A stretch of 64,000 nucleotides of DNA from a virus. The notes beneath the pieces are model-generated. The model was given only the letters and a program-made list of their open reading frames with translations. It was not told the DNA's origin and did not search any database. The translations under genes were made by a program, and so were the position numbers. The stretch lies in IMG/VR virus record IMGVR_UViG_3300023110_000006; one strand, given 5' to 3'. Shown piece after piece: positions 1 through 64,000 of the stretch. How positions within the stretch are numbered: the stretch's first letter is position 1; each line of letters opens with the position of its first letter.

Positions 1-561
1 ATATTGATAGTGCGGTATGCTTGCTACTGTTTCAATTTTTAATGGTTTGCCAAATTGATTTTGTCCTCCCAAACAAGCATTCATTACTTTAATAAATTGT
101 TCATACCAATCAGGATTACTTGGATCATTCCAATTAATTCTTTGTCCTGCAAGGTTAAAATTATTACTGTCTAGTACATCTTCACTTGTATTAATACTAT
201 CAATTTTTAACATGCCAGTCGCTGATTGATTTCTTTTAGGATTATAAGACAATAGTCTTGCTAGACGTAGTACGCTTTCGCGACGTTCTGCTAATTCAAG
301 GAAGTTTTCTCTAGCATTTAAATCAACACGGAAACTTATATTTTGTCCTAGGAATGCAATTAGATCAATTAGTGCTAGGTATTCTGAACTTTCAATATAA
401 TCATTAAAATCCTCAGGATAATTTTGTCTGAGGTAGTTTATCATTGTTCTGCGTAAATTGTCAAAGTCATAACTTTGAAAATCTGCGTTCTTAAAACTTT
501 GATATATGCGTTTCCAATCTTCGGCAACCAATAATCGATTTTGTCTGTCTGTTGATGACAT
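1..561 (-). CDS. Baseplate wedge subunit, T4 gp6-like (N-terminal part; runs off the window)
   Basis: Manual translation from ATG at 561: MSSTDRQNRLLVAEDWKRIYQSF...YDFDNLRRTMINYLRQNYPEDFNDYIESSE...ENFLELAERRESVLRLARLLSYNPKR. This is a typical gp6 N-terminus, and it lies directly downstream of gp25. Confidence 0.85.
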   Translation of the reverse strand, partial: MSSTDRQNRLLVAEDWKRIYQSFKNADFQSYDFDNLRRTMINYLRQNYPEDFNDYIESSEYLALIDLIAFLGQNISFRVDLNARENFLELAERRESVLRLARLLSYNPKRNQSATGMLKIDSINTSEDVLDSNNFNLAGQRINWNDPSNPDWYEQFIKVMNACLGGQNQFGKPLKIETVASIPHYQY

Positions 562-622
562 ATTACATTCCTTAGTTAACTATTGTATTTATTTGAGATT
601 GTAAAGTGCGTATATTATTTTG

Positions 623-1069
623 TTAGATAAGTCCGTTGTTTTCGTCAAAATCTAGACGCATTTTTTCGGAAATATTGTAGGGCAAATATGTTAGATCAAC
701 TTCAATTTGTATTCCACTCTCATATGTTGATACTGATATGCCATTGACCTGTAATCTAGGGTCATAATTTACTATATTTGTTACATTCTCTGCAATAGCT
801 TTTTTTAAATCATCTGTAAATGGTTCGTACAAAGCGTCCCATATAATAGTACCAAATTCAGGATTTTCTAATTTTTCACCTTGACGTATATGAAAATGGT
901 TAATCAAGTCCTGTTTGATTAGAGCAAGATCATAAAGTGTAGTACTTTTTTGTGCAGGATTTACTGTTGAAAGCCCTCTATATGCTTTGCTAGACACAAC
1001 AGGTTTTGGCCTATTTGTGTTACTATTAACAGCAATTCTTTTGTATAAATTTTTTTCTATAGTGCTCAT
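623..1069 (-). CDS. Baseplate wedge subunit / sheath initiator, T4 gp25-like
   Basis: GEKLENPEFGTIIWDALYEP and YDPRL motifs of the gp25/GPW family; located between PAAR and gp6. Confidence 0.9.
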   Translation of the reverse strand: MSTIEKNLYKRIAVNSNTNRPKPVVSSKAYRGLSTVNPAQKSTTLYDLALIKQDLINHFHIRQGEKLENPEFGTIIWDALYEPFTDDLKKAIAENVTNIVNYDPRLQVNGISVSTYESGIQIEVDLTYLPYNISEKMRLDFDENNGLI

Positions 1070-1076
1070 ACTGTAT

Positions 1077-1379
1077 TTATTGTCCTATGTTTACAAAACT
1101 TGCGCCGCTTGTTATTTTGTCATTATCACATGCATCGTTTTTCCTTGCTACATATGCACCCACGATCTTTACAACTGAACTACTTCCTGCTATAGCCGCA
1201 GTGTGGTCTGGGCAAGGTGGATTAGGTGGTGCAGGATGAGATACTGTCAAGTCGCCTTTTCTACACACAAGTTCTCCTTGTATTTTTACAAATGTTTGAC
1301 TAGGTGCATCAAGTGTTGTAGTACCTGTACAACTATGTCCTGTGCTTACTGTATCTCCTTGTCTTGCTACTTCTGGCAT
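1077..1379 (-). CDS. PAAR-repeat spike tip protein (T4 gp5.4-like)
   Basis: VARQGD, VCRKGD and VARKND repeats with His/Cys metal ligands; 100 aa; downstream of gp5. Confidence 0.85.
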   Translation of the reverse strand: MPEVARQGDTVSTGHSCTGTTTLDAPSQTFVKIQGELVCRKGDLTVSHPAPPNPPCPDHTAAIAGSSSVVKIVGAYVARKNDACDNDKITSGASFVNIGQ

Positions 1380-2140
1380 TATACTGTTGTATCCTCTGAT
1401 CCTGTAGTTGTTACTGCTGTTGATCCATCAATTGGAACATCTGCTTCGGCAGGTAAACTCCAGTTTCTTTTTACACTTCTCACATATTGACTGTTGCTGT
1501 TAAATCTATAATTTGATACTTTTGCATCATTGCCTTGGTTTCCACCTAAAACTTTTATTACACCATTGCTTGTAATTTCTTGAATAAATCCTATGTGTCC
1601 TCCGCTACGTGTTTTTGATTTGAATATTACAACGTCCCATTTACGTATTTTTCCTGTGTCTCTCCAATCAACTTCGCTACCCCAGTTGTACCATGCTTGA
1701 CTTGACATTGTAGGATTGACTGGTATTTGTGCAGTATACAAAGCCCAACTTACAAAAGCCGCACACCATGCGTATGTCATAGCACTACTATCTTGTGTGT
1801 ACGCATTTCCACAAACTTTGTAACATTCTAATATCCTAGGATTGCCTGGATTTCCTCTTTCTTTCCAGTCTTGAGTGAGAACATTTTTTAAAAGTGCATC
1901 TAATCTTTCATAACCTGGTCCAGATGGTAATGGTCCTGGAGTAATATTAGGATCAAGCGGAGGTAAATTTGTACTGTTGCTTCCTGTGTAAGCTCTACTA
2001 CCAGGACCTGTGCTAGGATAATCTCCTTCTAAATCAAGGTAATCATATCTGTTTGCTTCTAGTAAATCGTTCCAGGCGGCATTATCCTGTATTTGTGCAG
2101 GATTTACTACCGGGCTAAAAGGAATATACACTTGACACAT
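1379..2140 (-). CDS. TIGR02594-like (NlpC/P60/CHAP-type) putative peptidoglycan peptidase
   Basis: AWCAAFVSWAL, GHIGF and VLGGNQG motifs (Cys-His dyad). Confidence 0.8.
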   Translation of the reverse strand: MCQVYIPFSPVVNPAQIQDNAAWNDLLEANRYDYLDLEGDYPSTGPGSRAYTGSNSTNLPPLDPNITPGPLPSGPGYERLDALLKNVLTQDWKERGNPGNPRILECYKVCGNAYTQDSSAMTYAWCAAFVSWALYTAQIPVNPTMSSQAWYNWGSEVDWRDTGKIRKWDVVIFKSKTRSGGHIGFIQEITSNGVIKVLGGNQGNDAKVSNYRFNSNSQYVRSVKRNWSLPAEADVPIDGSTAVTTTGSEDTTV

Positions 2141-2141
2141 T

Positions 2142-4745
2142 TTAACTTACTCCACTATTCAAATTTGGATCTATACTTGCTACTAATATTGGACTTCTTA
2201 CCCAATCAGGATCATATCTACCATTAGACAAAAACTTAGCTTGATAGTAACCTTGATCTTTTGGATAGCCAAGATTAAATCCGCCTTCTGTACCAGCAAT
2301 GGCCATTCTAAAGTTTCCTAAAACACCTCTACCAAAATCTCTATATCTTTCTTTAAGGTATGCGGCAGTAACAGCAACACTCTTTGCTACATCTGTAAGC
2401 ATCAACGTAGGATCATCTACAATTTCTACACCGAATGGATTATAATCTGACACTAACTCTTCTTTTGTAAGTCCAGCAAGTTTACCATAACGTTCGTGAT
2501 TGCCTTTACCTGTTAGCTGTATAAGTCCTCTTCCGATAAATTTAGCACCATCACCTGCTGTTGTATTGCCCATGTTACGTCCAAGTCTATGTTGATTACC
2601 GTAAACATATTCAAAAAATTGTGCTTTATCAGCTTTAAGTTCTGTTAGTGCAGAATCACTAAGTTGTCGTGTACTGCTAAAAATACTACGTATTCTATCG
2701 TTGCTTGTTCCGCCATATCCGCCTTCAGTTTTCAATTCTAATCCGGATTCAGTTTCAGCACAAGCAATAGCAGAGTAAACTTGTTCTTCTGTAAATCCTT
2801 CTGCATAAAGAGCTTGTGCAAATACACGAGATAACTCTTGTTTACTTACTTTTACAGGTTCTGGATCAGGTGGAATATTTGCCGCTCCTACAGGATCAAA
2901 TCTTGCACTTCCTTCCGGTGCTGTTCCTGAGGTATTGTAACTATTTGGTTGAGATCCTGAAAGTACAACTGTTCCTCCAGGTCCTCTAGCAAATGTATCT
3001 GGAGTGCTAGGAGGATAAGTTTCAGGTTGTGAGTTTCCTGCACGTATATTATCTGAACTATATTTTACTGGATCTAAATGTTCATGTTCAAACCAAGGTT
3101 CTTGTGAAGGACGTCTACTTGTTTCTCTTGCTAATTCAGGAGGAGTAGGATCTACAATATTTGGAGCAGGTGGAATAACTGCTTCTGCAGGTGCTTGCGG
3201 CGCTGGAGGAGTTGATCCTTGAATATCAATATCGTTTCCGTCAGCATATATTACCATGTTTGCACCAGCATGTAAATTTTGTGTAGCATCAGATCGTAGT
3301 GTCATAGTGCCTACACTCTTAACATGAAAAATATTCCCTGCTTCTATTTTCGTTGCTAATGCACTTTTTTGCGAAATCTCGGCTTCTGCTAATACTTTAA
3401 TATTTCCTAATGCTTTTAAATTGTAATCTCCATCAGTAGTAATGTTTACATATCCACAACCTTCTATACCTACACCTGTTGCACTACCAAGAGCTAAATT
3501 TTCTCCAGATATAACACTTTGTTTTGCACCTGCAACAATACTACCTTCGTTAGTCGCATATAGTATCATATTAGTGTTGGTTTGCATACTTATATCAGCA
3601 CTTGCATTTACACTAAACTGTGTACCGCTTACCATATTGGTGCTGTTAATAGTGCTTGTTTTAATTTTATCTGCTACAAGATTAAATGTTTGACCAGCTG
3701 TAATGTTAACATCTTTATCTGCCGTAAAATTAATATCTTCTTGAGATCTTACACTAATACTATCTCTACTGTAAATATCAATTTTTCCGTTACTTGTAAG
3801 TTCAATCCACGCTGTTCCTCTACTGTTACTAATGTAAATTAAATCTTCAGTATTGTGCAACACAATTTGGTGTCCTGTACGTGTTCTTAATCGGACATGC
3901 TCATTGTGAGGAAGTGTAGGATCGCCGCCATCTTCTCTAGCCTCTAAATTTATATATTGCATAGGTGTTTCCCAAGGTTTACCTATACGTAAAAATTTAT
4001 CATCACCGTCGTCCATTACAAAACTAGAACCGCCTAATCTACTTTTGAACATGCTTACTTTAGTACCTTCGTGTCCAATTTCAGCTTTTGGAGCACCTTC
4101 TCTTTTATCTAAAGGTCCTGGTGTACTCCATCCAAATACTGCACTCGGAATATCTCTTCTAGCACTTGATGTTGTGATTCCCCTTACTTCGTCTTCAATT
4201 AAACCACTTTGTATAAGACTTTTTGCCAAATCTAAATGAACAGATTTTTGCACTGTTGTAGGATCTGATGGAGTTTGATGAATAAATTTATTAAATTCTG
4301 CGGCTGGTGCTTTTTTCGGAAAGTCTCGCAAATTTGCTGTTGAAGAATTTCCGGGTACCATAAAATTCATAAATTCGTCTTGGATACATCCTATCCAATA
4401 ACACTTGCTTGTATTTCCTTCTGCAAAAATTACAAGAACTCTTGTACCAACATCAGGTGGCACTGCCCAAAATCCTGAACTTTGTTGTGTGTGTCTATAA
4501 CCTTCATTTCTTGATGATTGAGAAACTGGTGTTACATTGTAAAAGGGACTCAAATAACTTGCTTCAAATATTTGTCCTGATCTTTCTGGTTGGTTACCCG
4601 AAGCAGACTGTTTTAGCAATTCAACCTGTAGTGTACCCATGTATTTTGTATCAAGATTGTTAATTACAATAGCTTCAAACGGACCTGGACTTAGAGGTTG
4701 TGTAGGCCTTACTGATCTTCCTTGTGTTCTACTCATTCCTGCCAT
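2142..4745 (-). CDS. Baseplate central spike gp5/VgrG-like protein with C-terminal GH19-like (lysozyme/chitinase) domain
   Basis: N-terminal OB-fold motif GFWAVPPDVGTRVLVIF, beta-helix-like middle region, C-terminal DGAKFIGRGLIQLTGKGNH. Start moved from 4763 to the ATG at 4745, which overlaps the upstream stop (TAATG). Confidence 0.8.
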   Translation of the reverse strand: MAGMSRTQGRSVRPTQPLSPGPFEAIVINNLDTKYMGTLQVELLKQSASGNQPERSGQIFEASYLSPFYNVTPVSQSSRNEGYRHTQQSSGFWAVPPDVGTRVLVIFAEGNTSKCYWIGCIQDEFMNFMVPGNSSTANLRDFPKKAPAAEFNKFIHQTPSDPTTVQKSVHLDLAKSLIQSGLIEDEVRGITTSSARRDIPSAVFGWSTPGPLDKREGAPKAEIGHEGTKVSMFKSRLGGSSFVMDDGDDKFLRIGKPWETPMQYINLEAREDGGDPTLPHNEHVRLRTRTGHQIVLHNTEDLIYISNSRGTAWIELTSNGKIDIYSRDSISVRSQEDINFTADKDVNITAGQTFNLVADKIKTSTINSTNMVSGTQFSVNASADISMQTNTNMILYATNEGSIVAGAKQSVISGENLALGSATGVGIEGCGYVNITTDGDYNLKALGNIKVLAEAEISQKSALATKIEAGNIFHVKSVGTMTLRSDATQNLHAGANMVIYADGNDIDIQGSTPPAPQAPAEAVIPPAPNIVDPTPPELARETSRRPSQEPWFEHEHLDPVKYSSDNIRAGNSQPETYPPSTPDTFARGPGGTVVLSGSQPNSYNTSGTAPEGSARFDPVGAANIPPDPEPVKVSKQELSRVFAQALYAEGFTEEQVYSAIACAETESGLELKTEGGYGGTSNDRIRSIFSSTRQLSDSALTELKADKAQFFEYVYGNQHRLGRNMGNTTAGDGAKFIGRGLIQLTGKGNHERYGKLAGLTKEELVSDYNPFGVEIVDDPTLMLTDVAKSVAVTAAYLKERYRDFGRGVLGNFRMAIAGTEGGFNLGYPKDQGYYQAKFLSNGRYDPDWVRSPILVASIDPNLNSGVS

Positions 4746-7700
4746 TAAAATCCACCTTCCCATCTACCAGTTCTTTTATTGTAGCGAACATTTCCACCAA
4801 GATCTGCTCTTGGTAAATTTACTGCCGGAGCATCAATATTTCCTTCATTAAGACGCTGAAGTTGTGAAGCCGCTTCACTAGCCGATTGTTCTATAGCTGT
4901 TGGAATTTGTACTGGAATATTTTGATTAGCAATATTAATTGCTTGTTCTGTACTTACAGGACCATTAGGTAGACCTCCTCTTAGCAAAGGACTTACTCCT
5001 AATGTATCTCTATTTAATAATTGTTCTGAACTCATAATACTATCTGTGTATGCACTTGGATTGATTGTAGTAACAGCATCGTTAAGACTAGAAAGATTTT
5101 GTCCTAAACTATTTTGTAAGTTACTTCCAACACTTGATCCAATGTTTCCTAAAACATCGCCTCCATTTAAATTTAGCTGTGTAAGACCTAGTAAGTCTTG
5201 AGAAGCGGCTGTAAGTGCATTGAAGTCTGTACCTATCTGTGCTAGATCTTTTATGTTTATACCATTTTGGAATGTTTCAAATGCACTTGCAACTTGACCA
5301 AATGCCGCAAACGCATCACTGCCTATTATATCTCTTGTTTTTGTAATGACACTTCTAAGGTTATTAAATCCTGGTAAAATGTTTTCTGCTTCTACCATCC
5401 AGTCTAATCTATTAGCTGTATCACCTACTCTAGAATTTGTAGCTGTCAATCGTTTTGCAAATTCTGCTGTAATCTCATTTACACTTTCTGCTGGATTAGT
5501 AATAGGAACTAGAGCTCCTACATTTTGGCTTGGTCCAGATTCTTCTTGATTACGCATTCTAATCATTTGCAATTCTTGTGTAAATACACCTTCTTCAAAT
5601 TTATGCTGTATTTGAATCACTCTATATAAACCACTAAACGTATCAACAATTATTAAATCTTCTGGAAAGATCATTTTGCCCGAAGTTGGATCTGTATCTA
5701 CAGGTGTCCTAAATAATACATTACAATAAACTTCACTTCTTCCTGTATTCACTTGCCCGTCAGCTGTCATTGCTGTGTAAGCAGTATCTCTAGCATGATA
5801 GTTACCTACACCGTTATCAGATAACCAAAAAGGATCACCTACAATACGCATGTCTACCCTAATCATGTCTACATTAGAAAAAATTAATCTATCGTTAAAA
5901 GCTCTAGCAACTTGTATTTGAGGATCTGCAATTCCGCTACTGTGATCATTTCCTGAAGCGTTATTAACAGTTTCAACAGCTGATGCTTGTCCTTCTATAG
6001 GTGTGGTAGTGCCTGCTCCGTCACCTCCTGATCTAAAGCCAGGATGAGGGTGTCTTGCGGCTTGCCCTTCTGCCGCACCTACTCTATCTGCGGCTGAACC
6101 TGATCCTCTGTCAGCTGTAAAAGGTGCCAAAAATGCGTAATTGTATTCTATATTAAAATCAAGGACTGATTTATTTTTTCCTGTATAAACATAGTTGTAT
6201 TCTTTTGCGGCTTGTACTTTTCTTTCTGCTACTCCTTGTGTAGGTTCACTTACTGCCGCAAAATGTTCGTGACCGTATTTTTTTGGAACAACACGATAAA
6301 CATACAAAGACGGATATTGACCACCTCTTTGCAATTCTTCTTCGTCTTTGATGACGTATGTATCTGTCTGTATGTCATACCAATCTACCATGCCATCTTC
6401 TGGAAGATCATTTAGTTGGCGTGCAAGAGCCCTTCCGTATTGGCTACTAATTAAAACTTCTTCAATAATTTCTTGTATTCTAGTACCTGCCTTAAATGAA
6501 AATACTCTTATATCATCTGAAAGTTGTAAATTTCTACTAGTTCGGTTAAAAATAGGATACCTTTGTGATAAACTTTCTTGGTCTGCTAAACCTTGCGAAT
6601 TCATTGGTTGAGTTCCTCCTGCAAGAGGATCGTCAATAATCCATTTACTTCCAATTTTATTATTGCTGTAATCACTTGCCGCATATTTCTTAAACATTGT
6701 TTCTAACAAACTACTATCAGTAGTTCTATTTGCTAAACCGTTATAAAATTCTGCGAAGGTTCCTGGCACTTCTTCTGAACCGGCATCTGTACCTACTAAA
6801 CTTTGATAGTATTCTGATAGATATGCATCAGTAGTTGGTCTATTAGTGTCTGCTGGACTGCTTACACCAAATTCGTCATAGCCCGGTTGCGCTGTAGCTG
6901 TGCCTGTATCAAATTCTCCTCCAGCACCATATGCATCATAAATGCTTTTTGGTTCAGATTCTCCTGGAAACAATATAACATATTGATCCGGAGCGGCTAC
7001 TTGATTTTTTTCTTTTAACTCTTTTAATCTTTTGTTGTTTATTTCAGTTAAGCTCTGTGCACCTGTTTGTAACATTTCTCTAATTGTTCTGCCACGTAAT
7101 GCTACATCTGTTTTTATTTGTGTCACTGAATCGTGTAGTGCCTGCTCATTCCATGCTATAGCTTCTACTTTGTAGGTTGATCCACCTTCGTTTGTTACAA
7201 ACTGACTATTGATTAATTTTATAGGAAGTAACCTTCTACCATAAGGAACGTCCATTACGTTACCATCAACGTCATAACCTTTAAAATCAATTGTTAACAA
7301 AAAAGGCGCTTGTATGTAATGACCAAAACCTGCTGACTTTGCGGCAACTAAAAGTGCTTGATAAAAAAGTCCCATACTGTAAGGTTCGTAAACTTCAAAT
7401 TCAATTTTTGTTGCATTAGAATTTCTATTCCTAGAACCCATCATAACTATGGACTGTATGTTAAGATTATCCATAAAGAATTCAACACTTGCACCCATTG
7501 CTTGTTCTACTCTAGTTCTTGATTCTTTACCTGTGCGTTTAGCACCGCCACCATTTTGTATAATAGACCATTTGGGTTTTGTAGTTCTATAAAGTTCTGG
7601 TTTGTTTATTTCATCTTGAGTAAGTATATGCAAACCAAGAATAGCGTTCATACTTGAATAATCTTCTAATTCATTTGGCCAAGGTGGAGGAGTTACTCCA

Positions 7701-7978
7701 GGTACCAGTTCTCCAGCACGTACCGAATGTCCAATGGGTCCTGGTTTTGGAGATAAATTACTTTTAAACTGTGTTGGATTTTGTGTAGCAAAAGGAGACT
7801 TATTTGTAACTAACCCTAATGCTCCTTGTGCTTCGCCTTGTAAACCTTCTAACTGAGTTTTTACATTTTGTGTAGCACTAAAAAGTTTATTACGAAAATT
7901 ATTTTCAAACTCTGGTACAAAGTTTGCTAAATCGTTAAGTTTTTTGTTTACTCCATTTAGGATGTTTCGGAATGCCAT
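4745..7978 (-). CDS. Baseplate hub / tail-associated protein (gp27-like, extended)
   Basis: 1077 aa between gp53 and gp5; IVGDPFWL and SGLYRVIQIQHKFEEGVFTQEL motifs typical of hub proteins. Confidence 0.6.
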   Translation of the reverse strand: MAFRNILNGVNKKLNDLANFVPEFENNFRNKLFSATQNVKTQLEGLQGEAQGALGLVTNKSPFATQNPTQFKSNLSPKPGPIGHSVRAGELVPGVTPPPWPNELEDYSSMNAILGLHILTQDEINKPELYRTTKPKWSIIQNGGGAKRTGKESRTRVEQAMGASVEFFMDNLNIQSIVMMGSRNRNSNATKIEFEVYEPYSMGLFYQALLVAAKSAGFGHYIQAPFLLTIDFKGYDVDGNVMDVPYGRRLLPIKLINSQFVTNEGGSTYKVEAIAWNEQALHDSVTQIKTDVALRGRTIREMLQTGAQSLTEINNKRLKELKEKNQVAAPDQYVILFPGESEPKSIYDAYGAGGEFDTGTATAQPGYDEFGVSSPADTNRPTTDAYLSEYYQSLVGTDAGSEEVPGTFAEFYNGLANRTTDSSLLETMFKKYAASDYSNNKIGSKWIIDDPLAGGTQPMNSQGLADQESLSQRYPIFNRTSRNLQLSDDIRVFSFKAGTRIQEIIEEVLISSQYGRALARQLNDLPEDGMVDWYDIQTDTYVIKDEEELQRGGQYPSLYVYRVVPKKYGHEHFAAVSEPTQGVAERKVQAAKEYNYVYTGKNKSVLDFNIEYNYAFLAPFTADRGSGSAADRVGAAEGQAARHPHPGFRSGGDGAGTTTPIEGQASAVETVNNASGNDHSSGIADPQIQVARAFNDRLIFSNVDMIRVDMRIVGDPFWLSDNGVGNYHARDTAYTAMTADGQVNTGRSEVYCNVLFRTPVDTDPTSGKMIFPEDLIIVDTFSGLYRVIQIQHKFEEGVFTQELQMIRMRNQEESGPSQNVGALVPITNPAESVNEITAEFAKRLTATNSRVGDTANRLDWMVEAENILPGFNNLRSVITKTRDIIGSDAFAAFGQVASAFETFQNGINIKDLAQIGTDFNALTAASQDLLGLTQLNLNGGDVLGNIGSSVGSNLQNSLGQNLSSLNDAVTTINPSAYTDSIMSSEQLLNRDTLGVSPLLRGGLPNGPVSTEQAINIANQNIPVQIPTAIEQSASEAASQLQRLNEGNIDAPAVNLPRADLGGNVRYNKRTGRWEGGF

Positions 7979-7979
7979 T

Positions 7980-8285
7980 TTAAATTCCTAACATTGTTTT
8001 CAAAGCCGGCCCTTTTGGCAAATATATTTTTGTTCCTGCTTCTATATCAAAAACAGGATCTTTAATTGTATCCATATTTCTTTGTGCAAATACCCACCAT
8101 AATTTTGTAGTGCCATATAAATCATAAGCTAATAAATCTGGACGGTGTGTGTATTGAGTTTCTATTTCATAAAGTACATCATCTGCTTCAGCAGGCACTG
8201 GTCTAATCGAAAAAACTCCTAGATAGTCATTTCCTACTTTAGGTGTATTTTTCCAAGGACTTGAAGCACTATAACTTGCAGGCAT
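7980..8285 (-). CDS. Baseplate wedge protein gp53-like (LysM-like)
   Basis: RPDLLAYDLYGTTKLWWVFAQRN signature. Confidence 0.85.
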   Translation of the reverse strand: MPASYSASSPWKNTPKVGNDYLGVFSIRPVPAEADDVLYEIETQYTHRPDLLAYDLYGTTKLWWVFAQRNMDTIKDPVFDIEAGTKIYLPKGPALKTMLGI

Positions 8286-9142
8286 TATATCATTCCATTA
8301 TTACTAATTAATTTTCCACTTACAAAATCTTGTAGTGTAAATTTTTCTATATGTGTTCTACTGTAAATTGGTTGTACAGTAACAGCAATTAAACTTTGTG
8401 AAGGTACCCAGGTTCCTGGTTTTGTTTGATTTCCTGGAGTATCTGTTTCTCCCTCAATATCTGTTTTTAGATAATCAACATCTTGCGGCATATCAATATT
8501 AAAACCTGTTACTACACATGGTACATTTTTAAACACATATTCACCATAACCATTAAGTTTTGTAATAGGTGGCGGATTTCCTGTGTTAGCTCCATTGTCT
8601 CCATAAAACATTTTAGTCAATGTTCTTAAGAATGTAACTGCGGCTACCCAATATTTTGCATCTGTGTTGTTTTCAATAAAAAAGTCACCACTAATTGTAA
8701 TTGCATCCACAGATGATGTTTGATAATTAAAAAAAGGATAATTAGTATGTACAGGTTGCATTGAGTTGTAGCTTGCAGAGTGTGAAAATATTATCGAAGG
8801 AGTAAAAGGAAATATCATTCTGTTACCAGTTCCGTCTGTTCCGAGAGGTTTTAATAATTCACTGTTAAGTTCTTGTAATACTGGAGGTACAGATAAACTT
8901 ACACGCCAATCGTTGTCGCCAGCATCATCTATAACCAATGCAGTTGTTGTAGTACGTTCTTCAGGCACACCATTAGCAGGTAAATTCCTACTGCGTACAG
9001 ATCTCATGTATCCAGCGGCTTCGCCAGTAAATTTAGCAACTTTATTTGCTTTTTCTGAAATTGCACCCTGCAAAACACCACGTGCATCTCTAGCTATTTG
9101 TACACCAGGCTTGTTAGGATCTGCGTCTTTAAATGTTGGCAT
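8285..9142 (-). CDS. Tail tube initiator / baseplate protein (gp48/gp54-like)
   Basis: FPFTPSI, HTNYP and GNPPPITKLNGYG motifs; first gene of the baseplate operon. Confidence 0.6.
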   Translation of the reverse strand: MPTFKDADPNKPGVQIARDARGVLQGAISEKANKVAKFTGEAAGYMRSVRSRNLPANGVPEERTTTTALVIDDAGDNDWRVSLSVPPVLQELNSELLKPLGTDGTGNRMIFPFTPSIIFSHSASYNSMQPVHTNYPFFNYQTSSVDAITISGDFFIENNTDAKYWVAAVTFLRTLTKMFYGDNGANTGNPPPITKLNGYGEYVFKNVPCVVTGFNIDMPQDVDYLKTDIEGETDTPGNQTKPGTWVPSQSLIAVTVQPIYSRTHIEKFTLQDFVSGKLISNNGMI

Positions 9143-9165
9143 AATTATTTTACTCCTAGTAGTAT

Positions 9166-9171
9166 TATTTA
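9166..9171 (-). promoter_or_regulatory. Late promoter (TAAATA) for the baseplate operon
   Basis: TAAATA on the minus strand, upstream of AGGAG RBS and the ATG at 9142; T4 late-promoter core. Confidence 0.6.
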
Positions 9172-9172
9172 G

Positions 9173-9201
9173 TTGACTTTTTAATGTACGTATATTATAA
9201 T
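9173..9201 (+). promoter_or_regulatory. Sigma70-type promoter for the late sigma gene
   Basis: TTGACT(9173-9178)-N17-TATAAT(9196-9201). Confidence 0.7.
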
Positions 9202-9226
9202 AAGGCTATAAAACGGAAAGAGGAAT

Positions 9227-10057
9227 ATGAGAAAAACAAATTACTTAAACAATAAAGACATATTAGCAGAAATACATAAATCAAAAAATACGTTTAATAG
9301 TTATACAGATCCAGAATATGGATATTTTGATATTATTTTACCAGACGTGTCTAAAATAAACATAAGAACTATTGCAGAAGCAAAAAGAAATAAAGCAAAA
9401 AAATTAAGCACACAAGCGTTTGAACAAGCAAAAGCTCAGGGTAAAAAAGTAAAACAAGCAGATTGTGCTATAGATTACAAAAAAATTGACAAAAATGAAT
9501 TAATTTTTAGAATTATGACTTACGAACATATTCCTGAAGAGCCAGGACGTAAGAAAAATCCAAAAACTGTAGCAGATACAAAAGTAAAATTAAATTTTCC
9601 GCCTTTCCAGCACTACAAATTCAATGACGACAATGAATTAATAGTAGTTGGAAAAAGCCATTGGCAAGGAGGCATGGAAAATGGCCATTTTTCACTTACG
9701 CACGGCCAAGCAACAAATAAACTTGCTATGATGTGGATGAAATTGTGTGATCGTTATGCTACAAGAGGTAATGTAAGAGGATATACTTACAATGATGAAA
9801 TGCGAGGACAAGCAATACTGCAATTAGCACAGATTGGATTGCAGTTTGACGAATCTAAAAGTAACAACCCGTTTGCTTACTACACAGCGGCAGTCACAAA
9901 CTCATTTGTACGTGTTATCAACCTTGAAAAACGTAATCAGAACATTAGAGACGACATCCTTGAAATGAATGATATGAACCCAAGTTATACTAGACAGCAT
10001 CAAGGCGAATGGGAAGCAAGTGTTAGACGCGAAAAAGAAGCGGCAGAGGCAAAATAA
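9227..10057 (+). CDS. Late-transcription sigma factor, T4 gp55-like
   Basis: YTYNDEMRGQA...FDESKSNNPFAYYT motif; adjacent to gp47/gp46 as in T4-like phages. Confidence 0.85.
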   Translation: MRKTNYLNNKDILAEIHKSKNTFNSYTDPEYGYFDIILPDVSKINIRTIAEAKRNKAKKLSTQAFEQAKAQGKKVKQADCAIDYKKIDKNELIFRIMTYEHIPEEPGRKKNPKTVADTKVKLNFPPFQHYKFNDDNELIVVGKSHWQGGMENGHFSLTHGQATNKLAMMWMKLCDRYATRGNVRGYTYNDEMRGQAILQLAQIGLQFDESKSNNPFAYYTAAVTNSFVRVINLEKRNQNIRDDILEMNDMNPSYTRQHQGEWEASVRREKEAAEAK

Positions 10058-10061
10058 CCTC

Positions 10062-10090
10062 TTGACTTTATACAATTTTTAGTGTAAGCT
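10062..10090 (+). promoter_or_regulatory. Sigma70-type promoter for gp47-gp46
   Basis: TTGACT(10062-10067)-N17-TAAGCT(10085-10090). Confidence 0.5.
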
Positions 10091-10116
10091 AGTAAAAAAT
10101 ATTAAGAGGATATTAA

Positions 10117-11127
10117 ATGTTTAAGAAAGCGGCTGTCTTTACAGATATCCATTTTGGCCTTAAAGGCAATAGTAAGGTTCACAACGATGATTGTGAAAGA
10201 TTTATAGACTGGTACATAGAACGTGCAAAAGAGCACGGTTGTGAAACTGGTATATTTTGTGGTGATTGGCACCACAACAGGAATAGTCTTAATCTTACAA
10301 CTATGGATGCTACTATACGTTGTTTAGAAAAACTTGGACAAGCATTTGAAAATTTTTATATGTTTGTTGGCAATCACGATTTGTACTACAAAGACAAACG
10401 TGATGTAAGTTCAACAGAGTTTGCAAGGCATATTCCAGGTATTACAGTAGTAGAAAATTTTACTGAAATTGAAGATGTAGCACTTGTTCCTTGGTTAGTT
10501 GGAGACGAGTGGCAAAAAATACAAAAATGTAAAGCCAAATATATGTTTGGTCATTTTGAATTACCTCATTTTTATATGAATGCTATGGTGCAAATGCCAG
10601 ATCATGGTGATTTGAAAGCAGAACACTTTGTAAATCAAGAGTATGTGTTTAGCGGACATTTTCATAAACGTCAACGACAAGGAAAAATACATTATCTGGG
10701 TAATGCATTTCCGCACAACTATGCAGATGCATGGGATGACAAACGCGGAATGATGGTGCTTGATAGAGAAAACAACGAAGAGCCTGTGTACATTGACTGG
10801 GAAGATTGTCCAAAATACAGAACAACTACATTAAGCAAACTTCTAGACCCACAATCAGATGTTATCAAAGCTAATATGTATCTGCGTGTTACTATTGACG
10901 TTCCAATTAGCTACGAAGAAGCAAGTTTTATTAAAGAAACTTATGTAAACAATTATGGATGTAGAGAAATAACACTAATTCCTGAAAAACAAATGGAAGA
11001 AATTAGTACAAACTTAGATATTACTAAGTTTGAAAGTGTTGATCAAATTGTTTCAAAAGAAATTGAAGCTATTGAAAGTGAACAATTTAATAAAAAAATG
11101 TTACTAGACATATACAACGAGTTATAA
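10117..11127 (+). CDS. Recombination endonuclease subunit gp47 (Mre11/SbcD-like)
   Basis: Metallophosphoesterase motifs DIHFG, GD, GNHD and GHFH. Confidence 0.92.
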   Translation: MFKKAAVFTDIHFGLKGNSKVHNDDCERFIDWYIERAKEHGCETGIFCGDWHHNRNSLNLTTMDATIRCLEKLGQAFENFYMFVGNHDLYYKDKRDVSSTEFARHIPGITVVENFTEIEDVALVPWLVGDEWQKIQKCKAKYMFGHFELPHFYMNAMVQMPDHGDLKAEHFVNQEYVFSGHFHKRQRQGKIHYLGNAFPHNYADAWDDKRGMMVLDRENNEEPVYIDWEDCPKYRTTTLSKLLDPQSDVIKANMYLRVTIDVPISYEEASFIKETYVNNYGCREITLIPEKQMEEISTNLDITKFESVDQIVSKEIEAIESEQFNKKMLLDIYNEL

Positions 11128-12900
11128 ATGCTAAAAATAAAAGATTTAACAGTAAAGAATTTTATGAGTGTGGGTAATCAAACCCAAGCTGTTGATTTTA
11201 ACAAACAACAACTAACACTCGTGCTTGGTGAAAACTTAGATCAAGGAGGTGATGATTCTGGATCACGTAACGGTACAGGCAAAACTACAATAATCAATGC
11301 ATTATCGTATGCACTGTATGGCCAAGCATTGACCAACATCAAACGGAACAATCTTATTAATAAGACTAATTCTAAAGGGATGTTGGTCACCCTACATTTT
11401 GAGAAAGATGGACAAGACTACAGAATTGAGCGCGGACGCTCTCCCAATGTTTTGAAATTCTTTATCAATAATGAAGAGCAAGAACTAATTGATGAATCTC
11501 AAGGTGACAGCCGCAAGACCCAAGAGACTATCAATAGCTTGCTAGGTATGAGTCACGATATGTTTAAACATGTCGTGGCTCTTAATACCTATACTGAACC
11601 TTTTTTATCATTGCGGCAAAATGATCAACGTGCAATTATTGAACAACTTTTAGGCATTACAATACTAACTGAAAAAGCAGAAATACTTAAAGAACAGATC
11701 AAACAAACAAAAGATGCAATTACGGAAGAAACTGCAAAAATTACAGGTATACAAACTGCTAACGAAAGAGTACAAAGTACTATCACTAGTTTACAAGGAA
11801 CACAACGGGCTTGGCAAGCAAAGAAAAAAGCAGATGAAGAAAAACTTGCACAATCAATTGACGAACTAGAACATTTAGATATAGACAAAGAATTAGATGC
11901 ACATGAAAAACTAGCCAATTGGACAGAAATGAACAATGCTATTATGGCTCTTAACAAAGAAAAAAGCACACTAGAGAGTGCATTACTACGTGCTAACAAG
12001 TCTGTGGAAAAAGCAGAAAAAGACATCGCAAATCTAGAAGATGCTACTTGTTATACATGTGGACAAGCACTACATGATGATAAAAAAGCTGAATTAGAGA
12101 CACGTAAAACTAAAGAACTAGAAGATGCACTTGCATACCAAACAGAAGTAGCAGACAAACTTGAAGATGTTGTTAAAGGACTAAATGAAATTGGTGATAT
12201 TAACGGAAGACCTAACACATTTTACGAAAGTGCAAAAGAAGCATATGAGCATAGACAGAATGTTGATAGCTTAAAACAAGCATTAGAAAACAAAACCAAC
12301 GAAGATGATCCGTATGCAGAGCAAATTAAAGAATTAGAAACAACTGCACTACAAGAAATAGATTGGCAGGCTGTAAACACACTAGATACATTTAAAGAAC
12401 ACCAAGAATTTTTATTAAAATTACTGACAAACAAAGATAGTTTTATACGTAAGAAAATTATTGATCAGAATCTTGCATATTTGAACAATAGACTTACACA
12501 TTATTTAGATAAACTAGGACTTCCTCATCAAGTTGAATTCCAAAATGATTTAAATGTACAAATTACACAACTTGGACAAGACTTAGACTTTGATAACTTG
12601 AGTCGAGGTGAGAGAAATAGACTTATACTTGGTATGAGCTTTTCATTCCGAGATGTATGGGAAAGTTTGTATCAAAATATTAACTTGTTGTTTATTGATG
12701 AGCTTATTGATAGTGGTATGGACACAGCTGGTGTAGAAAGTTCATTAGCAGTAATCAAGAAAATGGGTAGAGAATTACAGAAAAATGTATTCCTCATCTC
12801 ACACAAAGATGAACTTGTAGGTAGAGTAAATCATGTTATGAAAGTTATTAAAGAAAACGGATTTACATCGTATGAAAATGATATAGAGATAGTAGAATGA
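11128..12900 (+). CDS. Recombination ATPase subunit gp46 (Rad50/SbcC-like)
   Basis: Walker A NGTGKTT, zinc hook CYTCGQ, signature LSRGE, Walker B FIDE, ISH. Confidence 0.93.
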   Translation: MLKIKDLTVKNFMSVGNQTQAVDFNKQQLTLVLGENLDQGGDDSGSRNGTGKTTIINALSYALYGQALTNIKRNNLINKTNSKGMLVTLHFEKDGQDYRIERGRSPNVLKFFINNEEQELIDESQGDSRKTQETINSLLGMSHDMFKHVVALNTYTEPFLSLRQNDQRAIIEQLLGITILTEKAEILKEQIKQTKDAITEETAKITGIQTANERVQSTITSLQGTQRAWQAKKKADEEKLAQSIDELEHLDIDKELDAHEKLANWTEMNNAIMALNKEKSTLESALLRANKSVEKAEKDIANLEDATCYTCGQALHDDKKAELETRKTKELEDALAYQTEVADKLEDVVKGLNEIGDINGRPNTFYESAKEAYEHRQNVDSLKQALENKTNEDDPYAEQIKELETTALQEIDWQAVNTLDTFKEHQEFLLKLLTNKDSFIRKKIIDQNLAYLNNRLTHYLDKLGLPHQVEFQNDLNVQITQLGQDLDFDNLSRGERNRLILGMSFSFRDVWESLYQNINLLFIDELIDSGMDTAGVESSLAVIKKMGRELQKNVFLISHKDELVGRVNHVMKVIKENGFTSYENDIEIVE

Positions 12901-13163
12901 GTAAAGATGTAGTTGTATCAAACTGTTTAGGTGAAGAAGCAACTCCTATAGATCGCCTCTATGGCGATTTGCACGGAAAATATTTTGTTGTACAAAAAGA
13001 CTTTACACATTACAAAGGCAAAATTCATAAAAAAGGCACACTAGTAAAAGGACTTGACGGCAATAGGTTTAGAAGCCATTGTTTTGTAACAGATGATAAC
13101 CGTTGGTTTGACCGTTGTGGTATGCCAATAGCAAAACCTTCTAATTTAGTGAACGATGAGTGA
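12897..13163 (+). CDS. Hypothetical protein (88 aa)
   Basis: ATGA overlap with gp46; overlaps the next gene. Confidence 0.6.
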   Translation: MSKDVVVSNCLGEEATPIDRLYGDLHGKYFVVQKDFTHYKGKIHKKGTLVKGLDGNRFRSHCFVTDDNRWFDRCGMPIAKPSNLVNDE

Positions 13164-13374
13164 TATAACAGACGACATACATGACCAATTGACAAAGGCA
13201 TACTTAGAATACTTCAAGGCAAATGAAAAGTTTGAAGCACGTAACTCAGTGAGAACGCACAAAGAAGTACGAAGATGGTTAAGAACTATCCGTACTTTAG
13301 CTAAAACACGGATGGAAGAGATTCATGTGCATCATAACACAACTCGAAAAACCAAATCAGACGTAGATTCTTAA
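13156..13374 (+). CDS. Hypothetical protein (72 aa, helical and basic)
   Basis: Overlapping ORF in the same operon with plausible composition. Confidence 0.6.
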   Translation: MSDITDDIHDQLTKAYLEYFKANEKFEARNSVRTHKEVRRWLRTIRTLAKTRMEEIHVHHNTTRKTKSDVDS

Positions 13375-13394
13375 TAGGCCAGGGTAAGTACCAC

Positions 13395-13829
13395 ATGCAA
13401 TGGACTTATCAAGGAAAACAAGTGACAGAAATACCAGAAGGTATTGAAGGATTTGTTTACTTGATAACAAATCTTACAAATAATAAAAAGTATATAGGCA
13501 AAAAACTAGCAAAGTTTAAAAAAACCCGTCCTCCATTAAAAGGACGGAAAAATAAACGCAGATCTAAGGTAGAATCAGATTGGAGAGACTATTGGGGATC
13601 TTCAGATAAACTAATAGCAGACGTAGAACAACTAGGCCAAGACAAATTTAGCAGGGAAATACTGTATTATTGTAAAAGTAGAGGCGAATTATCATATTTA
13701 GAGGCTAAAGAACAGTTTGCCCGTGAAGTATTGTTGAGTGATGAGTATTATAACGGGATTATTAATGTAAGGGTAGGCGGTTCTAAGATTTTAAGAGAAA
13801 ATTTAAAGGCACACAAGGACACTGTTTGA
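13395..13829 (+). CDS. Stand-alone GIY-YIG (Seg-like) endonuclease
   Basis: GFVYLITN...KYIGKK, LEAKEQF and EYYNG motifs; only 144 aa, with no C-terminal DNA-binding domain. Confidence 0.8.
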   Translation: MQWTYQGKQVTEIPEGIEGFVYLITNLTNNKKYIGKKLAKFKKTRPPLKGRKNKRRSKVESDWRDYWGSSDKLIADVEQLGQDKFSREILYYCKSRGELSYLEAKEQFAREVLLSDEYYNGIINVRVGGSKILRENLKAHKDTV

Positions 13830-14137
13830 TCTAGATAGCTAGATCCACCTTGAGTAGCAGGAAACTGCATCAGAACTGGTGAGTCCAACAGGCTGTATGC
13901 TACGAAAACCCCTTAGCACTAGGAACGAAGCGGGGGATAGCACTTTAATTTATAAAGTGTGATGTCGACGTAGGTTGGGAAAGGTTAGAGCCCAGTAGCA
14001 TAGTCAAATACCTACTTCCGATCTCGGCTGAGCGAACTCACATGAAGTTTTCGAGATGATGGAACCGCTAGTAGGTTCCGTCTGACTAAACAATCTACAT
14101 GAAGTTACAACAATATCACTACGTGATATTGCTTTTT
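13815..14137 (+). ncRNA. Putative highly structured non-coding RNA downstream of the GIY-YIG gene
   Basis: GC-enriched, no convincing ORF, at least 8 helices visible by eye including crossing (pseudoknot) pairings; ends in a hairpin plus T-run. Confidence 0.55.
14111..14137 (+). terminator. Intrinsic terminator-like hairpin
   Basis: CAATATCAC-TAC-GTGATATTG followed by CTTTTT. Confidence 0.55.
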
Positions 14138-14228
14138 AATTAAATAGTTTAGTTTGAGCGCAAGCGAAAACTTATATCTACGAAGTAGATATACTAAATA
14201 CACTTATAAAACGTTTTAGGATGATAAC

Positions 14229-14876
14229 ATGCGTGTAACAGATATTACAGAACAACAAATCAACGAAGCACCAACTAGTAGACTTGGAAATTTCGCCAAA
14301 AAAATAGGTGCAAAAGCCGCAGGTGCTGTAGGTATGTCAGGAACAGCTGGACGACTTGGTGGCGGTGCAGAAGTAGGAACAAAAGCAAACGAATTATACA
14401 AATCACTTGCAAGATGGCAAGGTATTAACGGCAAAAATGATAAAAACATGACAGCGGCTGATGTTAAAGCATGGGCGGCTCAGGACAAAGTTAATGTAAG
14501 CGCAGTTCAAATGCCAAATGGTGTACTTCCTAAAAATAAATTAATGGATATTATGAAAAAAGTTGCGGCTAGTGAATTAACTGGCGGTAACGTAGGTGCA
14601 GAACCGGCATCTAAAGCGCAGGCCACACCGCAGAGCGGTGGTGGAGGAGCTATTAGCAAAGCAATTGACGCCCTACAAAAAACAACAGGTAAGGCTGGTG
14701 TAAACAATACTCCGGGTAATGCAGTTCCTGCATCTGATGAAGCAGGTTCAAAAGCAAATCAACAACCTGCAAACGTTAAAGATTTAAAAAACAAAGAAGG
14801 TATTCCACCTAACATTCAAACTATGTTAGATAAACTTACTCCTACAGAGAAAAAAGCACTTGCAGGAGCAATATAA
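14229..14876 (+). CDS. Hypothetical protein, probable head-internal virion protein
   Basis: Preceded by TAAATA (14195-14200); N-terminal ITE/INE motifs resembling prohead-protease sites; Ala/Gly/Lys-rich. Confidence 0.6.
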   Translation: MRVTDITEQQINEAPTSRLGNFAKKIGAKAAGAVGMSGTAGRLGGGAEVGTKANELYKSLARWQGINGKNDKNMTAADVKAWAAQDKVNVSAVQMPNGVLPKNKLMDIMKKVAASELTGGNVGAEPASKAQATPQSGGGGAISKAIDALQKTTGKAGVNNTPGNAVPASDEAGSKANQQPANVKDLKNKEGIPPNIQTMLDKLTPTEKKALAGAI

Positions 14877-16831
14877 TGCAACTAGGCGAAGTAACAAACT
14901 ATAATTTACGTTCACAAACGATATTAAATGAAAGTTGGCAAGATCTAACAGAAAGTCAACGCTTGTATATAGGCCGTTGGGAAAAAGAATTATGGCCTTT
15001 GTTAGAAGAATACACAAAACAAATTAATGAAGCAACACTAACTGTTGATCAAATTGAAGCAATCTTCAAAGGTGCTGAATCGCAAGCAATGGCTGGCGGT
15101 GACAATAAGAATATCCTTGGCAAAGCAGGATCGGCCGCAGGGGCAGTAGCTAAACTTCCAATTGACATTGCAAAAAAAGTAGATGCAAAAATAAATGAAC
15201 TAGGCAAAGCCGCAAAAAATGCTGGTCCAGTAAAAAACATGGACAAAAAATTTAATGATCTCAAAGCAGACATTATGGCAAACAAGCCAGACAGTAAAGT
15301 TGTACAAGGTATTGTTAAAGTAAGTGACTGGGCAAAAGCAAATCCAGGCAAGGCAAGTATTGCAGTTGGTATTCTAACAGCTATTGCGGCATTCGCAGGT
15401 GGACCAATGGGCGGTGCGGCCGCTGGTTTAATACTACGTTCAACAAATGAATTATTAAAAGGTGAAGATTTATCTTCGGCAATAGGAAAGTCTGTTAAAA
15501 CTGCCGCTTACGGTGCTCTTGCTGGCTGGGCACTTCAAGGTATTGGTGACTGGTTAGAAGGATTGCGATTTGATGCAGTACCTTATGAAAAAGCACCTGG
15601 ACTAACAACTATGGAAGTTGGATTTCAAAAAACTTTAGAAGTTCCGGGATTTAAAGCAGTTGATACACTAGGTAGTATTATAGTTCCAGAAGACCGTGTT
15701 GGAGAATTTACTCAATTACTTGACGCAATGAAAGATGCAACAGCCGCAACAGGTAGCACAACTGATCCTGCGGCACTAGATGCATTTAGTCAACTTAAAA
15801 ACTTTGTAGATGGCTTTGATAAAGGAGAATTTATCAAAGATATGAATCTTGCAAACGAAGTAGCACAAGAAATTGCCGCACAAAATGATGCATTCTTACA
15901 AAACTTAACTGCCGCTAATAGTGCTATTGCCGCAGTTGCACAAGGTAGTATACAAGGTGCAGGAGAAAAAGGTGCATTTAAAATTGGCGGTGACGAAGTT
16001 AAGCCTGGAGATGTTGTAACAAGTGCGGCAGGTAATAAAAAGGTTGCAGGTGTAGATAGTAAAGCAACAACAACTGATCCTAGCAATTTAGCTGGCAGAG
16101 CTAAAATTATGAAAGCGGCAGACGAATCAGTTGATATGGAAACAGAATTTGAACGTTTCTTAGCAGAAGCTGGAGTAATGGACAAAATTAAATCTGGTGT
16201 CAAATCAGCCGCTGGCGCAGTAGCAGGCGGTGCAAAAGCTGTTGGTAAAGAATTAGGTAACAAAGTTACATACAACAAACTTATGAAACAGTGGAAAGGA
16301 GCAGGGGAACCTGCCGACACTGCAAGTATTATGAATATATTACAAGATGCTGGACTAACTAACGACCAAATTGCAAACATAGGACAGGAAGCCAAAGTAG
16401 ATCTTGGTAAGCCTAGTGAGCAACCTAAAGCAAGTGAACCGGCAACAGCAAGTGAACCAGCACCAAGTGGTGAACAACCATCAAACACAGCAACCCAACC
16501 AACAGGAGATACTAAAGTGGAACCATCAGAAATCCAAAAAGGTGATACAAGAGAAGTAAACGGAAAAACTTACAAATGGATGGGAGCTCTTTGGGTAGAC
16601 ACAGCAACAAACAAACCTATTGGAATTTTGCCTTCAATGAAAGCAGGACTTCCTAATCCAAAATTAGATCCTATTATACAAGCCGCTAAAAACGATCCAG
16701 AACTAGCAAAATTAATAAAAGCACAAGTGACTTCAAAAGGTGTAGAAGCAGGCTCAGCAGGCGCACAACAAGCCGCACAAGCTGGTGTACAAGGTACTGA
16801 AAAACTTGATGCAAAAGGTGTAAGTACTTAA
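14876..16831 (+). CDS. Hypothetical 651-aa protein, probable internal/ejection protein
   Basis: Coupled to the upstream gene (TAATG); ILNES/INEA/LAEA motifs; Gly-zipper hydrophobic hairpin. Confidence 0.6.
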   Translation: MQLGEVTNYNLRSQTILNESWQDLTESQRLYIGRWEKELWPLLEEYTKQINEATLTVDQIEAIFKGAESQAMAGGDNKNILGKAGSAAGAVAKLPIDIAKKVDAKINELGKAAKNAGPVKNMDKKFNDLKADIMANKPDSKVVQGIVKVSDWAKANPGKASIAVGILTAIAAFAGGPMGGAAAGLILRSTNELLKGEDLSSAIGKSVKTAAYGALAGWALQGIGDWLEGLRFDAVPYEKAPGLTTMEVGFQKTLEVPGFKAVDTLGSIIVPEDRVGEFTQLLDAMKDATAATGSTTDPAALDAFSQLKNFVDGFDKGEFIKDMNLANEVAQEIAAQNDAFLQNLTAANSAIAAVAQGSIQGAGEKGAFKIGGDEVKPGDVVTSAAGNKKVAGVDSKATTTDPSNLAGRAKIMKAADESVDMETEFERFLAEAGVMDKIKSGVKSAAGAVAGGAKAVGKELGNKVTYNKLMKQWKGAGEPADTASIMNILQDAGLTNDQIANIGQEAKVDLGKPSEQPKASEPATASEPAPSGEQPSNTATQPTGDTKVEPSEIQKGDTREVNGKTYKWMGALWVDTATNKPIGILPSMKAGLPNPKLDPIIQAAKNDPELAKLIKAQVTSKGVEAGSAGAQQAAQAGVQGTEKLDAKGVST

Positions 16832-17058
16832 AAGAAAGGCTGTCCGGTCTTTTTTGTTGTTTCTAAATTTTCTTTAATTAATTCAGCTATTATTTTTCTA
16901 TCTTCAGGTTCCATCATAAATGCTTCTTCTAGTGTGATGCTTCCTCGCATGTGCCACATCATACGCATAATATCAGATTTTAGCTGTTTGCTTTGCCCTT
17001 CAAGATTTTTTACTTCTTGTAGGATCTGTTCAACGGGCCACTGAACGATCCTTACGCG
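16828..17058 (-). CDS. -1 frameshift extension (76 aa) of the gp26-like/tail chaperone gene; missing from the ORF track
   Basis: Open -1 frame RVRIVQWPVEQILQEVKNLEGQSKQLKSDIMRMMWHMRGSITLEEAFMMEPEDRKIIAELIKENLETTKKTGQPFF*, entered at slippery T TTT TTC. Confidence 0.75.
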   Translation of the reverse strand, partial: RVRIVQWPVEQILQEVKNLEGQSKQLKSDIMRMMWHMRGSITLEEAFMMEPEDRKIIAELIKENLETTKKTGQPFF

Positions 17059-17064
17059 AAAAAA
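17021..17064 (-). promoter_or_regulatory. Programmed -1 ribosomal frameshift signal (slippery heptamer plus 3' stem-loop)
   Basis: U UUU UUC (17064-17058), a 5-nt spacer, then hairpin AGGAUCGUUCA...UGAAC(A)GAUCCU (17052-17021). Confidence 0.75.
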
Positions 17065-17963
17065 GTTGATTGATCAAATGTAATTGGAATTTGAAAAGTT
17101 TCCGGAACTCCTTGTTCAATTTGTTCTTCTGTTGCTCTAACATCCATAGGAGGTACTTGAAATTTTTCTTTTTCAGTTTTAATATGTTCTTGTAAAGCAT
17201 TAAAAAATTTCTTTTCACTATTTTCTAAAAATTCTGTAATAAAGGCTCTTTCAGTTACTTCTGTTGTATCTTCAGCTGATAGTAAAGTAATTTTTTCTAC
17301 ACTATTTGCAACCATTTGCAGTGTTAGGTCTCTTATTTTATTAAAACTTTCTGTAAATTTTTGAAGTTTTATATCTTCTTGCATATCATCTGTGTTTACA
17401 AGTGCAAGTATTCTTTGTTCTTCAAAAGTTTGCATGTTAATTTTACTAAAATCCATATAGGTCAACGGTTTTGTTGTAACTTCCATATTTTCAAAAGTAA
17501 ATGTTGGATTGAACACAGCATTTGTGTATCTATCTAGTACTTGTCGGAGGTCGATAGAGTAATCAACAGTTTCTTTTAAGCCTGGAGGAGTAGCAGTAAT
17601 TTCCATTGTTTCACCATAGGTTGCAATTCTAATAGCAACAAGACTTGCATCAATATCTAGTGCTGGCATTTTCCAAGGATCTTTAATATTAGGAATACAA
17701 CTTTTTATCATGTCTACAGTTGCTTGTCCATTTAAAAGAGCATCAGGTGTTTTAAGAGCTAGTTCGTCTTTTGCTGTCATAGCATAAACTGGAAGCTCTC
17801 CGTTTTCTGGCATTTCTAAACTACCTTCTGGATAGTATTTTCCTTTGCTAGGCAGTGTTAGATAAATTTTAGGTTGTCTAAAATGTTTTCTAAGTGGATT
17901 GTCTCCACTTGGTTTTATTTCTTGCATAAGTGGGTTATGTCCACTAGGCTTTATTTCTGGCAT
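17052..17963 (-). CDS. Baseplate hub assembly / tail assembly chaperone, T4 gp26-like
   Basis: NPLRKHFRQPKIYLTLPSKG, MTAKDEL and IRIATYGE motifs; divergent from the tape measure gene. Confidence 0.75.
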   Translation of the reverse strand: MPEIKPSGHNPLMQEIKPSGDNPLRKHFRQPKIYLTLPSKGKYYPEGSLEMPENGELPVYAMTAKDELALKTPDALLNGQATVDMIKSCIPNIKDPWKMPALDIDASLVAIRIATYGETMEITATPPGLKETVDYSIDLRQVLDRYTNAVFNPTFTFENMEVTTKPLTYMDFSKINMQTFEEQRILALVNTDDMQEDIKLQKFTESFNKIRDLTLQMVANSVEKITLLSAEDTTEVTERAFITEFLENSEKKFFNALQEHIKTEKEKFQVPPMDVRATEEQIEQGVPETFQIPITFDQSTFFA

Positions 17964-18041
17964 ATTTTCCTCCGCATAAATACATTATAATCGTATATAT
18001 GAATTATATTTATATACGCACATAATGGGATTCTGTTGTTT

Positions 18042-20507
18042 ATGACTGTAAAAGGTACTATAGGTCAAGAAGATGTAATTTTAGAAGACGCGGCCACGGA
18101 AGCCACGCTCAAATCCATACTTGCCGCTATACAAGGCGGTGGCATGGGCGGTGGTGGAGGTGCAGGAGGCGGCCCTAAGCAAGCCCAGCAAAAGCTACTG
18201 GATCTGGCCAAGCAAACTGGTAAAACTAGTAAAACCGTAAAAGATTTTGAAGAAGATGTAGAAAATGCAGGTAATGCTCTTACTAGAGGATTCGGACATA
18301 TTGGTCAAGGACTATCAAACATTGCTATGGAGTTTATGTCAGGCACTGACAGACTCAGCGAATTTAGCCAACACATAACAGGAGTAATATCTAACATTCC
18401 TATTATAGGAGGAATGCTTGGAGGTGGTCTACAATTACTTACAAGTGTAGTCGATCAACAAATTGATGTATTTAGAGACATGTCAAAAGTAGGTGCAGGT
18501 TTTGGTAATGACCTAATGGCAACTAGACTAGCGGCCGCTAATGCTGGACTACAATTAGATACGTTCACAGGTATAATTACACAAAATTTAGATAACTTAA
18601 ATTTCTTTGCAGGCTCTGCTTCTGAAGCATCAAGACGTTTTGCTAACATAAGTGGACAAGTACAAAAAAATCAAATGCAATTCTCAAGATTAGGAATGAC
18701 TATGGAAGAAGTTGGCCAATATACTGCTGACTACATAGCATTGCAAGCTAGATCCGGTAGGGCACAAAGGATGACTGATGCTCAATTAGCCGCAGGAACT
18801 CAAGGATATATCAAGAATTTAGATCAATTAGCTAGAATGACCGGTAAACAGCGTGACGAGATTGCGGCTGAACTAAAATCACAAGCAGAAGATGATAGAA
18901 TTAATTTGTTGTTTGCTAGCCTTGATGCTGGGGCACAACAAAACATACAAAATGTTCTGTCAATGGTTGGTGATGCATCTCCAGAAATGAAAAATGCACT
19001 TACAGAAATGATAGCTACAGGCGGTGCTCCTCTAACAATGTATGGAGCAGAACTTGTAAATGCAAATTCAAATTTAGCGGCCGCGGCCCAAAATTTAAAA
19101 AATAATGCACCTGGTGCAATGGAAGAATTTTTGAAAGAAATGGACATTGCTGTAAGGAATTCACAAAATGCTGGACAAGCACATTTAGATACACTAGCCG
19201 TATCTAGAGCACTAGGTAACGAATATGGTGCGGCAACATCAGACATGGTTAGTATGAATGATAATATGCTTGATAGGTATTTGGAATCGCAACGTGAGTT
19301 AAATGCACAAACAGAAGATACAAAATTAGACATGACTAATTTTGAAAGTGCAATTACAAAAATTAAAAATACTATACAAACTGCATTGATAGACAGCGGT
19401 ATCTTCACACTTATTAATACAGAAATGAGTAAATTTACAGCTTGGTTAAGTGGTCCTGAGGCACTAACAGCAGTGCAAGGAGCAATACAGCCTTTTGTAG
19501 ATTTTTTCAAAGGTTTTATTGCAGACTTTAATGATCCTACAAAAGAACCTATGGCGGTTATCAAAGAATATCTAAACAAAGGATTAAGCAAACTAGGTGA
19601 ACTAATTAAACCATTAATTGCAAGTGCATTCAGTGGACTAGGCAGTATGATTATGGGAGCTATCTTTGGCGGTGGCAGTAGTGATGAAACATCAGTACCT
19701 GGTGGACCTCCAGGGTCTGGAGATGAATCTTCGGGCGCAGGATCGGGAGGCATATTTGTAGGACTAGACGGTGCCTTAGAAAAATTAGCTACAATGGTAG
19801 CAGTAGGTGGAACAGTTTATCTTGCTATCAAAGGTTTCCAAATGTTACTAGGTGGATTTAGCGCACCAAATGTTATACTTGGTGCAGGTGTACTAGCAGG
19901 ATTATTAATCGGTACAGGCGCGGCAATAGCCCTTGCAGGCCAAGGCATAAGTTCTGCAGGTGATGGCATAGAAAAAATGGCCACAGGTGTTGAACGTATG
20001 GCCGCAGTTAAAGATACAGCAAATCTAAAAGACGTTGCAGTAGCACTTGGTGATCTAGGTAAGGCAATGATAGCTCTTACTGCTGGTGGAGTGCTTGACA
20101 GCATAATGAGTTTCTTTGGTGCCGATTCACCTTTTGAAAAACTAGTAAAAGGTATTAATGAGTTTTCACAAATTGATGCAACAGCAGTATCAAACCTAAC
20201 TGCGTCTAGCAGTGGACTTGCAAATCTTAAAGCCTTTACTGAAGATTTAGATGCAGACGGTGTACGTAACTATGCAAGAGCTCTTAGAGAGTTAACAACA
20301 GCTATGAAACAACTGAACACAGTACTAGCTGACCAAAATACAGGTAGAAAAGAGAGCGGATATGCAGTAGCAGACATGCTCAAATCTGGAGCATTAGGCG
20401 GCGGTGGCGGCATAAGTAATAGTGGAATGAGTCAATTAATTGATTTAATGCGTGAAAATAATAGAATAACAGACCAAATACGAAGGCTAACGGGCGATAC
20501 TTTGTAG
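18042..20507 (+). CDS. Tail tape measure protein (putative)
   Basis: ~820 aa, Ala/Gly/Leu-rich helical with hydrophobic segments; between the chaperone and portal. The ATG at 18042 is preferred over the TTG at 18036. Confidence 0.7.
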   Translation: MTVKGTIGQEDVILEDAATEATLKSILAAIQGGGMGGGGGAGGGPKQAQQKLLDLAKQTGKTSKTVKDFEEDVENAGNALTRGFGHIGQGLSNIAMEFMSGTDRLSEFSQHITGVISNIPIIGGMLGGGLQLLTSVVDQQIDVFRDMSKVGAGFGNDLMATRLAAANAGLQLDTFTGIITQNLDNLNFFAGSASEASRRFANISGQVQKNQMQFSRLGMTMEEVGQYTADYIALQARSGRAQRMTDAQLAAGTQGYIKNLDQLARMTGKQRDEIAAELKSQAEDDRINLLFASLDAGAQQNIQNVLSMVGDASPEMKNALTEMIATGGAPLTMYGAELVNANSNLAAAAQNLKNNAPGAMEEFLKEMDIAVRNSQNAGQAHLDTLAVSRALGNEYGAATSDMVSMNDNMLDRYLESQRELNAQTEDTKLDMTNFESAITKIKNTIQTALIDSGIFTLINTEMSKFTAWLSGPEALTAVQGAIQPFVDFFKGFIADFNDPTKEPMAVIKEYLNKGLSKLGELIKPLIASAFSGLGSMIMGAIFGGGSSDETSVPGGPPGSGDESSGAGSGGIFVGLDGALEKLATMVAVGGTVYLAIKGFQMLLGGFSAPNVILGAGVLAGLLIGTGAAIALAGQGISSAGDGIEKMATGVERMAAVKDTANLKDVAVALGDLGKAMIALTAGGVLDSIMSFFGADSPFEKLVKGINEFSQIDATAVSNLTASSSGLANLKAFTEDLDADGVRNYARALRELTTAMKQLNTVLADQNTGRKESGYAVADMLKSGALGGGGGISNSGMSQLIDLMRENNRITDQIRRLTGDTL

Positions 20508-20521
20508 TATAGGAATAGAAA

Positions 20522-22270
20522 ATGAGTTGGAAAAAATATTTTACACCAGTGCCAACAGCTGATAACTTAGGGGGAAGTTTCAGTCCTTTAGGTGGCGGTA
20601 AAAGAGGCGGTGGTGCTACAGCAGGACCAGCAAGGTCAAATTATAACAGTTATCTACCAGATGTATATGTAGGTAGTCCAAATCGTGTAGAGCGTTATGG
20701 ACAATACAATACAATGGATTTAGATTCAGAAGTAAATGCCGCACTAGACATTTTAGCAGAATTTTGCTCCCAAAAAAATACACAAAACAAAACTCCATTC
20801 CTATTAGATTTTAAAAAGAAAGCAACTAATTCAGAAACTACTATTCTACAACAGTATCTTTTACAATGGTGTAAAGTACAAAATTTTGAAACACGTATGT
20901 TTAGAATTATGCGTAATGCATTTAAATATGGCGATCAATTTTTTATTAGAGATCCAGAAACAAAAAAATTATTTCATGTAGATCCAGCAAACGTTGTTAG
21001 GATTATTGTAAATGAAAGTGAAGGAAAAACACCTGAACAATATGTAATTAAAAATTTTAATTTAAACTTTGCTGACATGGTAGCAACAACTCCTCATCAA
21101 ACTAACGGAAATGTTACTGGTGGAGGAGATGGTTACTTAACAGGCGGTGTCAGAGGAATGGTAGGACAAGCACCTACGCAAGCTGGTAGCAGATTTCAAC
21201 AAGGTGAAAATGAAATAACTATAGATGCAAAACATGTAGTTCATTTAAGTTTGTCAGAAGGCTTAGACAACAATTTTCCATTTGGTAATTCACTATTAGA
21301 AACAATTTTTAAAGTATACAAACAAAAAGAATTATTAGAAGATGCGATTATTATCTATCGTGTCCAACGTGCACCAGAGCGCAGAGTATTCTACGTTGAT
21401 GTGGGCAACATGCCTTCACACCTTGCTATGCAGTTTGTGGAGCGTGTTAAAACGGAAATACACCAAAGACGTATCCCATCGTCGACAGGTGGCGGTACAA
21501 ATGTCATAGACAGTTCATATAATCCACTGTCAATCAATGAAGACTACTTCTTCCCACAAACTGCGGAAGGTAGAGGATCTAAAGTTGAAACACTTCCAGG
21601 CGGTACTAACCTAGGAGAAATTGATGATCTTAGATACTTCACTAATAAACTTGTACGCGGGTTACGTATACCTAGCTCGTACTTACCAACTGGAGCGGAT
21701 GATTCAGCTTCACAATATAATGATGGGCGTGTTGGTACTGCATACATTCAAGAACTTAGGTTTAACACATACTGTGAAAGACTTCAAGGACTTCTTGTAG
21801 AAGATTTAAATAACGAATTTAAAAGATATCTTTTAGAAAAGGGTGTAAACATTGATACAGCAATGTTTGACATTAGATTCCAACCGCCACAAAACTTTGC
21901 GGCTTATAGACAAAGTGAAATTGATAATGCACGTATTCCAACATTTACTCAAATGAGTGCAATACCATACATATCTAATCGTTTTGCTATGAAACGTTTC
22001 TTAGGATTAAGTGAAGAAGAGCTTGCAGAGAATGAAAGACTATGGCGAGAGGAAAATGATGAAAACCTACAACCACTACCAACAGATGCGGCAGGTGAAA
22101 TGCGCGGAGCAGGTATAAGCAGTGCAGGTATTGATGCTGACATGTCTGGAATGGATGCAGAAGTTCCAGGAGGTGATGCACCAGTTGATGGAGGAACAGG
22201 AGAAGGCCCAGAAACCGCTACAGGAGATGCAGGCGCACCAGCAGAAGGAAATACTGACGTAACAGTATAA
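20522..22270 (+). CDS. Portal vertex protein, T4 gp20-like
   Basis: LEDAIIIYRVQRAPERRVFYVDVGNMP and EDYFFP...GRGSKVETLPGG signatures. Confidence 0.95.
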   Translation: MSWKKYFTPVPTADNLGGSFSPLGGGKRGGGATAGPARSNYNSYLPDVYVGSPNRVERYGQYNTMDLDSEVNAALDILAEFCSQKNTQNKTPFLLDFKKKATNSETTILQQYLLQWCKVQNFETRMFRIMRNAFKYGDQFFIRDPETKKLFHVDPANVVRIIVNESEGKTPEQYVIKNFNLNFADMVATTPHQTNGNVTGGGDGYLTGGVRGMVGQAPTQAGSRFQQGENEITIDAKHVVHLSLSEGLDNNFPFGNSLLETIFKVYKQKELLEDAIIIYRVQRAPERRVFYVDVGNMPSHLAMQFVERVKTEIHQRRIPSSTGGGTNVIDSSYNPLSINEDYFFPQTAEGRGSKVETLPGGTNLGEIDDLRYFTNKLVRGLRIPSSYLPTGADDSASQYNDGRVGTAYIQELRFNTYCERLQGLLVEDLNNEFKRYLLEKGVNIDTAMFDIRFQPPQNFAAYRQSEIDNARIPTFTQMSAIPYISNRFAMKRFLGLSEEELAENERLWREENDENLQPLPTDAAGEMRGAGISSAGIDADMSGMDAEVPGGDAPVDGGTGEGPETATGDAGAPAEGNTDVTV

Positions 22271-22277
22271 ATACATT

Positions 22278-22526
22278 ATGATCCTAAGAGAACTATTTTA
22301 TTTTGACCGTGAAACTATTGAGCCAGTTGAGGATAAGCAATATGATCCTCAATATGATCACTCACCGGTTGACTTTGATAGCACACGTAAAACTCGATTA
22401 ACACTTAGTCAGATTAACCGTGCAAGACTAGCATCTGAAATTCATACAGAAGAACAAGAAAAGGAATTACATTTTGTTAGACAAATGTATGGATTAGCGG
22501 CAAACGCGGAGGCTGGCGGAGCGTGA
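22278..22526 (+). CDS. Hypothetical head-module protein (82 aa)
   Basis: Directly follows portal; TRKTRLTL...RQMYG; TAAATA-N4-ATG start. Confidence 0.7.
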   Translation: MILRELFYFDRETIEPVEDKQYDPQYDHSPVDFDSTRKTRLTLSQINRARLASEIHTEEQEKELHFVRQMYGLAANAEAGGA

Positions 22527-22529
22527 TAA

Positions 22530-23120
22530 TTGAGTATAGCATTTGTATTAGGTAACGGTACTTCCCGGGACGGGATTCCATTAGAATCACTTAAAAAGTT
22601 TGGAACAATTTATGCCTGCAATGCAGTCTATAGAGACTTTGATCCTGACTATCTTGTAGCAGTTGATACAAAAATGGTGAACGAAATTGTGCACCGTAAC
22701 TACCAATACAAAAGACCTGTATGGACAAATTATAACAAAACCTTTGAAAAGTACAAAGGATTAAATTATTTTACTCCGAGTAAAGGATGGAGTAGCGGCC
22801 CTACAGCATTAGATCTTGCAAGCTCACACAATCACAACACAATTTATATACTTGGTTTTGACTTTAGAGGTATAGGGCCTGAACATAAACGTGTTAATAA
22901 CTTGTATAGCGGTACTCAAAATTACAAAGGTAGTCACGATACTGCAACATATTATGGTAATTGGTTGCGCCAAACTACATTAATAATGCAACAAAATGAC
23001 AAAAAGAGATATATAAGAGTGATACTAGAAAAAGGATTTATACCAGAACCTTTAGATAAATTTAGTAACGTAACTCATGTAAATAAGGAAGATTTTTGTA
23101 AATCTTTCAATATTTTATAA
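22530..23120 (+). CDS. Putative glycosyltransferase-like (DUF115/Maf-like fold) protein
   Basis: AFVLGNGTSR, YACNA, SSG and IYILGFD motifs; TTG start. Confidence 0.55.
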   Translation: MSIAFVLGNGTSRDGIPLESLKKFGTIYACNAVYRDFDPDYLVAVDTKMVNEIVHRNYQYKRPVWTNYNKTFEKYKGLNYFTPSKGWSSGPTALDLASSHNHNTIYILGFDFRGIGPEHKRVNNLYSGTQNYKGSHDTATYYGNWLRQTTLIMQQNDKKRYIRVILEKGFIPEPLDKFSNVTHVNKEDFCKSFNIL

Positions 23121-23236
23121 AATTTGTCAAAAACTGTCTGTTTTTGGCGTATTTTCCAGTATAATATTATAATATAACTAAATAATATTGACAGCCTTAC
23201 CATAGGTAAACTAAACTATTAACACAGGAGAAAATA

Positions 23237-24253
23237 ATGGCAGACCTAACTAAATTCGAGGAAATGCTCGAAAAACTAGTTAACGAGGATCGTGCTGGTG
23301 CTGAAGAGTTATTCCACGATATCGTTGTAGAAAAATCAAGAGAAATTTATGAAAACCTACTAGAAAATGATCTAGAGGAAGAAGACAAAGAAGTTGACGA
23401 AGCGTCTAAAGATGACGAAGTTGATGAAGCATCTGATGAAGAAGTAGATGAAGCTTCAAAAGACGAAGAAGTTGACGAATCTAAAGATGAAGAAGTTGAC
23501 GAGTCAGATGACGAAGAAGTTGAAGAGTCAGACGACGAAGAAACAAAAGAAGGTTTTGATTTAGATCAAGAAGTTGTAACACCAGAAGCAGATCCAATGG
23601 ACGCAGGTGATGATTTTGAAAAAGACATCGAAATGGACATGGACGACGAAGGCGAAGACGGTGATGCAGACCATGAAGAAGAAATGGACGATCTAAAAGA
23701 CAGAATGATGGATCTAGAAAAAGAACTAGATGCATTAAAAGCCGAGTATGAAGGCGACAACGATGGCGGCGACGATGAAGAAGGCGGCGACATGGATATG
23801 GATGCTGGAGACGAAGGCGATGACGATGCTGAAGAAGGCATCGATATGCTTGGCATGGAAGCAACTGACGAAGAAGTTGATGAAGCAAACGACGAAGAAG
23901 TTGACGAATCAACTGCTCCAAAATCAAATGCTGAACTAATGCGTGAATACGTGAATAAAATGTCAAATGAACCTAAAAAAGGTGACAATGGCGATAACAC
24001 AAAATCACCAGTAGCTGGCAAAAACGATATGGGCGGAACAACTGCAAATATCGTAAAAGGTGGAGACGCTGATACAGGTGGTACATCAGGTGGCTTAGAA
24101 GGTAACTCTGCAAAAGAGGACAATATGGGCAACATTAACGTACCAGGTGGAAAAGCGGCTAAAGCAAACAAAACTATGCCAAAAGGCCATGGCGCTGAGA
24201 AAAAAGGCGCAGGCGAAACAGCTGACAATAAAAAGTCAACAATTGGCTCTTAA
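23237..24253 (+). CDS. Highly acidic prohead core/scaffold-associated protein
   Basis: Asp/Glu-rich with DEEVDE repeats; between portal and protease; TAAATA at 23179-23184 and AGGAG RBS. Confidence 0.7.
   Translation: MADLTKFEEMLEKLVNEDRAGAEELFHDIVVEKSREIYENLLENDLEEEDKEVDEASKDDEVDEASDEEVDEASKDEEVDESKDEEVDESDDEEVEESDDEETKEGFDLDQEVVTPEADPMDAGDDFEKDIEMDMDDEGEDGDADHEEEMDDLKDRMMDLEKELDALKAEYEGDNDGGDDEEGGDMDMDAGDEGDDDAEEGIDMLGMEATDEEVDEANDEEVDESTAPKSNAELMREYVNKMSNEPKKGDNGDNTKSPVAGKNDMGGTTANIVKGGDADTGGTSGGLEGNSAKEDNMGNINVPGGKAAKANKTMPKGHGAEKKGAGETADNKKSTIGS
23380..23545 (+). repeat. Degenerate coding tandem repeat (DEEVDE[A/S])
   Basis: About 7 copies of GA(C/T)GAAGAAGTTGA(C/T)GAA-like units; further copies near 23867-23910. 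Confidence 0.7.
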
Positions 24254-24278
24254 TTGTTAGTATATTAGGAAAGTAAAG

Positions 24279-24905
24279 ATGAATTTACTGAGCGAGAATT
24301 TGACATTTGACCAAGCGAAGATGGTCGTTGAATCTGCCGATAACCAAAACGGTGGCAAAGACCTTTATATGAAAGGTATTTGTATCCAAGGTGGTGTACG
24401 AAACGCAAATGAGCGTGTGTATCCTGTGGAGGAAATTGGTAGGGCTGTCAAAACTCTCAATGATCAAATCAGCACTGGTTACTCAGTTCTCGGTGAAGTT
24501 GATCATCCTGAAGGCCTAAACATTAACCTTGATAGAGTTTCACATATGATTACTAGTATGTGGATGGAAGAAAACAATGGTTATGGGAAACTAAAAATTT
24601 TACCAACCCCGATGGGACAACTAGTTAAAACAATGCTTGAAAGCGGCGTTAAACTAGGCGTTTCATCGAGAGGTAGTGGTGAAGTCGACGGCGGCGGAAA
24701 CGTTGCCGGATTCGAAATAATTACGGTAGACGTTGTGGCACAACCAAGTGCTCCTGGAGCATATCCTACGCCAATCTACGAACACCTAATGAACGCCCGT
24801 GGAGGGTACAAGGCATACGAACTTGCAAAGGCAACAAAAAATGATGAAAAGGCACAAAAGTATCTAAAGGAATCGTTGATTAATATAATCAACAAACTCC
24901 AATAG
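24279..24905 (+). CDS. Prohead protease, T4 gp21-like
   Basis: GEVDHP, GVSSRGSG and DVVAQPSAPGA motifs. Confidence 0.93.
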   Translation: MNLLSENLTFDQAKMVVESADNQNGGKDLYMKGICIQGGVRNANERVYPVEEIGRAVKTLNDQISTGYSVLGEVDHPEGLNINLDRVSHMITSMWMEENNGYGKLKILPTPMGQLVKTMLESGVKLGVSSRGSGEVDGGGNVAGFEIITVDVVAQPSAPGAYPTPIYEHLMNARGGYKAYELAKATKNDEKAQKYLKESLINIINKLQ

Positions 24906-24919
24906 CTTAGGAGAAAAGT

Positions 24920-26014
24920 ATGATAGATGCACTGAAAACACTCTTTGAAAACGATGTTGTTTCGGAAGAAGTCAGAGCACAAATAGAAGAAGCGTGGGAA
25001 GCAAAAATTCGTGAAAATAAACAAGCTGTTACAGCTGAACTTCGCGAAGAGTTCGCTTCGAAATACGAACACGACAAGCAAACAATGGTGGAAGCTATTG
25101 ATAAAATGCTTGAAGAGCGTCTTTCGGACGAGATTGCTGAATTTGCTGAGGATCGCAAATCACTTGCTGAAGCAAAAGCTAAGTATGCCGTTAAAATGCG
25201 TGAAAACGCAGATGTAATGAAAGCATTTGTTTTTGATCAATTAGGCAAGGAAGTTTCTGAACTACACGAAGACCAAAAGAAAATGGCAATTAATTTTGCT
25301 AAACTTGAAGAATTTGTAGTAGAGGCTCTATCTAAGGAAATCGCAGAGTTTTACGAAGATAAGAAAGACCTAGCTGAGACGAAAGTTAGACTAATTCGTG
25401 AAGCTAAGGAACACTTCAATAAAGTGAAAACATCCTTTATTGAAAAGGGTGCAAAATTGGTATCTGAAACAGTTGGAAAAACTCTTAACAAAGAGATTTC
25501 TGCACTTAAAGAAGATATCGAAACTGCACGTAAAAATGACTTCGGTCGCAAGCTGTTTGAAAGTTTTGCATCCGAGTATGCTAATAGCTACTTGAATGAA
25601 AAATCAGAGACAGCTAAACTTCTAAAAGTTGTAGATGTTAAAGATCTACAGGTTAAAGAAGCGAACGAAGCCGCAGAGAAAGCAACTGCTCTTGTAAAAG
25701 AGAGAGAAGCAGAAATACAACGTATTAATGAAGCGGCTACGAGAGAAAAAACGATTAACGGATTGATTGAGCCATTAAGCAAAGATCAACGGGAAATCAT
25801 GACAGACTTACTGGAGAGCGTTCAAACAGCTAAATTAAATTCAGCTTTTGACAAGTATCTACCGGCAGTTATTGACGGAAAGAGTCCAGCGAAGCAGAAG
25901 GCAAAACTAAATGAGGCTAAAGAAATTACAGGCAATAGAGAAACTAACGTCAGTAGTAAGGCAGACGGTGACGATAATGTAATATCGATCAAACGTCTAG
26001 CTGGATTAAATTAA
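24920..26014 (+). CDS. Prohead core scaffold protein, T4 gp22-like
   Basis: Coiled-coil protein between protease and capsid; GRKLFESF motif. Confidence 0.85.
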   Translation: MIDALKTLFENDVVSEEVRAQIEEAWEAKIRENKQAVTAELREEFASKYEHDKQTMVEAIDKMLEERLSDEIAEFAEDRKSLAEAKAKYAVKMRENADVMKAFVFDQLGKEVSELHEDQKKMAINFAKLEEFVVEALSKEIAEFYEDKKDLAETKVRLIREAKEHFNKVKTSFIEKGAKLVSETVGKTLNKEISALKEDIETARKNDFGRKLFESFASEYANSYLNEKSETAKLLKVVDVKDLQVKEANEAAEKATALVKEREAEIQRINEAATREKTINGLIEPLSKDQREIMTDLLESVQTAKLNSAFDKYLPAVIDGKSPAKQKAKLNEAKEITGNRETNVSSKADGDDNVISIKRLAGLN

Positions 26015-26024
26015 GGAGATAATT

Positions 26025-27200
26025 ATGTCAGAACTACTAGAAAGTCGCTGGCACGAGACCAAAGATGCGCTTATGGAAGGCTTAACAGGCAACAAGAAGT
26101 CTGTTATGTCAGCTACCTTAGAAAATACTCGTAAGTATTTGGCTGAGACAGCTACAGCAGGTGCAACTAGTGCCGGTAATGTCGCAACTCTTAACAGAGT
26201 TATTTTACCAGTTATCAGACGTGTAATGCCAACAGTTATCGCAAACGAACTAGTTGGTGTACAGCCGATGACAGGTCCAGTGGGTCAAATCCACACATTG
26301 AGAGTACGCTACGCTGATACAGCTGGCACAGGCGCAAGCGGTGCAGTAACAGGCGAAGAAGCACTTTCACCATTCAAGATCGCTGAAGCATATTCAGGTG
26401 ACACAACCAACGCTACGGCGGCGGCTACTGCGGCACTTGAAGGTTCAGCAGGTAACAGACTAAGCATCCAGATCTTAAAGCAAACAGTCGAAGCAAAAAC
26501 CAGAAAGCTATCAGCTCGCTGGACTTTTGAAGCGGCTCAAGATGCACAAGCACAACACGGTATCGATGTTGAAGCTGAGATCATGGCGGCTTTAGCACAA
26601 GAAATTACTGCTGAAATCGATCAAGAAGTTTTAGCTTCATTACGTACACTATCAGGTAATGCAGTACAAACTTACGATCAAGCGGCAGTATCAGGTACAG
26701 CAACATTTGTTGGTGATGAACATGCGGCACTTGCAGTTCAAATCAACAGAGCGGCTAACTTGATTGCACAGCGTACACGTAGAGGTGCAGGTAACTATGC
26801 AGTGGTATCACCATTTGCATTAACAATCCTACAATCTGCTACAACTTCAGCGTTCGCAAGAACAACTGAAGGTACTTTTGAAGCACCAACAAACACTAAG
26901 TTTGTAGGTACTTTAAACAATGCAATGCGTGTGTACGTTGATACATATGCAGGTGACGGTACAGCAGTACTAGTTGGTTACAAAGGTTCTTCAGAATCTG
27001 ATGCACCAGCGTTCTACTGCCCATACATCCCACTAATGTCAAGTGGTGTTGTGATGGATCCAGGTACATTCGAACCAGTTGTGAGCTTCATGACTCGTTA
27101 CGGATATATCGAGCTATCAAACACAGCTTCATCTTTGGGTAATGCGGCTGATTACCTAGCAAACGTTGCAATCACAAACGCAAACGTAAGCTTCAGCTAA
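26025..27200 (+). CDS. Major capsid protein, T4 gp23-like
   Basis: VGVQPMTGPVGQI, VEAKTRKLSARWTFEAAQD, FYCPYIPL and FMTRYG signatures. Confidence 0.96.
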   Translation: MSELLESRWHETKDALMEGLTGNKKSVMSATLENTRKYLAETATAGATSAGNVATLNRVILPVIRRVMPTVIANELVGVQPMTGPVGQIHTLRVRYADTAGTGASGAVTGEEALSPFKIAEAYSGDTTNATAAATAALEGSAGNRLSIQILKQTVEAKTRKLSARWTFEAAQDAQAQHGIDVEAEIMAALAQEITAEIDQEVLASLRTLSGNAVQTYDQAAVSGTATFVGDEHAALAVQINRAANLIAQRTRRGAGNYAVVSPFALTILQSATTSAFARTTEGTFEAPTNTKFVGTLNNAMRVYVDTYAGDGTAVLVGYKGSSESDAPAFYCPYIPLMSSGVVMDPGTFEPVVSFMTRYGYIELSNTASSLGNAADYLANVAITNANVSFS

Positions 27201-27219
27201 TATTTTTTAGCACAAATTC

Positions 27220-27250
27220 AAAATAGGGCCTTTGTAGGCCCTATTTTTTT
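27220..27250 (+). terminator. Rho-independent terminator after the capsid gene
   Basis: AAAATAGGGCCT-TTGT-AGGCCCTATTTT followed by a T-run. Confidence 0.85.
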
Positions 27251-27264
27251 GGCTACATTTTCTA

Positions 27265-27293
27265 TTGACATTTTAGCATTATTATAATATTAT
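27265..27293 (+). promoter_or_regulatory. Sigma70-type promoter for the GH5 gene
   Basis: TTGACA(27265-27270)-N17-TATTAT(27288-27293), then AAGGAGG RBS. Confidence 0.65.
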
Positions 27294-27314
27294 TAGTAAT
27301 ATAAGGAGGCTCTA

Positions 27315-28481
27315 ATGTTTAGACAAATTATGCACGTATTACTTGTAGTATTAGGAATACAACTAGCTACATCAAATTCAGCAACAGCAAATGTTGAATA
27401 TCCATCAAAAGCATTTGAAGGTACAAGTATTGTAACGAGGCTGTTATGGCACGGATACAAATATGACGATCCAAGACAGGGCGTTAAAGAATTAATTGCA
27501 AACTTAAAACAGCTAGATGTTAAACGTGTAGTTGTACCTATTTGTATTGATCATATTGCAGAAAAGGGAAATTGTAGTAATCCTTATGCATATGCAAATG
27601 ATGATGTACGCTTTAATGTTATACAACAACTTGTGAGTGCAGGTTACCATGTAACAATTAGATTTCAACCAGAACGAGGCAAAAAAGCTAACGGTTCTTT
27701 TGTAACTTTTGTTGAAGACGGTATTCGTAATGACAAATATATTAGACAAAATTACTTTGATCTTTTACACAAGTATGCATTGCAATACTCAAACTTTTCA
27801 AAAGATGAGCTAAGTTTTAATATTCTTAACGAACCGCATTTTAGAAAAGTTGATAGACTGTATTTGCGTGAATATACTAAAATTGCTAGACAGGCAGTAG
27901 AAATTATTCGCAAACAAAGTCCTGATAGAATTATTATTGTACAATCTATTGCAAAAAGTGCTTTTGCACATGCTCCTCTAAAAAATAAAATTTTAGGATT
28001 TGGACCTAATAAATTAGTAAAAGTATTACCATATGACAATATTATTTACGGATTTAACTTTTTCGAACCAAATTCATTTACTGAACAAAGAAATGGTGCT
28101 AGATCAGGTCTTTCGTGGAACAGCAAATGGAACAAACAAATAGAACGTGATGCAAAAACACTAGCAAAATGGTCAAACAAAAAAGGTGTACCTGTGATTA
28201 TTACAGAAACTGGTGCAGTTACATATTTTGATGGTAAAACATCAGGACCTAGTACAATCAAAGAACGTGCTATGTTTGGTGAACAAATGTACAACAACTT
28301 TGTTGACAAATACGGTATAGGTTTAACTTGGTGGGCAATGGAAAAAGACAAATCATTATTTGTATATTGCAGAGCTGTATCATTTAACAGCTGGTATCCA
28401 CAAATTAGAGCATGGGATATTGATCTACTTAAGAGCTTACACTTGTTGTCAAATAAGACAGAAATTAAAACTTGTAGCTAA
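27315..28481 (+). CDS. Glycoside hydrolase family 5-like protein with signal peptide
   Basis: N-terminal hydrophobic signal ending near A-T-A; acid/base motif ILNEP; nucleophile motif ITETG; C-terminal TWW. Confidence 0.75.
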   Translation: MFRQIMHVLLVVLGIQLATSNSATANVEYPSKAFEGTSIVTRLLWHGYKYDDPRQGVKELIANLKQLDVKRVVVPICIDHIAEKGNCSNPYAYANDDVRFNVIQQLVSAGYHVTIRFQPERGKKANGSFVTFVEDGIRNDKYIRQNYFDLLHKYALQYSNFSKDELSFNILNEPHFRKVDRLYLREYTKIARQAVEIIRKQSPDRIIIVQSIAKSAFAHAPLKNKILGFGPNKLVKVLPYDNIIYGFNFFEPNSFTEQRNGARSGLSWNSKWNKQIERDAKTLAKWSNKKGVPVIITETGAVTYFDGKTSGPSTIKERAMFGEQMYNNFVDKYGIGLTWWAMEKDKSLFVYCRAVSFNSWYPQIRAWDIDLLKSLHLLSNKTEIKTCS

Positions 28482-28492
28482 ATAGTCTTCAT

Positions 28493-28867
28493 ATGTTGAA
28501 GCATAAACATTTGGTGGTAAGAGCAGAAGTTGATAATCCAATAATCAACAAAGCAAAAGCCACCAAATTTTTACGATCTTTAATCAAAAAAATTAATATG
28601 AAACCTTTGTATGGTCCAACTGCAAGCTATTGCAAAATGGAGGGTAACAAAGGAATAACTGCTTTTGCAATTATCGAAACAAGTCATATTGCAATGCACA
28701 TATGGGACGAATCACAACCTGCACTAGTACAACTAGATGTATACAGTTGTTCAGACTTTGACCCAAAAACTGTATTTGAACATTTAGAGTCAATGAAACC
28801 AGTAGTAATTGACTATAAATTTTTAGATAGAGAAAAACAATTCATTGAAATATTAAATAATAAATAA
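28493..28867 (+). CDS. speD: S-adenosylmethionine decarboxylase-family proenzyme (pyruvoyl-dependent)
   Basis: GITAFAIIETSHIAMHIWDE and DVYSC motifs; 124 aa. Confidence 0.8.
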   Translation: MLKHKHLVVRAEVDNPIINKAKATKFLRSLIKKINMKPLYGPTASYCKMEGNKGITAFAIIETSHIAMHIWDESQPALVQLDVYSCSDFDPKTVFEHLESMKPVVIDYKFLDREKQFIEILNNK

Positions 28868-28871
28868 TTAT

Positions 28872-28915
28872 ACGTTCAGCCTACGGGCCGGAAGTAGCAT
28901 TAAGCGAAGGAACGC
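28872..28915 (+). ncRNA. Glutamine riboswitch (glnA-motif / glutamine-I class)
   Basis: CGUUC-AGCC(UACG)GGC-CGGAAGUA-GC(AUUAA)GC-GAAG-GAACG matches the P1/P2/E-loop/P3 layout of the glnA RNA as I recall it. Confidence 0.8.
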
Positions 28916-28943
28916 ACCTAAACTTTAACAAAGGGAGGGTGAT

Positions 28944-29099
28944 ATGAACTTTAAATGGGATTTAAAGAAACCCTTAGCAGATCTTAAACGTAAAATAAGC
29001 ACAAGTGCAGTACTACGTAAACGCTCAAAAGACAGCATTGCAAGACCTAAGGCCGAAAAAAATATACTATCTAAAGACTCAAGAATGCAAAAAATTTAA
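28944..29099 (+). CDS. Unannotated 51-aa basic peptide downstream of the glutamine riboswitch
   Basis: MNFKWDLKKPLADLKRKISTSAVLRKRSKDSIARPKAEKNILSKDSRMQKI*; GGAGG RBS at about 28934-28938. Confidence 0.75.
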   Translation: MNFKWDLKKPLADLKRKISTSAVLRKRSKDSIARPKAEKNILSKDSRMQKI

Positions 29100-29118
29100 T
29101 TTTTTGGTAAAAAAGAGG

Positions 29119-29147
29119 TTGACATTTAGATAATAGTTTGCTATATT
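29119..29147 (+). promoter_or_regulatory. Strong sigma70-type promoter (extended -10) for the ncRNA
   Basis: TTGACA(29119-29124)-N17-TATATT(29142-29147), with TG at 29139-29140. Confidence 0.75.
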
Positions 29148-29153
29148 AGTAAC

Positions 29154-29372
29154 ATAAGCAACAAGAGAGTAATTAACTTTTGTTTTTTAGTGCATCGAAG
29201 AGGCTCTTACCAGAGGGTCGAAGATGGCTAGTTAGGGGTGGTACCCAGGCATGGTTGCAGAAATGCGTTGTGTCACATCGCTCTACCGAGCGGAACTAGG
29301 CGCCCGGGATTCAGACAGGTATCTGCGTCGAAGGGTTGTAGGTGAAACCGAGTCCTACCTAAAATTGCTTAT
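29154..29372 (+). ncRNA. Putative stand-alone structured ncRNA (family not recognised)
   Basis: Own promoter and terminator; 5' AUAAGCAA pairs with 3' UUGCUUAU; GC-rich multi-hairpin core with complementary UACC and GGUA loops. Confidence 0.7.
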
Positions 29373-29380
29373 TATCTTTT

Positions 29381-29414
29381 AAGGTTTACAAAGGAGACTT
29401 TGTAAGCCTTTTTT
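29381..29414 (+). terminator. Rho-independent terminator
   Basis: AAGGTTTACAAAG-GAGA-CTTTGTAAGCCTT followed by TTTT. Confidence 0.85.
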
Positions 29415-29423
29415 CATTTGTGA

Positions 29424-29523
29424 TAAATACTTGTGTCAGGTAGTGTGCCGCGAGGCGGACTTATGGGGAACCAACCCCGTAGCACCTAGAACGTGCATCG
29501 GACTTCTATAAAGGAGAAAACAA
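29424..29523 (+). promoter_or_regulatory. Late promoter plus structured 5' leader
   Basis: TAAATA (29424-29429), three hairpins, possible pseudoknot next to the AAGGAG RBS. Confidence 0.55.
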
Positions 29524-29970
29524 ATGGGAAGACCACTTAATAAAAGATACTTCGGCGAACCAACTGCCGGAGGTAATGAAATCAAATGCGATTTTCATAA
29601 CGGGACAGCAGTTGTTGAAGGACACATTGTTCGTCAAAAAGGTAGTAAGAAATTCGTAGTAGCAGAAATCGGTGCATCAGACACTGAATACACTTGCACA
29701 TTAACAACAGGTAAACTTATGTCAGCACTAGCGGCTGGTGAAATGGGTATCACTATGTTAATGGATGATTCAGAAACATATCAAGTTTCTAAAATCACTG
29801 GACGTAAAGCAACACTAGTTGCTCCAGATGCAACAGGAACAAACGCTTATGACGGCAAGTCAGTAGCTTGGAACTTTGACGCAGATCTAACTGATGGCGG
29901 CGCACAAGTTGAAGAAGCTGGTGATGACGATACAGCAGGCGTTGATGATGACGATTTTGCTAACGCATAA
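29524..29970 (+). CDS. Hypothetical virion structural protein (MGRP-start)
   Basis: Late promoter, strong RBS, followed by a strong hairpin (29979-30002). Confidence 0.65.
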   Translation: MGRPLNKRYFGEPTAGGNEIKCDFHNGTAVVEGHIVRQKGSKKFVVAEIGASDTEYTCTLTTGKLMSALAAGEMGITMLMDDSETYQVSKITGRKATLVAPDATGTNAYDGKSVAWNFDADLTDGGAQVEEAGDDDTAGVDDDDFANA

Positions 29971-30019
29971 GGCAATTTTAGGGAGGGAGTTTTCCCTCCC
30001 TACATTATAGGAATTTGAA

Positions 30020-30994
30020 ATGACAAGTGTAGTAAGAGTACCAAATGATGATTATAGTATAAAAGTTCAAGACGGTGGAACTATCACTCTTGATACTGGA
30101 CCTGTGCAAGGTGATGTAGTTGTAACAGGTAATATTACAATCAACGGTACACAAACTGTAGTTAATTCATCAGAGTTAAATATCGAAGATAACATTATTA
30201 CACTAAACTCTGGAGAAACAGGTGTAGGTGTTACGCTACTTACGTCTGGTATACAAATAGACAGAGGCGGAGCGGCAGACAGTCAATTTTTATACGATGA
30301 AGGTATAACATGGACTGATCCTGTAACTAATACTCTACAGAGCGGTGGATTTACATTTAAAAGTTTATCAGGTGCAATACTAGGTATACAAACTGTTGCA
30401 ATTGATACACTTGGCGGAGATTTACATTTAATTAATGAAGGAACTGGTGTTGTAAGTGTTACTGGCACTAATGATTATGAATTGCAAGTAACAGATGACG
30501 ACGACATTCCGAATAAAAAATATGTTGACGATGAAATTGTAACTGCATTAACTAGCACATTCCAAAGACGTATTGAAGAAGGAACAACAAGCAAGTCATT
30601 TGTTGAAGTAAGAGATCAAGAAATAAGCGGACTACAAAGTGTTGTTAATTTTAATTTAGACGGTACAGCTTCTGGACAAATTTTTGCAGACAGAGTTGAA
30701 TTCCAAGATTTACGTATAAAAGACGGTATGATTGAAACACTTATAAGTGATTCAGATTTAACATTATCAGCACCAGGTACTGGCGGAGTTGTTGTACGAG
30801 ATAATATGACTCTTACATCTACTCCAGGATTAGATGATGTTCTTGTTGATCCAGCAAGTCCGACAGATGGTATAAAATTATATGTAAAAACTCCTGAAGC
30901 AGGTGGTACTGGTTTGTTTTTCAAACATAGCGCATCAAAAGACGGAGAAATAGTAAGTAGAAATAGTGCTCTATTATTGAGCATGTTGTTTTAA
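30020..30994 (+). CDS. Virion structural / fibre-associated protein
   Basis: IEDNIITLNSGE and GIQIDRG motifs; beta-rich T/G/V/D composition. Confidence 0.6.
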   Translation: MTSVVRVPNDDYSIKVQDGGTITLDTGPVQGDVVVTGNITINGTQTVVNSSELNIEDNIITLNSGETGVGVTLLTSGIQIDRGGAADSQFLYDEGITWTDPVTNTLQSGGFTFKSLSGAILGIQTVAIDTLGGDLHLINEGTGVVSVTGTNDYELQVTDDDDIPNKKYVDDEIVTALTSTFQRRIEEGTTSKSFVEVRDQEISGLQSVVNFNLDGTASGQIFADRVEFQDLRIKDGMIETLISDSDLTLSAPGTGGVVVRDNMTLTSTPGLDDVLVDPASPTDGIKLYVKTPEAGGTGLFFKHSASKDGEIVSRNSALLLSMLF

Positions 30995-31006
30995 AAAGGA
31001 AAAAAT

Positions 31007-31345
31007 ATGGCCATAGAAAACGTAGCAATAGCAAGTACAGATACAGATCTACTTGTAGTGCCAGCCGGAAAATCCTATGCTGTATTAACCATTATGGTTT
31101 GTAATACTGAAGCACCAAATCCAGTTCATTTAGAACATGGATTGACAAACTTTGATTTACACTTTGTAAAAAGTGGAGATCCTAAAAGTAATACAAATAT
31201 GGTTATCAGATCATTAGATTTGCCCGCTGGTGAAACATTTACATTTGATTCAGAAAAAATTGTTCTGAATGCAGGTGATAAAATTGTAGCACTAGGAGAG
31301 TCTCCGACAAACTTAGTTGCAACAGTAAGTTATTTGGAAGTATAA
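31007..31345 (+). CDS. Small structural protein (paralog family with 42371 and 53432)
   Basis: ~110 aa; IMVCN and KIVLNAGDKI pattern shared with the paralogs. Confidence 0.6.
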   Translation: MAIENVAIASTDTDLLVVPAGKSYAVLTIMVCNTEAPNPVHLEHGLTNFDLHFVKSGDPKSNTNMVIRSLDLPAGETFTFDSEKIVLNAGDKIVALGESPTNLVATVSYLEV

Positions 31346-31347
31346 TT

Positions 31348-31848
31348 ATGAGATTAATGAAAGCACAAAGCTCTAATCTTAGAAGTATAAAAGGTAAGGG
31401 ATTAAAATACGATATTAATGACGTTATACGTATGGACAGCAACTTGGCCATGGTTGTTCCTGTAGGTAATAATGCAGAGCGTCCTGTGTTTCCTGAACCA
31501 GGAATGCTTAGATACAACACAGTTTTAGATGCTTTTGAAATGTATTCAGATGGTGCTTGGGGAGAAGTTAGAAAAAAAGAACCAACTACTATTGTTCAAC
31601 AAAATTTAGGTAATGGAGATGCTAATGAAACAGTATTTGGCCCGTTGAATAACGGTGATCCTAATTTTCCGGCACCTAAAACTGCAAAAAATATAATTGT
31701 GTTAGTGGAAAATGTATTCCAAATTTCAGGCACAAATTATCAACTAGTACAAAATCCAGGAGGAAAAGCACCTGGTTATTATATACAATTTAGTTCTGCA
31801 CCCGATTTAGGTAAGCCGGTTACAGTATTGCATAACTTTGATAAATAA
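31348..31848 (+). CDS. Tail-fibre-associated protein
   Basis: VPVGNNAERP...GMLRYNT...FEMY..GAW motif, also at the C-termini of the long fibres. Confidence 0.6.
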   Translation: MRLMKAQSSNLRSIKGKGLKYDINDVIRMDSNLAMVVPVGNNAERPVFPEPGMLRYNTVLDAFEMYSDGAWGEVRKKEPTTIVQQNLGNGDANETVFGPLNNGDPNFPAPKTAKNIIVLVENVFQISGTNYQLVQNPGGKAPGYYIQFSSAPDLGKPVTVLHNFDK

Positions 31849-31868
31849 TATTAGATTAGGAGTAATAA

Positions 31869-32825
31869 ATGCCGTCATTAAAATCATTGTTAGGATCAAA
31901 AAACTTTAGTACAGCAGAAGTTAACCTTGAACAAGGTAGAATTTATTCGTACATGAATGGTCAAATGTACACAAAAATGTGTAATGGTTTTTGTTTTGTA
32001 GCACCAGGAAATGGTGCTGTAACAATTGACTCTTGGGGCGCAGGAGGATCAGGGGCTAGAATGTGTTGTTGTGGAGGAGGACTTCCAGGCAATGCGGCGG
32101 CATTTACTCGAAAAGAAATAAGCATGAATGCAGGACAAAGAATTTGTGGCTGTATTGGTAAGTCTTGTGGTAATGCAAGTTCTTTATGTTTTAGAGGATG
32201 TTCAGAACCTACTATGTACTGTTGGTTCTCTACAGGAAGCAATGGTTGTGTATGTACACAAGGTGGAAGAGGTGGAATTAGTTTTTGTTCAACTTCTCCA
32301 AGTTTGTATTGTTGCTATAGAGCAAATGGTTTTTGTGCAACAAACAGAGGTCCAAACTGTGGACTAGTATGTAACCAGTGTTCAGGTGCTTTCTTAGCTT
32401 GTAGTTACGGTGGTGATATTAACAGATGTGGTTGTATTAGTTGTTCTAGTTTCTTAGGATGTTATCCACAGTGTACATGTATGCACTATTATCACGTAGC
32501 ACTACCAGCATATGTAATGGGTAAAGATGGTACTATTGTTACATACGCAACAGAAGAAAATAATCCTTATTCAAGATGGTCAGGTATGGGAGCTCACCAA
32601 TATGTAAACGCTCTTAACGCGGCAAGTAGAATGCCAAGTATGGGTGTATATCATGCTTCATGTTGGATGGGTAACAGAGCATGTCAGTGTTACGATATGT
32701 TAGGTTGTCAGCACCAAGTACCATACGGATCGGGCGGTCCTGCGGCAAATCCATGTCCAGGTGTTAGAGACCACGGATGGCGCGGCGGCGACGGCGCAGT
32801 TCGTATTAAATACGTCGAAAGCTAA
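31869..32825 (+). CDS. Cys/Gly-rich protein, paralog 1 (318 aa)
   Basis: About 30 Cys; WGAGGSG...CCC; C-terminal GGDGAVRIKY. Confidence 0.75.
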   Translation: MPSLKSLLGSKNFSTAEVNLEQGRIYSYMNGQMYTKMCNGFCFVAPGNGAVTIDSWGAGGSGARMCCCGGGLPGNAAAFTRKEISMNAGQRICGCIGKSCGNASSLCFRGCSEPTMYCWFSTGSNGCVCTQGGRGGISFCSTSPSLYCCYRANGFCATNRGPNCGLVCNQCSGAFLACSYGGDINRCGCISCSSFLGCYPQCTCMHYYHVALPAYVMGKDGTIVTYATEENNPYSRWSGMGAHQYVNALNAASRMPSMGVYHASCWMGNRACQCYDMLGCQHQVPYGSGGPAANPCPGVRDHGWRGGDGAVRIKYVES

Positions 32826-32867
32826 TAATCTATTACCGATAAATACTGTGTCTAAAGAGGAATCCAC

Positions 32868-35800
32868 ATGGCACAAGTAGGTCGTATATCCGGACCATTA
32901 TTAACTGCAAATTTAGAACGTCAAGGAAAAAATCTTGATTTTAGGAATGCATCTAATAGTGTTCCTACTCTTAAACTTGATGTTAATACAAACAAAATAG
33001 GTGTAAATTTATCTGCGCCTGCATTTGATTTAGATGTTAATTCTACAATTAATGCACCCTTAGTAAGATTGCAATCTTACCAAACCGGTAATTTATCGGT
33101 TAGCGGACAAACTATTCAAGCTCTATCAGGAAATTTAGTTTTCGATGATGATGTTTATACTTCAAGAGCAAGAACACAGCAAATAGATATCCATAATAAT
33201 ACTATAAGCACATATGTTACAAATGCAAATTTAAATTTTCTTCCTAACGGCACAGGAACAATTGAACTACAATCTACTACGAATGTAACAGGAAGTTTAC
33301 ACGCTACCGGCGATATTACAATAGGCGGCAATTTAACAATTGGCGATAGTAATCAAGATACAATTACTTTAAACAGTGATGTTGACAGTGATGTTATACC
33401 TGTATTTGATAGTGCATTTGATTTAGGTAAAGATTATTTAGATTCGTCCCAACACAAAAGTTGGCAAAATCTTCATGTAAACGACTTAACAACAAATATA
33501 TTAACAGTTACACAAGCAACAATTGATAATATAGATTTTACCTTACGTGCTGGAAATATATTTTATGTAAGTTCTTTAGGTTCAGATACAAATAAAGGTG
33601 ATCATCCACAATCTCAATTTTTAACTATACGCAGAGCACTTGAAGCCGCAGATAGTAGTGCAAGTGGACCTACAATAATCCACGTTGCTCCAGGCGACTA
33701 TGCTGAACAACTTCCGTTAGAAATACCTGCAAATACATCTATATTAGGACATGAGCTTAGAAACGTAACTATATTTCCTGACACTAACAGTCAAAGCGAA
33801 GATGTGTTTTTAATCGACGGCGATACAACTATTGAAAATATTACAATTAAAGATTTTTATTATGATAGTGTAAACGACAAAGGCTACGCTATTAGATTTA
33901 AACCAAACGCAACAGTTACAAATAGAAGTCCTTACTTTAGGAATATTACTGTGCTTACAAAAGGATCAACAACTTCTGCAACTGATCCTAGAGGTTATAA
34001 TGCAGGCGATGCAGGAAGAGCTATACTTGCAGATGGTGCAAGTGTTACAGCAAACTCTGAAGAAGCAAGTATGTTGTTTCATGCCTTTACTGCAATTACA
34101 CCTGGAGCACAAGCAGTTACATTTACTAATGGTGTAAGAATTGAATGGTTGAACAGTTTTATCTACTTTGCAGAAACAGGTATTAAGTTAGAAAATGGAC
34201 TTACCGGACATCTAAGCACAGATGGTAGCACAGTAAAATACGGTGCTGAAATGAGATGTATTGGTAGTGCAAACGTATACGGTAATAAAGGAATAATTGC
34301 TGACGGTAATGATTGCGTAGCATATTTGATCGATCATAATTTTGCATATATAGGAAATAATGAAGAAGTTGATAATGATAAAACTACCGTTATACAATCA
34401 AACGAAGTTACAGAATTAAACAATGGTAAAGTACTTTTTTCAAGTATAGATCATAACGGTGATTTAAGAGTAGGAAGTGCGTTATATGTAAATCAAGAAA
34501 CAGGTGAAGTTGATATTAGCAGTGCTAATTTTGATTTTAGTGGAGTTGATCAATTAGTTGTAAGAACTGAAGGCAGTAGTGTTACTATAGATAGCACACA
34601 AGTACGTACTGATTTTATACGATTCCAAAATAATATGATGGAATCAGTAGTTGGTGAATTAAACATCACAAGTCCACAAAGCGTAAACATAAATGCCAAT
34701 ACAAACATTACAGGTAATCTAGGTATAACAGGAAATATTACAATAGGTGGAGAACTTATTACTTTTGGTGATGCAGACACAGATAGCATAGATTTAAGTG
34801 CAGATTTAGTAAGTAATATAATTCCTAATTTTCATAACACATATAGTTTAGGTTCAACTACAAAAAGCTGGTCTAGATTATTTGCAGATCAATTAGACTT
34901 AGACGAAATTCAAATTAGTGGTAATAATATTATTACTAATAATACAAACAGTGATTTATTAATAAATCCAGCAGGTACAGGGCAAACTACTTTTAATAAT
35001 CTAGAAGTTGGTACAGATAGTACAGCAGGAACAGTCGATCTTAATGGAGCACAAACATTTAATAATGATTTGAATGTCAATGCATCAACAACATTTACAG
35101 GTGATATAGTTTCCAACAAAAATACAACTTTTAATACTGTAACTACAACAAGTGTTGATGCACAAGGAATGGCAAATTTTGAAGGTGTTGCAATACTTGG
35201 TAATAAAATAACATCAACAGAAAGTGATAGTAATTTAGAATTCCGTCCAAACGGAACAGGTAAAATTATAATTAACACCGATGTTGATGCAACAAATATT
35301 CAAGCACCTACTGCAAATTACAGTTTTGATAGTGCTACAATGACATCAAGTAGTGGCGAAAGATTAATTACAAATAATTATGATGTCGAAAATCAAATCA
35401 TTGGTGATATAAAAATTGAAGGTAACAGAATTGATACTATAAGCACAAATGCAGATTTAGAATTTAGAGCAAACGGTACAGGTACAGTAATTTTACAAGA
35501 AAATGTTAATGTAACTAATGATATTTCTACCAGCAGTACAGACTTTACAACAGCAACAGGACAAAGTGTAACAACAAATTATGCAACAGTAAACACAGGC
35601 TTTACTGCTCCAGGAAGCAGTATTGGTAGTATTAAATTACATGGAAATACCATTGAAACATTTGACAGTAATGCAGATTTAGAATTAAGAGCAAGTGGTA
35701 CAGGAACTGTACAGCTACAATCAAACACAACAATTCAAAGTAATTTATCAGGTACATCGTACAATCAAAATATTGCAAACTATACAAATGCAACATTTGA

Positions 35801-37121
35801 TGACATTACAATTACAAATAATGTTACAGCACCTACAAACATTCAAACTGAAACTGTAAGTTTTGTAGGTAATGCAATTACTACAAATGCAAGCAATAGT
35901 GATCTAGATTTAAGAGCAAGTGGTACCGGTATTGTAAAACTGCAAGAAGATGTACTAATAGAAAATAATTTAACAATCAATGGTGCAACAAGTTTTAATA
36001 TATCTAACGCAATTAATACAACTGTAAATGATGTAACTACAAATGATTTATACGCACCTACTACTGCAATGTTTGAACAAATACTTGTTAATGGAAACAG
36101 TATGCAAACGTATTTGTCAAATTCAGACTTTGTTTTCAAAGCATCTGGAACAGGAAATGTTGTTATCAATGATAGTGCAACAATAAACAATGCACTAACT
36201 ATTGATGGAATACTAACTGTAGGAGGTATTAATCTTAATGATGATATTGCTGTAAATCAATTAGAAATGAGCGGTAATATTTTCCTAGATGATAATTTTA
36301 TAACAACAACAGAATCAAACAGTAATTTAGAACTTAGAGCAAATGGTGCGGCACTTGTTGAATTACAAGACCTACGTTTTAAAGATAATGTGTTAGATAC
36401 AAAAACTGCTGATAGTACTGCGGCAGATATAATATTCCAGCCGGGAGATTATTTGCAAATAGACTCTACAGGAGATTTATTATTACCAAAGGGTAATTTA
36501 CCATTATATCAAGACGCTCAAATACACTATGATATAAACTTTGACAGCTTTGTCGGATACAGTAATAATGTACACAAAACATTGGGCGGTTTAGCAAGTG
36601 ATGATCAAAAAACTAGAGTGCTTGCAAACACATCTACAAATGGCTTAGAATTTTACATAAAAAATAATAAAATTGCTGACATGGGATATCCTAATTCTAC
36701 CACTTTCAATAGAGTAGAACTAGCAGGTATTGACATTGATGGAAACTTAATTACTTCAAATATTACTAATAGTGATTTGCTATTGTTGCCAGAACAAGGA
36801 ACTGGTGCAGTAACTATAGACAACTGGCGTTTTTTAGACAATAATATACAAATTACAGGCACCGATAATCATGGTGAATTTGCAGGTACAGGCGATGGTT
36901 ATGTTAAATTTGACGGTGTAAAAGGTGTTGTTATTCCTACAGGCGGAAGCGGAACTAGAGAGCCAAATCCAGAACAAGGACACATTAGATACAATACTTC
37001 ATTGGCATTTTTAGAAGTATATGACGGTGCATCTTGGGTAACATCGGCAGGTAGCGGCGCAGGTACAAGTGAAGCAGAAATGCAAGAAATTATGAATGAA
37101 TACATTCTAATCTTTGGGTAA
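32868..37121 (+). CDS. Long tail-fibre-like protein A (1417 aa)
   Basis: GRISGPLL N-terminus, pectin-lyase-like region, repeated (S)N(S/A)DLE(L/F)RA(N/S)GTG units; TAAATA at 32840-32845. Confidence 0.7.
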   Translation: MAQVGRISGPLLTANLERQGKNLDFRNASNSVPTLKLDVNTNKIGVNLSAPAFDLDVNSTINAPLVRLQSYQTGNLSVSGQTIQALSGNLVFDDDVYTSRARTQQIDIHNNTISTYVTNANLNFLPNGTGTIELQSTTNVTGSLHATGDITIGGNLTIGDSNQDTITLNSDVDSDVIPVFDSAFDLGKDYLDSSQHKSWQNLHVNDLTTNILTVTQATIDNIDFTLRAGNIFYVSSLGSDTNKGDHPQSQFLTIRRALEAADSSASGPTIIHVAPGDYAEQLPLEIPANTSILGHELRNVTIFPDTNSQSEDVFLIDGDTTIENITIKDFYYDSVNDKGYAIRFKPNATVTNRSPYFRNITVLTKGSTTSATDPRGYNAGDAGRAILADGASVTANSEEASMLFHAFTAITPGAQAVTFTNGVRIEWLNSFIYFAETGIKLENGLTGHLSTDGSTVKYGAEMRCIGSANVYGNKGIIADGNDCVAYLIDHNFAYIGNNEEVDNDKTTVIQSNEVTELNNGKVLFSSIDHNGDLRVGSALYVNQETGEVDISSANFDFSGVDQLVVRTEGSSVTIDSTQVRTDFIRFQNNMMESVVGELNITSPQSVNINANTNITGNLGITGNITIGGELITFGDADTDSIDLSADLVSNIIPNFHNTYSLGSTTKSWSRLFADQLDLDEIQISGNNIITNNTNSDLLINPAGTGQTTFNNLEVGTDSTAGTVDLNGAQTFNNDLNVNASTTFTGDIVSNKNTTFNTVTTTSVDAQGMANFEGVAILGNKITSTESDSNLEFRPNGTGKIIINTDVDATNIQAPTANYSFDSATMTSSSGERLITNNYDVENQIIGDIKIEGNRIDTISTNADLEFRANGTGTVILQENVNVTNDISTSSTDFTTATGQSVTTNYATVNTGFTAPGSSIGSIKLHGNTIETFDSNADLELRASGTGTVQLQSNTTIQSNLSGTSYNQNIANYTNATFDDITITNNVTAPTNIQTETVSFVGNAITTNASNSDLDLRASGTGIVKLQEDVLIENNLTINGATSFNISNAINTTVNDVTTNDLYAPTTAMFEQILVNGNSMQTYLSNSDFVFKASGTGNVVINDSATINNALTIDGILTVGGINLNDDIAVNQLEMSGNIFLDDNFITTTESNSNLELRANGAALVELQDLRFKDNVLDTKTADSTAADIIFQPGDYLQIDSTGDLLLPKGNLPLYQDAQIHYDINFDSFVGYSNNVHKTLGGLASDDQKTRVLANTSTNGLEFYIKNNKIADMGYPNSTTFNRVELAGIDIDGNLITSNITNSDLLLLPEQGTGAVTIDNWRFLDNNIQITGTDNHGEFAGTGDGYVKFDGVKGVVIPTGGSGTREPNPEQGHIRYNTSLAFLEVYDGASWVTSAGSGAGTSEAEMQEIMNEYILIFG

Positions 37122-37145
37122 GCTGTACATTATTTCATAATCACA

Positions 37146-37257
37146 TAAATACATTATATAACATTAAATCAGACCTAAAATTTGATGTTATCATACTGTG
37201 GTCAACCCGCAATGTAAGGTGGTTGGTGGCACAAGATGCCCGTATTGAGGAGAAGAG
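37146..37257 (+). promoter_or_regulatory. Late promoter plus structured 5' leader (hairpin and three-way junction)
   Basis: TAAATA 37146-37151; helices 37158-37169/37180-37191, 37201-37207/37221-37227, 37228-37231/37237-37240 and 37193-37196/37242-37245, adjoining the GAGGAG RBS. Confidence 0.5.
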
Positions 37258-40200
37258 ATGGCTGTAGGTCGCATATCCGGTCCGCTCTTAAAGTCAAATC
37301 TCGTTAGAAACGGGATTGACCTGGCTTTTGAGACGGATCTTCTATATTTGGATGTCAACAACTCGCGAGTTGGAATTAACACCAGCAATCCACAATACGA
37401 TTTAGAAGTTAACGGCACAATTAGAGCAGACAATCTAATAGCAGATAATGTTATTGTTGACTCTCTTACATTTGAAAACAACAATATTTCAAGTGATACG
37501 GATATTATTAATCTAGGTACAGCTGACAATGTTGTTTATCAAAACAAACTTGTTGTAAACAGTATTGAAATTAACGATAATACTATTAGAGTAATCGACA
37601 GTAATGCAAATTTAGAATTAGATGCCTCTGGTACAGGAACAATAGAATTACTTGCAGATACTAACGTAAGCGGTAATTTAAATGTTACAGGAAATGTAAC
37701 AACAGATGGTAATATTACTTTAGGTGACTCTGCAACAGATAGTATTGATTTTAATGCTGAACTAGCAAGTGATCTAATTCCAAATATCAATGACACATAT
37801 AGTTTAGGTACACCAACAAAAAGATGGAATGCTGGTTATATACAAAGTGTAAATGCTAGTAATATTACAACTGATACACTGTCAGTTGATGGTATAGATT
37901 TACAAACTAGATACGGAAACATAGTTTATGTTGCAGAAAATGGTGACAATGCTAACACAGGAACGCACCCGCAAGATCCAGTAGCAACTATTGAAAAAGC
38001 ATTACAAGTTGTTACTGCTGGAGACACAGTGCATATTATGCCAGGAGTGTATCAAGAAAGACTTCCGTTAGTAGTACCAGCAGGAGTAACAGTAAAAGGT
38101 CATAGTTTAAGAAGTGTTACAGTTCGACCTGATAGTGTTGACTCTGAAGATGTATTTCATTTAAATGGTGAAACTACAGTTGAAGATTTAACAATACAAG
38201 ATTTTTACTATAACAGCGGAACAGATGTTGGATATGCTTTTAGATTTGCACCAAACTTTGAAGTTACATCTCGTAGCCCATATATTAGAAACGTAACAGT
38301 TTTAACAAAAGGTAGTGTAACAAACGCTAGTGATCCTAGAGGATTTAATCAAGGTGACGCAGGTAAAGGTGCATATTTAGATGGTAGTGTCGCAACAGCA
38401 AATTCAAAAGAAGCAAGCGTTTTATTCCATGCTGTAACTTTTATTACTCCTGGAGTTGACGCATTGACTATTACAAACGGAGTAAGAGTTGAATGGTTAA
38501 ATTCGTTTACATACTTTGCAAATAAAGGTATAAATGCAATTAACGGCGCTACTGGCCTCAAAGGCGCAGGTCAAACAGCAATTAGAGTTAGTGACCTAGA
38601 CGGTTCGTTTAGTGCAGGAGAAACTTTTACTCTAAGCAGTGTTGACGGTAGTACTGTTTTAGCAACAGGAACTATTGCAGACAAAGATACAGATGGTAAA
38701 TTTTATATAAACGGTAATCTTACAAACTTAACTGAAAGAACACTAAGACTAAAGAAAATAATTGGATTCAAAGGCGGCGCAGTTTTACAAACAGCAAACA
38801 AAAAATTTGGTTCAAGTAGTTTATTTTTAGACGGTGTTGACAGTTACATTTCTATTACAGCTAATGAAGATTTTGGTTTTGCACAAGGAGATTTCACATT
38901 AGAATGTTGGATCGATCCAGATACAGTAACTGGTAATCAAACTATATTTGACCTAAGAGCAGGAGTTGCTGGAGACTTTACACCCCATGTATTCTTAGAC
39001 GGATCTACATTAAAGTATGCAACAGCTGACACAACTAGAATACAAGGCGGCACAATTACTACAGGTTCTTGGCAACACATTGCGGTTAGTAGATTTAATG
39101 GATGGACAAGACTGTATTTGAATGGCACACAAGTTGGAGTAACTTATAGAGATCTTACAAACTATGGAGATATTAAGCCAACTAAAATTGGCGGCAATTA
39201 TCTAGGACAAAATTTATTTACAGGACACATTGACGATATAAGAATTAGCAACAGTTCTCGCTATGCTACAGGAACTTATACAGTACCTACATCACAACAG
39301 GTTGGTGATGCAAACACTGTGTTTATGACACATTTCGACGGTGCTAATGGTGCAACTGAATTAGAAGAAGATGTAAAAGAAAGACAAACAATTTCTTTTA
39401 GTGGCGGCGCAACTGCAAACTATGTAGAACTTGCAGACTTTACAGATTTTGGTGGAGAAATTAGGAGTATAGGAAGTGCTAACATATATGGCAACTATGG
39501 AGCGTATGGCGACGGAAACGGCGTTATAATGTATCTAATAGGCCATAATTTTGCATACATTGGTAACGGAAAAGAAGTAACTAACGATGAAACAACTGTT
39601 ATACAAGCTAATGAGACTACAGAACTTAATAATGCAAAAGTAAGATATACAAGCGTTGATCACAGAGGTGATTTTAGAGTAGGCGATAGTTTTTATGTAG
39701 ATCAAGAAACAGGACAAGTTGTGTTTAATGCGGCAACATTAGATGTTGTTACACCTAATGGATTAACATTCACAACAGGCGGAGATACTACTTTTGTTGA
39801 TGGTACTAAAATAGAAACTGGTGATTTTAGAATAAGCGGAAACACTATAGAAACTCTTACACAAGATTTTGACATTGATAGTGCAACAAATATTGTTAAT
39901 ATACAAACCAACACAAACATATCTGGTAATTTAGATGTTACTGGAAATGTAACAGTAGGTGGTAATGTAACAATTGGTGATGAAGATACTGATTCAATTA
40001 ATATTAATGCTGATGTTGACAGTAATATTACACCTAATATTGATGCAACATATGATTTAGGATCTGATGCAAAACGTTGGAAAAATGTTTACGCAAATAA
40101 CTTTGACAATGGTAATATTAAAATTGAAGGCAATCAAATTATTTCAACAGAAAGTAATAGCGATATTGAGATAAATGCATCAGGTACAGGCAATGTTGTT

Positions 40201-42366
40201 ATTGACAGTGATTTACAGGTAACAGGAAATACAGCATATGATGGTGCAGTTACAATCAACAGTGATGTACAAATTACAGGTCAATCAACATTTGACGGAG
40301 ATATTGTACAAACGTCCGGTTCAATTAATATTAATCAAAGTTTGACTGTAGCAGATACTTTAACAGTTTCAGGACAAGCTGATTTTGAAAATATACAGAT
40401 TGCTGGCAATGTTGTTCAAACAACAGAAAGCAACAGTGACTTAGAACTATCAGCCGCAGGAACAGGAAAGGTTATTTTTCCTGATAGTGATTTAGAAATT
40501 GGCGGAGACTTAACAGTTACTGGCACTACTACTTTTAATAACCTAGCGGCGACTGGTACAATTACTACAGATACTCTAGTTGCTAATACAGCAACAATAA
40601 ATGGCCAAGCTAACTTTGAAGATATAGAAATTAACGATAATTATATTACTACAACTCAAAGTAATAGTAATTTAGAGTTACGTGCGGCAGGTACAGGACA
40701 AATATTAATACCTGACAATAATGTTAACATTACTAATGATTTAAATGTAGACGGAACTATTACCTTTAACAATAGTTCAGGTAATTTTTTAACTACAGAT
40801 AGATTGACTGTAAATGATTTGTTAACTATTAATGGTCAAGCACAATTCGAAGATATAGAAATAAACGACAACTATATTACAACAACATTGTCAAACAGTG
40901 ACTTGGAATTAAGAACAAGTGGTACTGGTCAAATTGTTTTACAAGAAGATGTTACTATAACTGGAAATTTAACAGTAGACGGAACCACAACATTTACCGG
41001 AAGCGTTACTGGAACAACAGCTACTATTGATAACTTGACTATCAACAATAACATGACTATACAAGGTCAAATTAATTTTGATAATATTGAAATCAATGAC
41101 AATTACATTACAACTACAGAAAGTAATAGTGATTTAGAATTAAGAGCAAATGGAACAGGACAAGTTATAGTTCCAGATAACAATGTTGAAATTACAAATG
41201 ATTTAAATGTTTTAGGAACAACTACAGTCCAAGATATTACAGGTACAAATATTACTACTGACATTCTTAATGTAAATGATACTTTAACTGTAGACGGGAA
41301 AGCAGATTTTGATGATATAGTTATTCAAGGTAACACTATACAAACTACACAATCAAATAGTGATTTAGAATTATCTGCAAGCGGGACTGGACAAGTTGTT
41401 ATACCTAATAACGATGTAGTTATAAATCAAAATCTTACTGTTTTAGGTGACATAAGTGCAAGTGGATTGCAATCACAAGGTAGAGTAACAGCAAACAGTT
41501 TCTTCACAGGGGACTTGTTAATTGATGACAATTTTATTACAACTACCCTAAGCAACAGTGATTTAGAATTAAGAGCAAACGGAACTGGTAGTATTGTAAT
41601 AGATGATTACAGTTTTAATAACAATATTATGTCGACTACAGGAACAATGGTTATTAGTCCTGCAAGTGGCACTTTGGAAATAGACAGTACAGATAGTATT
41701 ATACTACCAAACGGTGACACATCACAAAGAAATGCAACACCGCAAACTGGTATGATTAGATACAACAATCAAACAAATAATTTTGAAGGCTACAACGGAA
41801 ATTGGGTAAATTTAGACGAAGGTGTTGTAGACAGTGACGGAGATACAAAAATAACAGCTGAACTTACTCCTGGTGCAAATGATGATGTAATTAGATTCTA
41901 CAACGCAGGCGTATTGACAGCAGATCTTACTGCAACTAGATTTAGTACAACTAAACTTATTGTAGATGATTTAGAGTTCGAAGATAATACCATAAAAACG
42001 ATAACTACTAATAGTGATTTGCAGTTATCGGGCAACGGTACAGGCGGTGTTGTCATCGATAACTTCCAAATAAAAGACTCAACTATATTAAATACAGTAA
42101 CAGATAATGTTACGGTTTTTGACTCTAATGCAAACGGATACTTTAAGTTTGCAGGAACAAAAGGTGTTGTTATACCAGTTGGAGACAACTTAAACAGACC
42201 TGCTTTTGTTAATTCAGAAACTGGTATGTTAAGGTACAATACAGCTGATGAAAGAGTTGAGATTTTTGATGGTACAAACTGGACAAGTGTCGCAGGTAGT
42301 GCTAGTGGTATTAGTAGAAACGATGCTGAAGCGATTGCTTTAGAATATGTATTAGTGTTAGGATAA
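37258..42366 (+). CDS. Long tail-fibre-like protein B with LamG/ConA-like lectin domain (1702 aa)
   Basis: Paralog of 32868; KKFGSSSLFLDG...DFTLECWI...WQHIAVSR...GHIDDIRIS lectin domain; SNSDLELRANGTG repeats. Confidence 0.75.
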   Translation: MAVGRISGPLLKSNLVRNGIDLAFETDLLYLDVNNSRVGINTSNPQYDLEVNGTIRADNLIADNVIVDSLTFENNNISSDTDIINLGTADNVVYQNKLVVNSIEINDNTIRVIDSNANLELDASGTGTIELLADTNVSGNLNVTGNVTTDGNITLGDSATDSIDFNAELASDLIPNINDTYSLGTPTKRWNAGYIQSVNASNITTDTLSVDGIDLQTRYGNIVYVAENGDNANTGTHPQDPVATIEKALQVVTAGDTVHIMPGVYQERLPLVVPAGVTVKGHSLRSVTVRPDSVDSEDVFHLNGETTVEDLTIQDFYYNSGTDVGYAFRFAPNFEVTSRSPYIRNVTVLTKGSVTNASDPRGFNQGDAGKGAYLDGSVATANSKEASVLFHAVTFITPGVDALTITNGVRVEWLNSFTYFANKGINAINGATGLKGAGQTAIRVSDLDGSFSAGETFTLSSVDGSTVLATGTIADKDTDGKFYINGNLTNLTERTLRLKKIIGFKGGAVLQTANKKFGSSSLFLDGVDSYISITANEDFGFAQGDFTLECWIDPDTVTGNQTIFDLRAGVAGDFTPHVFLDGSTLKYATADTTRIQGGTITTGSWQHIAVSRFNGWTRLYLNGTQVGVTYRDLTNYGDIKPTKIGGNYLGQNLFTGHIDDIRISNSSRYATGTYTVPTSQQVGDANTVFMTHFDGANGATELEEDVKERQTISFSGGATANYVELADFTDFGGEIRSIGSANIYGNYGAYGDGNGVIMYLIGHNFAYIGNGKEVTNDETTVIQANETTELNNAKVRYTSVDHRGDFRVGDSFYVDQETGQVVFNAATLDVVTPNGLTFTTGGDTTFVDGTKIETGDFRISGNTIETLTQDFDIDSATNIVNIQTNTNISGNLDVTGNVTVGGNVTIGDEDTDSININADVDSNITPNIDATYDLGSDAKRWKNVYANNFDNGNIKIEGNQIISTESNSDIEINASGTGNVVIDSDLQVTGNTAYDGAVTINSDVQITGQSTFDGDIVQTSGSININQSLTVADTLTVSGQADFENIQIAGNVVQTTESNSDLELSAAGTGKVIFPDSDLEIGGDLTVTGTTTFNNLAATGTITTDTLVANTATINGQANFEDIEINDNYITTTQSNSNLELRAAGTGQILIPDNNVNITNDLNVDGTITFNNSSGNFLTTDRLTVNDLLTINGQAQFEDIEINDNYITTTLSNSDLELRTSGTGQIVLQEDVTITGNLTVDGTTTFTGSVTGTTATIDNLTINNNMTIQGQINFDNIEINDNYITTTESNSDLELRANGTGQVIVPDNNVEITNDLNVLGTTTVQDITGTNITTDILNVNDTLTVDGKADFDDIVIQGNTIQTTQSNSDLELSASGTGQVVIPNNDVVINQNLTVLGDISASGLQSQGRVTANSFFTGDLLIDDNFITTTLSNSDLELRANGTGSIVIDDYSFNNNIMSTTGTMVISPASGTLEIDSTDSIILPNGDTSQRNATPQTGMIRYNNQTNNFEGYNGNWVNLDEGVVDSDGDTKITAELTPGANDDVIRFYNAGVLTADLTATRFSTTKLIVDDLEFEDNTIKTITTNSDLQLSGNGTGGVVIDNFQIKDSTILNTVTDNVTVFDSNANGYFKFAGTKGVVIPVGDNLNRPAFVNSETGMLRYNTADERVEIFDGTNWTSVAGSASGISRNDAEAIALEYVLVLG

Positions 42367-42370
42367 GATA

Positions 42371-42700
42371 ATGGCAACATTTTTTAGACAAAAAATTATT
42401 AAAGACGTAGGCACACAAAAGATTGAAGTGTTTGAAGCCGCACCAGGAACAAATGCTACAATTATTGGTTTGAATTTAGCTAACACTTCAGAATTTGCTA
42501 TTCAAGCAAGTATATTAATTAGAGACGATACGAGTGTAGAAGCGTTTTATGTGAAAGATGTTATGATAGCACCCCAGACAGCTTTCAAAGCAATGATAGG
42601 TGGTGAAAAGGTTATTATACCAAGTGGATATTCAATACTTGTGCAGTCTGATCAAGATGATTCGATTGATGCAATCATAAGTTATGTGGATATTACGTAA
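42371..42700 (+). CDS. Small structural protein (paralog family)
   Basis: 109 aa; IIGLNLAN and GEKVII pattern. Confidence 0.6.
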   Translation: MATFFRQKIIKDVGTQKIEVFEAAPGTNATIIGLNLANTSEFAIQASILIRDDTSVEAFYVKDVMIAPQTAFKAMIGGEKVIIPSGYSILVQSDQDDSIDAIISYVDIT

Positions 42701-42710
42701 GGAGTAAATT

Positions 42711-43424
42711 ATGTCACAGTATGCAGGTAATGAAGCAGGTTATATTACAGGAAATTTAGACGGAAGGTTTTTTTACGGTCTTAGACGTACAGAACAAGGC
42801 GAACTGTTTTTTACAAAAATTGATCAAATGGATGCAACTGCTTCTTTACAAGTAAACAAACCAGGTGACCCTAGTAATAATTTTCCAGACTTTGAACAAG
42901 GACAAGATTTTTACGAAGGTAGAGATCAAAATCATGAAATAATATATGAAAACTTAAATTATGAACAATTTAGATGGGATAATAGACATATTAATTATTA
43001 CATCAATGACGATGGAGAATTTGTTGTACGTGTAAATGCAAAACATACATATTCAAATGATATTAGTAGTGACGGCTTAACAAACTATAATAAAAACTAT
43101 TATCAAGTAACTGTTGCAAATTCAGGCGGAAACAAATACTTCTTTAATGGTATACTAACTCCTACTTTAAATTTATATGAAGGACAAGTATACACATTTG
43201 GTCAAGCAGATGCTTCTAATAATACACACCCTCTAAGATTAAGCACAACAGCAGATGGTACACACAATGGTGGAGTGCAGTATACAACAGGAGTAGAAGT
43301 ATTTGGTACGCCAGGAGTTGAAGGAAGTTATGTGAAATTTACTGTTCCAGTAAATGCACCAACTTTATATTATTATTGCGTAAACCATCCAGGTATGGGT
43401 GGACAAATAAATACACTAACATAA
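42711..43424 (+). CDS. Structural protein with C-terminal cupredoxin-like domain
   Basis: HPLRLS...PTLYYYCVNHPGMGG (His/Cys/His/Met). Confidence 0.6.
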   Translation: MSQYAGNEAGYITGNLDGRFFYGLRRTEQGELFFTKIDQMDATASLQVNKPGDPSNNFPDFEQGQDFYEGRDQNHEIIYENLNYEQFRWDNRHINYYINDDGEFVVRVNAKHTYSNDISSDGLTNYNKNYYQVTVANSGGNKYFFNGILTPTLNLYEGQVYTFGQADASNNTHPLRLSTTADGTHNGGVQYTTGVEVFGTPGVEGSYVKFTVPVNAPTLYYYCVNHPGMGGQINTLT

Positions 43425-43442
43425 TGATTAGGAATGTAAAAA

Positions 43443-46400
43443 ATGGCTGAATTTAGAATAGATAGACTTCGTTTTAACTGGATAGGTACATGGAGCGCAG
43501 GCACAGTATATAGAAAAGATGATGTTGTGCAATATGGTGGTAAGGTATTTGTTGCACTAGCTAACCATACAGCGAGTGCAGATTTCAATGACGACCTAGA
43601 TAATTTTGTTGCAGGGGTTGCTACTCCTAAATGGGAACAAATGCTAGATGGATATGAATGGAAGGGCGAATGGCAACCTGAAACTTTTTATAAAGTACAT
43701 GATATTACAAAATATAGAGGAATAGTGTACACTTGTATTGACAGCCATACAAGCCAGGCTACTATTGCACTTGGTTTAGAATTCGATCAAGAAAAATGGA
43801 AAATATTTTCAAAAGGTCCTAATTATCTTGTAACATGGACAGCAAACACATATTATAAGAAAAATGATTTAATAAAATACGGTGGCAGTTTATATTCTTG
43901 TACACAAGATCATCAAAGTAACGATGCAGTCAACGGTTTAGAATTTGATATAGATAAATGGGCAATTTATAATAGAAGTGATAATTGGAAAAATATATGG
44001 ACAGTTAACACTAGATATGTAAAAGATGACATTGTAAGATATGGTGGTAACATATACAGATGTATTGTTGGTCACACAAGTAACAGCGACATACGAGAAG
44101 GTATCGGAACTGATTTAGGTTTAGATTCTTCTGTAGCAAAATGGGAATTAGTTGCAGAAGGAATTGAATACAAAGGAGCATGGTCAGGTTCACAATGGTA
44201 TAAAACAAATGACATTGTAACATATGGATCAAACTTGTATAGAGCAAGAAGAGGTATGAGTGGTACTGATACATTTGATGACACAGACGATTGGGATATT
44301 TGGTTACCTGGTTTAGGTTATGAAAATGTGTGGAGTGACAATGAAGTTTATCAACCAGGAGATGTAGTAACATACGGTGGGTATTCTTACATAGCATTAA
44401 CAATTAATATTGGTTCAAATCCAAGTGCATTTGATGTCCAACAAGACGGTGTTGGAGCAGATTGGGAAATTATAACTAGAGGTTACAATTTAAGAGGTGA
44501 ATGGGATATTTTAGTTCAATATAAACCTGGTGATGTTGTACGCAAAGGCGGCTACTTATACGAAGCACTTTTAAACATACTACCTGTTGAACAAACAGAA
44601 CCGGGCGATCCAGACAATGACACAACTGCAAGTTGGAGATTAATTACTACAGCGATTGCATGGAAAGGCGAATGGAAAGATTCTGCTAGTGAAGATAGTT
44701 CTTTTTTCCAATATTACCCCGGCGATGTAGTTATGGACGAAAGCATTTCTTATATTTGTAAAAAACAACACTATAGCAATATTATCGAAGCTAGACCAAA
44801 ATTTGATTTACAAAAAAATAGTCCAGGACCAGATTATTGGAGTGTTTATGCTGGAGCAAATGAAACTAGTGTAACTAATAATGTATTGCGTTACAAAGGT
44901 GATTTAAGAACTTACAGCGTTAGAGATGATGGTAGCACAGCTGGTCCTTCGAGACTAGCTATAGGAACATCTGGTAATGTACTTAAGGTAGATGAAGACA
45001 GTACATTAAAATGGGCTAATTTAGGAGAAATAAACAAAGTTTGGTATGTTGCTGGACAGGGAGAAGATATTCCTGAAAACGGCAGAAGCCAATCAACTCC
45101 TTTTAAAACAGTCAAATATGCACTACAGTATTTACAAGGTAATTTATTAGAAAGAACACCTGCTACTGTGTTTGTAGCAACAGGTGCATATAAAGAAATA
45201 CTTCCAATAGTTATACCAAAAGATGTTGCAGTAGTTGGAGACGAATTGCGTAGCACAACAATTATGCCTGCAGATGGATATGAAACTAGTGACATGTTTT
45301 ATATGCATAACGGTAGTGGATTAAGAAACTGTACATTACAAGGTTTAAACGGAACATTAGGAGATCCAAATGACAATTTAACTAGACGTCCGTCAGCTGG
45401 TGCTTACGTTTCATTAGACCCTACAGCAGGAGATCCAAGCCAAGACTATGCTTGGATTGAAACAAAATCTCCTTATGTACAAAACGTAACAACATTTGGT
45501 ACAGGATGTATAGGAATGAAAGTAGATGGTGATCTACACAACGGAGGCAATAAGTCAATAGTTGCAAATGACTTTACACAAATTTTAAGTGATGGTATTG
45601 GTTATTGGGCTAACGGTGAAGGTAAATCAGAACTTGTGTCAGTGTTTACGTACTATTGCCATATAGGTTACCTTTCAACTGATGGTGGTAAAGTTCGTGC
45701 ATTGAACGGAAATAATTCATATGGAGAGTATGGTTGTGTTGCTGAAGGTTATGATATAAATGAAACACCGATCACAGGATCTGTTGATAACAGAAGTAAA
45801 CAGGCACAAATTGCATTTACGTACACAAACAAAGATAAGGTATTTGGAGTTGCATATACAAATGCAGGAGAAGCATATACAAGTGCAACATTAAACATTG
45901 CTGGTAATGGTACAGGTTTTGCTTCAACATTGGACAGTGATATTAGAGACGGTGCAATTACTGAAATATTTGTTACAGAAGAAGATTCTAACTTTATTGG
46001 TGGTAGTAACTATACATTCCTAGCAAACAAAGCACAAATAGGAACAACAACGACACTTACACTTAGTGGCGCAGATGATCAAGATGATCCAAACAAATAT
46101 ATTGGTCAAAGACTTTTTATATATGACGGTAAAGGTACAGGACAGTACGGAAGAATTACAGGCCTTAACACAACAAATAAGATTGTAACTGTAGCAAAAG
46201 AATCAAATGGTGAACCAGGATGGGAACATGTTTCCGGAAGACCGATAGAAGCAAGCCTAAACGATACAACAAGATATTATATTGAGCCACGAGTAGATAT
46301 TTCTCCTCCTAATTACACTACAGGAACAGTAAGTTTAGGAAGCTCAGATACGTGGACAGATTGCGCTTCAGGAACTTATAATAGTTCACCTATATATGTA

Positions 46401-48311
46401 GCAACAGCAAATGAAGGTACTGTTGTAACTAGTAACGACGGTGAAGGTTGGAATCCAGCTACTACGTCAAATGGAAAATTTGTTGCAATAGCAAATGGAA
46501 ACATTTTTGTTGCGAACGATGCAGGTGCAGGTGATTACAGTACAGACGGCGGCGCTACATGGGCAAACAGCGGTAGTTTTACATATACCGGTGTTGTAAC
46601 AGATATAACTGGCAGACCAGATAATAATACAATGTTAGCAACACTAGGAGGTGGCGGAACTACTACCGATCTTGCACGTTCTAGTGATGGTGGCCAATCA
46701 TGGTCAACCGTTACACTTCCAACTTCAGATTTTTGGACTTGTACTGCCTACGGAAACGGAACTTGGGTAGCACTTGCAGGTACTGATAGTAATAGAAGCA
46801 ACAACTATGTCTATTCAACAGATGATGGATCAAATTGGACAGCAGGTACGTTGCCAGCAACTAGCGCATGGAGCCATGTAACTTTTGCAAAAGACAGATT
46901 TGTAGCAATTACAAATAAAACAGATAGTTCAGTAGCAGAAACAGCAGTAAGCTATGATGGTATAACTTGGTACGAAGGATCTATGGAGCCAGGCGAATGG
47001 TCAGGCATTGCATGGAACAATGGTACATTTTTATGTCCAAAAAGTGATACAGGCGCATCATCAGATGTTATTGCAGTAAGTAGAGACGGGTTTCATTGGA
47101 CATCTAAACTAGTTGACTCTGCATTTGAAAAACGCGGAGGTGTTATTGCAACACAAAATGGAGTATGGATTATTCCTACTGCTACAGAAGCAAATGCTGT
47201 TAAAATTAATTACGGAACACCAGCTTTGGCTAGAGCGTCTGTTGCAAGTGGTAGAATAGGATCTTTTTACATACACGAGACAGGATCAAATTACACAGAC
47301 ACTCCAACTGTAACAGTTTTTGATAATACAAAAACATCAGATGTAACAGTTAATCCTAGGGTAGGCAATGGTGTGCTATCACAACCAGCTATAACTAATT
47401 TTGGTAGTAACTACTTTAGATCTAGTGCTACAGTCAGCGGTGACGGTTATGCAGATCTATTGCAAATTGCAGATGAATTAATAGTTACTGGAATCTCAAA
47501 ACTTCCAGGACCTGGTGATAATATTACCATAGGCGGCATTGACGATGTTACATATTTTGTTGTTAAAATTAAAGAATCTAGTGGAGGTGTAGGTAACTAT
47601 AATCTAACACTTCAAATTAGTCCTAATTTAGGTAGAGCAGAAGCTCCAACTCACGGAGAAAATGTTGTTATAAGACAAAAATACAGTCAAATTAGATTGA
47701 CTGGACATGATTTCTTAGACATAGGTACAGGTAACTTTGGAAGTACAAATTATCCAGGATTATATGTGTTTGGATACGATCCAGATGCAAATGCTGAACC
47801 AAAACAGTTCCAAGAAGTTGTACAATTCAACGGTGGTCGTGTGTTCTATACAAGTACAGACCAAGACGGTAACTTTAGAGTTGGTGAACTATTTGAAGTT
47901 GAACAGGCTACAGGTACAATTAGTATTAATGCGGCATTCTTTGAACTAGATGGTTTAGAAGAACTTAGACTAGGCGGTGTTGTACTAGGTGGTACAGGTG
48001 CTGTGGTTAGAGAATTTTCAACTGATCCAACCTTTGCGGCAAACAGTAATAACATTGTTCCAACACAAAAAGCTATTGCCGCATATGTACAATCTAGAGT
48101 ATCATCAGGTGGATCTGATTTGAAAGTAAACAGACTTAATGCAGGTAATATTAGCTTCGAAGGCAATAAAATTTTCAAAGTACTAGGAGGTTCAATTAGT
48201 ACTTTAGTACCTGTAAACTTTAAACAAGGAGTTGATGGTGAAATTGCGGCACAAGCATACTTTAGATTTGGTGGCGTTGGCGCAGTAGGCGGAAACTTTG
48301 TGGAAGAATAA
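43443..48311 (+). CDS. Large virion fibre protein C with carbohydrate-binding repeats and BNR/Asp-box propeller (1622 aa)
   Basis: N-terminal W-x5-Y-x3-D-x-V-x-YGG repeats (CBM5/12-like); Asp-boxes STDGGATW, SSDGGQSW and STDDGSNW. Confidence 0.7.
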   Translation: MAEFRIDRLRFNWIGTWSAGTVYRKDDVVQYGGKVFVALANHTASADFNDDLDNFVAGVATPKWEQMLDGYEWKGEWQPETFYKVHDITKYRGIVYTCIDSHTSQATIALGLEFDQEKWKIFSKGPNYLVTWTANTYYKKNDLIKYGGSLYSCTQDHQSNDAVNGLEFDIDKWAIYNRSDNWKNIWTVNTRYVKDDIVRYGGNIYRCIVGHTSNSDIREGIGTDLGLDSSVAKWELVAEGIEYKGAWSGSQWYKTNDIVTYGSNLYRARRGMSGTDTFDDTDDWDIWLPGLGYENVWSDNEVYQPGDVVTYGGYSYIALTINIGSNPSAFDVQQDGVGADWEIITRGYNLRGEWDILVQYKPGDVVRKGGYLYEALLNILPVEQTEPGDPDNDTTASWRLITTAIAWKGEWKDSASEDSSFFQYYPGDVVMDESISYICKKQHYSNIIEARPKFDLQKNSPGPDYWSVYAGANETSVTNNVLRYKGDLRTYSVRDDGSTAGPSRLAIGTSGNVLKVDEDSTLKWANLGEINKVWYVAGQGEDIPENGRSQSTPFKTVKYALQYLQGNLLERTPATVFVATGAYKEILPIVIPKDVAVVGDELRSTTIMPADGYETSDMFYMHNGSGLRNCTLQGLNGTLGDPNDNLTRRPSAGAYVSLDPTAGDPSQDYAWIETKSPYVQNVTTFGTGCIGMKVDGDLHNGGNKSIVANDFTQILSDGIGYWANGEGKSELVSVFTYYCHIGYLSTDGGKVRALNGNNSYGEYGCVAEGYDINETPITGSVDNRSKQAQIAFTYTNKDKVFGVAYTNAGEAYTSATLNIAGNGTGFASTLDSDIRDGAITEIFVTEEDSNFIGGSNYTFLANKAQIGTTTTLTLSGADDQDDPNKYIGQRLFIYDGKGTGQYGRITGLNTTNKIVTVAKESNGEPGWEHVSGRPIEASLNDTTRYYIEPRVDISPPNYTTGTVSLGSSDTWTDCASGTYNSSPIYVATANEGTVVTSNDGEGWNPATTSNGKFVAIANGNIFVANDAGAGDYSTDGGATWANSGSFTYTGVVTDITGRPDNNTMLATLGGGGTTTDLARSSDGGQSWSTVTLPTSDFWTCTAYGNGTWVALAGTDSNRSNNYVYSTDDGSNWTAGTLPATSAWSHVTFAKDRFVAITNKTDSSVAETAVSYDGITWYEGSMEPGEWSGIAWNNGTFLCPKSDTGASSDVIAVSRDGFHWTSKLVDSAFEKRGGVIATQNGVWIIPTATEANAVKINYGTPALARASVASGRIGSFYIHETGSNYTDTPTVTVFDNTKTSDVTVNPRVGNGVLSQPAITNFGSNYFRSSATVSGDGYADLLQIADELIVTGISKLPGPGDNITIGGIDDVTYFVVKIKESSGGVGNYNLTLQISPNLGRAEAPTHGENVVIRQKYSQIRLTGHDFLDIGTGNFGSTNYPGLYVFGYDPDANAEPKQFQEVVQFNGGRVFYTSTDQDGNFRVGELFEVEQATGTISINAAFFELDGLEELRLGGVVLGGTGAVVREFSTDPTFAANSNNIVPTQKAIAAYVQSRVSSGGSDLKVNRLNAGNISFEGNKIFKVLGGSISTLVPVNFKQGVDGEIAAQAYFRFGGVGAVGGNFVEE

Positions 48312-48345
48312 GATATGATAAATATAACATACACTGGAGTAATCA

Positions 48346-51300
48346 ATGGCTGAATTTAAACTTGGTAGAATACGTTTTATATGGAAGGACGAATGGTCTG
48401 AAAGTACAACTTATTACAAAGACGATGTAATAAGATATGGCGGTAGAACGTTTATGTGTGTTGTAGGACACATTTCGCAGACTGACTTTATGTTGGATCT
48501 AAATGATGCAACACCTAAGTGGCAACAGTTTGCAGACGGTCAAACATGGAGAGGCGATTGGGCTCCACAAACAGTTTATAAAATTAATGATATTGTAAAA
48601 TATGGCGGTCAGTTATATATTGCAAACACAGGACATATTTCAGACACAGATACTATTGGTGGATTAGAAAGTAATTTAGGAGATGACAGTACTTCAGCCT
48701 ACTGGGATCTATTTGGAGAAGGTTTTGATTACAAAGGTGACTGGACAAACGCAACTAGATATAAAGTTAACGATATTGTAAAATATGGTTCTAGAGTTTA
48801 CATATGTACAGTTTATCATGTTAGTGCGGCTGATATAGTTACTGGTTTAGAAGTTGATCAAGCTAAATGGGATGTTATTAGTGATGGTTTTGCTTGGAAA
48901 GCAGATTGGACAATTAATACAAGATATAAAGTTGGCGATTTAGTTAAGTACGGCGGTCAGGTATATAATTGTAATCAAGGACATACGTCTGCCGCAACTG
49001 CAACATTAGGACTTGAAGCTGATCAGTCTAAATGGGATTACTATCACAAAGGAATTGAATACAAAGGTGATTGGACAAGTGCAACACGCTATAAAATTAA
49101 TGACGTTGTAAAAGATTCAGGAACAATTTGGATTTGTACAACTTATCATACATCTAGTGTGTCTCCAAATTTAACAGCCGATGAGGCAAATTGGGCCGTG
49201 TTTGTTCCAGGATTAGAATTCGAGGACACTTGGGGTCCTTATTCAAATTATCAAATTGGTGATATTGTAACATACGGTGGTTACACTTATATTGCTAAAA
49301 CAAATAACTCACAACAAAAACCAGCAGAACAACCTACACACTGGGATGTTTTCATTACAGGATTTAATCTCCGCGGAGATTGGGGTGATGATTCTACTAG
49401 CCAAGATTACAGAACAGGTGACGTTGTAAGACTCGGAGGTTGGACATATCTTGCAATAGCAAATTCAAACGGCATCAAACCACCTAATACTACATATTGG
49501 GAAAAATTAAATGAAGGTGCAAGTTGGAAAGATACTTGGACAGATGCTACTGATTATAACAAAGGTGACGTAGTGCAACAAGGTGTAAATTCTTACATCT
49601 GTGTTCTTGAACATACATCAAGCAATAGTGTTAATGATCCTGCTACAGATGTTGCAGGCACTTATTGGAATTTCTTTAGTGGCGGTGCAGAATCAGGAAA
49701 TTTAACTACAGCAGGTGATATTGTTTATTATGGAGGCTCTGGTCCAGTTAGGTTACCAGCAGGAAGTCCAGGACAAGTTTTAAAAGTAAATGATGCAGGT
49801 GATGCACCAGAATGGACAAGTTTTGGTTCGATTAATCATGTATACTATGTTGACACACAAAGTGGAGTTGACAATAGAACACCTGATAGAGGTATTACGT
49901 TAGATAGACCATTCAAAACAGTAAGATTTGCTTGTGAACAAATTGAATTAGGATCTGCAAATGCTGATGATAGATATCTAATGGAAGTAAATAGAGCATT
50001 TATACAGGCAGAGACAGTAGAATGGGTTGACTATCAAATAGCAAATGCCATTGCACCTTTTACTGGTGCATTTACATACAATAAAGATAAGTGTCGTAGA
50101 GATACAGGTATTATTGTTGATGCAATAGCATGGGACATCAGTCATGGTGGTAATGTTAGATCAAGAGAATCAGCATTATCTTACTTTACTACAGGTGGTT
50201 TAAGTTATATTAGCGGACAAGAAGCTGAAACAGTAGCGGCTTTACAATATGCAGAAACTGTTATTCAAAATGTTTTAGAAAAAACTGACCCTACTAACAA
50301 TTACCAAACATTAAATTCTGTTGCAAGTCCTATTACACAGGTTAAACCAACAGGATATACTACAAATAATATAGATACTGTTGTAGCTAATTTGTTTGAT
50401 ATTATTACAGATGCAATTACAGCAGGAAATACAAATAATGTTCCAGCAGAACTTAAAGCAAACAAAACAATTTTTGTAAAAACTGGACAATACAACGAAG
50501 TACTTCCGATTATAGTACCTGAAGATACTGCGGTTGTAGGAGACGAATTACGTTCAACTAAAATATCTCCAGCAGGTAGTTTAGTAGCGGGTAGTGATGT
50601 TGCCTATAGTTTAGCATCGATAGCAAGAATAAGAGATATTGCTAGTGATATTGTAACAAACGTTTCCATTACAAAATCAGCAGGCAACGCAGAAACACAA
50701 GTTACTTCAAGACCTGCAGGTAGTGCAGGAGCAGGCACAGCGGCGGCGGCGTTATTCCAAGAAATTTATGATTATATTGATTGGGCAATCAATGGTGCGA
50801 CAGGAGATTCTACAGAACCAACTAAACGTGGTTCAAATACTCCTGAAACGTCTACAGATTACACATATGCTATTGAAGTACTTGAACAAAACAAAGATTT
50901 TATAGTAGCAGAAGTACATGCTTATATTGCTGTAACATATCCAGCTTATACATACGATATTGCGGCATGTTCTAGAGATGTAAGAGCATACATTGATGCA
51001 GTCAAATTTGATTTGAAATACACTGGTAACTATAAATCATTACTTGCGGCACTTTATTATACAAACAGTGTAGGCGGTAGTACATTAAATGATGTTTTCT
51101 TTATGAGAAATGCTACAGGACTTAGAAACTGTACACTAACAGGACTTGTTGGTAACCTTTCAGTAGCAAATGCTTACGGTACAAAACGCCCAACAGCAGG
51201 TGCTTATGTGTCACTTGACCCAGGTTGGGGTCCAACACACGAAGCAGTATGGATTAAAAACAAATCACCTTATGTACAAAACGTATCAACTTTTGGTACA

Positions 51301-53418
51301 GCATGTATTGGAATGAAAGTTGATGGAAACTTACACGACGGTGGTAATGACTCAATTGTTGCTAACGACTTTACACAAATTCTAAGTGATGGTATTGGTT
51401 ACTGGGTAACAAATCTAGGACGTTCAGAACTTGTTTCAGTGTTTACATACTACTGTCATATCGGTTATCTAGCAGAAGAAGGTGGTAAAATACGTGCTAC
51501 AAATGGTAACAATTCTTATGGTGACTTTGGTTCAGTAGCAGAAGGTATTGATCAAACTGAAGTTCCTATTTTAGGTGAAGTTGACAACCAACAATTAGAA
51601 GCACAAATAGCTTTTGTACAAACCGACGGTGCTAATGAAATTTTACAATTAGAATATTTGAATGCTGGTACTGGTTATACAGATACAAGTACAGCAATCG
51701 TAAGTATAACAAACATAGGCGGTACTGATAATCTTAGAACACCTGGAACATACAAAGGTATAGTAGGTTCTAGTGCAGGATCTGGTACTGGACAAGAATT
51801 TGATGTTACAGTAGGTAATGTTGGTGAAATAGAATTACTTACAATTATCAAAGGCGGTACAGGACATGCTCCAACAGATACTATTACTATTTCAGATAGT
51901 CTTTTAGGAGGCGGCGGAGCGGCTGACTTAACATTTGATGTTGATACCATAGGAGCGGCAACTAGATATACACTAGCTGGTGAAGGTTTTGGAGCGGCAG
52001 TAAGTGGTGTTACAGTTAGAAATGGTGGTGTATTTGAAGTACAACTTGAAGAAGATTCAACAGTGTACGGTGGAGATGGTTTTGTAACTACTGCATCAAA
52101 TGCACAAGCAGGTAATACAACGCAAATTACACTAGCGGCAACTGATGTACAACCTACAGGAGCATACAACGGAATGATGATCTATCTAGTCAGTGGACTA
52201 GGTGCAGGTCAATACGGTGTAATTGATACTTTTGATGCGGCAACAAAAATTGCTACTATAACAAAAGAATCAGATGGTACACCGGGATGGGAACATATTA
52301 TTGGTAACGCTATTGAAGCAACACTTGATGCAACATCTGCATATGATATTACACCAAGAGTAATTTTTGATGCTCCATCTAGCGGTACAAGAGCAAGAGG
52401 TCGTGCAAGAGTTGCAGACGAAAAAGTTGTTGAAGTCAAAATAATCGAACCAGGAAGTGGATATAGTTCACCTCCACAAATGACTATTATTGATCCAAAT
52501 TCTACAGTTCTTGTTCCTCACACTGTAAGAATAGGAAACGGAGTTTTAGGACAGCCTACATTCTCTAACAGAGGTACAGGATTTGTTACAGCAAGTGCAG
52601 AAGTTGTTGGTGACGGTTTTGCAGATATTAGACAATTAGGAACAAAAATAAGAGTTGATAATTTAGGTAGTATACCACAAAAAGGTGCAAATGTTGAATT
52701 TGCAAGTTTACCTAACAGATGGTTTAAACTAGTGTCAATTACAAACTTAACAGGTAATAGTCCTTATCAAGCTCTACTACAAATTAGTCCTGCATTAGAA
52801 GCAGACGAAAGACCACCACATCAAGATCAAATTACAATTAGACGTAGATATTCACAAGTTCGTTTAACTGGACACGATTTCCTTGATATTGGTACTGGTA
52901 ACTTTACACAAACAAATTATCCAGGAGATCCATTATCAGCTCCTCAACCTGATAGAGAAACTAATGATTTCGGTGGAGGAAGAGTATTCTATACATCCAC
53001 TGACCAAGATGGTAACTTTAGAGTTGGTGGATTGTTTAATGTTGAACAGGCAACTGGTATTGCAACATTGAACGTTGAAGCGTTTAACATTTCAGGTTTG
53101 AACGAGCTACAACTGGGTAGTGTGGCACTTGGTGGAGCAGGAGCAGTAATTACTGAATTTAGCACTGACGGAACGTTTAGTGCAGACTCGGACAGTATTG
53201 TTCCTACACAAAAGGCTATTAAAACTTACATCACATCACAAATTGGTGGTGGTGTTGCTACATTGAATGTGAACAGTGTAACAGCAGGTGTGGTTGAAAT
53301 TACAGGAGATCAAATTTCAACAACGTCCGGCGGTAAGATAAATATAGAAAACACAGTAAACTTTAAAGGCGGCATAGATGGTGCACCAGTAGCACTACAA
53401 ATGTTCCTACTAAACTAA
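48346..53418 (+). CDS. Large virion fibre protein D, paralog of C (1690 aa)
   Basis: Same CBM-like repeats and shared SPYVQNV/ANDFTQILSDGIG/STDQDGNFRVG core; contains KCRRD/ACSRD helical inserts; TAAATA at 48319-48324. Confidence 0.7.
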   Translation: MAEFKLGRIRFIWKDEWSESTTYYKDDVIRYGGRTFMCVVGHISQTDFMLDLNDATPKWQQFADGQTWRGDWAPQTVYKINDIVKYGGQLYIANTGHISDTDTIGGLESNLGDDSTSAYWDLFGEGFDYKGDWTNATRYKVNDIVKYGSRVYICTVYHVSAADIVTGLEVDQAKWDVISDGFAWKADWTINTRYKVGDLVKYGGQVYNCNQGHTSAATATLGLEADQSKWDYYHKGIEYKGDWTSATRYKINDVVKDSGTIWICTTYHTSSVSPNLTADEANWAVFVPGLEFEDTWGPYSNYQIGDIVTYGGYTYIAKTNNSQQKPAEQPTHWDVFITGFNLRGDWGDDSTSQDYRTGDVVRLGGWTYLAIANSNGIKPPNTTYWEKLNEGASWKDTWTDATDYNKGDVVQQGVNSYICVLEHTSSNSVNDPATDVAGTYWNFFSGGAESGNLTTAGDIVYYGGSGPVRLPAGSPGQVLKVNDAGDAPEWTSFGSINHVYYVDTQSGVDNRTPDRGITLDRPFKTVRFACEQIELGSANADDRYLMEVNRAFIQAETVEWVDYQIANAIAPFTGAFTYNKDKCRRDTGIIVDAIAWDISHGGNVRSRESALSYFTTGGLSYISGQEAETVAALQYAETVIQNVLEKTDPTNNYQTLNSVASPITQVKPTGYTTNNIDTVVANLFDIITDAITAGNTNNVPAELKANKTIFVKTGQYNEVLPIIVPEDTAVVGDELRSTKISPAGSLVAGSDVAYSLASIARIRDIASDIVTNVSITKSAGNAETQVTSRPAGSAGAGTAAAALFQEIYDYIDWAINGATGDSTEPTKRGSNTPETSTDYTYAIEVLEQNKDFIVAEVHAYIAVTYPAYTYDIAACSRDVRAYIDAVKFDLKYTGNYKSLLAALYYTNSVGGSTLNDVFFMRNATGLRNCTLTGLVGNLSVANAYGTKRPTAGAYVSLDPGWGPTHEAVWIKNKSPYVQNVSTFGTACIGMKVDGNLHDGGNDSIVANDFTQILSDGIGYWVTNLGRSELVSVFTYYCHIGYLAEEGGKIRATNGNNSYGDFGSVAEGIDQTEVPILGEVDNQQLEAQIAFVQTDGANEILQLEYLNAGTGYTDTSTAIVSITNIGGTDNLRTPGTYKGIVGSSAGSGTGQEFDVTVGNVGEIELLTIIKGGTGHAPTDTITISDSLLGGGGAADLTFDVDTIGAATRYTLAGEGFGAAVSGVTVRNGGVFEVQLEEDSTVYGGDGFVTTASNAQAGNTTQITLAATDVQPTGAYNGMMIYLVSGLGAGQYGVIDTFDAATKIATITKESDGTPGWEHIIGNAIEATLDATSAYDITPRVIFDAPSSGTRARGRARVADEKVVEVKIIEPGSGYSSPPQMTIIDPNSTVLVPHTVRIGNGVLGQPTFSNRGTGFVTASAEVVGDGFADIRQLGTKIRVDNLGSIPQKGANVEFASLPNRWFKLVSITNLTGNSPYQALLQISPALEADERPPHQDQITIRRRYSQVRLTGHDFLDIGTGNFTQTNYPGDPLSAPQPDRETNDFGGGRVFYTSTDQDGNFRVGGLFNVEQATGIATLNVEAFNISGLNELQLGSVALGGAGAVITEFSTDGTFSADSDSIVPTQKAIKTYITSQIGGGVATLNVNSVTAGVVEITGDQISTTSGGKINIENTVNFKGGIDGAPVALQMFLLN

Positions 53419-53431
53419 CGGAGACAAAAAA

Positions 53432-53752
53432 ATGGCAACAGGAAGAATAGGAGCGGCGGATTTAGCAAGTGGTACAAATACTACCGTATATACGTGTCCA
53501 GCAGATACGTATACTGTAGCAAGTGTTAACATCTGCAATAGAGGTAACCAAGCTACCGCTGTAAGAGTGGCTGTAGCGGCCGCTGATGTTCCAATAAACA
53601 GCGAATATATAGAATATAACACTGAAATATTATCAAAAGGTGTTTTAGAACGTACAGGTATAGTACTAGCGGCTGGGCAAAAAATTGTAGTTTATAGCTC
53701 AAGCGCAAATATATCGGCAGTAGCTATGGGGATAGAAACCTCAACGGCATAA
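53432..53752 (+). CDS. Small structural protein (paralog family)
   Basis: VYTCP...VNICNR...LERTGIVL pattern. Confidence 0.65.
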   Translation: MATGRIGAADLASGTNTTVYTCPADTYTVASVNICNRGNQATAVRVAVAAADVPINSEYIEYNTEILSKGVLERTGIVLAAGQKIVVYSSSANISAVAMGIETSTA

Positions 53753-53776
53753 ATACAATAGGAGAAGGATAAAACC

Positions 53777-54109
53777 ATGGGAAGATACATAACAACAACT
53801 GGTACTGCTGGGGTTACTACCAAGACAGTCAGTGGAAGCGTAGACGCTGTAGTTAATGACAGACTTTTAGTTGATACATCAGGCGGCGCTTATACAGTCA
53901 CGTTACCGGCAAACGCAACTTTACTTGTTGATGACACAATACAAATTATTGATATTGCAAACAACGCGGCAAGTAATAATATTACTGTTGCTCGTAACGG
54001 AAGTGAAATTAACGACGCGGCAGACAATCTAACAATTGATGTTAACGGTGCTATTGTAACTTTGATTTACAGTGGATCAACATACGGTTGGATCGTTGGC
54101 GCAGTATAA
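53777..54109 (+). CDS. Small fibre/baseplate trimerisation-like domain protein
   Basis: VDTSGGAYTVTLPA...ITVARNGSEI...LIY...GW motif typical of T4 gp9/gp10 or proximal fibre domains. Confidence 0.6.
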   Translation: MGRYITTTGTAGVTTKTVSGSVDAVVNDRLLVDTSGGAYTVTLPANATLLVDDTIQIIDIANNAASNNITVARNGSEINDAADNLTIDVNGAIVTLIYSGSTYGWIVGAV

Positions 54110-54131
54110 TAGATAGTAAAGGAAAGTAGAT

Positions 54132-55088
54132 ATGGCATCATTAGAAGCGTTATTAAAAGCTAAGATACCCGCAGGTACAGAAGACAACCTTGAAACGGGG
54201 CGTATCTACAGTTTTACTGAGGGTAACACTTATACAAAATTTTGTAAACAAATTTGTTGGTGTCCAAATAGTAATGGTACAGCAATAATTGAAATTTGGG
54301 GTGCTGGTGGTTCCGGTGCAAAAATGTGTTGTTGCGGTGGAGGAATTCCAGGTAATTCAGGATCATATTCAAGAAAAGAAATTTCTATGAGTTCGAGCAA
54401 TACTATTACGGGTTGTACAGGATTTGCTTGTGGTAATTCTGATGCACTATGTTTTAGAGGTTGTTCAGAACCTACAATGATTTGTTGGTTTAGTACAACT
54501 AGTAATGGTTGTATGTGTGCTAGAGGTGGTAAAGGTGGTGTAAGTATTTGTTCAACGTCTCCGAGCATGTACTGTTGCTTTAGAGCAAACGGATTTTGTT
54601 ACACTAACACAGGACCAAACTGCGGAACAATTTGTAATCAGTGTACAGGACAATGGGACGCTATTGCATATGGCGGTGATATTAACAGATGCGGAAATAT
54701 AGGGTGTATGGGATTCCATGGTTGCTATCCACAATGTATTTGTCTGTTTAGATCATTTGTTGCATTTCCTCCGGGCATGATTGCAGAATGTGGTGGATTT
54801 GTATCCTACGGAATGGCAGGTGATTCAGCTCACGCTCGTTGGTCAGGAGGTGGTCAACTAGAAGCTATTGCAATGATTAACGGAGCAGGTAAATCACCAG
54901 GACACGGTATTCCTTGGAAGGGTTGTTATAGAAGTGATACAAGCTGTGGCTGTTACAATACAAACGGATGTATGAGTACATTGCCATACGGTGTTGGTGG
55001 TCCTGGACCTCAACCATGCCCAGGTGTGAGAGATCATGCTACCAGAGGTGGTATGGGAGCATTAAGAATTAAGTTTATAGAATCGTAG
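54132..55088 (+). CDS. Cys/Gly-rich protein, paralog 2 (318 aa)
   Basis: Colinear with paralog 1; WGAGGSGAKMCCC. Confidence 0.75.
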   Translation: MASLEALLKAKIPAGTEDNLETGRIYSFTEGNTYTKFCKQICWCPNSNGTAIIEIWGAGGSGAKMCCCGGGIPGNSGSYSRKEISMSSSNTITGCTGFACGNSDALCFRGCSEPTMICWFSTTSNGCMCARGGKGGVSICSTSPSMYCCFRANGFCYTNTGPNCGTICNQCTGQWDAIAYGGDINRCGNIGCMGFHGCYPQCICLFRSFVAFPPGMIAECGGFVSYGMAGDSAHARWSGGGQLEAIAMINGAGKSPGHGIPWKGCYRSDTSCGCYNTNGCMSTLPYGVGGPGPQPCPGVRDHATRGGMGALRIKFIES

Positions 55089-55097
55089 AGGTAAGAA

Positions 55098-56054
55098 ATG
55101 GCAAGTTTAAAAAGTATTTTAGTATCCAGAAGTGGAACAAGTCAAGAAGAAAACATCGAAAAAGGAAAGGTGTTTGCTTATTCAACGGTTGCTTCTTATA
55201 CTACATACCCAGGATGTTTTTGTTGGATTTCTCCAGGAACAGGTGACGTAGAAATTGAAGTTATTGGTGCAGGCGGATCAGGATCTAGAATGTGCTGTTG
55301 TTCAGCAACCATTTCAGGAAACTCAGGTGCATATGCCAAAAAAGCAATTACAGTAGCGGCAGGATGCTGGATTTGTGGACATGCTGGAAAGAGTTGTAGA
55401 AATAATTCACTTTGCCATAGAGGATGTTCAGAACCTGGCAGGGTATGTTGGCAAGGTAACAGCGGATCAAATGGCTGTATGTGTGCTCAAGGCGGTTGGT
55501 CAGGAGCAAGTTGGTGTACAACTGGTACAGCACGTAGATGCTGTTTTGCGGCAAACTCATGGTGTAATACATCATACAACGGTTACTGCGGTATTGTTTG
55601 TAACAGATGTACAAATAGTTGGTGTAACCAGGCTTACGGTGGAGATGTAAACAGAGATGGCGTACTTAGTTGTGTAACATTTTGGCACTGCTATCCAAAC
55701 TGTAACTGTTCAACTATTCATCATACTGCACTTCCTCCAGGAATGTTTAGTGAGTGCGGCGGTGTAGCATCATATTCAATGGACAGTGATAATGGACACG
55801 CTCAATGGTCCGGTATGGCACTTAATGGCTATATCAATGCACTAAATAGTTTGTCGAGAATGCCAGGTTCAGGTACTTTATGGTCTGAATGTTGGGATGG
55901 AAACAGACAGTGTCAGTGTTATGACACACAAGGTTGTTCAATGTTTGTACCACACGGTTCAGGTGGTCCAGCGGCGAGTCCATGTAGCGGTGTTCGCGAC
56001 AATGGTTGGGCAGGCGGCGATGCCTTAATTAGAATCAAATATGTAGAAAGTTAA
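55098..56054 (+). CDS. Cys/Gly-rich protein, paralog 3 (318 aa)
   Basis: Colinear with paralogs 1 and 2; IGAGGSGSRMCCC. Confidence 0.75.
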   Translation: MASLKSILVSRSGTSQEENIEKGKVFAYSTVASYTTYPGCFCWISPGTGDVEIEVIGAGGSGSRMCCCSATISGNSGAYAKKAITVAAGCWICGHAGKSCRNNSLCHRGCSEPGRVCWQGNSGSNGCMCAQGGWSGASWCTTGTARRCCFAANSWCNTSYNGYCGIVCNRCTNSWCNQAYGGDVNRDGVLSCVTFWHCYPNCNCSTIHHTALPPGMFSECGGVASYSMDSDNGHAQWSGMALNGYINALNSLSRMPGSGTLWSECWDGNRQCQCYDTQGCSMFVPHGSGGPAASPCSGVRDNGWAGGDALIRIKYVES

Positions 56055-56068
56055 ATGGAGATAGAGAA

Positions 56069-56764
56069 ATGCCTATTAGAAAAACAATAACAGTTGCTTA
56101 TCCAGACGAACCGTACAAAACAACAACGGACGCTGGTAAGACATTTGAAATGACCTATACAGGTCCGAGATACATTCTTTGTCAAGTAGACAGAGATGAT
56201 GATCAAGTAAGAGAAGCTGGCAGAGGTGACAAAGCTGATGCGAAAGAACTTGATCCAGCAGGATACGAGCAGGATGATTATGATTATATCGTAATTGATG
56301 CTTCAGAAAGCGATGCAATGTGCCTAAGAGCGGCATATATGACAGACGAATATGAACATGCTGATATTGCTGATTATGAAGAAACTATTACAGATGCAAA
56401 CGGAGATACATCTACGTATAACCACATATACGAAGGTACTACTGGAATGCTACCAAACATTTATTGGGCAGACAGCTTGTATTACAATCATGAAACAAGC
56501 ACATGGTCAGGTCCAAACTTTAGAGAACATGTAAATTCAAGAGAAAGCACAGTACAAAGCTACGCAAATATTGCGGCGTGTATGAGACGTGCTTTAGCAG
56601 ATTCTAACCAAACATTTACAGATGAAGAGCGTACACTAATGACTAATCATTGTACTTGGTTGGAAAATGTTGACACATTGTATGCTGGTATTAATCACTG
56701 GAAATGGCCTTTCCCAGAAACAGTAATGCCATACTACTTTGATCCAGACACAGATACAGCATAA
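56069..56764 (+). CDS. Acidic protein, possible fibre-assembly chaperone
   Basis: Follows the Cys-rich pair; C-terminal W-x-FP motif reminiscent of tail fibre assembly proteins. Confidence 0.45.
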   Translation: MPIRKTITVAYPDEPYKTTTDAGKTFEMTYTGPRYILCQVDRDDDQVREAGRGDKADAKELDPAGYEQDDYDYIVIDASESDAMCLRAAYMTDEYEHADIADYEETITDANGDTSTYNHIYEGTTGMLPNIYWADSLYYNHETSTWSGPNFREHVNSRESTVQSYANIAACMRRALADSNQTFTDEERTLMTNHCTWLENVDTLYAGINHWKWPFPETVMPYYFDPDTDTA

Positions 56765-56789
56765 TTTAAAAATTTCTCTATCCAATATT

Positions 56790-56839
56790 AACCGGACTTA
56801 ACCTATATTAAGAATATATACTGTTGAGTCCGGTTTTTT
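56790..56839 (+). terminator. Rho-independent terminator with extended stem
   Basis: AACCGGACTTAAC/GTTGAGTCCGGTT with inner TATATT/AATATA, followed by a T-run. Confidence 0.7.
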
Positions 56840-56856
56840 AATGGAGAAAATTTAAT

Positions 56857-57807
56857 ATGACAAAAAGATCAAAAGCCTTTTTCTTAAACGGAGGTGCTGG
56901 CCGTATGCTTTGTTCAATACCAGCATTAGAACTATACGCCAAAGAATCAGGTGATGATGATTTTGTAATTGTATGCGAAGGCGGTACAGATATGTTTAAA
57001 GGTCATCCTGTACTACATGAAAAAGCATACGATCCTTGGCATAAAAATTTATTTAAAGATGTCATAAAACACAGACAAGTTGTTAATCCAGAACCATACC
57101 AAGTGTGGGAATACTATAATCAAAAATGTAGTTTGGCACAAGCGTTTGATATTATTTTAAACAATAAAGGTGTTAGAGAATTACCTAAGCCATACTTAAA
57201 GTTAAGTAAAGATGAATTACTGGTAGGTAGAAAACTAGTAAATGAAGTTAAAGAAAAATTAAAGAAAGATAAAATTATAGTTTTCCAACCTTTTGGTAGA
57301 GGAATTGAGATAATAGACGATACACCTATTGACCATACAGCAAGAAGTTTTGAATTTAAAGATGTAAAAAAATTATTAAAAATCTTAGAAAAAGATTATG
57401 GCATAGTAATGATGAGTGAATTAAAAATAGAACTCAAAGGCGAGGGACTTAAACACGAGGTAGCTATGCCTGAAGGTTTAAGTTTAAGACAATGGGTTGG
57501 ATTAATAAAATTTGCAGATCATTTTTTAGGATGTGACAGCGTAGGACAACATTTATCGTATGCAGTTGATACACCAACTACAGCAGTAATAGGAAGTACT
57601 TTTCCTATAAATGTAAGTTATCCTAATCAAGAAACATTAAAAATTGTAGATCTAGGAATGAATGATAGGATATACGATCCTATTAGAATTACTATGGATG
57701 AAGGTACTACAAGACATAATGAAAATATAATGGCTATGAATGATGAAATTATTAAATATCTAGTAGGCGTTATCAACCGAGAAATAGATCCTGACAAAGA
57801 AAAATGA
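56857..57807 (+). CDS. Glycosyltransferase, GT9 (heptosyltransferase)-like
   Basis: GGAGRMLCSIPAL N-terminus and LRQWVGLIKFADHFLGCDSVGQHL motif. Confidence 0.65.
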   Translation: MTKRSKAFFLNGGAGRMLCSIPALELYAKESGDDDFVIVCEGGTDMFKGHPVLHEKAYDPWHKNLFKDVIKHRQVVNPEPYQVWEYYNQKCSLAQAFDIILNNKGVRELPKPYLKLSKDELLVGRKLVNEVKEKLKKDKIIVFQPFGRGIEIIDDTPIDHTARSFEFKDVKKLLKILEKDYGIVMMSELKIELKGEGLKHEVAMPEGLSLRQWVGLIKFADHFLGCDSVGQHLSYAVDTPTTAVIGSTFPINVSYPNQETLKIVDLGMNDRIYDPIRITMDEGTTRHNENIMAMNDEIIKYLVGVINREIDPDKEK

Positions 57808-58664
57808 AACGCTTATTTTCAATAGGTTGCTCATTTACAAATTATGCATGGCCTACATGGGCTGATATGTTAGGTAATCACTTTGACCATTATGAAAATT
57901 GGGCATTTGCAGGTTTAGGCAATACTGCTATTGCAGAACGTCTTGCAGAATTACATGCTAGAGAAAATCTAACACAAAATGATACTGTTGTAATTCAATG
58001 GACAAGTCATTTAAGACATGACTGGCATACTAATGATCAACGACACGAAGTAGCAAAAGGTATTGGTTGGAAAACTTCTGGTAGTATTTTTAATTATATT
58101 AATCAAGATATTTTTGATAGACGCTGGATAGAAACATTTTGGGACGAAAATAGTTATATGATGCACACTTGTAATCATATACTCTTAGCTCAAAATTTTT
58201 TGCGTAGTATAGGTTGTACTTGGCGTATGACTAGTATGGGATATATCCATAAAATGAATAGTGATTATCCAGTAGACGAACATGGAGAAAAAACACCGCA
58301 GTCTAACTTATGGAAAGATGTACCTTCTTTGAAAATATACCAAAAAATATTTGAAAATAAAAAAGACTGGATTATACCTATTGGAACTTTTGCATGGAAC
58401 CATAGTACACCACCTTATAAATTTAAAAGCCATAATAGTCCTACATTTACAGATGATAAACATCCCACAGTATTACAACATGCAGACTATGTTAAAACAC
58501 ATGTACTACCTAGTTTAGGCATGAACCAGAATCTAGCCGAGAAAACAAAAAATTGGATAGATAATGTAAACAACTTATATGAAAACAGTCATAAAGATTT
58601 TGATTACTTTTGTGAAAGTGTAGATAAAACTTTAGACTGGAGAACAGATTACAGAGGATTTTAA
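57804..58664 (+). CDS. SGNH-hydrolase/acyltransferase-like protein
   Basis: GCSFT, G-x-GN, QWT...R-x-D and D-x-HP motifs. Confidence 0.55.
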   Translation: MKRLFSIGCSFTNYAWPTWADMLGNHFDHYENWAFAGLGNTAIAERLAELHARENLTQNDTVVIQWTSHLRHDWHTNDQRHEVAKGIGWKTSGSIFNYINQDIFDRRWIETFWDENSYMMHTCNHILLAQNFLRSIGCTWRMTSMGYIHKMNSDYPVDEHGEKTPQSNLWKDVPSLKIYQKIFENKKDWIIPIGTFAWNHSTPPYKFKSHNSPTFTDDKHPTVLQHADYVKTHVLPSLGMNQNLAEKTKNWIDNVNNLYENSHKDFDYFCESVDKTLDWRTDYRGF

Positions 58665-58665
58665 T

Positions 58666-60468
58666 ATGAGCAAACCAGTTTGGATAGCAGGCATAGCACG
58701 AGGTCATAACGCAGGTGTTTGTTTACTTAAAGACGGAGAAGTAGTTTTTTCAATTGAAGAGGAGAGACTAAGTAGACAGAAATACGACGGCGGTCCTTTT
58801 GCTTCAATGGTAAAAATTTTAGAATACACAGACAAACTAGATTATTTGGTTGTAGCTCACACACAACCATTAGCAGAAACTGCCGGAAGAGTTGATTATA
58901 GTGGAGATGATGTATATACAGGTTTAGCTCGTAAATTAGGATTAATTGATGCAAAAGCAAATGCATACACTATGGAGCATCCTCAAGTAATTGACTTAGC
59001 ATTCATGCATCACAAATTACACAGTGCTTGTGCGTTTTATCGTAGTGGATTTGATAGTGCAGTTAGTGTTATTGTAGATGGCGCAGGTACTTTTGTTCCT
59101 CTAGGTATTAACAATGAACAAATTATGAGTTGGGAAACAGAAAGTATTATTGACTGCGAATATCCGTCCAATTTTACAACCTTACATAAAGTTTATGGAG
59201 TTAGAGAACCTGTCCAAGGCGGCATTGTTGAAATGGACAGTAAACAGTTTGGAGAAAACGGAAAAACACATACAGCTATTGTAAGTGATAGAGCAGGTAT
59301 TGTAAAAGCATACGAAGCGGCTACAATGTACTGTGGTTGGTCAAGTATTGAAGCAGGTAAAACTATGGGGTTATTTCCTTATGGTAAATCAAACGATAAT
59401 TTTCCAAAATTATTTGAAGAAGATGTAGACTATCCGTTAACAAATAGGAATGTTGTTGTACCTAACTATCCTAACGGTGCATTCATAAATGCAGGGTTGT
59501 ATAAAGAATTAAATGAAGTTCCTAAACCTAATGAAGATGTAACACTATTACAAAGTAGAAGAGACATTGCGTATGCTGTACAAACAGAAACACAAGAAAA
59601 AGTTCTAGAATTAATTTTAAAAGCTGTTGAAATGACTGGCAAAAATAAAGTTGTACTTAGTGGTGGCTACGGATTAAATTGTGTAGCAAATTATTACTAC
59701 TTAGAAACTTTACGTGAAAAAGGTATAGAACTTTATGTAGAGCCTGTATCTAATGATGCTGGTACTGCAATGGGCGCGGCAATGATGTTCTGGTATGGCT
59801 TAGAAGATGAAATAGAAAAGCGTCAAACGCAAACTTTATATCTAGGACCAAGATATCTTTATACAGATCAACAGTTAAATGATCTAACAAATGAAGATGG
59901 CATTGAAATGAAAAATGCTACACTTGAAGATATTGTAGATTTATTAACAGAAAAAAACATTGTAACAATTTTCCAAGGACAAAGCGAAAACGGACCAAGA
60001 GCATTGGGTAATAGAAGTGTGCTATTTGATCCTAGTTTTGAAGATGGTAAGGATTATGTTAATCAAGTAAAACGTAGAGAATATTTTAGACCTTTTGCAG
60101 GATCTATTCTAGCAGAAGATGTACACGAATGGTTCGATCTACGAGGAATGAAAGATAGTCCGCATATGATGTATGCTGTGAATTGTAAAGATGGTATAGC
60201 AGAAAAAATTCCTAGTATTATTCATATTGATGGTACATGCCGTATTCAAACTGTTACTAGAGAACAGAATCCACATTATTATGATCTAATATCAAAATTT
60301 AAAGAAAAAACAGGATTACCTATTGTATTTAACACTAGCTTCAATCTAGGTGGTGAACCTTTAGTTGAAAAACTTGAAGATGCTATATGGACCTTAAAAA
60401 ATAGTGAAATAGAATATCTATACCTAGCAGAATATGGAAAATTAATTACAATTAAAAATCCATCTTAG
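58666..60468 (+). CDS. Carbamoyltransferase (NodU/CmcH/TobZ family)
   Basis: EEERLSRQK, HHKLH, AGKTMGL, SGGYGLNCVAN, GPRALGNRS, KRREYFRPFA and NTSFN motifs. Confidence 0.92.
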   Translation: MSKPVWIAGIARGHNAGVCLLKDGEVVFSIEEERLSRQKYDGGPFASMVKILEYTDKLDYLVVAHTQPLAETAGRVDYSGDDVYTGLARKLGLIDAKANAYTMEHPQVIDLAFMHHKLHSACAFYRSGFDSAVSVIVDGAGTFVPLGINNEQIMSWETESIIDCEYPSNFTTLHKVYGVREPVQGGIVEMDSKQFGENGKTHTAIVSDRAGIVKAYEAATMYCGWSSIEAGKTMGLFPYGKSNDNFPKLFEEDVDYPLTNRNVVVPNYPNGAFINAGLYKELNEVPKPNEDVTLLQSRRDIAYAVQTETQEKVLELILKAVEMTGKNKVVLSGGYGLNCVANYYYLETLREKGIELYVEPVSNDAGTAMGAAMMFWYGLEDEIEKRQTQTLYLGPRYLYTDQQLNDLTNEDGIEMKNATLEDIVDLLTEKNIVTIFQGQSENGPRALGNRSVLFDPSFEDGKDYVNQVKRREYFRPFAGSILAEDVHEWFDLRGMKDSPHMMYAVNCKDGIAEKIPSIIHIDGTCRIQTVTREQNPHYYDLISKFKEKTGLPIVFNTSFNLGGEPLVEKLEDAIWTLKNSEIEYLYLAEYGKLITIKNPS

Positions 60469-60510
60469 GCTTTGAGTAAACTCCGATAAATACTACAAAG
60501 CGAGTTTATT

Positions 60511-60903
60511 ATGATTGATTTAAACAAATATTTCAAAAAAGGTTTACGTAACACTGTATTATTAGCTAATAATGCACAACTTTCTTATGCAGGCCGATGG
60601 CAAGAGGTTTATAGTAATCTACCTATTGACAGATGGCATGTAGGTGATTTTTCTAGTGCAGAATATACACTCAATGTAGAATTAGGAAAAGACAGAAAAG
60701 AAATTATTAAATGTTTGGTCTCTGCAACACCTAATAAAGCAAGCATAGTTGTGTACGGACGCACTAGCACGAATGGTGATATTGTTGATGTAAGTGCTAC
60801 TGTTACAGATTCATATGTAGAACTTGTTCTAAATCCAAAAACAACTGCTGAACAAGGCGCAAAAGCATTCTTTGCGGCGCAATATTTTAGAAGTCATACA
60901 TAA
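60511..60903 (+). CDS. Hypothetical structural protein
   Basis: TAAATA at 60487-60492; SAEY motif; beta-rich. Confidence 0.6.
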   Translation: MIDLNKYFKKGLRNTVLLANNAQLSYAGRWQEVYSNLPIDRWHVGDFSSAEYTLNVELGKDRKEIIKCLVSATPNKASIVVYGRTSTNGDIVDVSATVTDSYVELVLNPKTTAEQGAKAFFAAQYFRSHT

Positions 60904-60942
60904 ACTGTATACGGATAAATATATTATATTGGAGAAGAATTA

Positions 60943-61866
60943 ATGGCAGTTGATAATCGTCAGTTTGAATCAGAGTTTGGATTTAAAAGTCCTGGATTTT
61001 CTGTTGATGCAAACGGAAACATAACTGCAACAAGTATTAATGCGGCAGGAGCCGGCGGCGGTGGCGGCGCTTCTGGTGATTATAGTGTAACTACAACGGG
61101 TGGAAATTTTAGATTTACAAGTAATGACTTTACTGTAGGTGCAGGAGATAATCCCGAAATTACACTTACAAGAGGAACAAGTTATTCGTTTACTTTATCT
61201 ATCACAACAGGTACTTGGAACATTTTAACAACAGGTAATGTTTTATATAGCACAGGAATTGAACATACTGCTGATGATGGATCTATAACGAATGGAGCAG
61301 ATGCTCAAGGTAAAACATCTGGTAAGTTTGTTTTCCAAGTTCCAGGTGATGCACCTGATACATTAAGATATGGTGATGCAGATGGTAATCCGTTTGGTGT
61401 TATAACTGTAACTGATCCTGCGGCACTAGATGCTACTTTTGCAAACCTAACTGCAACTGGTACAACTACTCTACAAAATTTAACAGCAAGTGAGCTTACA
61501 GTCTCAGGTAATGGTACTGTTTCTGGAGACTTTAAAGTTGAAGGTAAGTTAACCGGTGATAGTTTGATTATCGATGGTAGAGGTGTTGCAGAAATTAATT
61601 CACAAACAAATATTGTTTTAGATGCTGGCAATAAAATTGATATTATTGTCAACAACGGATTAATAGGTGTAGTAGAAGAAGATGGTACAACATTGCCTGT
61701 TAAAGATACATCTATAAACAACACCACTATAGGAGTTACAACGCCGAGCTCAGCAGTATTTACAACTGGTTCAGTAAACACACAACCTACTACTGCAAAT
61801 GGCATAAGTAATAAGATATATACAGATAACACAGCTACAGCATTAGCGATTGCACTTGGGGTATAA
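60943..61866 (+). CDS. Virion structural / short fibre protein
   Basis: FESEFGFKSPGF N-terminus; NPEITLTRG...VPGDAPDTLRY domain; C-terminal ALAIALG. Confidence 0.6.
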   Translation: MAVDNRQFESEFGFKSPGFSVDANGNITATSINAAGAGGGGGASGDYSVTTTGGNFRFTSNDFTVGAGDNPEITLTRGTSYSFTLSITTGTWNILTTGNVLYSTGIEHTADDGSITNGADAQGKTSGKFVFQVPGDAPDTLRYGDADGNPFGVITVTDPAALDATFANLTATGTTTLQNLTASELTVSGNGTVSGDFKVEGKLTGDSLIIDGRGVAEINSQTNIVLDAGNKIDIIVNNGLIGVVEEDGTTLPVKDTSINNTTIGVTTPSSAVFTTGSVNTQPTTANGISNKIYTDNTATALAIALGV

Positions 61867-61869
61867 TTA

Positions 61870-64000
61870 ATGGCGAAGAGAAAGATTAATAACTATAAAT
61901 TTAAACCTGGAATAGGGTACACAGAAAATTTATATCCTAATGGTTATGCTCTTTTAAACAACAACAAAAGTTTTTTAGTTGCAGAAACTTCAGCATTTAT
62001 TTTAAACAGAATTACAGATGCAGATACATATGCATTAGAACTTGTAGATATTATTAATGGTATCAAGTTTGACATGTTTTTTGGAAATGCCGCACAAAGA
62101 TTGTACGGGGAAGTTGAATCAAGAAAACCCGATACAACAAAATTACTTAGACAAAGAACTTTAGACAGAATTAAAACAAGTTTAAGTGCATTATCAAATG
62201 TGACTGGAACTTTTCAAACTAATATAGAAACTACAATTACAAACATAAATTCTATTTCAGATGGAGGCACGTCTCCAACACTTAATATTACAGATCCAGC
62301 AGGAATCACAGTAAATTTAGGATATGCAAAAACTAGAATTACAAATAACAGAGCATTCTTAATTGAAGAAGTAAAAGCATACATAGATACAGATACTCCG
62401 GGAAATGCAATTACTACAGATACAAATTTTTCTACAGATATTGGACTTTTAATTGATTGTGTACAATTTGATTTAGTACATCAATCTAATATTTTGTCAA
62501 ATGCAATCGCGACTTATATATTTGTTAATACGCCATCTGCAAACAGAACACTATTAGGCGAAGGACTTTCTAGACTAGGTGTAGTTATCAAACAGGTAAT
62601 AGAAGGTGATACTGTTACAGTATCTGAAGGTAACAGTCTTACACAAAATGGCACTGGAGTCAATGCAAGTACAGCTGAAGGTAACTATGCACAAGCAAGA
62701 GTTGATGATGTTCAGGTAGTAACTTCGAATGGTACTGTAGCATCTTTACCAGGTGATGTTGCTCCAGATATTACTGGAGAGTCTGCAGGTGGCCAAGCGG
62801 CCGCAACAGATATTGACAATAACTTAGCAACAATTATTGCTACAGATAATGCTTTCAAAGATTACACATATAACCAATCTAAGTGTGAACGAGATGTTAA
62901 CTTTATTTTGTCAGCTTATTTGTTTGACTTACGCTATGGCGGAAACAGTAAAACTTATGACTATGCAGGAAAATATTGGGAAGGTACAGTAGCACAGGTT
63001 GACGGCACACGTTATCCTGAACTAGATACACACGCTTGGATTAAATTTGTTATAAAAGAATACATATGGGACAAACAAGCATATCCAGCTGAACAAACAG
63101 GAACAGTTCAAACTGTTTCAGGAGACGATGCTGAAAGTGCATTAGATAATAGAATAGACACACTCAACAGTATTGTTTTAGATGTTATTGCCGGCGGACT
63201 TACTGCATTACCTACTTTTGAAGATACGGGTGCAGGTTATGTTAAGTTTATAGGCAACTACGACAGTAGTGATATTTTGCTTATAACTGACACTGTAGAA
63301 AACAAAGTAATCTATTCATTTAATGACGCTAATACAGGTGGCGTAACTGAACTTACAACATTTACATCTAGTAACGGAGTAGTTTACGAAACAGATCCAG
63401 ACTTTCCAGCTTTTTTAGATACAGCAGATGCAATTACAAAAGTATTTTTTAACACAAGTACCAGTACAAGTTTAAGTACAAATAAATTACAAATTTTTGT
63501 CGACAATGATGAGCTTGTAATTAGACCTTATGAGTTTGGTACTGATGCTATTGAAAGAAACAGAACAGCAGAACCGTTATCAATGCTTGATGCTGACTTC
63601 GAGTATGGTTTACAGCCAACTAAATGGAGTGCTATCGCAACTATGAGAGGCTATCCATCTGTGTACGAAGTTCCGGGAACAGAAACTGACGTTAGTCAAG
63701 TTATAACAGATGCAAGTTCAGGAACAAATGATGTAGGTTCTTCACTAATTACGGTTACTACACTTGGCGCTCACGGCTTAGTAGAAGGTGATGCTATAAC
63801 ATTAAAAGGATTAAATCCACAAACATTTGGATATAGTAGAGCTGAAGGTGCATTCATTATCACAACAGTGCCTAACTCAATTAGTTTTACTTTTTATGCA
63901 AAAGCAAAAGTTGGTACTACAGACGGTGATAGTTTACAATCTGAATCTACGCAGTTAAGAAAAGCAGGTTTTTATACAGGTGCAGATATTGGTGTACCTA
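61870..64000 (+). CDS. Large virion structural protein (partial; runs off the window)
   Basis: ATG at 61870 (MAKRKINNYKFKPG...); contains YNQSKCERD...DLRYGGNS and DADFEYGLQPTKW; absent from the ORF track, consistent with no stop before the window end. Confidence 0.75.
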   Translation, partial: MAKRKINNYKFKPGIGYTENLYPNGYALLNNNKSFLVAETSAFILNRITDADTYALELVDIINGIKFDMFFGNAAQRLYGEVESRKPDTTKLLRQRTLDRIKTSLSALSNVTGTFQTNIETTITNINSISDGGTSPTLNITDPAGITVNLGYAKTRITNNRAFLIEEVKAYIDTDTPGNAITTDTNFSTDIGLLIDCVQFDLVHQSNILSNAIATYIFVNTPSANRTLLGEGLSRLGVVIKQVIEGDTVTVSEGNSLTQNGTGVNASTAEGNYAQARVDDVQVVTSNGTVASLPGDVAPDITGESAGGQAAATDIDNNLATIIATDNAFKDYTYNQSKCERDVNFILSAYLFDLRYGGNSKTYDYAGKYWEGTVAQVDGTRYPELDTHAWIKFVIKEYIWDKQAYPAEQTGTVQTVSGDDAESALDNRIDTLNSIVLDVIAGGLTALPTFEDTGAGYVKFIGNYDSSDILLITDTVENKVIYSFNDANTGGVTELTTFTSSNGVVYETDPDFPAFLDTADAITKVFFNTSTSTSLSTNKLQIFVDNDELVIRPYEFGTDAIERNRTAEPLSMLDADFEYGLQPTKWSAIATMRGYPSVYEVPGTETDVSQVITDASSGTNDVGSSLITVTTLGAHGLVEGDAITLKGLNPQTFGYSRAEGAFIITTVPNSISFTFYAKAKVGTTDGDSLQSESTQLRKAGFYTGADIGVP

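What the first reader, a model, noticed from the sequence alone, without database searches (positions are those of the whole stretch)
13395..14137. Minimal GIY-YIG nuclease joined to a ~310-nt pseudoknotted RNA: candidate ribonucleoprotein or RNA-guided system
Seen in sequence: the 144-aa nuclease has only the catalytic domain plus a basic insert (KKLAKFKKTRPPLKGRKNKRRSK). It lacks the C-terminal DNA-recognition modules that GIY-YIG homing endonucleases such as I-TevI use. Dense structure begins at the stop codon: GAUCUAG/CUAGAUC (13828-13845), GCAG-GAAA-CUGC (13857-13868), CACUUUA/UAAAGUG (13941-13959), GUAGGU/ACCUAC (13970-13975/14010-14015), UGGG/CCCA, AUCUCG/CGAGAU, UGAG-CGAA-CUCA and GAUGGAACC/GGUUCCGUC (14058-14082). 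Two pairings cross these helices: UAUGCUAC/GUAGCAUA (13896-13903/13995-14002) and UAGUCA/UGACUA (14001-14006/14083-14088). ACATGAAGTT occurs twice (14040-14049, 14097-14106), and a terminator-like hairpin follows. Inference: a small nuclease with a large RNA at its 3' end echoes the TnpB/omegaRNA layout, so the RNA may supply specificity or a scaffold. It could instead be a ribozyme or an origin RNA.
Basis: partly seen in the sequence, partly recalled or inferred. Interest (0 to 1): 0.8.

Follow-up and report, generated by a model that had tools for sequence, protein, structure and literature searches.

The report
Twin-box phage RNA beside small nuclease
The gene-free stretch behind a small DNA-cutting enzyme gene of this uncultured giant marine phage encodes a real, knotted RNA of about 300 bases that carries the same 7-letter word twice, but the evidence makes it the enzyme's habitual neighbour and not its guide.

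Summary
The ORF at 13395-13829 is a 144-aa GIY-YIG nuclease (Pfam PF19835). Bases 13828-14106 fold into a pseudoknotted RNA conserved in more than 230 distinct sequences from uncultured T4-like jumbo phages. That includes the long-range helix 13896-13903/13995-14002. UGAG/CUCA and UAGUCA/UGACUA are not supported. GGUUA/UGACU (13983-87/14083-87) fits better than the second of these.

The two ACAUGAA boxes are identical in 79/80 and 103/104 relatives, across 14 variants. No complementary partner was found.

The RNA-guided-nuclease reading is not favoured, for five reasons:
- The whole gp55-gp47-gp46-nuclease-RNA block is syntenic.
- A nuclease clade at 73-76% identity (Melnitz type) lacks the RNA.
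- One RNA (L278) has a PD-(D/E)XK nuclease gene instead.
- Nuclease clades and RNA types reassort.
- The basic insert also occurs in homologues without the RNA.

The window RNA has no Rfam match. In sister RNAs the 5' domain is Rfam Polynucleobacter-1 (RF01718), whose function is unknown.

Three hairpins follow the RNA (14111-14193). Their stems are almost purely Watson-Crick, which looks like a DNA-level signal.

The function is unresolved. My leading conjecture is an R-loop or primer RNA. This scan has found the same family before on other DNA.

The parts
13395..13829 (+). 144-aa stand-alone GIY-YIG nuclease gene (PF19835 / phrog_447), catalytic domain only, with a basic insert
   Evidence: AF2 model pLDDT 87.5. 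Best fold match is the I-TevI catalytic domain, Z 8.5, rmsd 2.7 A over 82 residues. Invariant residues Y22, Y33, G35, E88 and N120.
13828..13845 (+). First hairpin of the RNA (GAUCUAG/CUAGAUC). It overlaps the TGA stop codon.
   Evidence: 7 pairs, 2 of them with changes on both sides.
13846..13881 (+). Helix CACC/GGUG (13846-49/13878-81) enclosing the variable hairpin GCAG-GAAA-CUGC (13857-68)
   Evidence: AU, GC and UA seen at one pair, CG and UA at another.
13892..13941 (+). Helix GCUGU/AUAGC (13892-96/13937-41) and helix CCCC/GGGG (13909-12/13932-35), around the conserved loop with GGAACGAAGC (13922-31)
   Evidence: Variants seen: CUCU/AGAG, CCGU/ACGG, CUCC/GGAG, CCCUA/UAGGG and CUUAAA/UUUAAG.
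13896..13903 (+). 5' strand of the long-range pseudoknot helix. It pairs with 13995-14002.
   Evidence: cognate -11.5 against non-cognate -6.2 kcal/mol, more than 10 compensating classes. Also.
13941..13959 (+). Variable-length hairpin CACUUUA/UAAAGUG
   Evidence: always a hairpin, from a minimal stem to about 90 nt.
13970..14015 (+). Invariant core. GUAGGU/ACCUAC encloses UGGG/CCCA (13976-79/13991-94), the loop AAAGGUUAGAG, and the 3' strand of the pseudoknot (13995-14002).
   Evidence: 100% and 98.9% of cells paired. Compensated changes UA to CG, and UA to GC.
13983..13987 (+). Loop bases GGUUA, proposed to pair with UGACU at 14083-87 (second pseudoknot).
   Evidence: 5 pairs, 100% paired, changes on one side only. 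No compensatory proof.
14021..14057 (+). Helix AUCUCG/CGAGAU, enclosing AACUC plus box 1
   Evidence: UCUUG/CAAGA and GUCUA/UAGAC variants.
14040..14047 (+). Twin box 1 (ACAUGAAG), preceded by the invariant AACUC
14058..14082 (+). Hairpin GAUGGAACC/GGUUCCGUC between the boxes
   Evidence: 98.9% paired, many G-U pairs, one CG to UA compensation. The exact 25-mer occurs in 18 viral contigs.
14097..14104 (+). Twin box 2 (ACAUGAAG), preceded by the invariant AAUCU
   Evidence: identical to box 1 in 79/80 and 103/104 relatives.
14111..14131 (+). Hairpin T1. It looks like a terminator in this window. Its loop reads cGUAg on the - strand.
   Evidence: stems 96% Watson-Crick, with 26 G-T against 34 A-C, so no strand bias. 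The loop is CTTCG in 138/214 relatives, which reads cGAAg on the - strand.
14151..14172 (+). Hairpin T2. Covarying stem AGUUU/AAACU around the conserved loop GAGCGCAAGCGA (a GC-GNNA-GC mini-hairpin flanked by GA on each side).
   Evidence: 180 stems, with 835 Watson-Crick, 6 G-T and 1 A-C pair. Many stem sequences.
14173..14193 (+). Hairpin T3 with a cGAAg loop, followed by a late-promoter-like TAAATA (14195-14200)
   Evidence: 1465 Watson-Crick, 4 G-T and 7 A-C pairs. Loops cGUAg, cGAAg and cGCAg. Coordinates.

Best explanation
Bases 13828 to about 14106 are the gene of an independent structured non-coding RNA, the 'twin-box' RNA. It lies on the + strand at the end of the gp55-gp47-gp46-nuclease replication and recombination gene block of an uncultured jumbo T4-like phage.

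Shown here:
- The RNA folds into a compact core of two or three crossing helices. This core holds two identical single-stranded 7-nt boxes about 57 nt apart, on either side of a stable hairpin.
- The GIY-YIG gene is a conserved neighbour. It belongs to a family that also lives without this RNA.

Inferred (about 0.6): the RNA works by Watson-Crick pairing through the two boxes with a partner that necessarily changes together with them.

Leading conjecture (about 0.2-0.25): the partner is the RNA's own template DNA strand. One box of the transcript could then hold on to the DNA at the other box and stabilise an R-loop. The three DNA-type hairpins just downstream (14111-14193) would serve as single-strand signals for priming or clamp loading, as at the ColE1 origin. 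This step is not shown.
For: Real RNA on the + strand.
- Compensatory changes occur in at least 9 helices.
- The RNA body carries many G-U pairs and almost no A-C pairs.
- More than 230 distinct sequences were recovered from viral contigs.
- In 185,579 species genomes there are only 3 hits. All three are MAG contigs carrying the same phage block.

Independence from the nuclease.
- The block is syntenic.
- The Melnitz-type nuclease is 76% identical while gp46 is only 26% identical, and Melnitz has no RNA.
- L278 has the RNA but no GIY-YIG gene.
- Genes are inserted between nuclease and RNA in some loci.
- RNA-type labels need 28 changes on the nuclease tree, and at least 7-8 of them are forced by well-supported branches.

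Twin boxes.
- They are identical in 79/80 and 103/104 relatives, with 14 variants.
- Mixed states are seen in only about 1% of sequences, far fewer than the G-U intermediates in the RNA's own helices.
- No complementary site occurs at any consistent place within about 10 kb, nor in records of 65-98 kb.

DNA-type hairpins. The T1-T3 stems covary yet are about 96-99% Watson-Crick, with G-T about equal to A-C. Their loops are of the cGNAg / GCGNNAGC type, on both strands.
Against: - There is no transcript evidence.
- The 5' and 3' ends of the RNA are unknown.
- In this window T1 looks like an ordinary intrinsic terminator right after box 2. That fits a released RNA better than a persistent hybrid.
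- GC skew turns at about 9 kb, where gene orientation flips, and not at 14 kb.
- A partner in the host, or elsewhere in a roughly 360-kb genome, cannot be excluded.
- Co-occurrence with the nuclease in 214/215 loci is still compatible with a functional link.
- The R-loop idea was also reached by earlier agents of this scan, so it is not independent support.
Confidence: 0.45

Rival explanations
1. Ribonucleoprotein or RNA-guided nuclease. The RNA binds the 144-aa GIY-YIG protein and supplies target specificity or a scaffold, with the twin boxes acting as two short guides.
For: - Adjacent, on the same strand, in 214/215 testable loci, down to 50% protein identity.
- The RNA starts at the stop codon.
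- The protein has no DNA-binding domain and carries a basic insert.
- The boxes are variable segments set in conserved structure.
Against: - Synteny of the whole block explains the adjacency.
- The family, including the basic insert, exists without the RNA in Melnitz, S-SRM01, phiM12 and Bellamy.
- Genes are inserted between nuclease and RNA, and the RNA occurs without the GIY-YIG gene in L278.
- One well-supported nuclease clade carries both RNA body types and different boxes.
- Seven nucleotides give too little specificity, and the phage does not avoid the word in its own DNA: 11 occurrences against about 14.6 expected.
Confidence: 0.08
2. Self-processing ribozyme. The pseudoknotted core cuts or joins the RNA at the two identical boxes, for example releasing or circularising the roughly 57-nt segment between them. 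The boxes must then match the same internal guide.
For: - Long invariant single-stranded stretches and crossing helices are typical of catalytic cores.
- The two identical sites each follow a similar pentamer, AACUC and AAUCU.
Against: - No Rfam ribozyme or intron model matches, even at E up to 10.
- No internal sequence complementary to the boxes covaries with them.
- The element interrupts no gene.
Confidence: 0.1
3. Cis-acting end-of-operon element. This would be a 3' structure that stabilises the early or middle transcript, or sets how much transcription reads through T1-T3 into the late genes starting at 14229.
For: - It lies between the last early gene and a late-promoter-like TAAATA.
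- In this window a terminator-like hairpin follows box 2.
- The sister motif RF01718 was filed by its discoverers as possibly cis-regulatory (PMC2864571, table).
Against: - About 300-420 nt with several pseudoknots and invariant loops is far more than a stabiliser needs.
- The T-run after T1 is not kept in many relatives.
- The T1-T3 stems show no RNA-type strand bias.
- This reading does not explain why the boxes are identical.
Confidence: 0.12
4. Trans-acting regulatory or decoy RNA. Its two identical seeds would pair with, or mimic, a host or phage RNA located outside the DNA I could search.
For: - Two exposed identical 7-nt words on a rigid scaffold.
- The variants differ between related phages, as host-adapted seeds would.
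- No partner was found in cis.
Against: - Near-absolute identity, with about 1% mixed states, is stricter than RNA-RNA seeds need, because G-U pairs are tolerated there.
- No target was identified.
- The hosts are unknown.
Confidence: 0.2

Closest known systems
Polynucleobacter-1 RNA motif (Rfam RF01718; Weinberg et al. 2010, PMC2864571)
   Same: In sister phages with AGAURAU boxes, the first roughly 140 nt of the RNA behind the same nuclease gene score 55-112 bits against RF01718, whose gathering score is 37. The motif GGA(A)CGAAG is shared. The 3' twin-box module of those loci is recognised by my model of the window's 3' domain, with E down to 3e-7. RF01718 also has no known function.
   Different: The window RNA itself does not match RF01718 even at E up to 10. 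RF01718 covers only a 5' domain. It does not cover the pseudoknotted core, the twin boxes or the downstream hairpins. In my searches of the held papers I found no description of those.
Seg-type free-standing GIY-YIG homing endonucleases of T4-like phages, and the I-TevI catalytic domain
   Same: Pfam PF19835 SegE_GIY-YIG at E 1.5e-35. The fold is closest to the I-TevI catalytic domain, Z 8.5. Transfer between distant phages is evident: 76% identity to Melnitz against 26% for gp46.
   Different: There is no C-terminal DNA-binding domain. Within this phage lineage the gene sits at a fixed, syntenic position rather than being sporadically inserted. No cleavage site is known.
OMEGA systems (TnpB / IscB with omega-RNA, HEARO)
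   Same: A small nuclease gene with a large structured RNA at its 3' end, on the same strand.
   Different: The catalytic fold is different (GIY-YIG, not RuvC/HNH). There are no transposon ends and no terminal guide of 12-20 nt. Protein and RNA are not strictly co-inherited. No HEARO or other Rfam match.
ColE1 origin: RNA II primer with an rG stretch pairing to the template dC stretch, followed by primosome assembly hairpins (own knowledge; Masukata and Tomizawa 1990)
   Same: A folded RNA that contains the same word twice, so that the upstream copy can pair with the template DNA at the downstream copy. Single-strand-type DNA hairpins lie just beyond.
   Different: No replication start, RNase H processing or R-loop is shown here. 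The spacing is 57 nt, against about 245 nt in ColE1. There is no sequence relation.
Large orphan 'ornate' RNAs often carried by phages (GOLLD, ROOL; PMC12286853)
   Same: A large, multiply pseudoknotted, phage-borne RNA found mainly in metagenomes, with unknown function.
   Different: It is smaller (about 300-420 nt). There is no Rfam match to those families. The twin-box direct-repeat covariation has no counterpart that I know of in them.

Membership tests
Pfam PF19835 SegE_GIY-YIG / PHROG 447 small GIY-YIG nucleases | Profile match above the curated cut-off | tested here: met
   122.6 bits against a cut-off of 25. phrog_447 at E 2.5e-38, covering 9-142 of 148 profile positions.
Pfam PF19835 SegE_GIY-YIG / PHROG 447 small GIY-YIG nucleases | GIY-YIG fold and conserved catalytic positions (two Tyr, Arg, Glu, Asn) | tested here: met
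   AF2 pLDDT 87.5. I-TevI catalytic domain Z 8.5, PD-T4-3 Z 7.3, T4 EndoII Z 5.2, UvrC Z 5.1. Y22, Y33, E88 and N120 are invariant and R55/R56/R87 nearly so. Which of these residues are catalytic is inferred, not assayed.
Seg-type free-standing homing endonuclease | C-terminal DNA-binding module linked to the catalytic domain | tested here: not met
   The Pfam domain ends at residue 123 of 144, and the tail is one short helix of low confidence.
Seg-type free-standing homing endonuclease | Sporadic presence between conserved genes, with horizontal spread | tested here: inconclusive
   The position is fixed within this lineage. Against that, a 76%-identical copy sits after nrdB in the distant phage Melnitz, and alleles reassort.
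OMEGA-type RNA-guided nuclease (TnpB/IscB with omega-RNA) | A variable guide segment of roughly 12-20 nt at one end of a conserved scaffold | tested here: not met
   The only variable words inside conserved structure are two internal 7-nt boxes, with 14 variants.
OMEGA-type RNA-guided nuclease (TnpB/IscB with omega-RNA) | Protein and RNA inherited as one unit | tested here: not met
   Nuclease clades occur without the RNA, the RNA occurs without the nuclease, and there are at least 7-8 supported switches of RNA type on the nuclease tree.
Rfam RF01718 Polynucleobacter-1 | Covariance-model score at or above the gathering score (37 bits) | tested here: not met
   No match in the window at E up to 10. 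The threshold is met at 55-112 bits by the 5' domains of sister RNAs in L218, L222, L228, L237 and L264.
Group I intron / known self-cleaving ribozymes (Rfam models) | Covariance-model match; for an intron, interruption of a host gene | tested here: not met
   No such family is listed at E up to 10. The element lies between a stop codon and the next gene's promoter.
ColE1-type primer RNA / R-loop origin | An upstream RNA segment identical to a downstream transcribed word, hence complementary to the template there | tested here: met
   Twin boxes at 14040-47 and 14097-104, with identity kept in 79/80 and 103/104 relatives. This is a sequence property only.
ColE1-type primer RNA / R-loop origin | A persistent RNA-DNA hybrid, processing to a primer, and a replication start at the site | not testable with these tools
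   No read data could be obtained. GC skew is uninformative.
Intrinsic (rho-independent) terminator, for hairpin T1 | A G+C-rich RNA hairpin followed by a U-run, conserved as an RNA | tested here: inconclusive
   The consensus scan finds one at 14111-14131 with CTTTTT. In relatives the T-run is often missing, and the stems show G-T about equal to A-C.

The most novel reading that the evidence does not exclude
The twin-box RNA is a dedicated origin or R-loop RNA of a large group of jumbo T4-like phages. One box of the transcript pairs with the template DNA at the other box and locks an RNA-DNA hybrid. The adjacent cGNAg hairpins, extruded from the displaced or unwound strands, then recruit priming or clamp loading, for replication or for clamp-dependent late transcription from the promoter just downstream. 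The neighbouring small nuclease (GIY-YIG, or PD-(D/E)XK in L278) may process this structure.
Probability: 0.2. Interest if true: 0.85.

Novelty: new variant of a known kind. Interest (0 to 1): 0.55.

Why it matters
If the RNA is what it appears to be, hundreds of abundant, uncultured aquatic jumbo phages carry a conserved RNA of 300-420 nt whose function is unknown. Part of it was catalogued in 2010 as an orphan motif.

Its defining trait is two direct repeats that mutate together. That is not how RNA helices evolve. It points to a partner or mechanism not yet described for phage RNAs: pairing with its own DNA, templated copying, or a dual-seed regulator.

The family gives a concrete, testable handle on how T4-like jumbo phages start replication or switch to late transcription.

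It is also a useful caution. A small nuclease next to a big RNA looks like TnpB with its omega-RNA, but here the adjacency is inherited gene order.

Tried and rejected
- Rfam at the gathering score and at E up to 10 over the element: no family.
- tRNA and tmRNA scan: none.
- blastn of the RNA against 50,697 phage records: no match.
- The whole genome of the window is not held.
There is therefore no expression evidence, and read laying was not used.
- PDB sequence searches with the protein and with a profile: nothing relevant. Foldseek alone was weak. VIA-align gave the GIY-YIG matches.
- Partner for the boxes. A reverse complement, with or without G-U, was sought within 1.5 kb, in whole loci, in the 64-kb window and in two records of 65-98 kb. 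Only chance-level hits appeared, plus one conserved gp46 codon string that does not follow the box variant.
- Self-avoidance of the box word in the phage genome: not seen.
- The boxes as start codons or as a translational bypass: the ATG is lost in several variants, no reading frame runs through, and the spacing is not a multiple of three.
- Palindromic kissing of the boxes: not kept across variants (read).
- GC-skew signal of an origin at the element: none. The turn at 9 kb follows gene orientation.
- RNAalifold's alternative GUAGGU/AUCUAC pairing: broken in the two sequences where ACCUAC compensates.
- The R1 model in the Melnitz genome: no hit, though the model is tuned to the window's subtype.
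- Complex prediction was not used. It handles protein partners only, and no protein-protein claim is made.
Full report
WHAT THE WINDOW IS

The window is a piece of an uncultured T4-like phage. It encodes the late sigma factor gp55 (9227-10057) and the gp47/gp46 recombination nuclease (10117-12900). No cultured phage is close: over 10117-16831 the best DNA matches reach about 65% in gp46/47 only. Related contigs of 98 kb and 65 kb are rated 27% and 18% complete, which implies genomes of about 360 kb.

THE PROTEIN

The ORF 13395-13829 gives 144 aa. It matches Pfam PF19835 SegE_GIY-YIG (E 1.5e-35, residues 3-123) and PHROG 447, a family whose profile is 148 positions long. A model built from 18 relatives is confident (pLDDT 87.5). 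It superposes best on the I-TevI catalytic domain (Z 8.5, rmsd 2.7 A over 82 residues), then on PD-T4-3, T4 EndoII and UvrC. Tyr22, Tyr33, Glu88 and Asn120 are invariant.

THE RNA IS REAL

Folding energy alone is unremarkable (z -2.24), so I relied on relatives.
- A search with the protein returned 80 viral loci.
- The exact 25-mer of one hairpin occurs in 18 contigs.
- In all there are 234 distinct sequences.

Compensatory changes support these helices:
- the first hairpin, 13828-45;
- helix CACC/GGUG, 13846-49/13878-81;
- GCUGU/AUAGC;
- CCCC/GGGG around the conserved GGAACGAAGC loop;
- GUAGGU/ACCUAC, UGGG/CCCA and GAUGGAACC/GGUUCCGUC (99.4% of cells paired, 3 pairs with changes on both sides, against 27-45% paired when the partner is slid);
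- AUCUCG/CGAGAT.

The long-range helix 13896-903/13995-14002 crosses GUAGGU/ACCUAC. It exists in more than ten sequence versions, among them GCUAC/GUAGC, GUACA/UGUAC, GCUCC/GGAGC, GUUCA/UGAAC, ACACA/UGUGU and ACUCC/GGAGU. Cognate strands pair at -11.5 kcal/mol on average, against -6.2 for strands from different classes.

The body helices carry many G-U pairs and almost no A-C pairs. The functional strand is therefore the + strand, read as RNA.

UGAG/CUCA has an invariant 3' arm and a 5' arm that varies without compensation. The 5' arm of UAGUCA/UGACUA is not conserved. UGACU can pair instead with the invariant loop GGUYA (13983-87). That pairing holds in every sequence, but only changes on one side are seen.

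THE TWIN BOXES

ACAUGAA occurs after AACUC (14040) and after AAUCU (14097). I located the boxes by their flanks, not by their identity. On that basis the two 7-mers are identical in 79 of 80 representatives, with 10 variants. In the second subtype the one free position agrees in 103 of 104. Fourteen variants are seen in all. Even divergent members that my model only just detects keep the rule.

Direct repeats that change together are not a helix, so I looked for a third, complementary strand. None lies at a consistent place within 1.5 kb, within whole loci, in this 64-kb window, or in records of 65-98 kb. The phage does not avoid the word in its own DNA.

Mixed states, where the boxes differ by one transition, are seen in about 1% of sequences. 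That is much rarer than the G-U intermediates in the RNA's own helices. It suggests a reader that tells A from G and C from U, such as DNA pairing, a protein or a copying step.

IS THE NUCLEASE THE RNA'S PARTNER?

For a link: every RNA with enough upstream sequence has the GIY-YIG gene upstream on the same strand. That is 107/107 in one subtype and 107/108 in the other, down to 50% protein identity.

Against a link:
- The entire block gp55-gp47-gp46-(orf72)-nuclease-RNA is collinear in these contigs, so neighbourhood is inherited.
- The isolate Methylophilales phage Melnitz carries a nuclease 76% identical to the window's, placed after its nrdB gene. Its gp46 is only 26% identical, and it has neither the RNA nor a gap for it. 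Contigs L064, L072, L076 and L080 form one well-supported clade with it (99% support), nested among RNA-adjacent nucleases. Of these, L072, L076 and L080 also share Melnitz's downstream sequence.
- Homologues in phages S-SRM01, phiM12 and Bellamy are packed between other genes. They keep the basic insert, so the insert is not an adaptation to this RNA.
- ORFs of 237-276 aa sit between nuclease and RNA in L230, L253, L259 and L322. L278 has the RNA but no GIY-YIG gene. Between its gp46 and the RNA lie a radical-SAM gene, a 170-aa PF24608 PD-(D/E)XK nuclease and an unknown ORF.
- On a tree of 220 nucleases the RNA-type label needs 28 changes, and at least 7-8 are forced by well-supported branches. 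The clade nearest the window's protein mostly carries the other RNA type, with other boxes. The tree was a quick build from a short protein.

I put the RNA-guided reading at about 0.08.

RELATION TO KNOWN RNAS

The window RNA matches nothing in Rfam 15. In the sister subtype, however, the first roughly 140 nt behind the nuclease gene are Rfam RF01718, Polynucleobacter-1, at 55-112 bits against a gathering score of 37. That is an orphan motif from Weinberg et al. 2010, listed there as possibly cis-regulatory and found in Burkholderiales and in fresh water and estuaries (PMC2864571).

My model of the window's 3' domain finds the twin-box module in those same loci, with E down to 3e-7. Both subtypes share GGA(A)CGAAG. 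The window RNA is therefore an unrecognised variant of a family whose 5' part was catalogued. In my searches of the held papers I found no description of the core, the twin boxes or the downstream hairpins.

The core pattern occurs in only 3 of 185,579 species genomes. All three hits are MAG contigs with the same phage block.

WHAT FOLLOWS THE RNA

Three hairpins, T1 14111-31, T2 14151-72 and T3 14173-93, are conserved across both subtypes. Their stems vary freely yet stay almost purely Watson-Crick:
- T1: 1391 Watson-Crick, 26 G-T, 34 A-C;
- T2: 835, 6 and 1;
- T3: 1465, 4 and 7.

They show no excess of G-T over A-C.

Their loops are cGNAg (T3 on the + strand, T1 on the - strand) and GC-GNNA-GC flanked by GA (T2). 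From my own knowledge, these are the classic very stable DNA mini-hairpin loops. This supports another first-stage note on this window (e1-5732606). It suggests that T1-T3 act as folded DNA. A late-promoter-like TAAATA (14195) and the next gene (14229) follow.

MECHANISM

Shown: an RNA on the + strand with a knotted core, two identical exposed words, and DNA-type hairpins downstream.

Inferred: the words act by strict base pairing with something that must change with them. The simplest such partner is the template DNA of the other box, as in the ColE1 RNA II rG/dC contact. That would make this an R-loop or primer RNA beside single-strand signals.

I give that specific step 0.2-0.25. T1 looks like a terminator in this window, no transcript or replication data exist, and earlier agents' arrival at the same idea is not independent evidence. 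The rivals are a trans-acting dual-seed RNA (0.2), an end-of-operon cis element (0.12), a ribozyme (0.1) and a nuclease RNP (0.08).

VERDICT

The headline interpretation is not favoured. The family has been met before in this scan and is partly present in Rfam. The twin-box rule remains truly unexplained.

Noticed in passing
window 28871-28918, 29160-29368, 29444-29526 (+): Three Rfam families lie in a row, above their gathering scores: Glutamine riboswitch, manA RNA and freshwater-2 RNA. They lie just ahead of the ORF at 29524.
   Followed up: no
window 14111-14193: Three adjacent hairpins with cGNAg / GCGNNAGC-type loops. Their stems covary but are about 96-99% Watson-Crick with no G-T excess, so they look like DNA-level (single-strand) signals rather than RNA helices.
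   Followed up: partly
window 13525-13548 (-): A terminator-like hairpin plus T-run on the minus strand, inside the nuclease ORF. It lies exactly over the codons of the basic insert. It may be chance or an antisense signal.
   Followed up: no
L083, L085, L086, L090, L092, L093, L097, L098 and others: About half of the contigs holding the 25-mer hairpin end within about 300 nt of it, on the RNA's 3' side. Downstream gene content also differs between relatives: the 215-aa and 651-aa ORFs may be present or absent. The RNA seems to border a hypervariable region where assemblies break.
   Followed up: partly
L278 9107-11705 (-): In one relative the GIY-YIG gene is missing. A radical-SAM/SPASM gene, a PF24608 PD-(D/E)XK nuclease and an unknown 343-aa ORF lie between gp46 and the RNA.
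   Followed up: partly
L338, L339, L340 (genome contigs): Contigs of 73-335 kb binned as Crocinitomicaceae and Neomarinimicrobiota MAGs carry the phage gene block (L338 and L340 from gp47/gp46 on; L339 shows only the nuclease, the RNA and the downstream genes). They are probably mis-binned jumbo-phage DNA.
   Followed up: partly
phage records: This small GIY-YIG family (phrog_447) is widely labelled 'NAD synthetase' in GenBank and PHROGs, which looks like a propagated misannotation. In Bellamy and Melnitz it sits right after nrdB, the place that denA (EndoII) holds in T4 (the T4 map is from my own knowledge).
   Followed up: no
window 14229-16831: The two ORFs after the element (215 and 651 aa) are low-complexity and rich in Ala, Gly and Lys. 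They have no Pfam or PHROG match.
   Followed up: no

What the first reader, a model, noticed from the sequence alone, without database searches (positions are those of the whole stretch)
29119..29414. Independently transcribed ~220-260-nt RNA with two UACC loops and two complementary GGUA loops
Seen in sequence: a near-consensus promoter (TTGACA-N17-TATATT with TG extension) and a strong terminator bracket a GC-rich segment with no credible protein gene. Its ends pair (AUAAGCAA 29154-29161 with UUGCUUAU 29365-29372). Two hairpins carry UACC loops: CUCU-UACC-AGAG (29204-29215) and CGCUC-UACC-GAGCG (29279-29292). Two carry GGUA-containing loops: GGG-UGGUA-CCC (29236-29246) and CAGA-CAGGUA-UCUG (29312-29325). 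There are also a CUAGUU/AACUAG helix (29228-29233/29294-29299), a GAAA-tetraloop arm and a GUAGG/CCUAC arm. Inference: the UACC/GGUA loops could form two kissing pairs, either within one molecule (compact fold) or between molecules (rings or cages, by analogy to phi29 pRNA hand-in-hand loops). I do not recognise the family. It sits between the capsid and fibre modules but has a host-type promoter.
Basis: partly seen in the sequence, partly recalled or inferred. Interest (0 to 1): 0.85.

Follow-up and report, generated by a model that had tools for sequence, protein, structure and literature searches.

The report
manA RNA gene in marine myophage
The stretch encodes a real, well-folded non-coding RNA, but it belongs to the known manA family (Rfam RF01745), whose members a 2026 cryo-EM preprint showed joining loop-to-loop into rings and a 60-unit cage; this copy is a terminated, self-contained version in an uncultured marine T4-like phage.

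Summary
The RNA is not a new family: window 29160-29368 matches Rfam manA (RF01745) over the full model, 59.3 bits against a cut-off of 55.2.

Among 28 distinct relatives, 62 of 67 base pairs show two-sided changes. The internal ORFs are not conserved.

That work found intermolecular L5-L7' plus L8-L9' or L3-L8' contacts, giving pentamers, decamers and a 60-mer. The four loops map to L3 and L7 (UACC) and L5 and L8 (GGUA).

My comparisons add the following:
- L8-L9 complementarity covaries strongly (eight states in all). In this copy L8 could therefore pair with L9 (ACC) rather than L3.
- Nearly every manA copy starts right behind a near-consensus sigma-70-type promoter.
- In this clade 21 of 28 copies end at a terminator that has no anti-terminator partner.
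- The downstream gene has its own late promoter and its own leader.
- One relative carries tRNA genes in the same slot.

The best reading is a free-standing early phage RNA that probably self-assembles. Its cellular role is unknown. It is a new member of a known kind, of moderate interest.

The parts
29109..29147 (+). Promoter: A-tract 29109-29114, -35 TTGACA 29119-29124, TG 29139-29140, -10 TATATT 29142-29147
   Evidence: scores it 11/12 with TG. A site of 10/12 or better lies at the same distance in 25 of 28 distinct relatives, 24 of them with TG, while the spacer sequence varies. The same holds for 63 of 65 canonical manA copies and for P-SSM2.
29154..29372 (+). manA-family RNA core. The predicted 5' end is about 29154, 7 nt after the -10 hexamer.
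   Evidence: Rfam RF01745: 59.3 bits against a cut-off of 55.2, E 1e-12, model positions 1-192. My own model R1 gives 221 bits. Nine G-U pairs fix the strand as +.
29154..29160 (+). P0 5' arm (AUAAGCA), which pairs with 29366-29372. This terminal helix is not part of the Rfam model.
   Evidence: All 7 pairs show a two-sided change somewhere, and 83.6% of cells are paired. The Rfam match begins at 29160 and its last 8 positions are unpaired.
29161..29183 (+). P1 hairpin. Loop L1 (29168-29176) carries the self-complementary UAAUUA at 29170-29175.
   Evidence: All 6 modelled P1 pairs covary. UAAUU is invariant in the 11 sequences of the window's subgroup. An L1-L1' contact is listed for the manA_A0F1 60-mer.
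29186..29190 (+). P2 5' arm (UUUAG), which pairs with 29359-29363 (CUAAA)
   Evidence: In the Rfam alignment it replaces the consensus GGGAG/CUCCC.
29193..29226 (+). P3a/P3b hairpin with loop L3, UACCAG, at 29208-29213
   Evidence: L3 is invariant in the window's subgroup. It can form 4 bp with L8 GGUA, and also 4-5 bp with L5.
29228..29299 (+). Four-way junction. P4: 29228-33 with 29294-99. P5: loop L5 GUGGUA 29238-43. P6: 29248-74 with GAAA at 29260-63. P7: loop L7 UACC 29284-87.
   Evidence: The P4-P5-P6-P7 junction is named as the family core in the preprint supplement.
29302..29336 (+). P8 hairpin with loop L8, CAGGUA, at 29316-29321
   Evidence: L8 covaries with L9 in relatives.
29338..29358 (+). 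P9 hairpin with loop L9, UGAAACCGAGU, at 29343-29353. ACC at 29347-29349 is complementary to GGU of L8.
   Evidence: The paired segment sits at the same place in L9 as in relatives and in the solved RNAs.
29381..29416 (+). Intrinsic terminator: 13-bp stem, GAGA loop, T run
   Evidence: Terminators with unrelated stem sequences follow 21 of 28 distinct relatives. Their pairing with the manA 3' part is no better than for shuffled arms.
29423..29526 (+). Separate unit for the next gene: ATAAATA (resembles a T4-type late promoter, 29423-29429) and the freshwater-2 leader 29444-29526, ending at the ATG of ORF 29524-29970
   Evidence: Rfam RF02980, 73.3 bits. It was found before this gene in all 31 relatives scanned with Rfam, with or without manA; two of these scored just below the cut-off. 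GATAAATAC is conserved across the flanks shown.

Best explanation
Window 29154-29372 (+) encodes a member of the manA RNA family (Rfam RF01745).

Transcription. Host RNA polymerase starts at about 29154 from a near-consensus, extended -10, sigma-70-type promoter, which is the early class in a T4-like phage. It stops at the intrinsic terminator near 29416. The product is a free RNA of about 220-260 nt, not a leader for the next gene.

Fold. The RNA adopts the family fold: P1, P2, P3a/b, a P4-P5-P6-P7 four-way junction, P8 and P9. An extra helix (P0) joins its two ends.

Assembly, inferred by homology with the five family members examined by cryo-EM. Exposed loops pair between molecules. L5 (GGUA) pairs with L7' (UACC). 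L8 (GGUA) pairs with L9' (ACC) or L3' (UACC). This would give five-membered rings that close into larger particles, possibly through the self-complementary L1 loop and the P6 GAAA loop.

Status of each step:
- Shown: family membership, the fold, and conservation of the promoter and terminator.
- Inferred: the transcript ends, assembly of this particular copy, and which loop partners it uses.
- Unknown: what the RNA or its assembly does in the infected cell.
For: Membership:
- Full-length Rfam hit above the curated cut-off.
- Relatives at the same locus also hit manA as their best family, at 41-75 bits.

Fold:
- 62 of 67 pairs have two-sided changes, and no shuffle out of 500 reaches the observed values.

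Transcription unit:
- A promoter of 10/12 or better lies at a fixed distance in 25 of 28 distinct copies, with a variable spacer.
- It is also present at the non-syntenic Mosig copy, in P-SSM2 at 12/12, and in 63 of 65 canonical copies.
- Terminators with unrelated stems follow 21 of 28 copies.
- These terminators show no anti-terminator complementarity: mean z +0.22.
- The next gene keeps its own ATAAATA motif and freshwater-2 leader in relatives that lack manA.
- L019 has three tRNA genes in the same slot.

Assembly:
- Cryo-EM shows manA pentamers, decamers and a 60-mer held by L5-L7', L8-L9' or L3-L8', L6-P6' and L1-L1' contacts.
- The helix numbering there matches mine.
- In a register-free test, each copy's own L8-L9 complementarity exceeds all 5000 partner permutations, with six complementary states.
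- The canonical set adds CUGU/ACAG in 55 copies and AUGU/ACAU in 8, with no exceptions.
- L009 shows a G-C to A-U swap in L5-L7.
Against: - There is no expression data for this or any copy. The transcript ends are inferred.
- The Rfam score is only 4 bits above the cut-off.
- Folding energy alone is unremarkable (z = -1.1).
- Column-wise counts on the model-fitted alignment are weak for the loop pairs: 61% for L5-L7, 71% for L3-L8, 53% for L8-L9. The loops are not aligned in pairing register there, so the positive result rests on my register-free test.
- L5-L7 varies too little for that test.
- Covariation cannot tell intermolecular from intramolecular pairing.
- Assembly was shown in vitro at high RNA and Mg concentrations for other members, not for this sequence. 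L8-L9 is only 3 bp here.
- Seven of 28 clade copies and about half of the canonical copies run straight into a gene. The family is therefore often a leader, and a cis role cannot be excluded.
Confidence: 0.7

Rival explanations
1. Cis-regulatory leader or riboswitch, which is the family's database label. On this reading the RNA senses a ligand or condition, and the terminator at 29381-29416 is its expression platform. It would control early read-through into the freshwater-2 leader and the 148-aa gene.
For: - Rfam and Weinberg et al. 2010 class manA as cis-regulatory and a probable riboswitch.
- P-SSM2 manA abuts purL, and Mosig manA abuts a rubrerythrin gene with no terminator.
- L016, L021 and L065 have no terminator.
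- 29 of 63 canonical copies have an ORF starting within 40 nt.
- A mix of terminated and RBS-adjacent members is typical of riboswitch classes (general knowledge).
Against: - The terminator begins 8 nt after the last helix.
- Across 19 copies, terminator arms pair with the manA 3' part no better than shuffled arms do: mean z +0.22, -5.9 against -14.7 kcal/mol for the hairpin.
- The downstream gene has its own conserved promoter-like motif and leader, and exists without manA in close relatives.
- In L068 and L081 the terminator is followed by a second sigma-70-type promoter.
- tRNA genes replace manA in L019.
- In the papers I searched and read no ligand is reported since the motif was described in 2010. 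That search was not exhaustive.
Confidence: 0.17
2. Compact monomer. The complementary loops pair within one molecule as pseudoknots, and the RNA acts as a monomer, for example as a protein decoy or a trans-acting small RNA.
For: - The 2010 description drew a tentative 'pseudoknot?' in manA.
- Covariation of L8-L9 is equally compatible with pairing in cis.
- P8 and P9 are neighbouring hairpins.
Against: In the five manA RNAs examined by cryo-EM, every loop-loop contact described is between molecules. The window copy keeps the same junction and loop positions.
Confidence: 0.1
3. phi29 pRNA-like packaging RNA. On this reading a five-fold RNA ring docks on the prohead and takes part in DNA packaging, as the position beside the capsid genes might suggest.
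For:
- The gene lies 2 kb downstream of the major head gene.
Against: - The same RNA lies in replication or metabolic neighbourhoods in Mosig and P-SSM2. It also occurs in Photobacterium chromosomes.
- The closest relative by the neighbouring gene lacks it altogether.
- It has an early-type promoter set among late genes.
- T4-type packaging motors need no RNA (general knowledge).
Confidence: 0.03

Closest known systems
manA RNA motif, Rfam RF01745 (Weinberg et al. 2010, PMC2864571; structure updated in Rfam 14.3, PMC7779021)
   Same: - Full-length covariance-model match above the cut-off.
- Same helices P1-P9 and the same four-way junction.
- L5 GUGGU(A/G) and an ACC-bearing L7.
- Found in marine T4-like phages.
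- Sits directly behind a strong sigma-70-type promoter.
   Different: - An extra terminal helix P0.
- P2 is UUUAG/CUAAA instead of GGGAG/CUCCC.
- L1 is a 9-nt loop with UAAUUA instead of GACG.
- L3 carries UACC.
- It is followed by a terminator instead of a gene.
- Most members of this clade score below Rfam's cut-off, at 41-54 bits.
manA_A0F1 and manA_67AA, cryo-EM structures (bioRxiv 10.64898/2026.07.01.735769)
   Same: L5-L7' complementarity is GGU/ACC-type. L8 is complementary to the middle of L9, and that pair covaries in relatives.
   Different: - Those RNAs have a short P6 (4 bp), whereas here P6 is 6+4 bp.
- L8-L9 is CUGU/ACAG (4 bp) there and GGU/ACC (3 bp) here.
- Whether this copy forms a decamer, a 60-mer or neither has not been tested.
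[quoted passage not shown]
   Same: A long P6 capped by a GNRA loop, and an L3 loop complementary to L8. Together with L5-L7' these give three candidate contacts.
   Different: - L3-L8 is UCAGC/GCUGA there and UACC/GGUA here.
- Those copies are chromosomal and lie upstream of a gene.
- Here L9 also remains complementary to L8, so the partner is ambiguous.
phi29 pRNA
   Same: A phage-encoded RNA whose loops pair between molecules to form a ring.
   Different: No sequence or fold relationship was found. No link to a packaging motor is seen. manA also occurs as an mRNA leader and in bacterial chromosomes.
Stable small RNAs encoded beside the tRNA genes of phage T4 (recalled from general knowledge, not tested here)
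   Same: Free-standing, early-expressed, structured phage RNAs of unknown function. In L019 the manA slot holds tRNA genes.
   Different: No homology is claimed or was tested.

Membership tests
manA RNA (Rfam RF01745) | Covariance-model score at or above the curated gathering score (55.2 bits) over the whole model | tested here: met
   59.3 bits, E 1e-12, model positions 1-192 of 192. The margin is only 4 bits. The homologous Mosig, L061 and L009 copies score 64, 61 and 75 bits.
manA RNA (Rfam RF01745) | P2 closing helix, P3a/P3b, a P4-P5-P6-P7 four-way junction, and P8 and P9 hairpins | tested here: met
   All helices are canonical in the window and appear in the MFE fold. 62 of 67 pairs covary among 28 distinct homologues. 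The junction is named as the family core.
manA RNA (Rfam RF01745) | Complementary L5 (GUGGUR) and L7 (ACC-containing) loops, the I1 contact found in the four solved junction-type RNAs | tested here: met
   GGUA at 29240-43 and UACC at 29284-87 give 4 bp. L009 has a compensatory G-C to A-U change. The column-wise count is only 61% paired because of register shifts.
manA RNA (Rfam RF01745) | L8 complementary to L9 or to L3, the I2 contact | tested here: met
   L8 GGUA against L9 ACC gives 3 bp, and against L3 UACC gives 4 bp. L8-L9 covaries: 0 of 5000 permutations reach the observed value, and the canonical set splits 55 and 8 with no exceptions. Which partner this copy uses was not resolved.
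manA RNA (Rfam RF01745) | Location in the 5' UTR of a protein-coding gene, the cis-regulatory label | tested here: not met
   A terminator at 29381-29416 separates it from the next gene, which has its own promoter-like motif and leader. This is a contextual label and not part of the model. About a third of canonical copies are also terminated.
manA RNA (Rfam RF01745) | Self-assembly into pentamer-based closed oligomers | not testable with these tools
   Shown by cryo-EM for five other members. It needs an in vitro transcript of this sequence.
Riboswitch with terminator expression platform | Terminator stem competes with part of the aptamer through a conserved alternative pairing | tested here: not met
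   Duplex energies between terminator 5' arms and the last 60 nt of manA equal those of shuffled arms in 19 copies, mean z +0.22. The terminator stems are unrelated in sequence.
Riboswitch with terminator expression platform | Specific ligand binding | not testable with these tools
   No ligand is reported in the papers I read.
phi29-type packaging RNA | Constant association with the packaging or head module, and presence in every relative | tested here: not met
   The neighbourhoods differ in Mosig and P-SSM2. The RNA is absent from L002 and is replaced by tRNA genes in L019.

The most novel reading that the evidence does not exclude
In this phage clade manA may have stopped being a leader and become a free, strongly transcribed early RNA, with assembly into closed RNA rings or shells inside the infected cell as its selected function. 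Several clade-specific features support this idea. A terminal helix ties the two ends together. L1 is palindromic. A third ACC loop gives L8 two possible partners. Most copies have a dedicated terminator. Covariation of contacts that are intermolecular in the solved structures would then be the first evolutionary evidence that natural RNA cages matter in vivo.
Probability: 0.35. Interest if true: 0.8.

Novelty: new member of a known kind. Interest (0 to 1): 0.4.

Why it matters
As a discovery claim it is deflated. The family has been in Rfam since 2010, and its ring and cage assembly was posted in July 2026.

What remains useful:
- The preprint has no covariation or in vivo analysis. The strong L8-L9 covariation found here, across two independent sets of phage copies, suggests the assembly contacts are under selection and are not a test-tube artefact.
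- Nearly every phage copy starts at +1 of a near-consensus extended -10 promoter. That fits a need for high RNA concentration.
- A sizeable clade in uncultured marine T4-like phages, including the cultured Pelagibacter phage Mosig, mostly scores below Rfam's cut-off and is usually terminated. The 'cis-regulatory' label is therefore doubtful for these copies. Mosig offers a cultivable system for testing what the RNA does, although its own copy lacks the terminator and runs into the rubrerythrin gene.

Tried and rejected
1. Protein-coding reading. The 43-, 39- and 35-codon ORFs inside the RNA are not conserved. The ATG is present only in the window and Mosig, and most relatives hit a stop within about 20 codons in the 43- and 39-codon frames; the 35-codon frame stays open for 14 to more than 45 codons but is not conserved as a gene.

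2. Folding energy as evidence. The z-score is -1.1, which is uninformative.

3. Column-wise covariation of the loop pairs on the model-fitted alignment. L5-L7 gave 61%, L3-L8 71% and L8-L9 53% paired. This is inconclusive because loop lengths differ. A register-free permutation test replaced it. Its first version timed out, and two hand-typed structure strings had the wrong length.

4. Both GGUA loops are identical, as are both UACC loops. In the permutation test L7-L8 was not above control (p 0.17) and L3-L5 only weakly so (p 0.02).

5. The L3-L8 signal (p about 2e-4) rests on one lineage plus L018, so it counts as weak.

6. Anti-terminator search: negative.

7. nhmmer with the window sequence alone missed divergent copies such as L009. 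The covariance model recovered them.

8. No whole genome is held for the window. Syn9 and S-PM2 carry no manA.

9. The major head protein gives no host assignment. Its best isolates are scattered T4-like phages at about 70% identity.

Full report
**1. Observation.**
- The consensus scan finds TTGACA-17-TATATT with a TG extension at 29119-29147, scoring 11 of 12. It also finds a 13-bp terminator hairpin at 29381-29410 followed by a T run.
- In the whole 64-kb window there are eight sites scoring 11/12 or better: seven on the + (coding) strand and one on the - strand. Shuffles give about 1.75 per strand. The site at 29119 is the only one with the TG extension.
- The energy itself is unremarkable (z = -1.1), so the case for a real RNA has to come from comparison.

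**2. Identity.**
- Rfam's curated thresholds are met by three families in a row. These are a glutamine riboswitch (28871-28918), manA RNA RF01745 (29160-29368; 59.3 bits against a cut-off of 55.2; E 1e-12; model 1-192 of 192), and freshwater-2 (29444-29526).
- The finding is therefore a member of a family described in 2010 from marine metagenomes, T4-like cyanophages and two gamma-proteobacteria. That paper rated it a probable cis-regulator and riboswitch candidate, with a tentative 'pseudoknot?' (PMC2864571).

**3. Genomic setting.**
- No host genome is held.
- The neighbours are a T4-type major head protein (26025-27200), an unassigned 388-aa ORF, a speD-like gene (28493-28867) and structural-protein-like ORFs downstream. 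This is an uncultured T4-like phage.
- By DNA similarity, the only cultured phage with a related manA is Pelagibacter phage Mosig (74.8% identity). There it lies between a hypothetical gene and a rubrerythrin gene, a different neighbourhood.

**4. Relatives and fold.**
- The downstream 148-aa protein retrieved 80 viral loci.
- Freshwater-2 was found directly before that gene in all 31 loci scanned with Rfam; two scored just below its cut-off.
- The slot upstream varies. It holds manA in 47 of the 80 loci, three tRNA genes in L019, and no such island in L002, the closest relative.
- I built a covariance model from the window-like subgroup, using the Rfam register plus the terminal helix. It aligned 48 copies, 28 of them distinct.
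- On that alignment 91.9% of cells are paired, against 67% in shuffles and 35-46% with slid partners. 62 of 67 pairs show two-sided changes. The alignment was fitted to the structure.
- The terminal helix P0 (29154-60 with 29366-72) is not in the Rfam model, and all seven of its pairs covary.
- All tested relatives hit manA full-length as their best Rfam family, but at 41-64 bits, mostly below the cut-off. This clade sits at the edge of the curated model.
- The internal ORFs are not conserved, and nine G-U pairs fix the strand as +.

**5. The kissing-loop idea.**
- A July 2026 preprint (bioRxiv 10.64898/2026.07.01.735769) reports cryo-EM work on five manA RNAs. They build pentamers that close into octamers or decamers or into a 60-subunit icosahedral cage.
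- The contacts are intermolecular. L5-L7' is present in all four junction-type RNAs (A0F1, 67AA, A28C, A767).
- The second contact is L8-L9' in A0F1 and 67AA, which have a short P6. In the two Photobacterium RNAs, which have a long P6, it is L3-L8' plus a GNRA(L6)-P6' contact. An L1-L1' contact is listed for the 60-mer.
- The supplement's helix names (P2, P3a, P3b, a P4-P5-P6-P7 junction, P8, P9) match my numbering.

**6. What comparison adds on the loops.**
L9 (29343-53) has ACC at 29347-49.
- I ran a register-free test on distinct loop combinations. Own-partner L8-L9 complementarity exceeds all 5000 partner permutations.
- Six complementary states occur at one fixed place in L9: GGU/ACC, AGGAU/AUCCU, CAGA/UCUG, GAGA/UCUC, AAUGAUC/GAUCAUU and GUG/CAC.
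- In an independent set of 63 distinct canonical copies, all 55 with L8 CUGU have ACAG in L9, and all 8 with AUGU have ACAT. The regex split the first class only because ACAC precedes ACAG in that loop.
- The solved A0F1 and 67AA RNAs use CUGU/ACAG at that position (Table S3).
- L3-L8 complementarity (UACC(A)/(U)GGUA) is invariant in the window's subgroup and absent elsewhere apart from L018 (UUUCGU/AUGAAA). That is roughly one evolutionary event.
- L5-L7 varies little. L009 shows a G-C to A-U swap, the divergent subgroup has AGU/ACU, and Photobacterium has UGU/ACA.
- Column-wise counts on the fitted alignment are weak for all three loop pairs, because loop lengths differ.
- In this copy L8 can pair with L9 (3 bp) or with L3 (4 bp). 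Since the two GGUA loops are identical, as are the two UACC loops, sequence alone cannot fix the partners.
- The long P6 with its GAAA loop resembles the Photobacterium type.
- L1 (29168-76) carries a self-complementary UAAUUA. UAAUU is invariant in all 11 sequences of the window's subgroup while the P1 stem covaries. Other manA copies have GACG there.

**7. Free RNA or leader?**
- A promoter of 10/12 or better ends 6 nt before the first base of P0 in 25 of 28 distinct copies, 24 of them with TG. The spacers vary, and most copies have an A-tract upstream of the -35 hexamer. This places the 5' end at about 29154.
- The same holds at the Mosig copy, for P-SSM2 at 12/12, and for 63 of 65 canonical copies. 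A start at +1 of a very strong sigma-70-type promoter is therefore a family trait.
- Downstream, 21 of 28 clade copies have a terminator, and the terminator stems are unrelated in sequence.
- Seven clade copies have no terminator and run into the next gene, including Mosig and L016, L021 and L065.
- Among canonical copies, about a third are terminated and about half abut an ORF, as in P-SSM2 with purL.
- For the terminated copies I found no anti-terminator. Terminator arms pair with the manA 3' part no better than shuffled arms do: mean z +0.22.
- The next gene has its own conserved ATAAATA motif and freshwater-2 leader. ATAAATA resembles a T4-type late promoter, which is my own knowledge and was not tested here.
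- Taking this together with the tRNA-for-manA swap in L019, I read this copy as a self-contained early RNA gene of about 220-260 nt. A cis-acting role stays possible at roughly one chance in six.

**8. Mechanism and limits.**
- The best-supported account runs as follows. The RNA is strongly transcribed early. It folds into the manA core with its ends tied by P0. Molecules then join by loop-loop pairing into five-fold rings and larger closed particles.
- Family membership, the fold and the promoter/terminator conservation are shown. The transcript ends, assembly of this particular sequence and the partner choice are inferred.
- The preprint contains no covariation or in vivo analysis. The covariation of contacts that are intermolecular in the structures is therefore independent, if indirect, support that assembly is selected.
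- What the assembly does in the cell is unknown. Possibilities include sequestering a host factor, forming a stable scaffold, or clustering and protecting mRNAs when the RNA is used as a leader.

**9. Verdict.**
- This is a new, somewhat divergent member of a known family, with modest added value for an active question: whether natural RNA cages have a biological role.

Noticed in passing
window 28871-29099: A glutamine riboswitch (RF01739, 47.6 bits) sits directly after an AATAAATAA motif and directly before a 51-aa ORF (28944-29099). The same pair recurs upstream of manA in many relatives.
   Followed up: partly
window 29444-29526 and L002-L081: The freshwater-2 motif (RF02980) was found as the leader of the 148-aa gene in all 31 loci scanned with Rfam; two scored just below its cut-off. 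It ends at the gene's ATG and is preceded by a conserved GATAAATAC. The 148-aa protein has no PHROG match.
   Followed up: partly
MZ577095-MZ577098 (Methylophilales phage Melnitz), about 45144-45224 / 46396-46476: The stretch similar to this window's glutamine riboswitch region (78.6% identity over 83 nt) is annotated 'SsrA' in the four Melnitz records. This may be a mislabel, or the feature may overlap.
   Followed up: no
L019 2156-2381: Three tRNA genes occupy the slot between the glutamine-riboswitch ORF and the freshwater-2 leader, where other relatives carry manA.
   Followed up: partly
L016, L021, L027, L032, L058, L067, L018, L048, L069, L039: Clear manA homologues (R1 scores from 51 to 246 bits) score only 41-54 bits with the Rfam model, below its 55.2 cut-off, or in the case of L067 give no Rfam manA match at E 0.001 or better. 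Routine annotation will miss most of this clade.
   Followed up: yes
L068 and L081, about 2090-2140: Right after the manA terminator comes a second TTGACT-17-TATAAT promoter and another small ORF. Back-to-back early units lie inside a late-gene region.
   Followed up: no
window 28493-28867: A 124-aa ORF matches the phage S-adenosylmethionine decarboxylase family (phrog_3125, E 1.5e-13). It is an auxiliary metabolic gene wedged between head genes and the RNA cluster, and it is absent from the closest relative, L002.
   Followed up: no
L085 1466-1500 (P-SSM2, AY939844 about 142802-142836): The manA of Prochlorococcus phage P-SSM2 (181.6 bits) is preceded by a perfect 12/12 TTGACA-17-TGnTATAAT promoter and runs into purL after about 15 nt.
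   Followed up: yes
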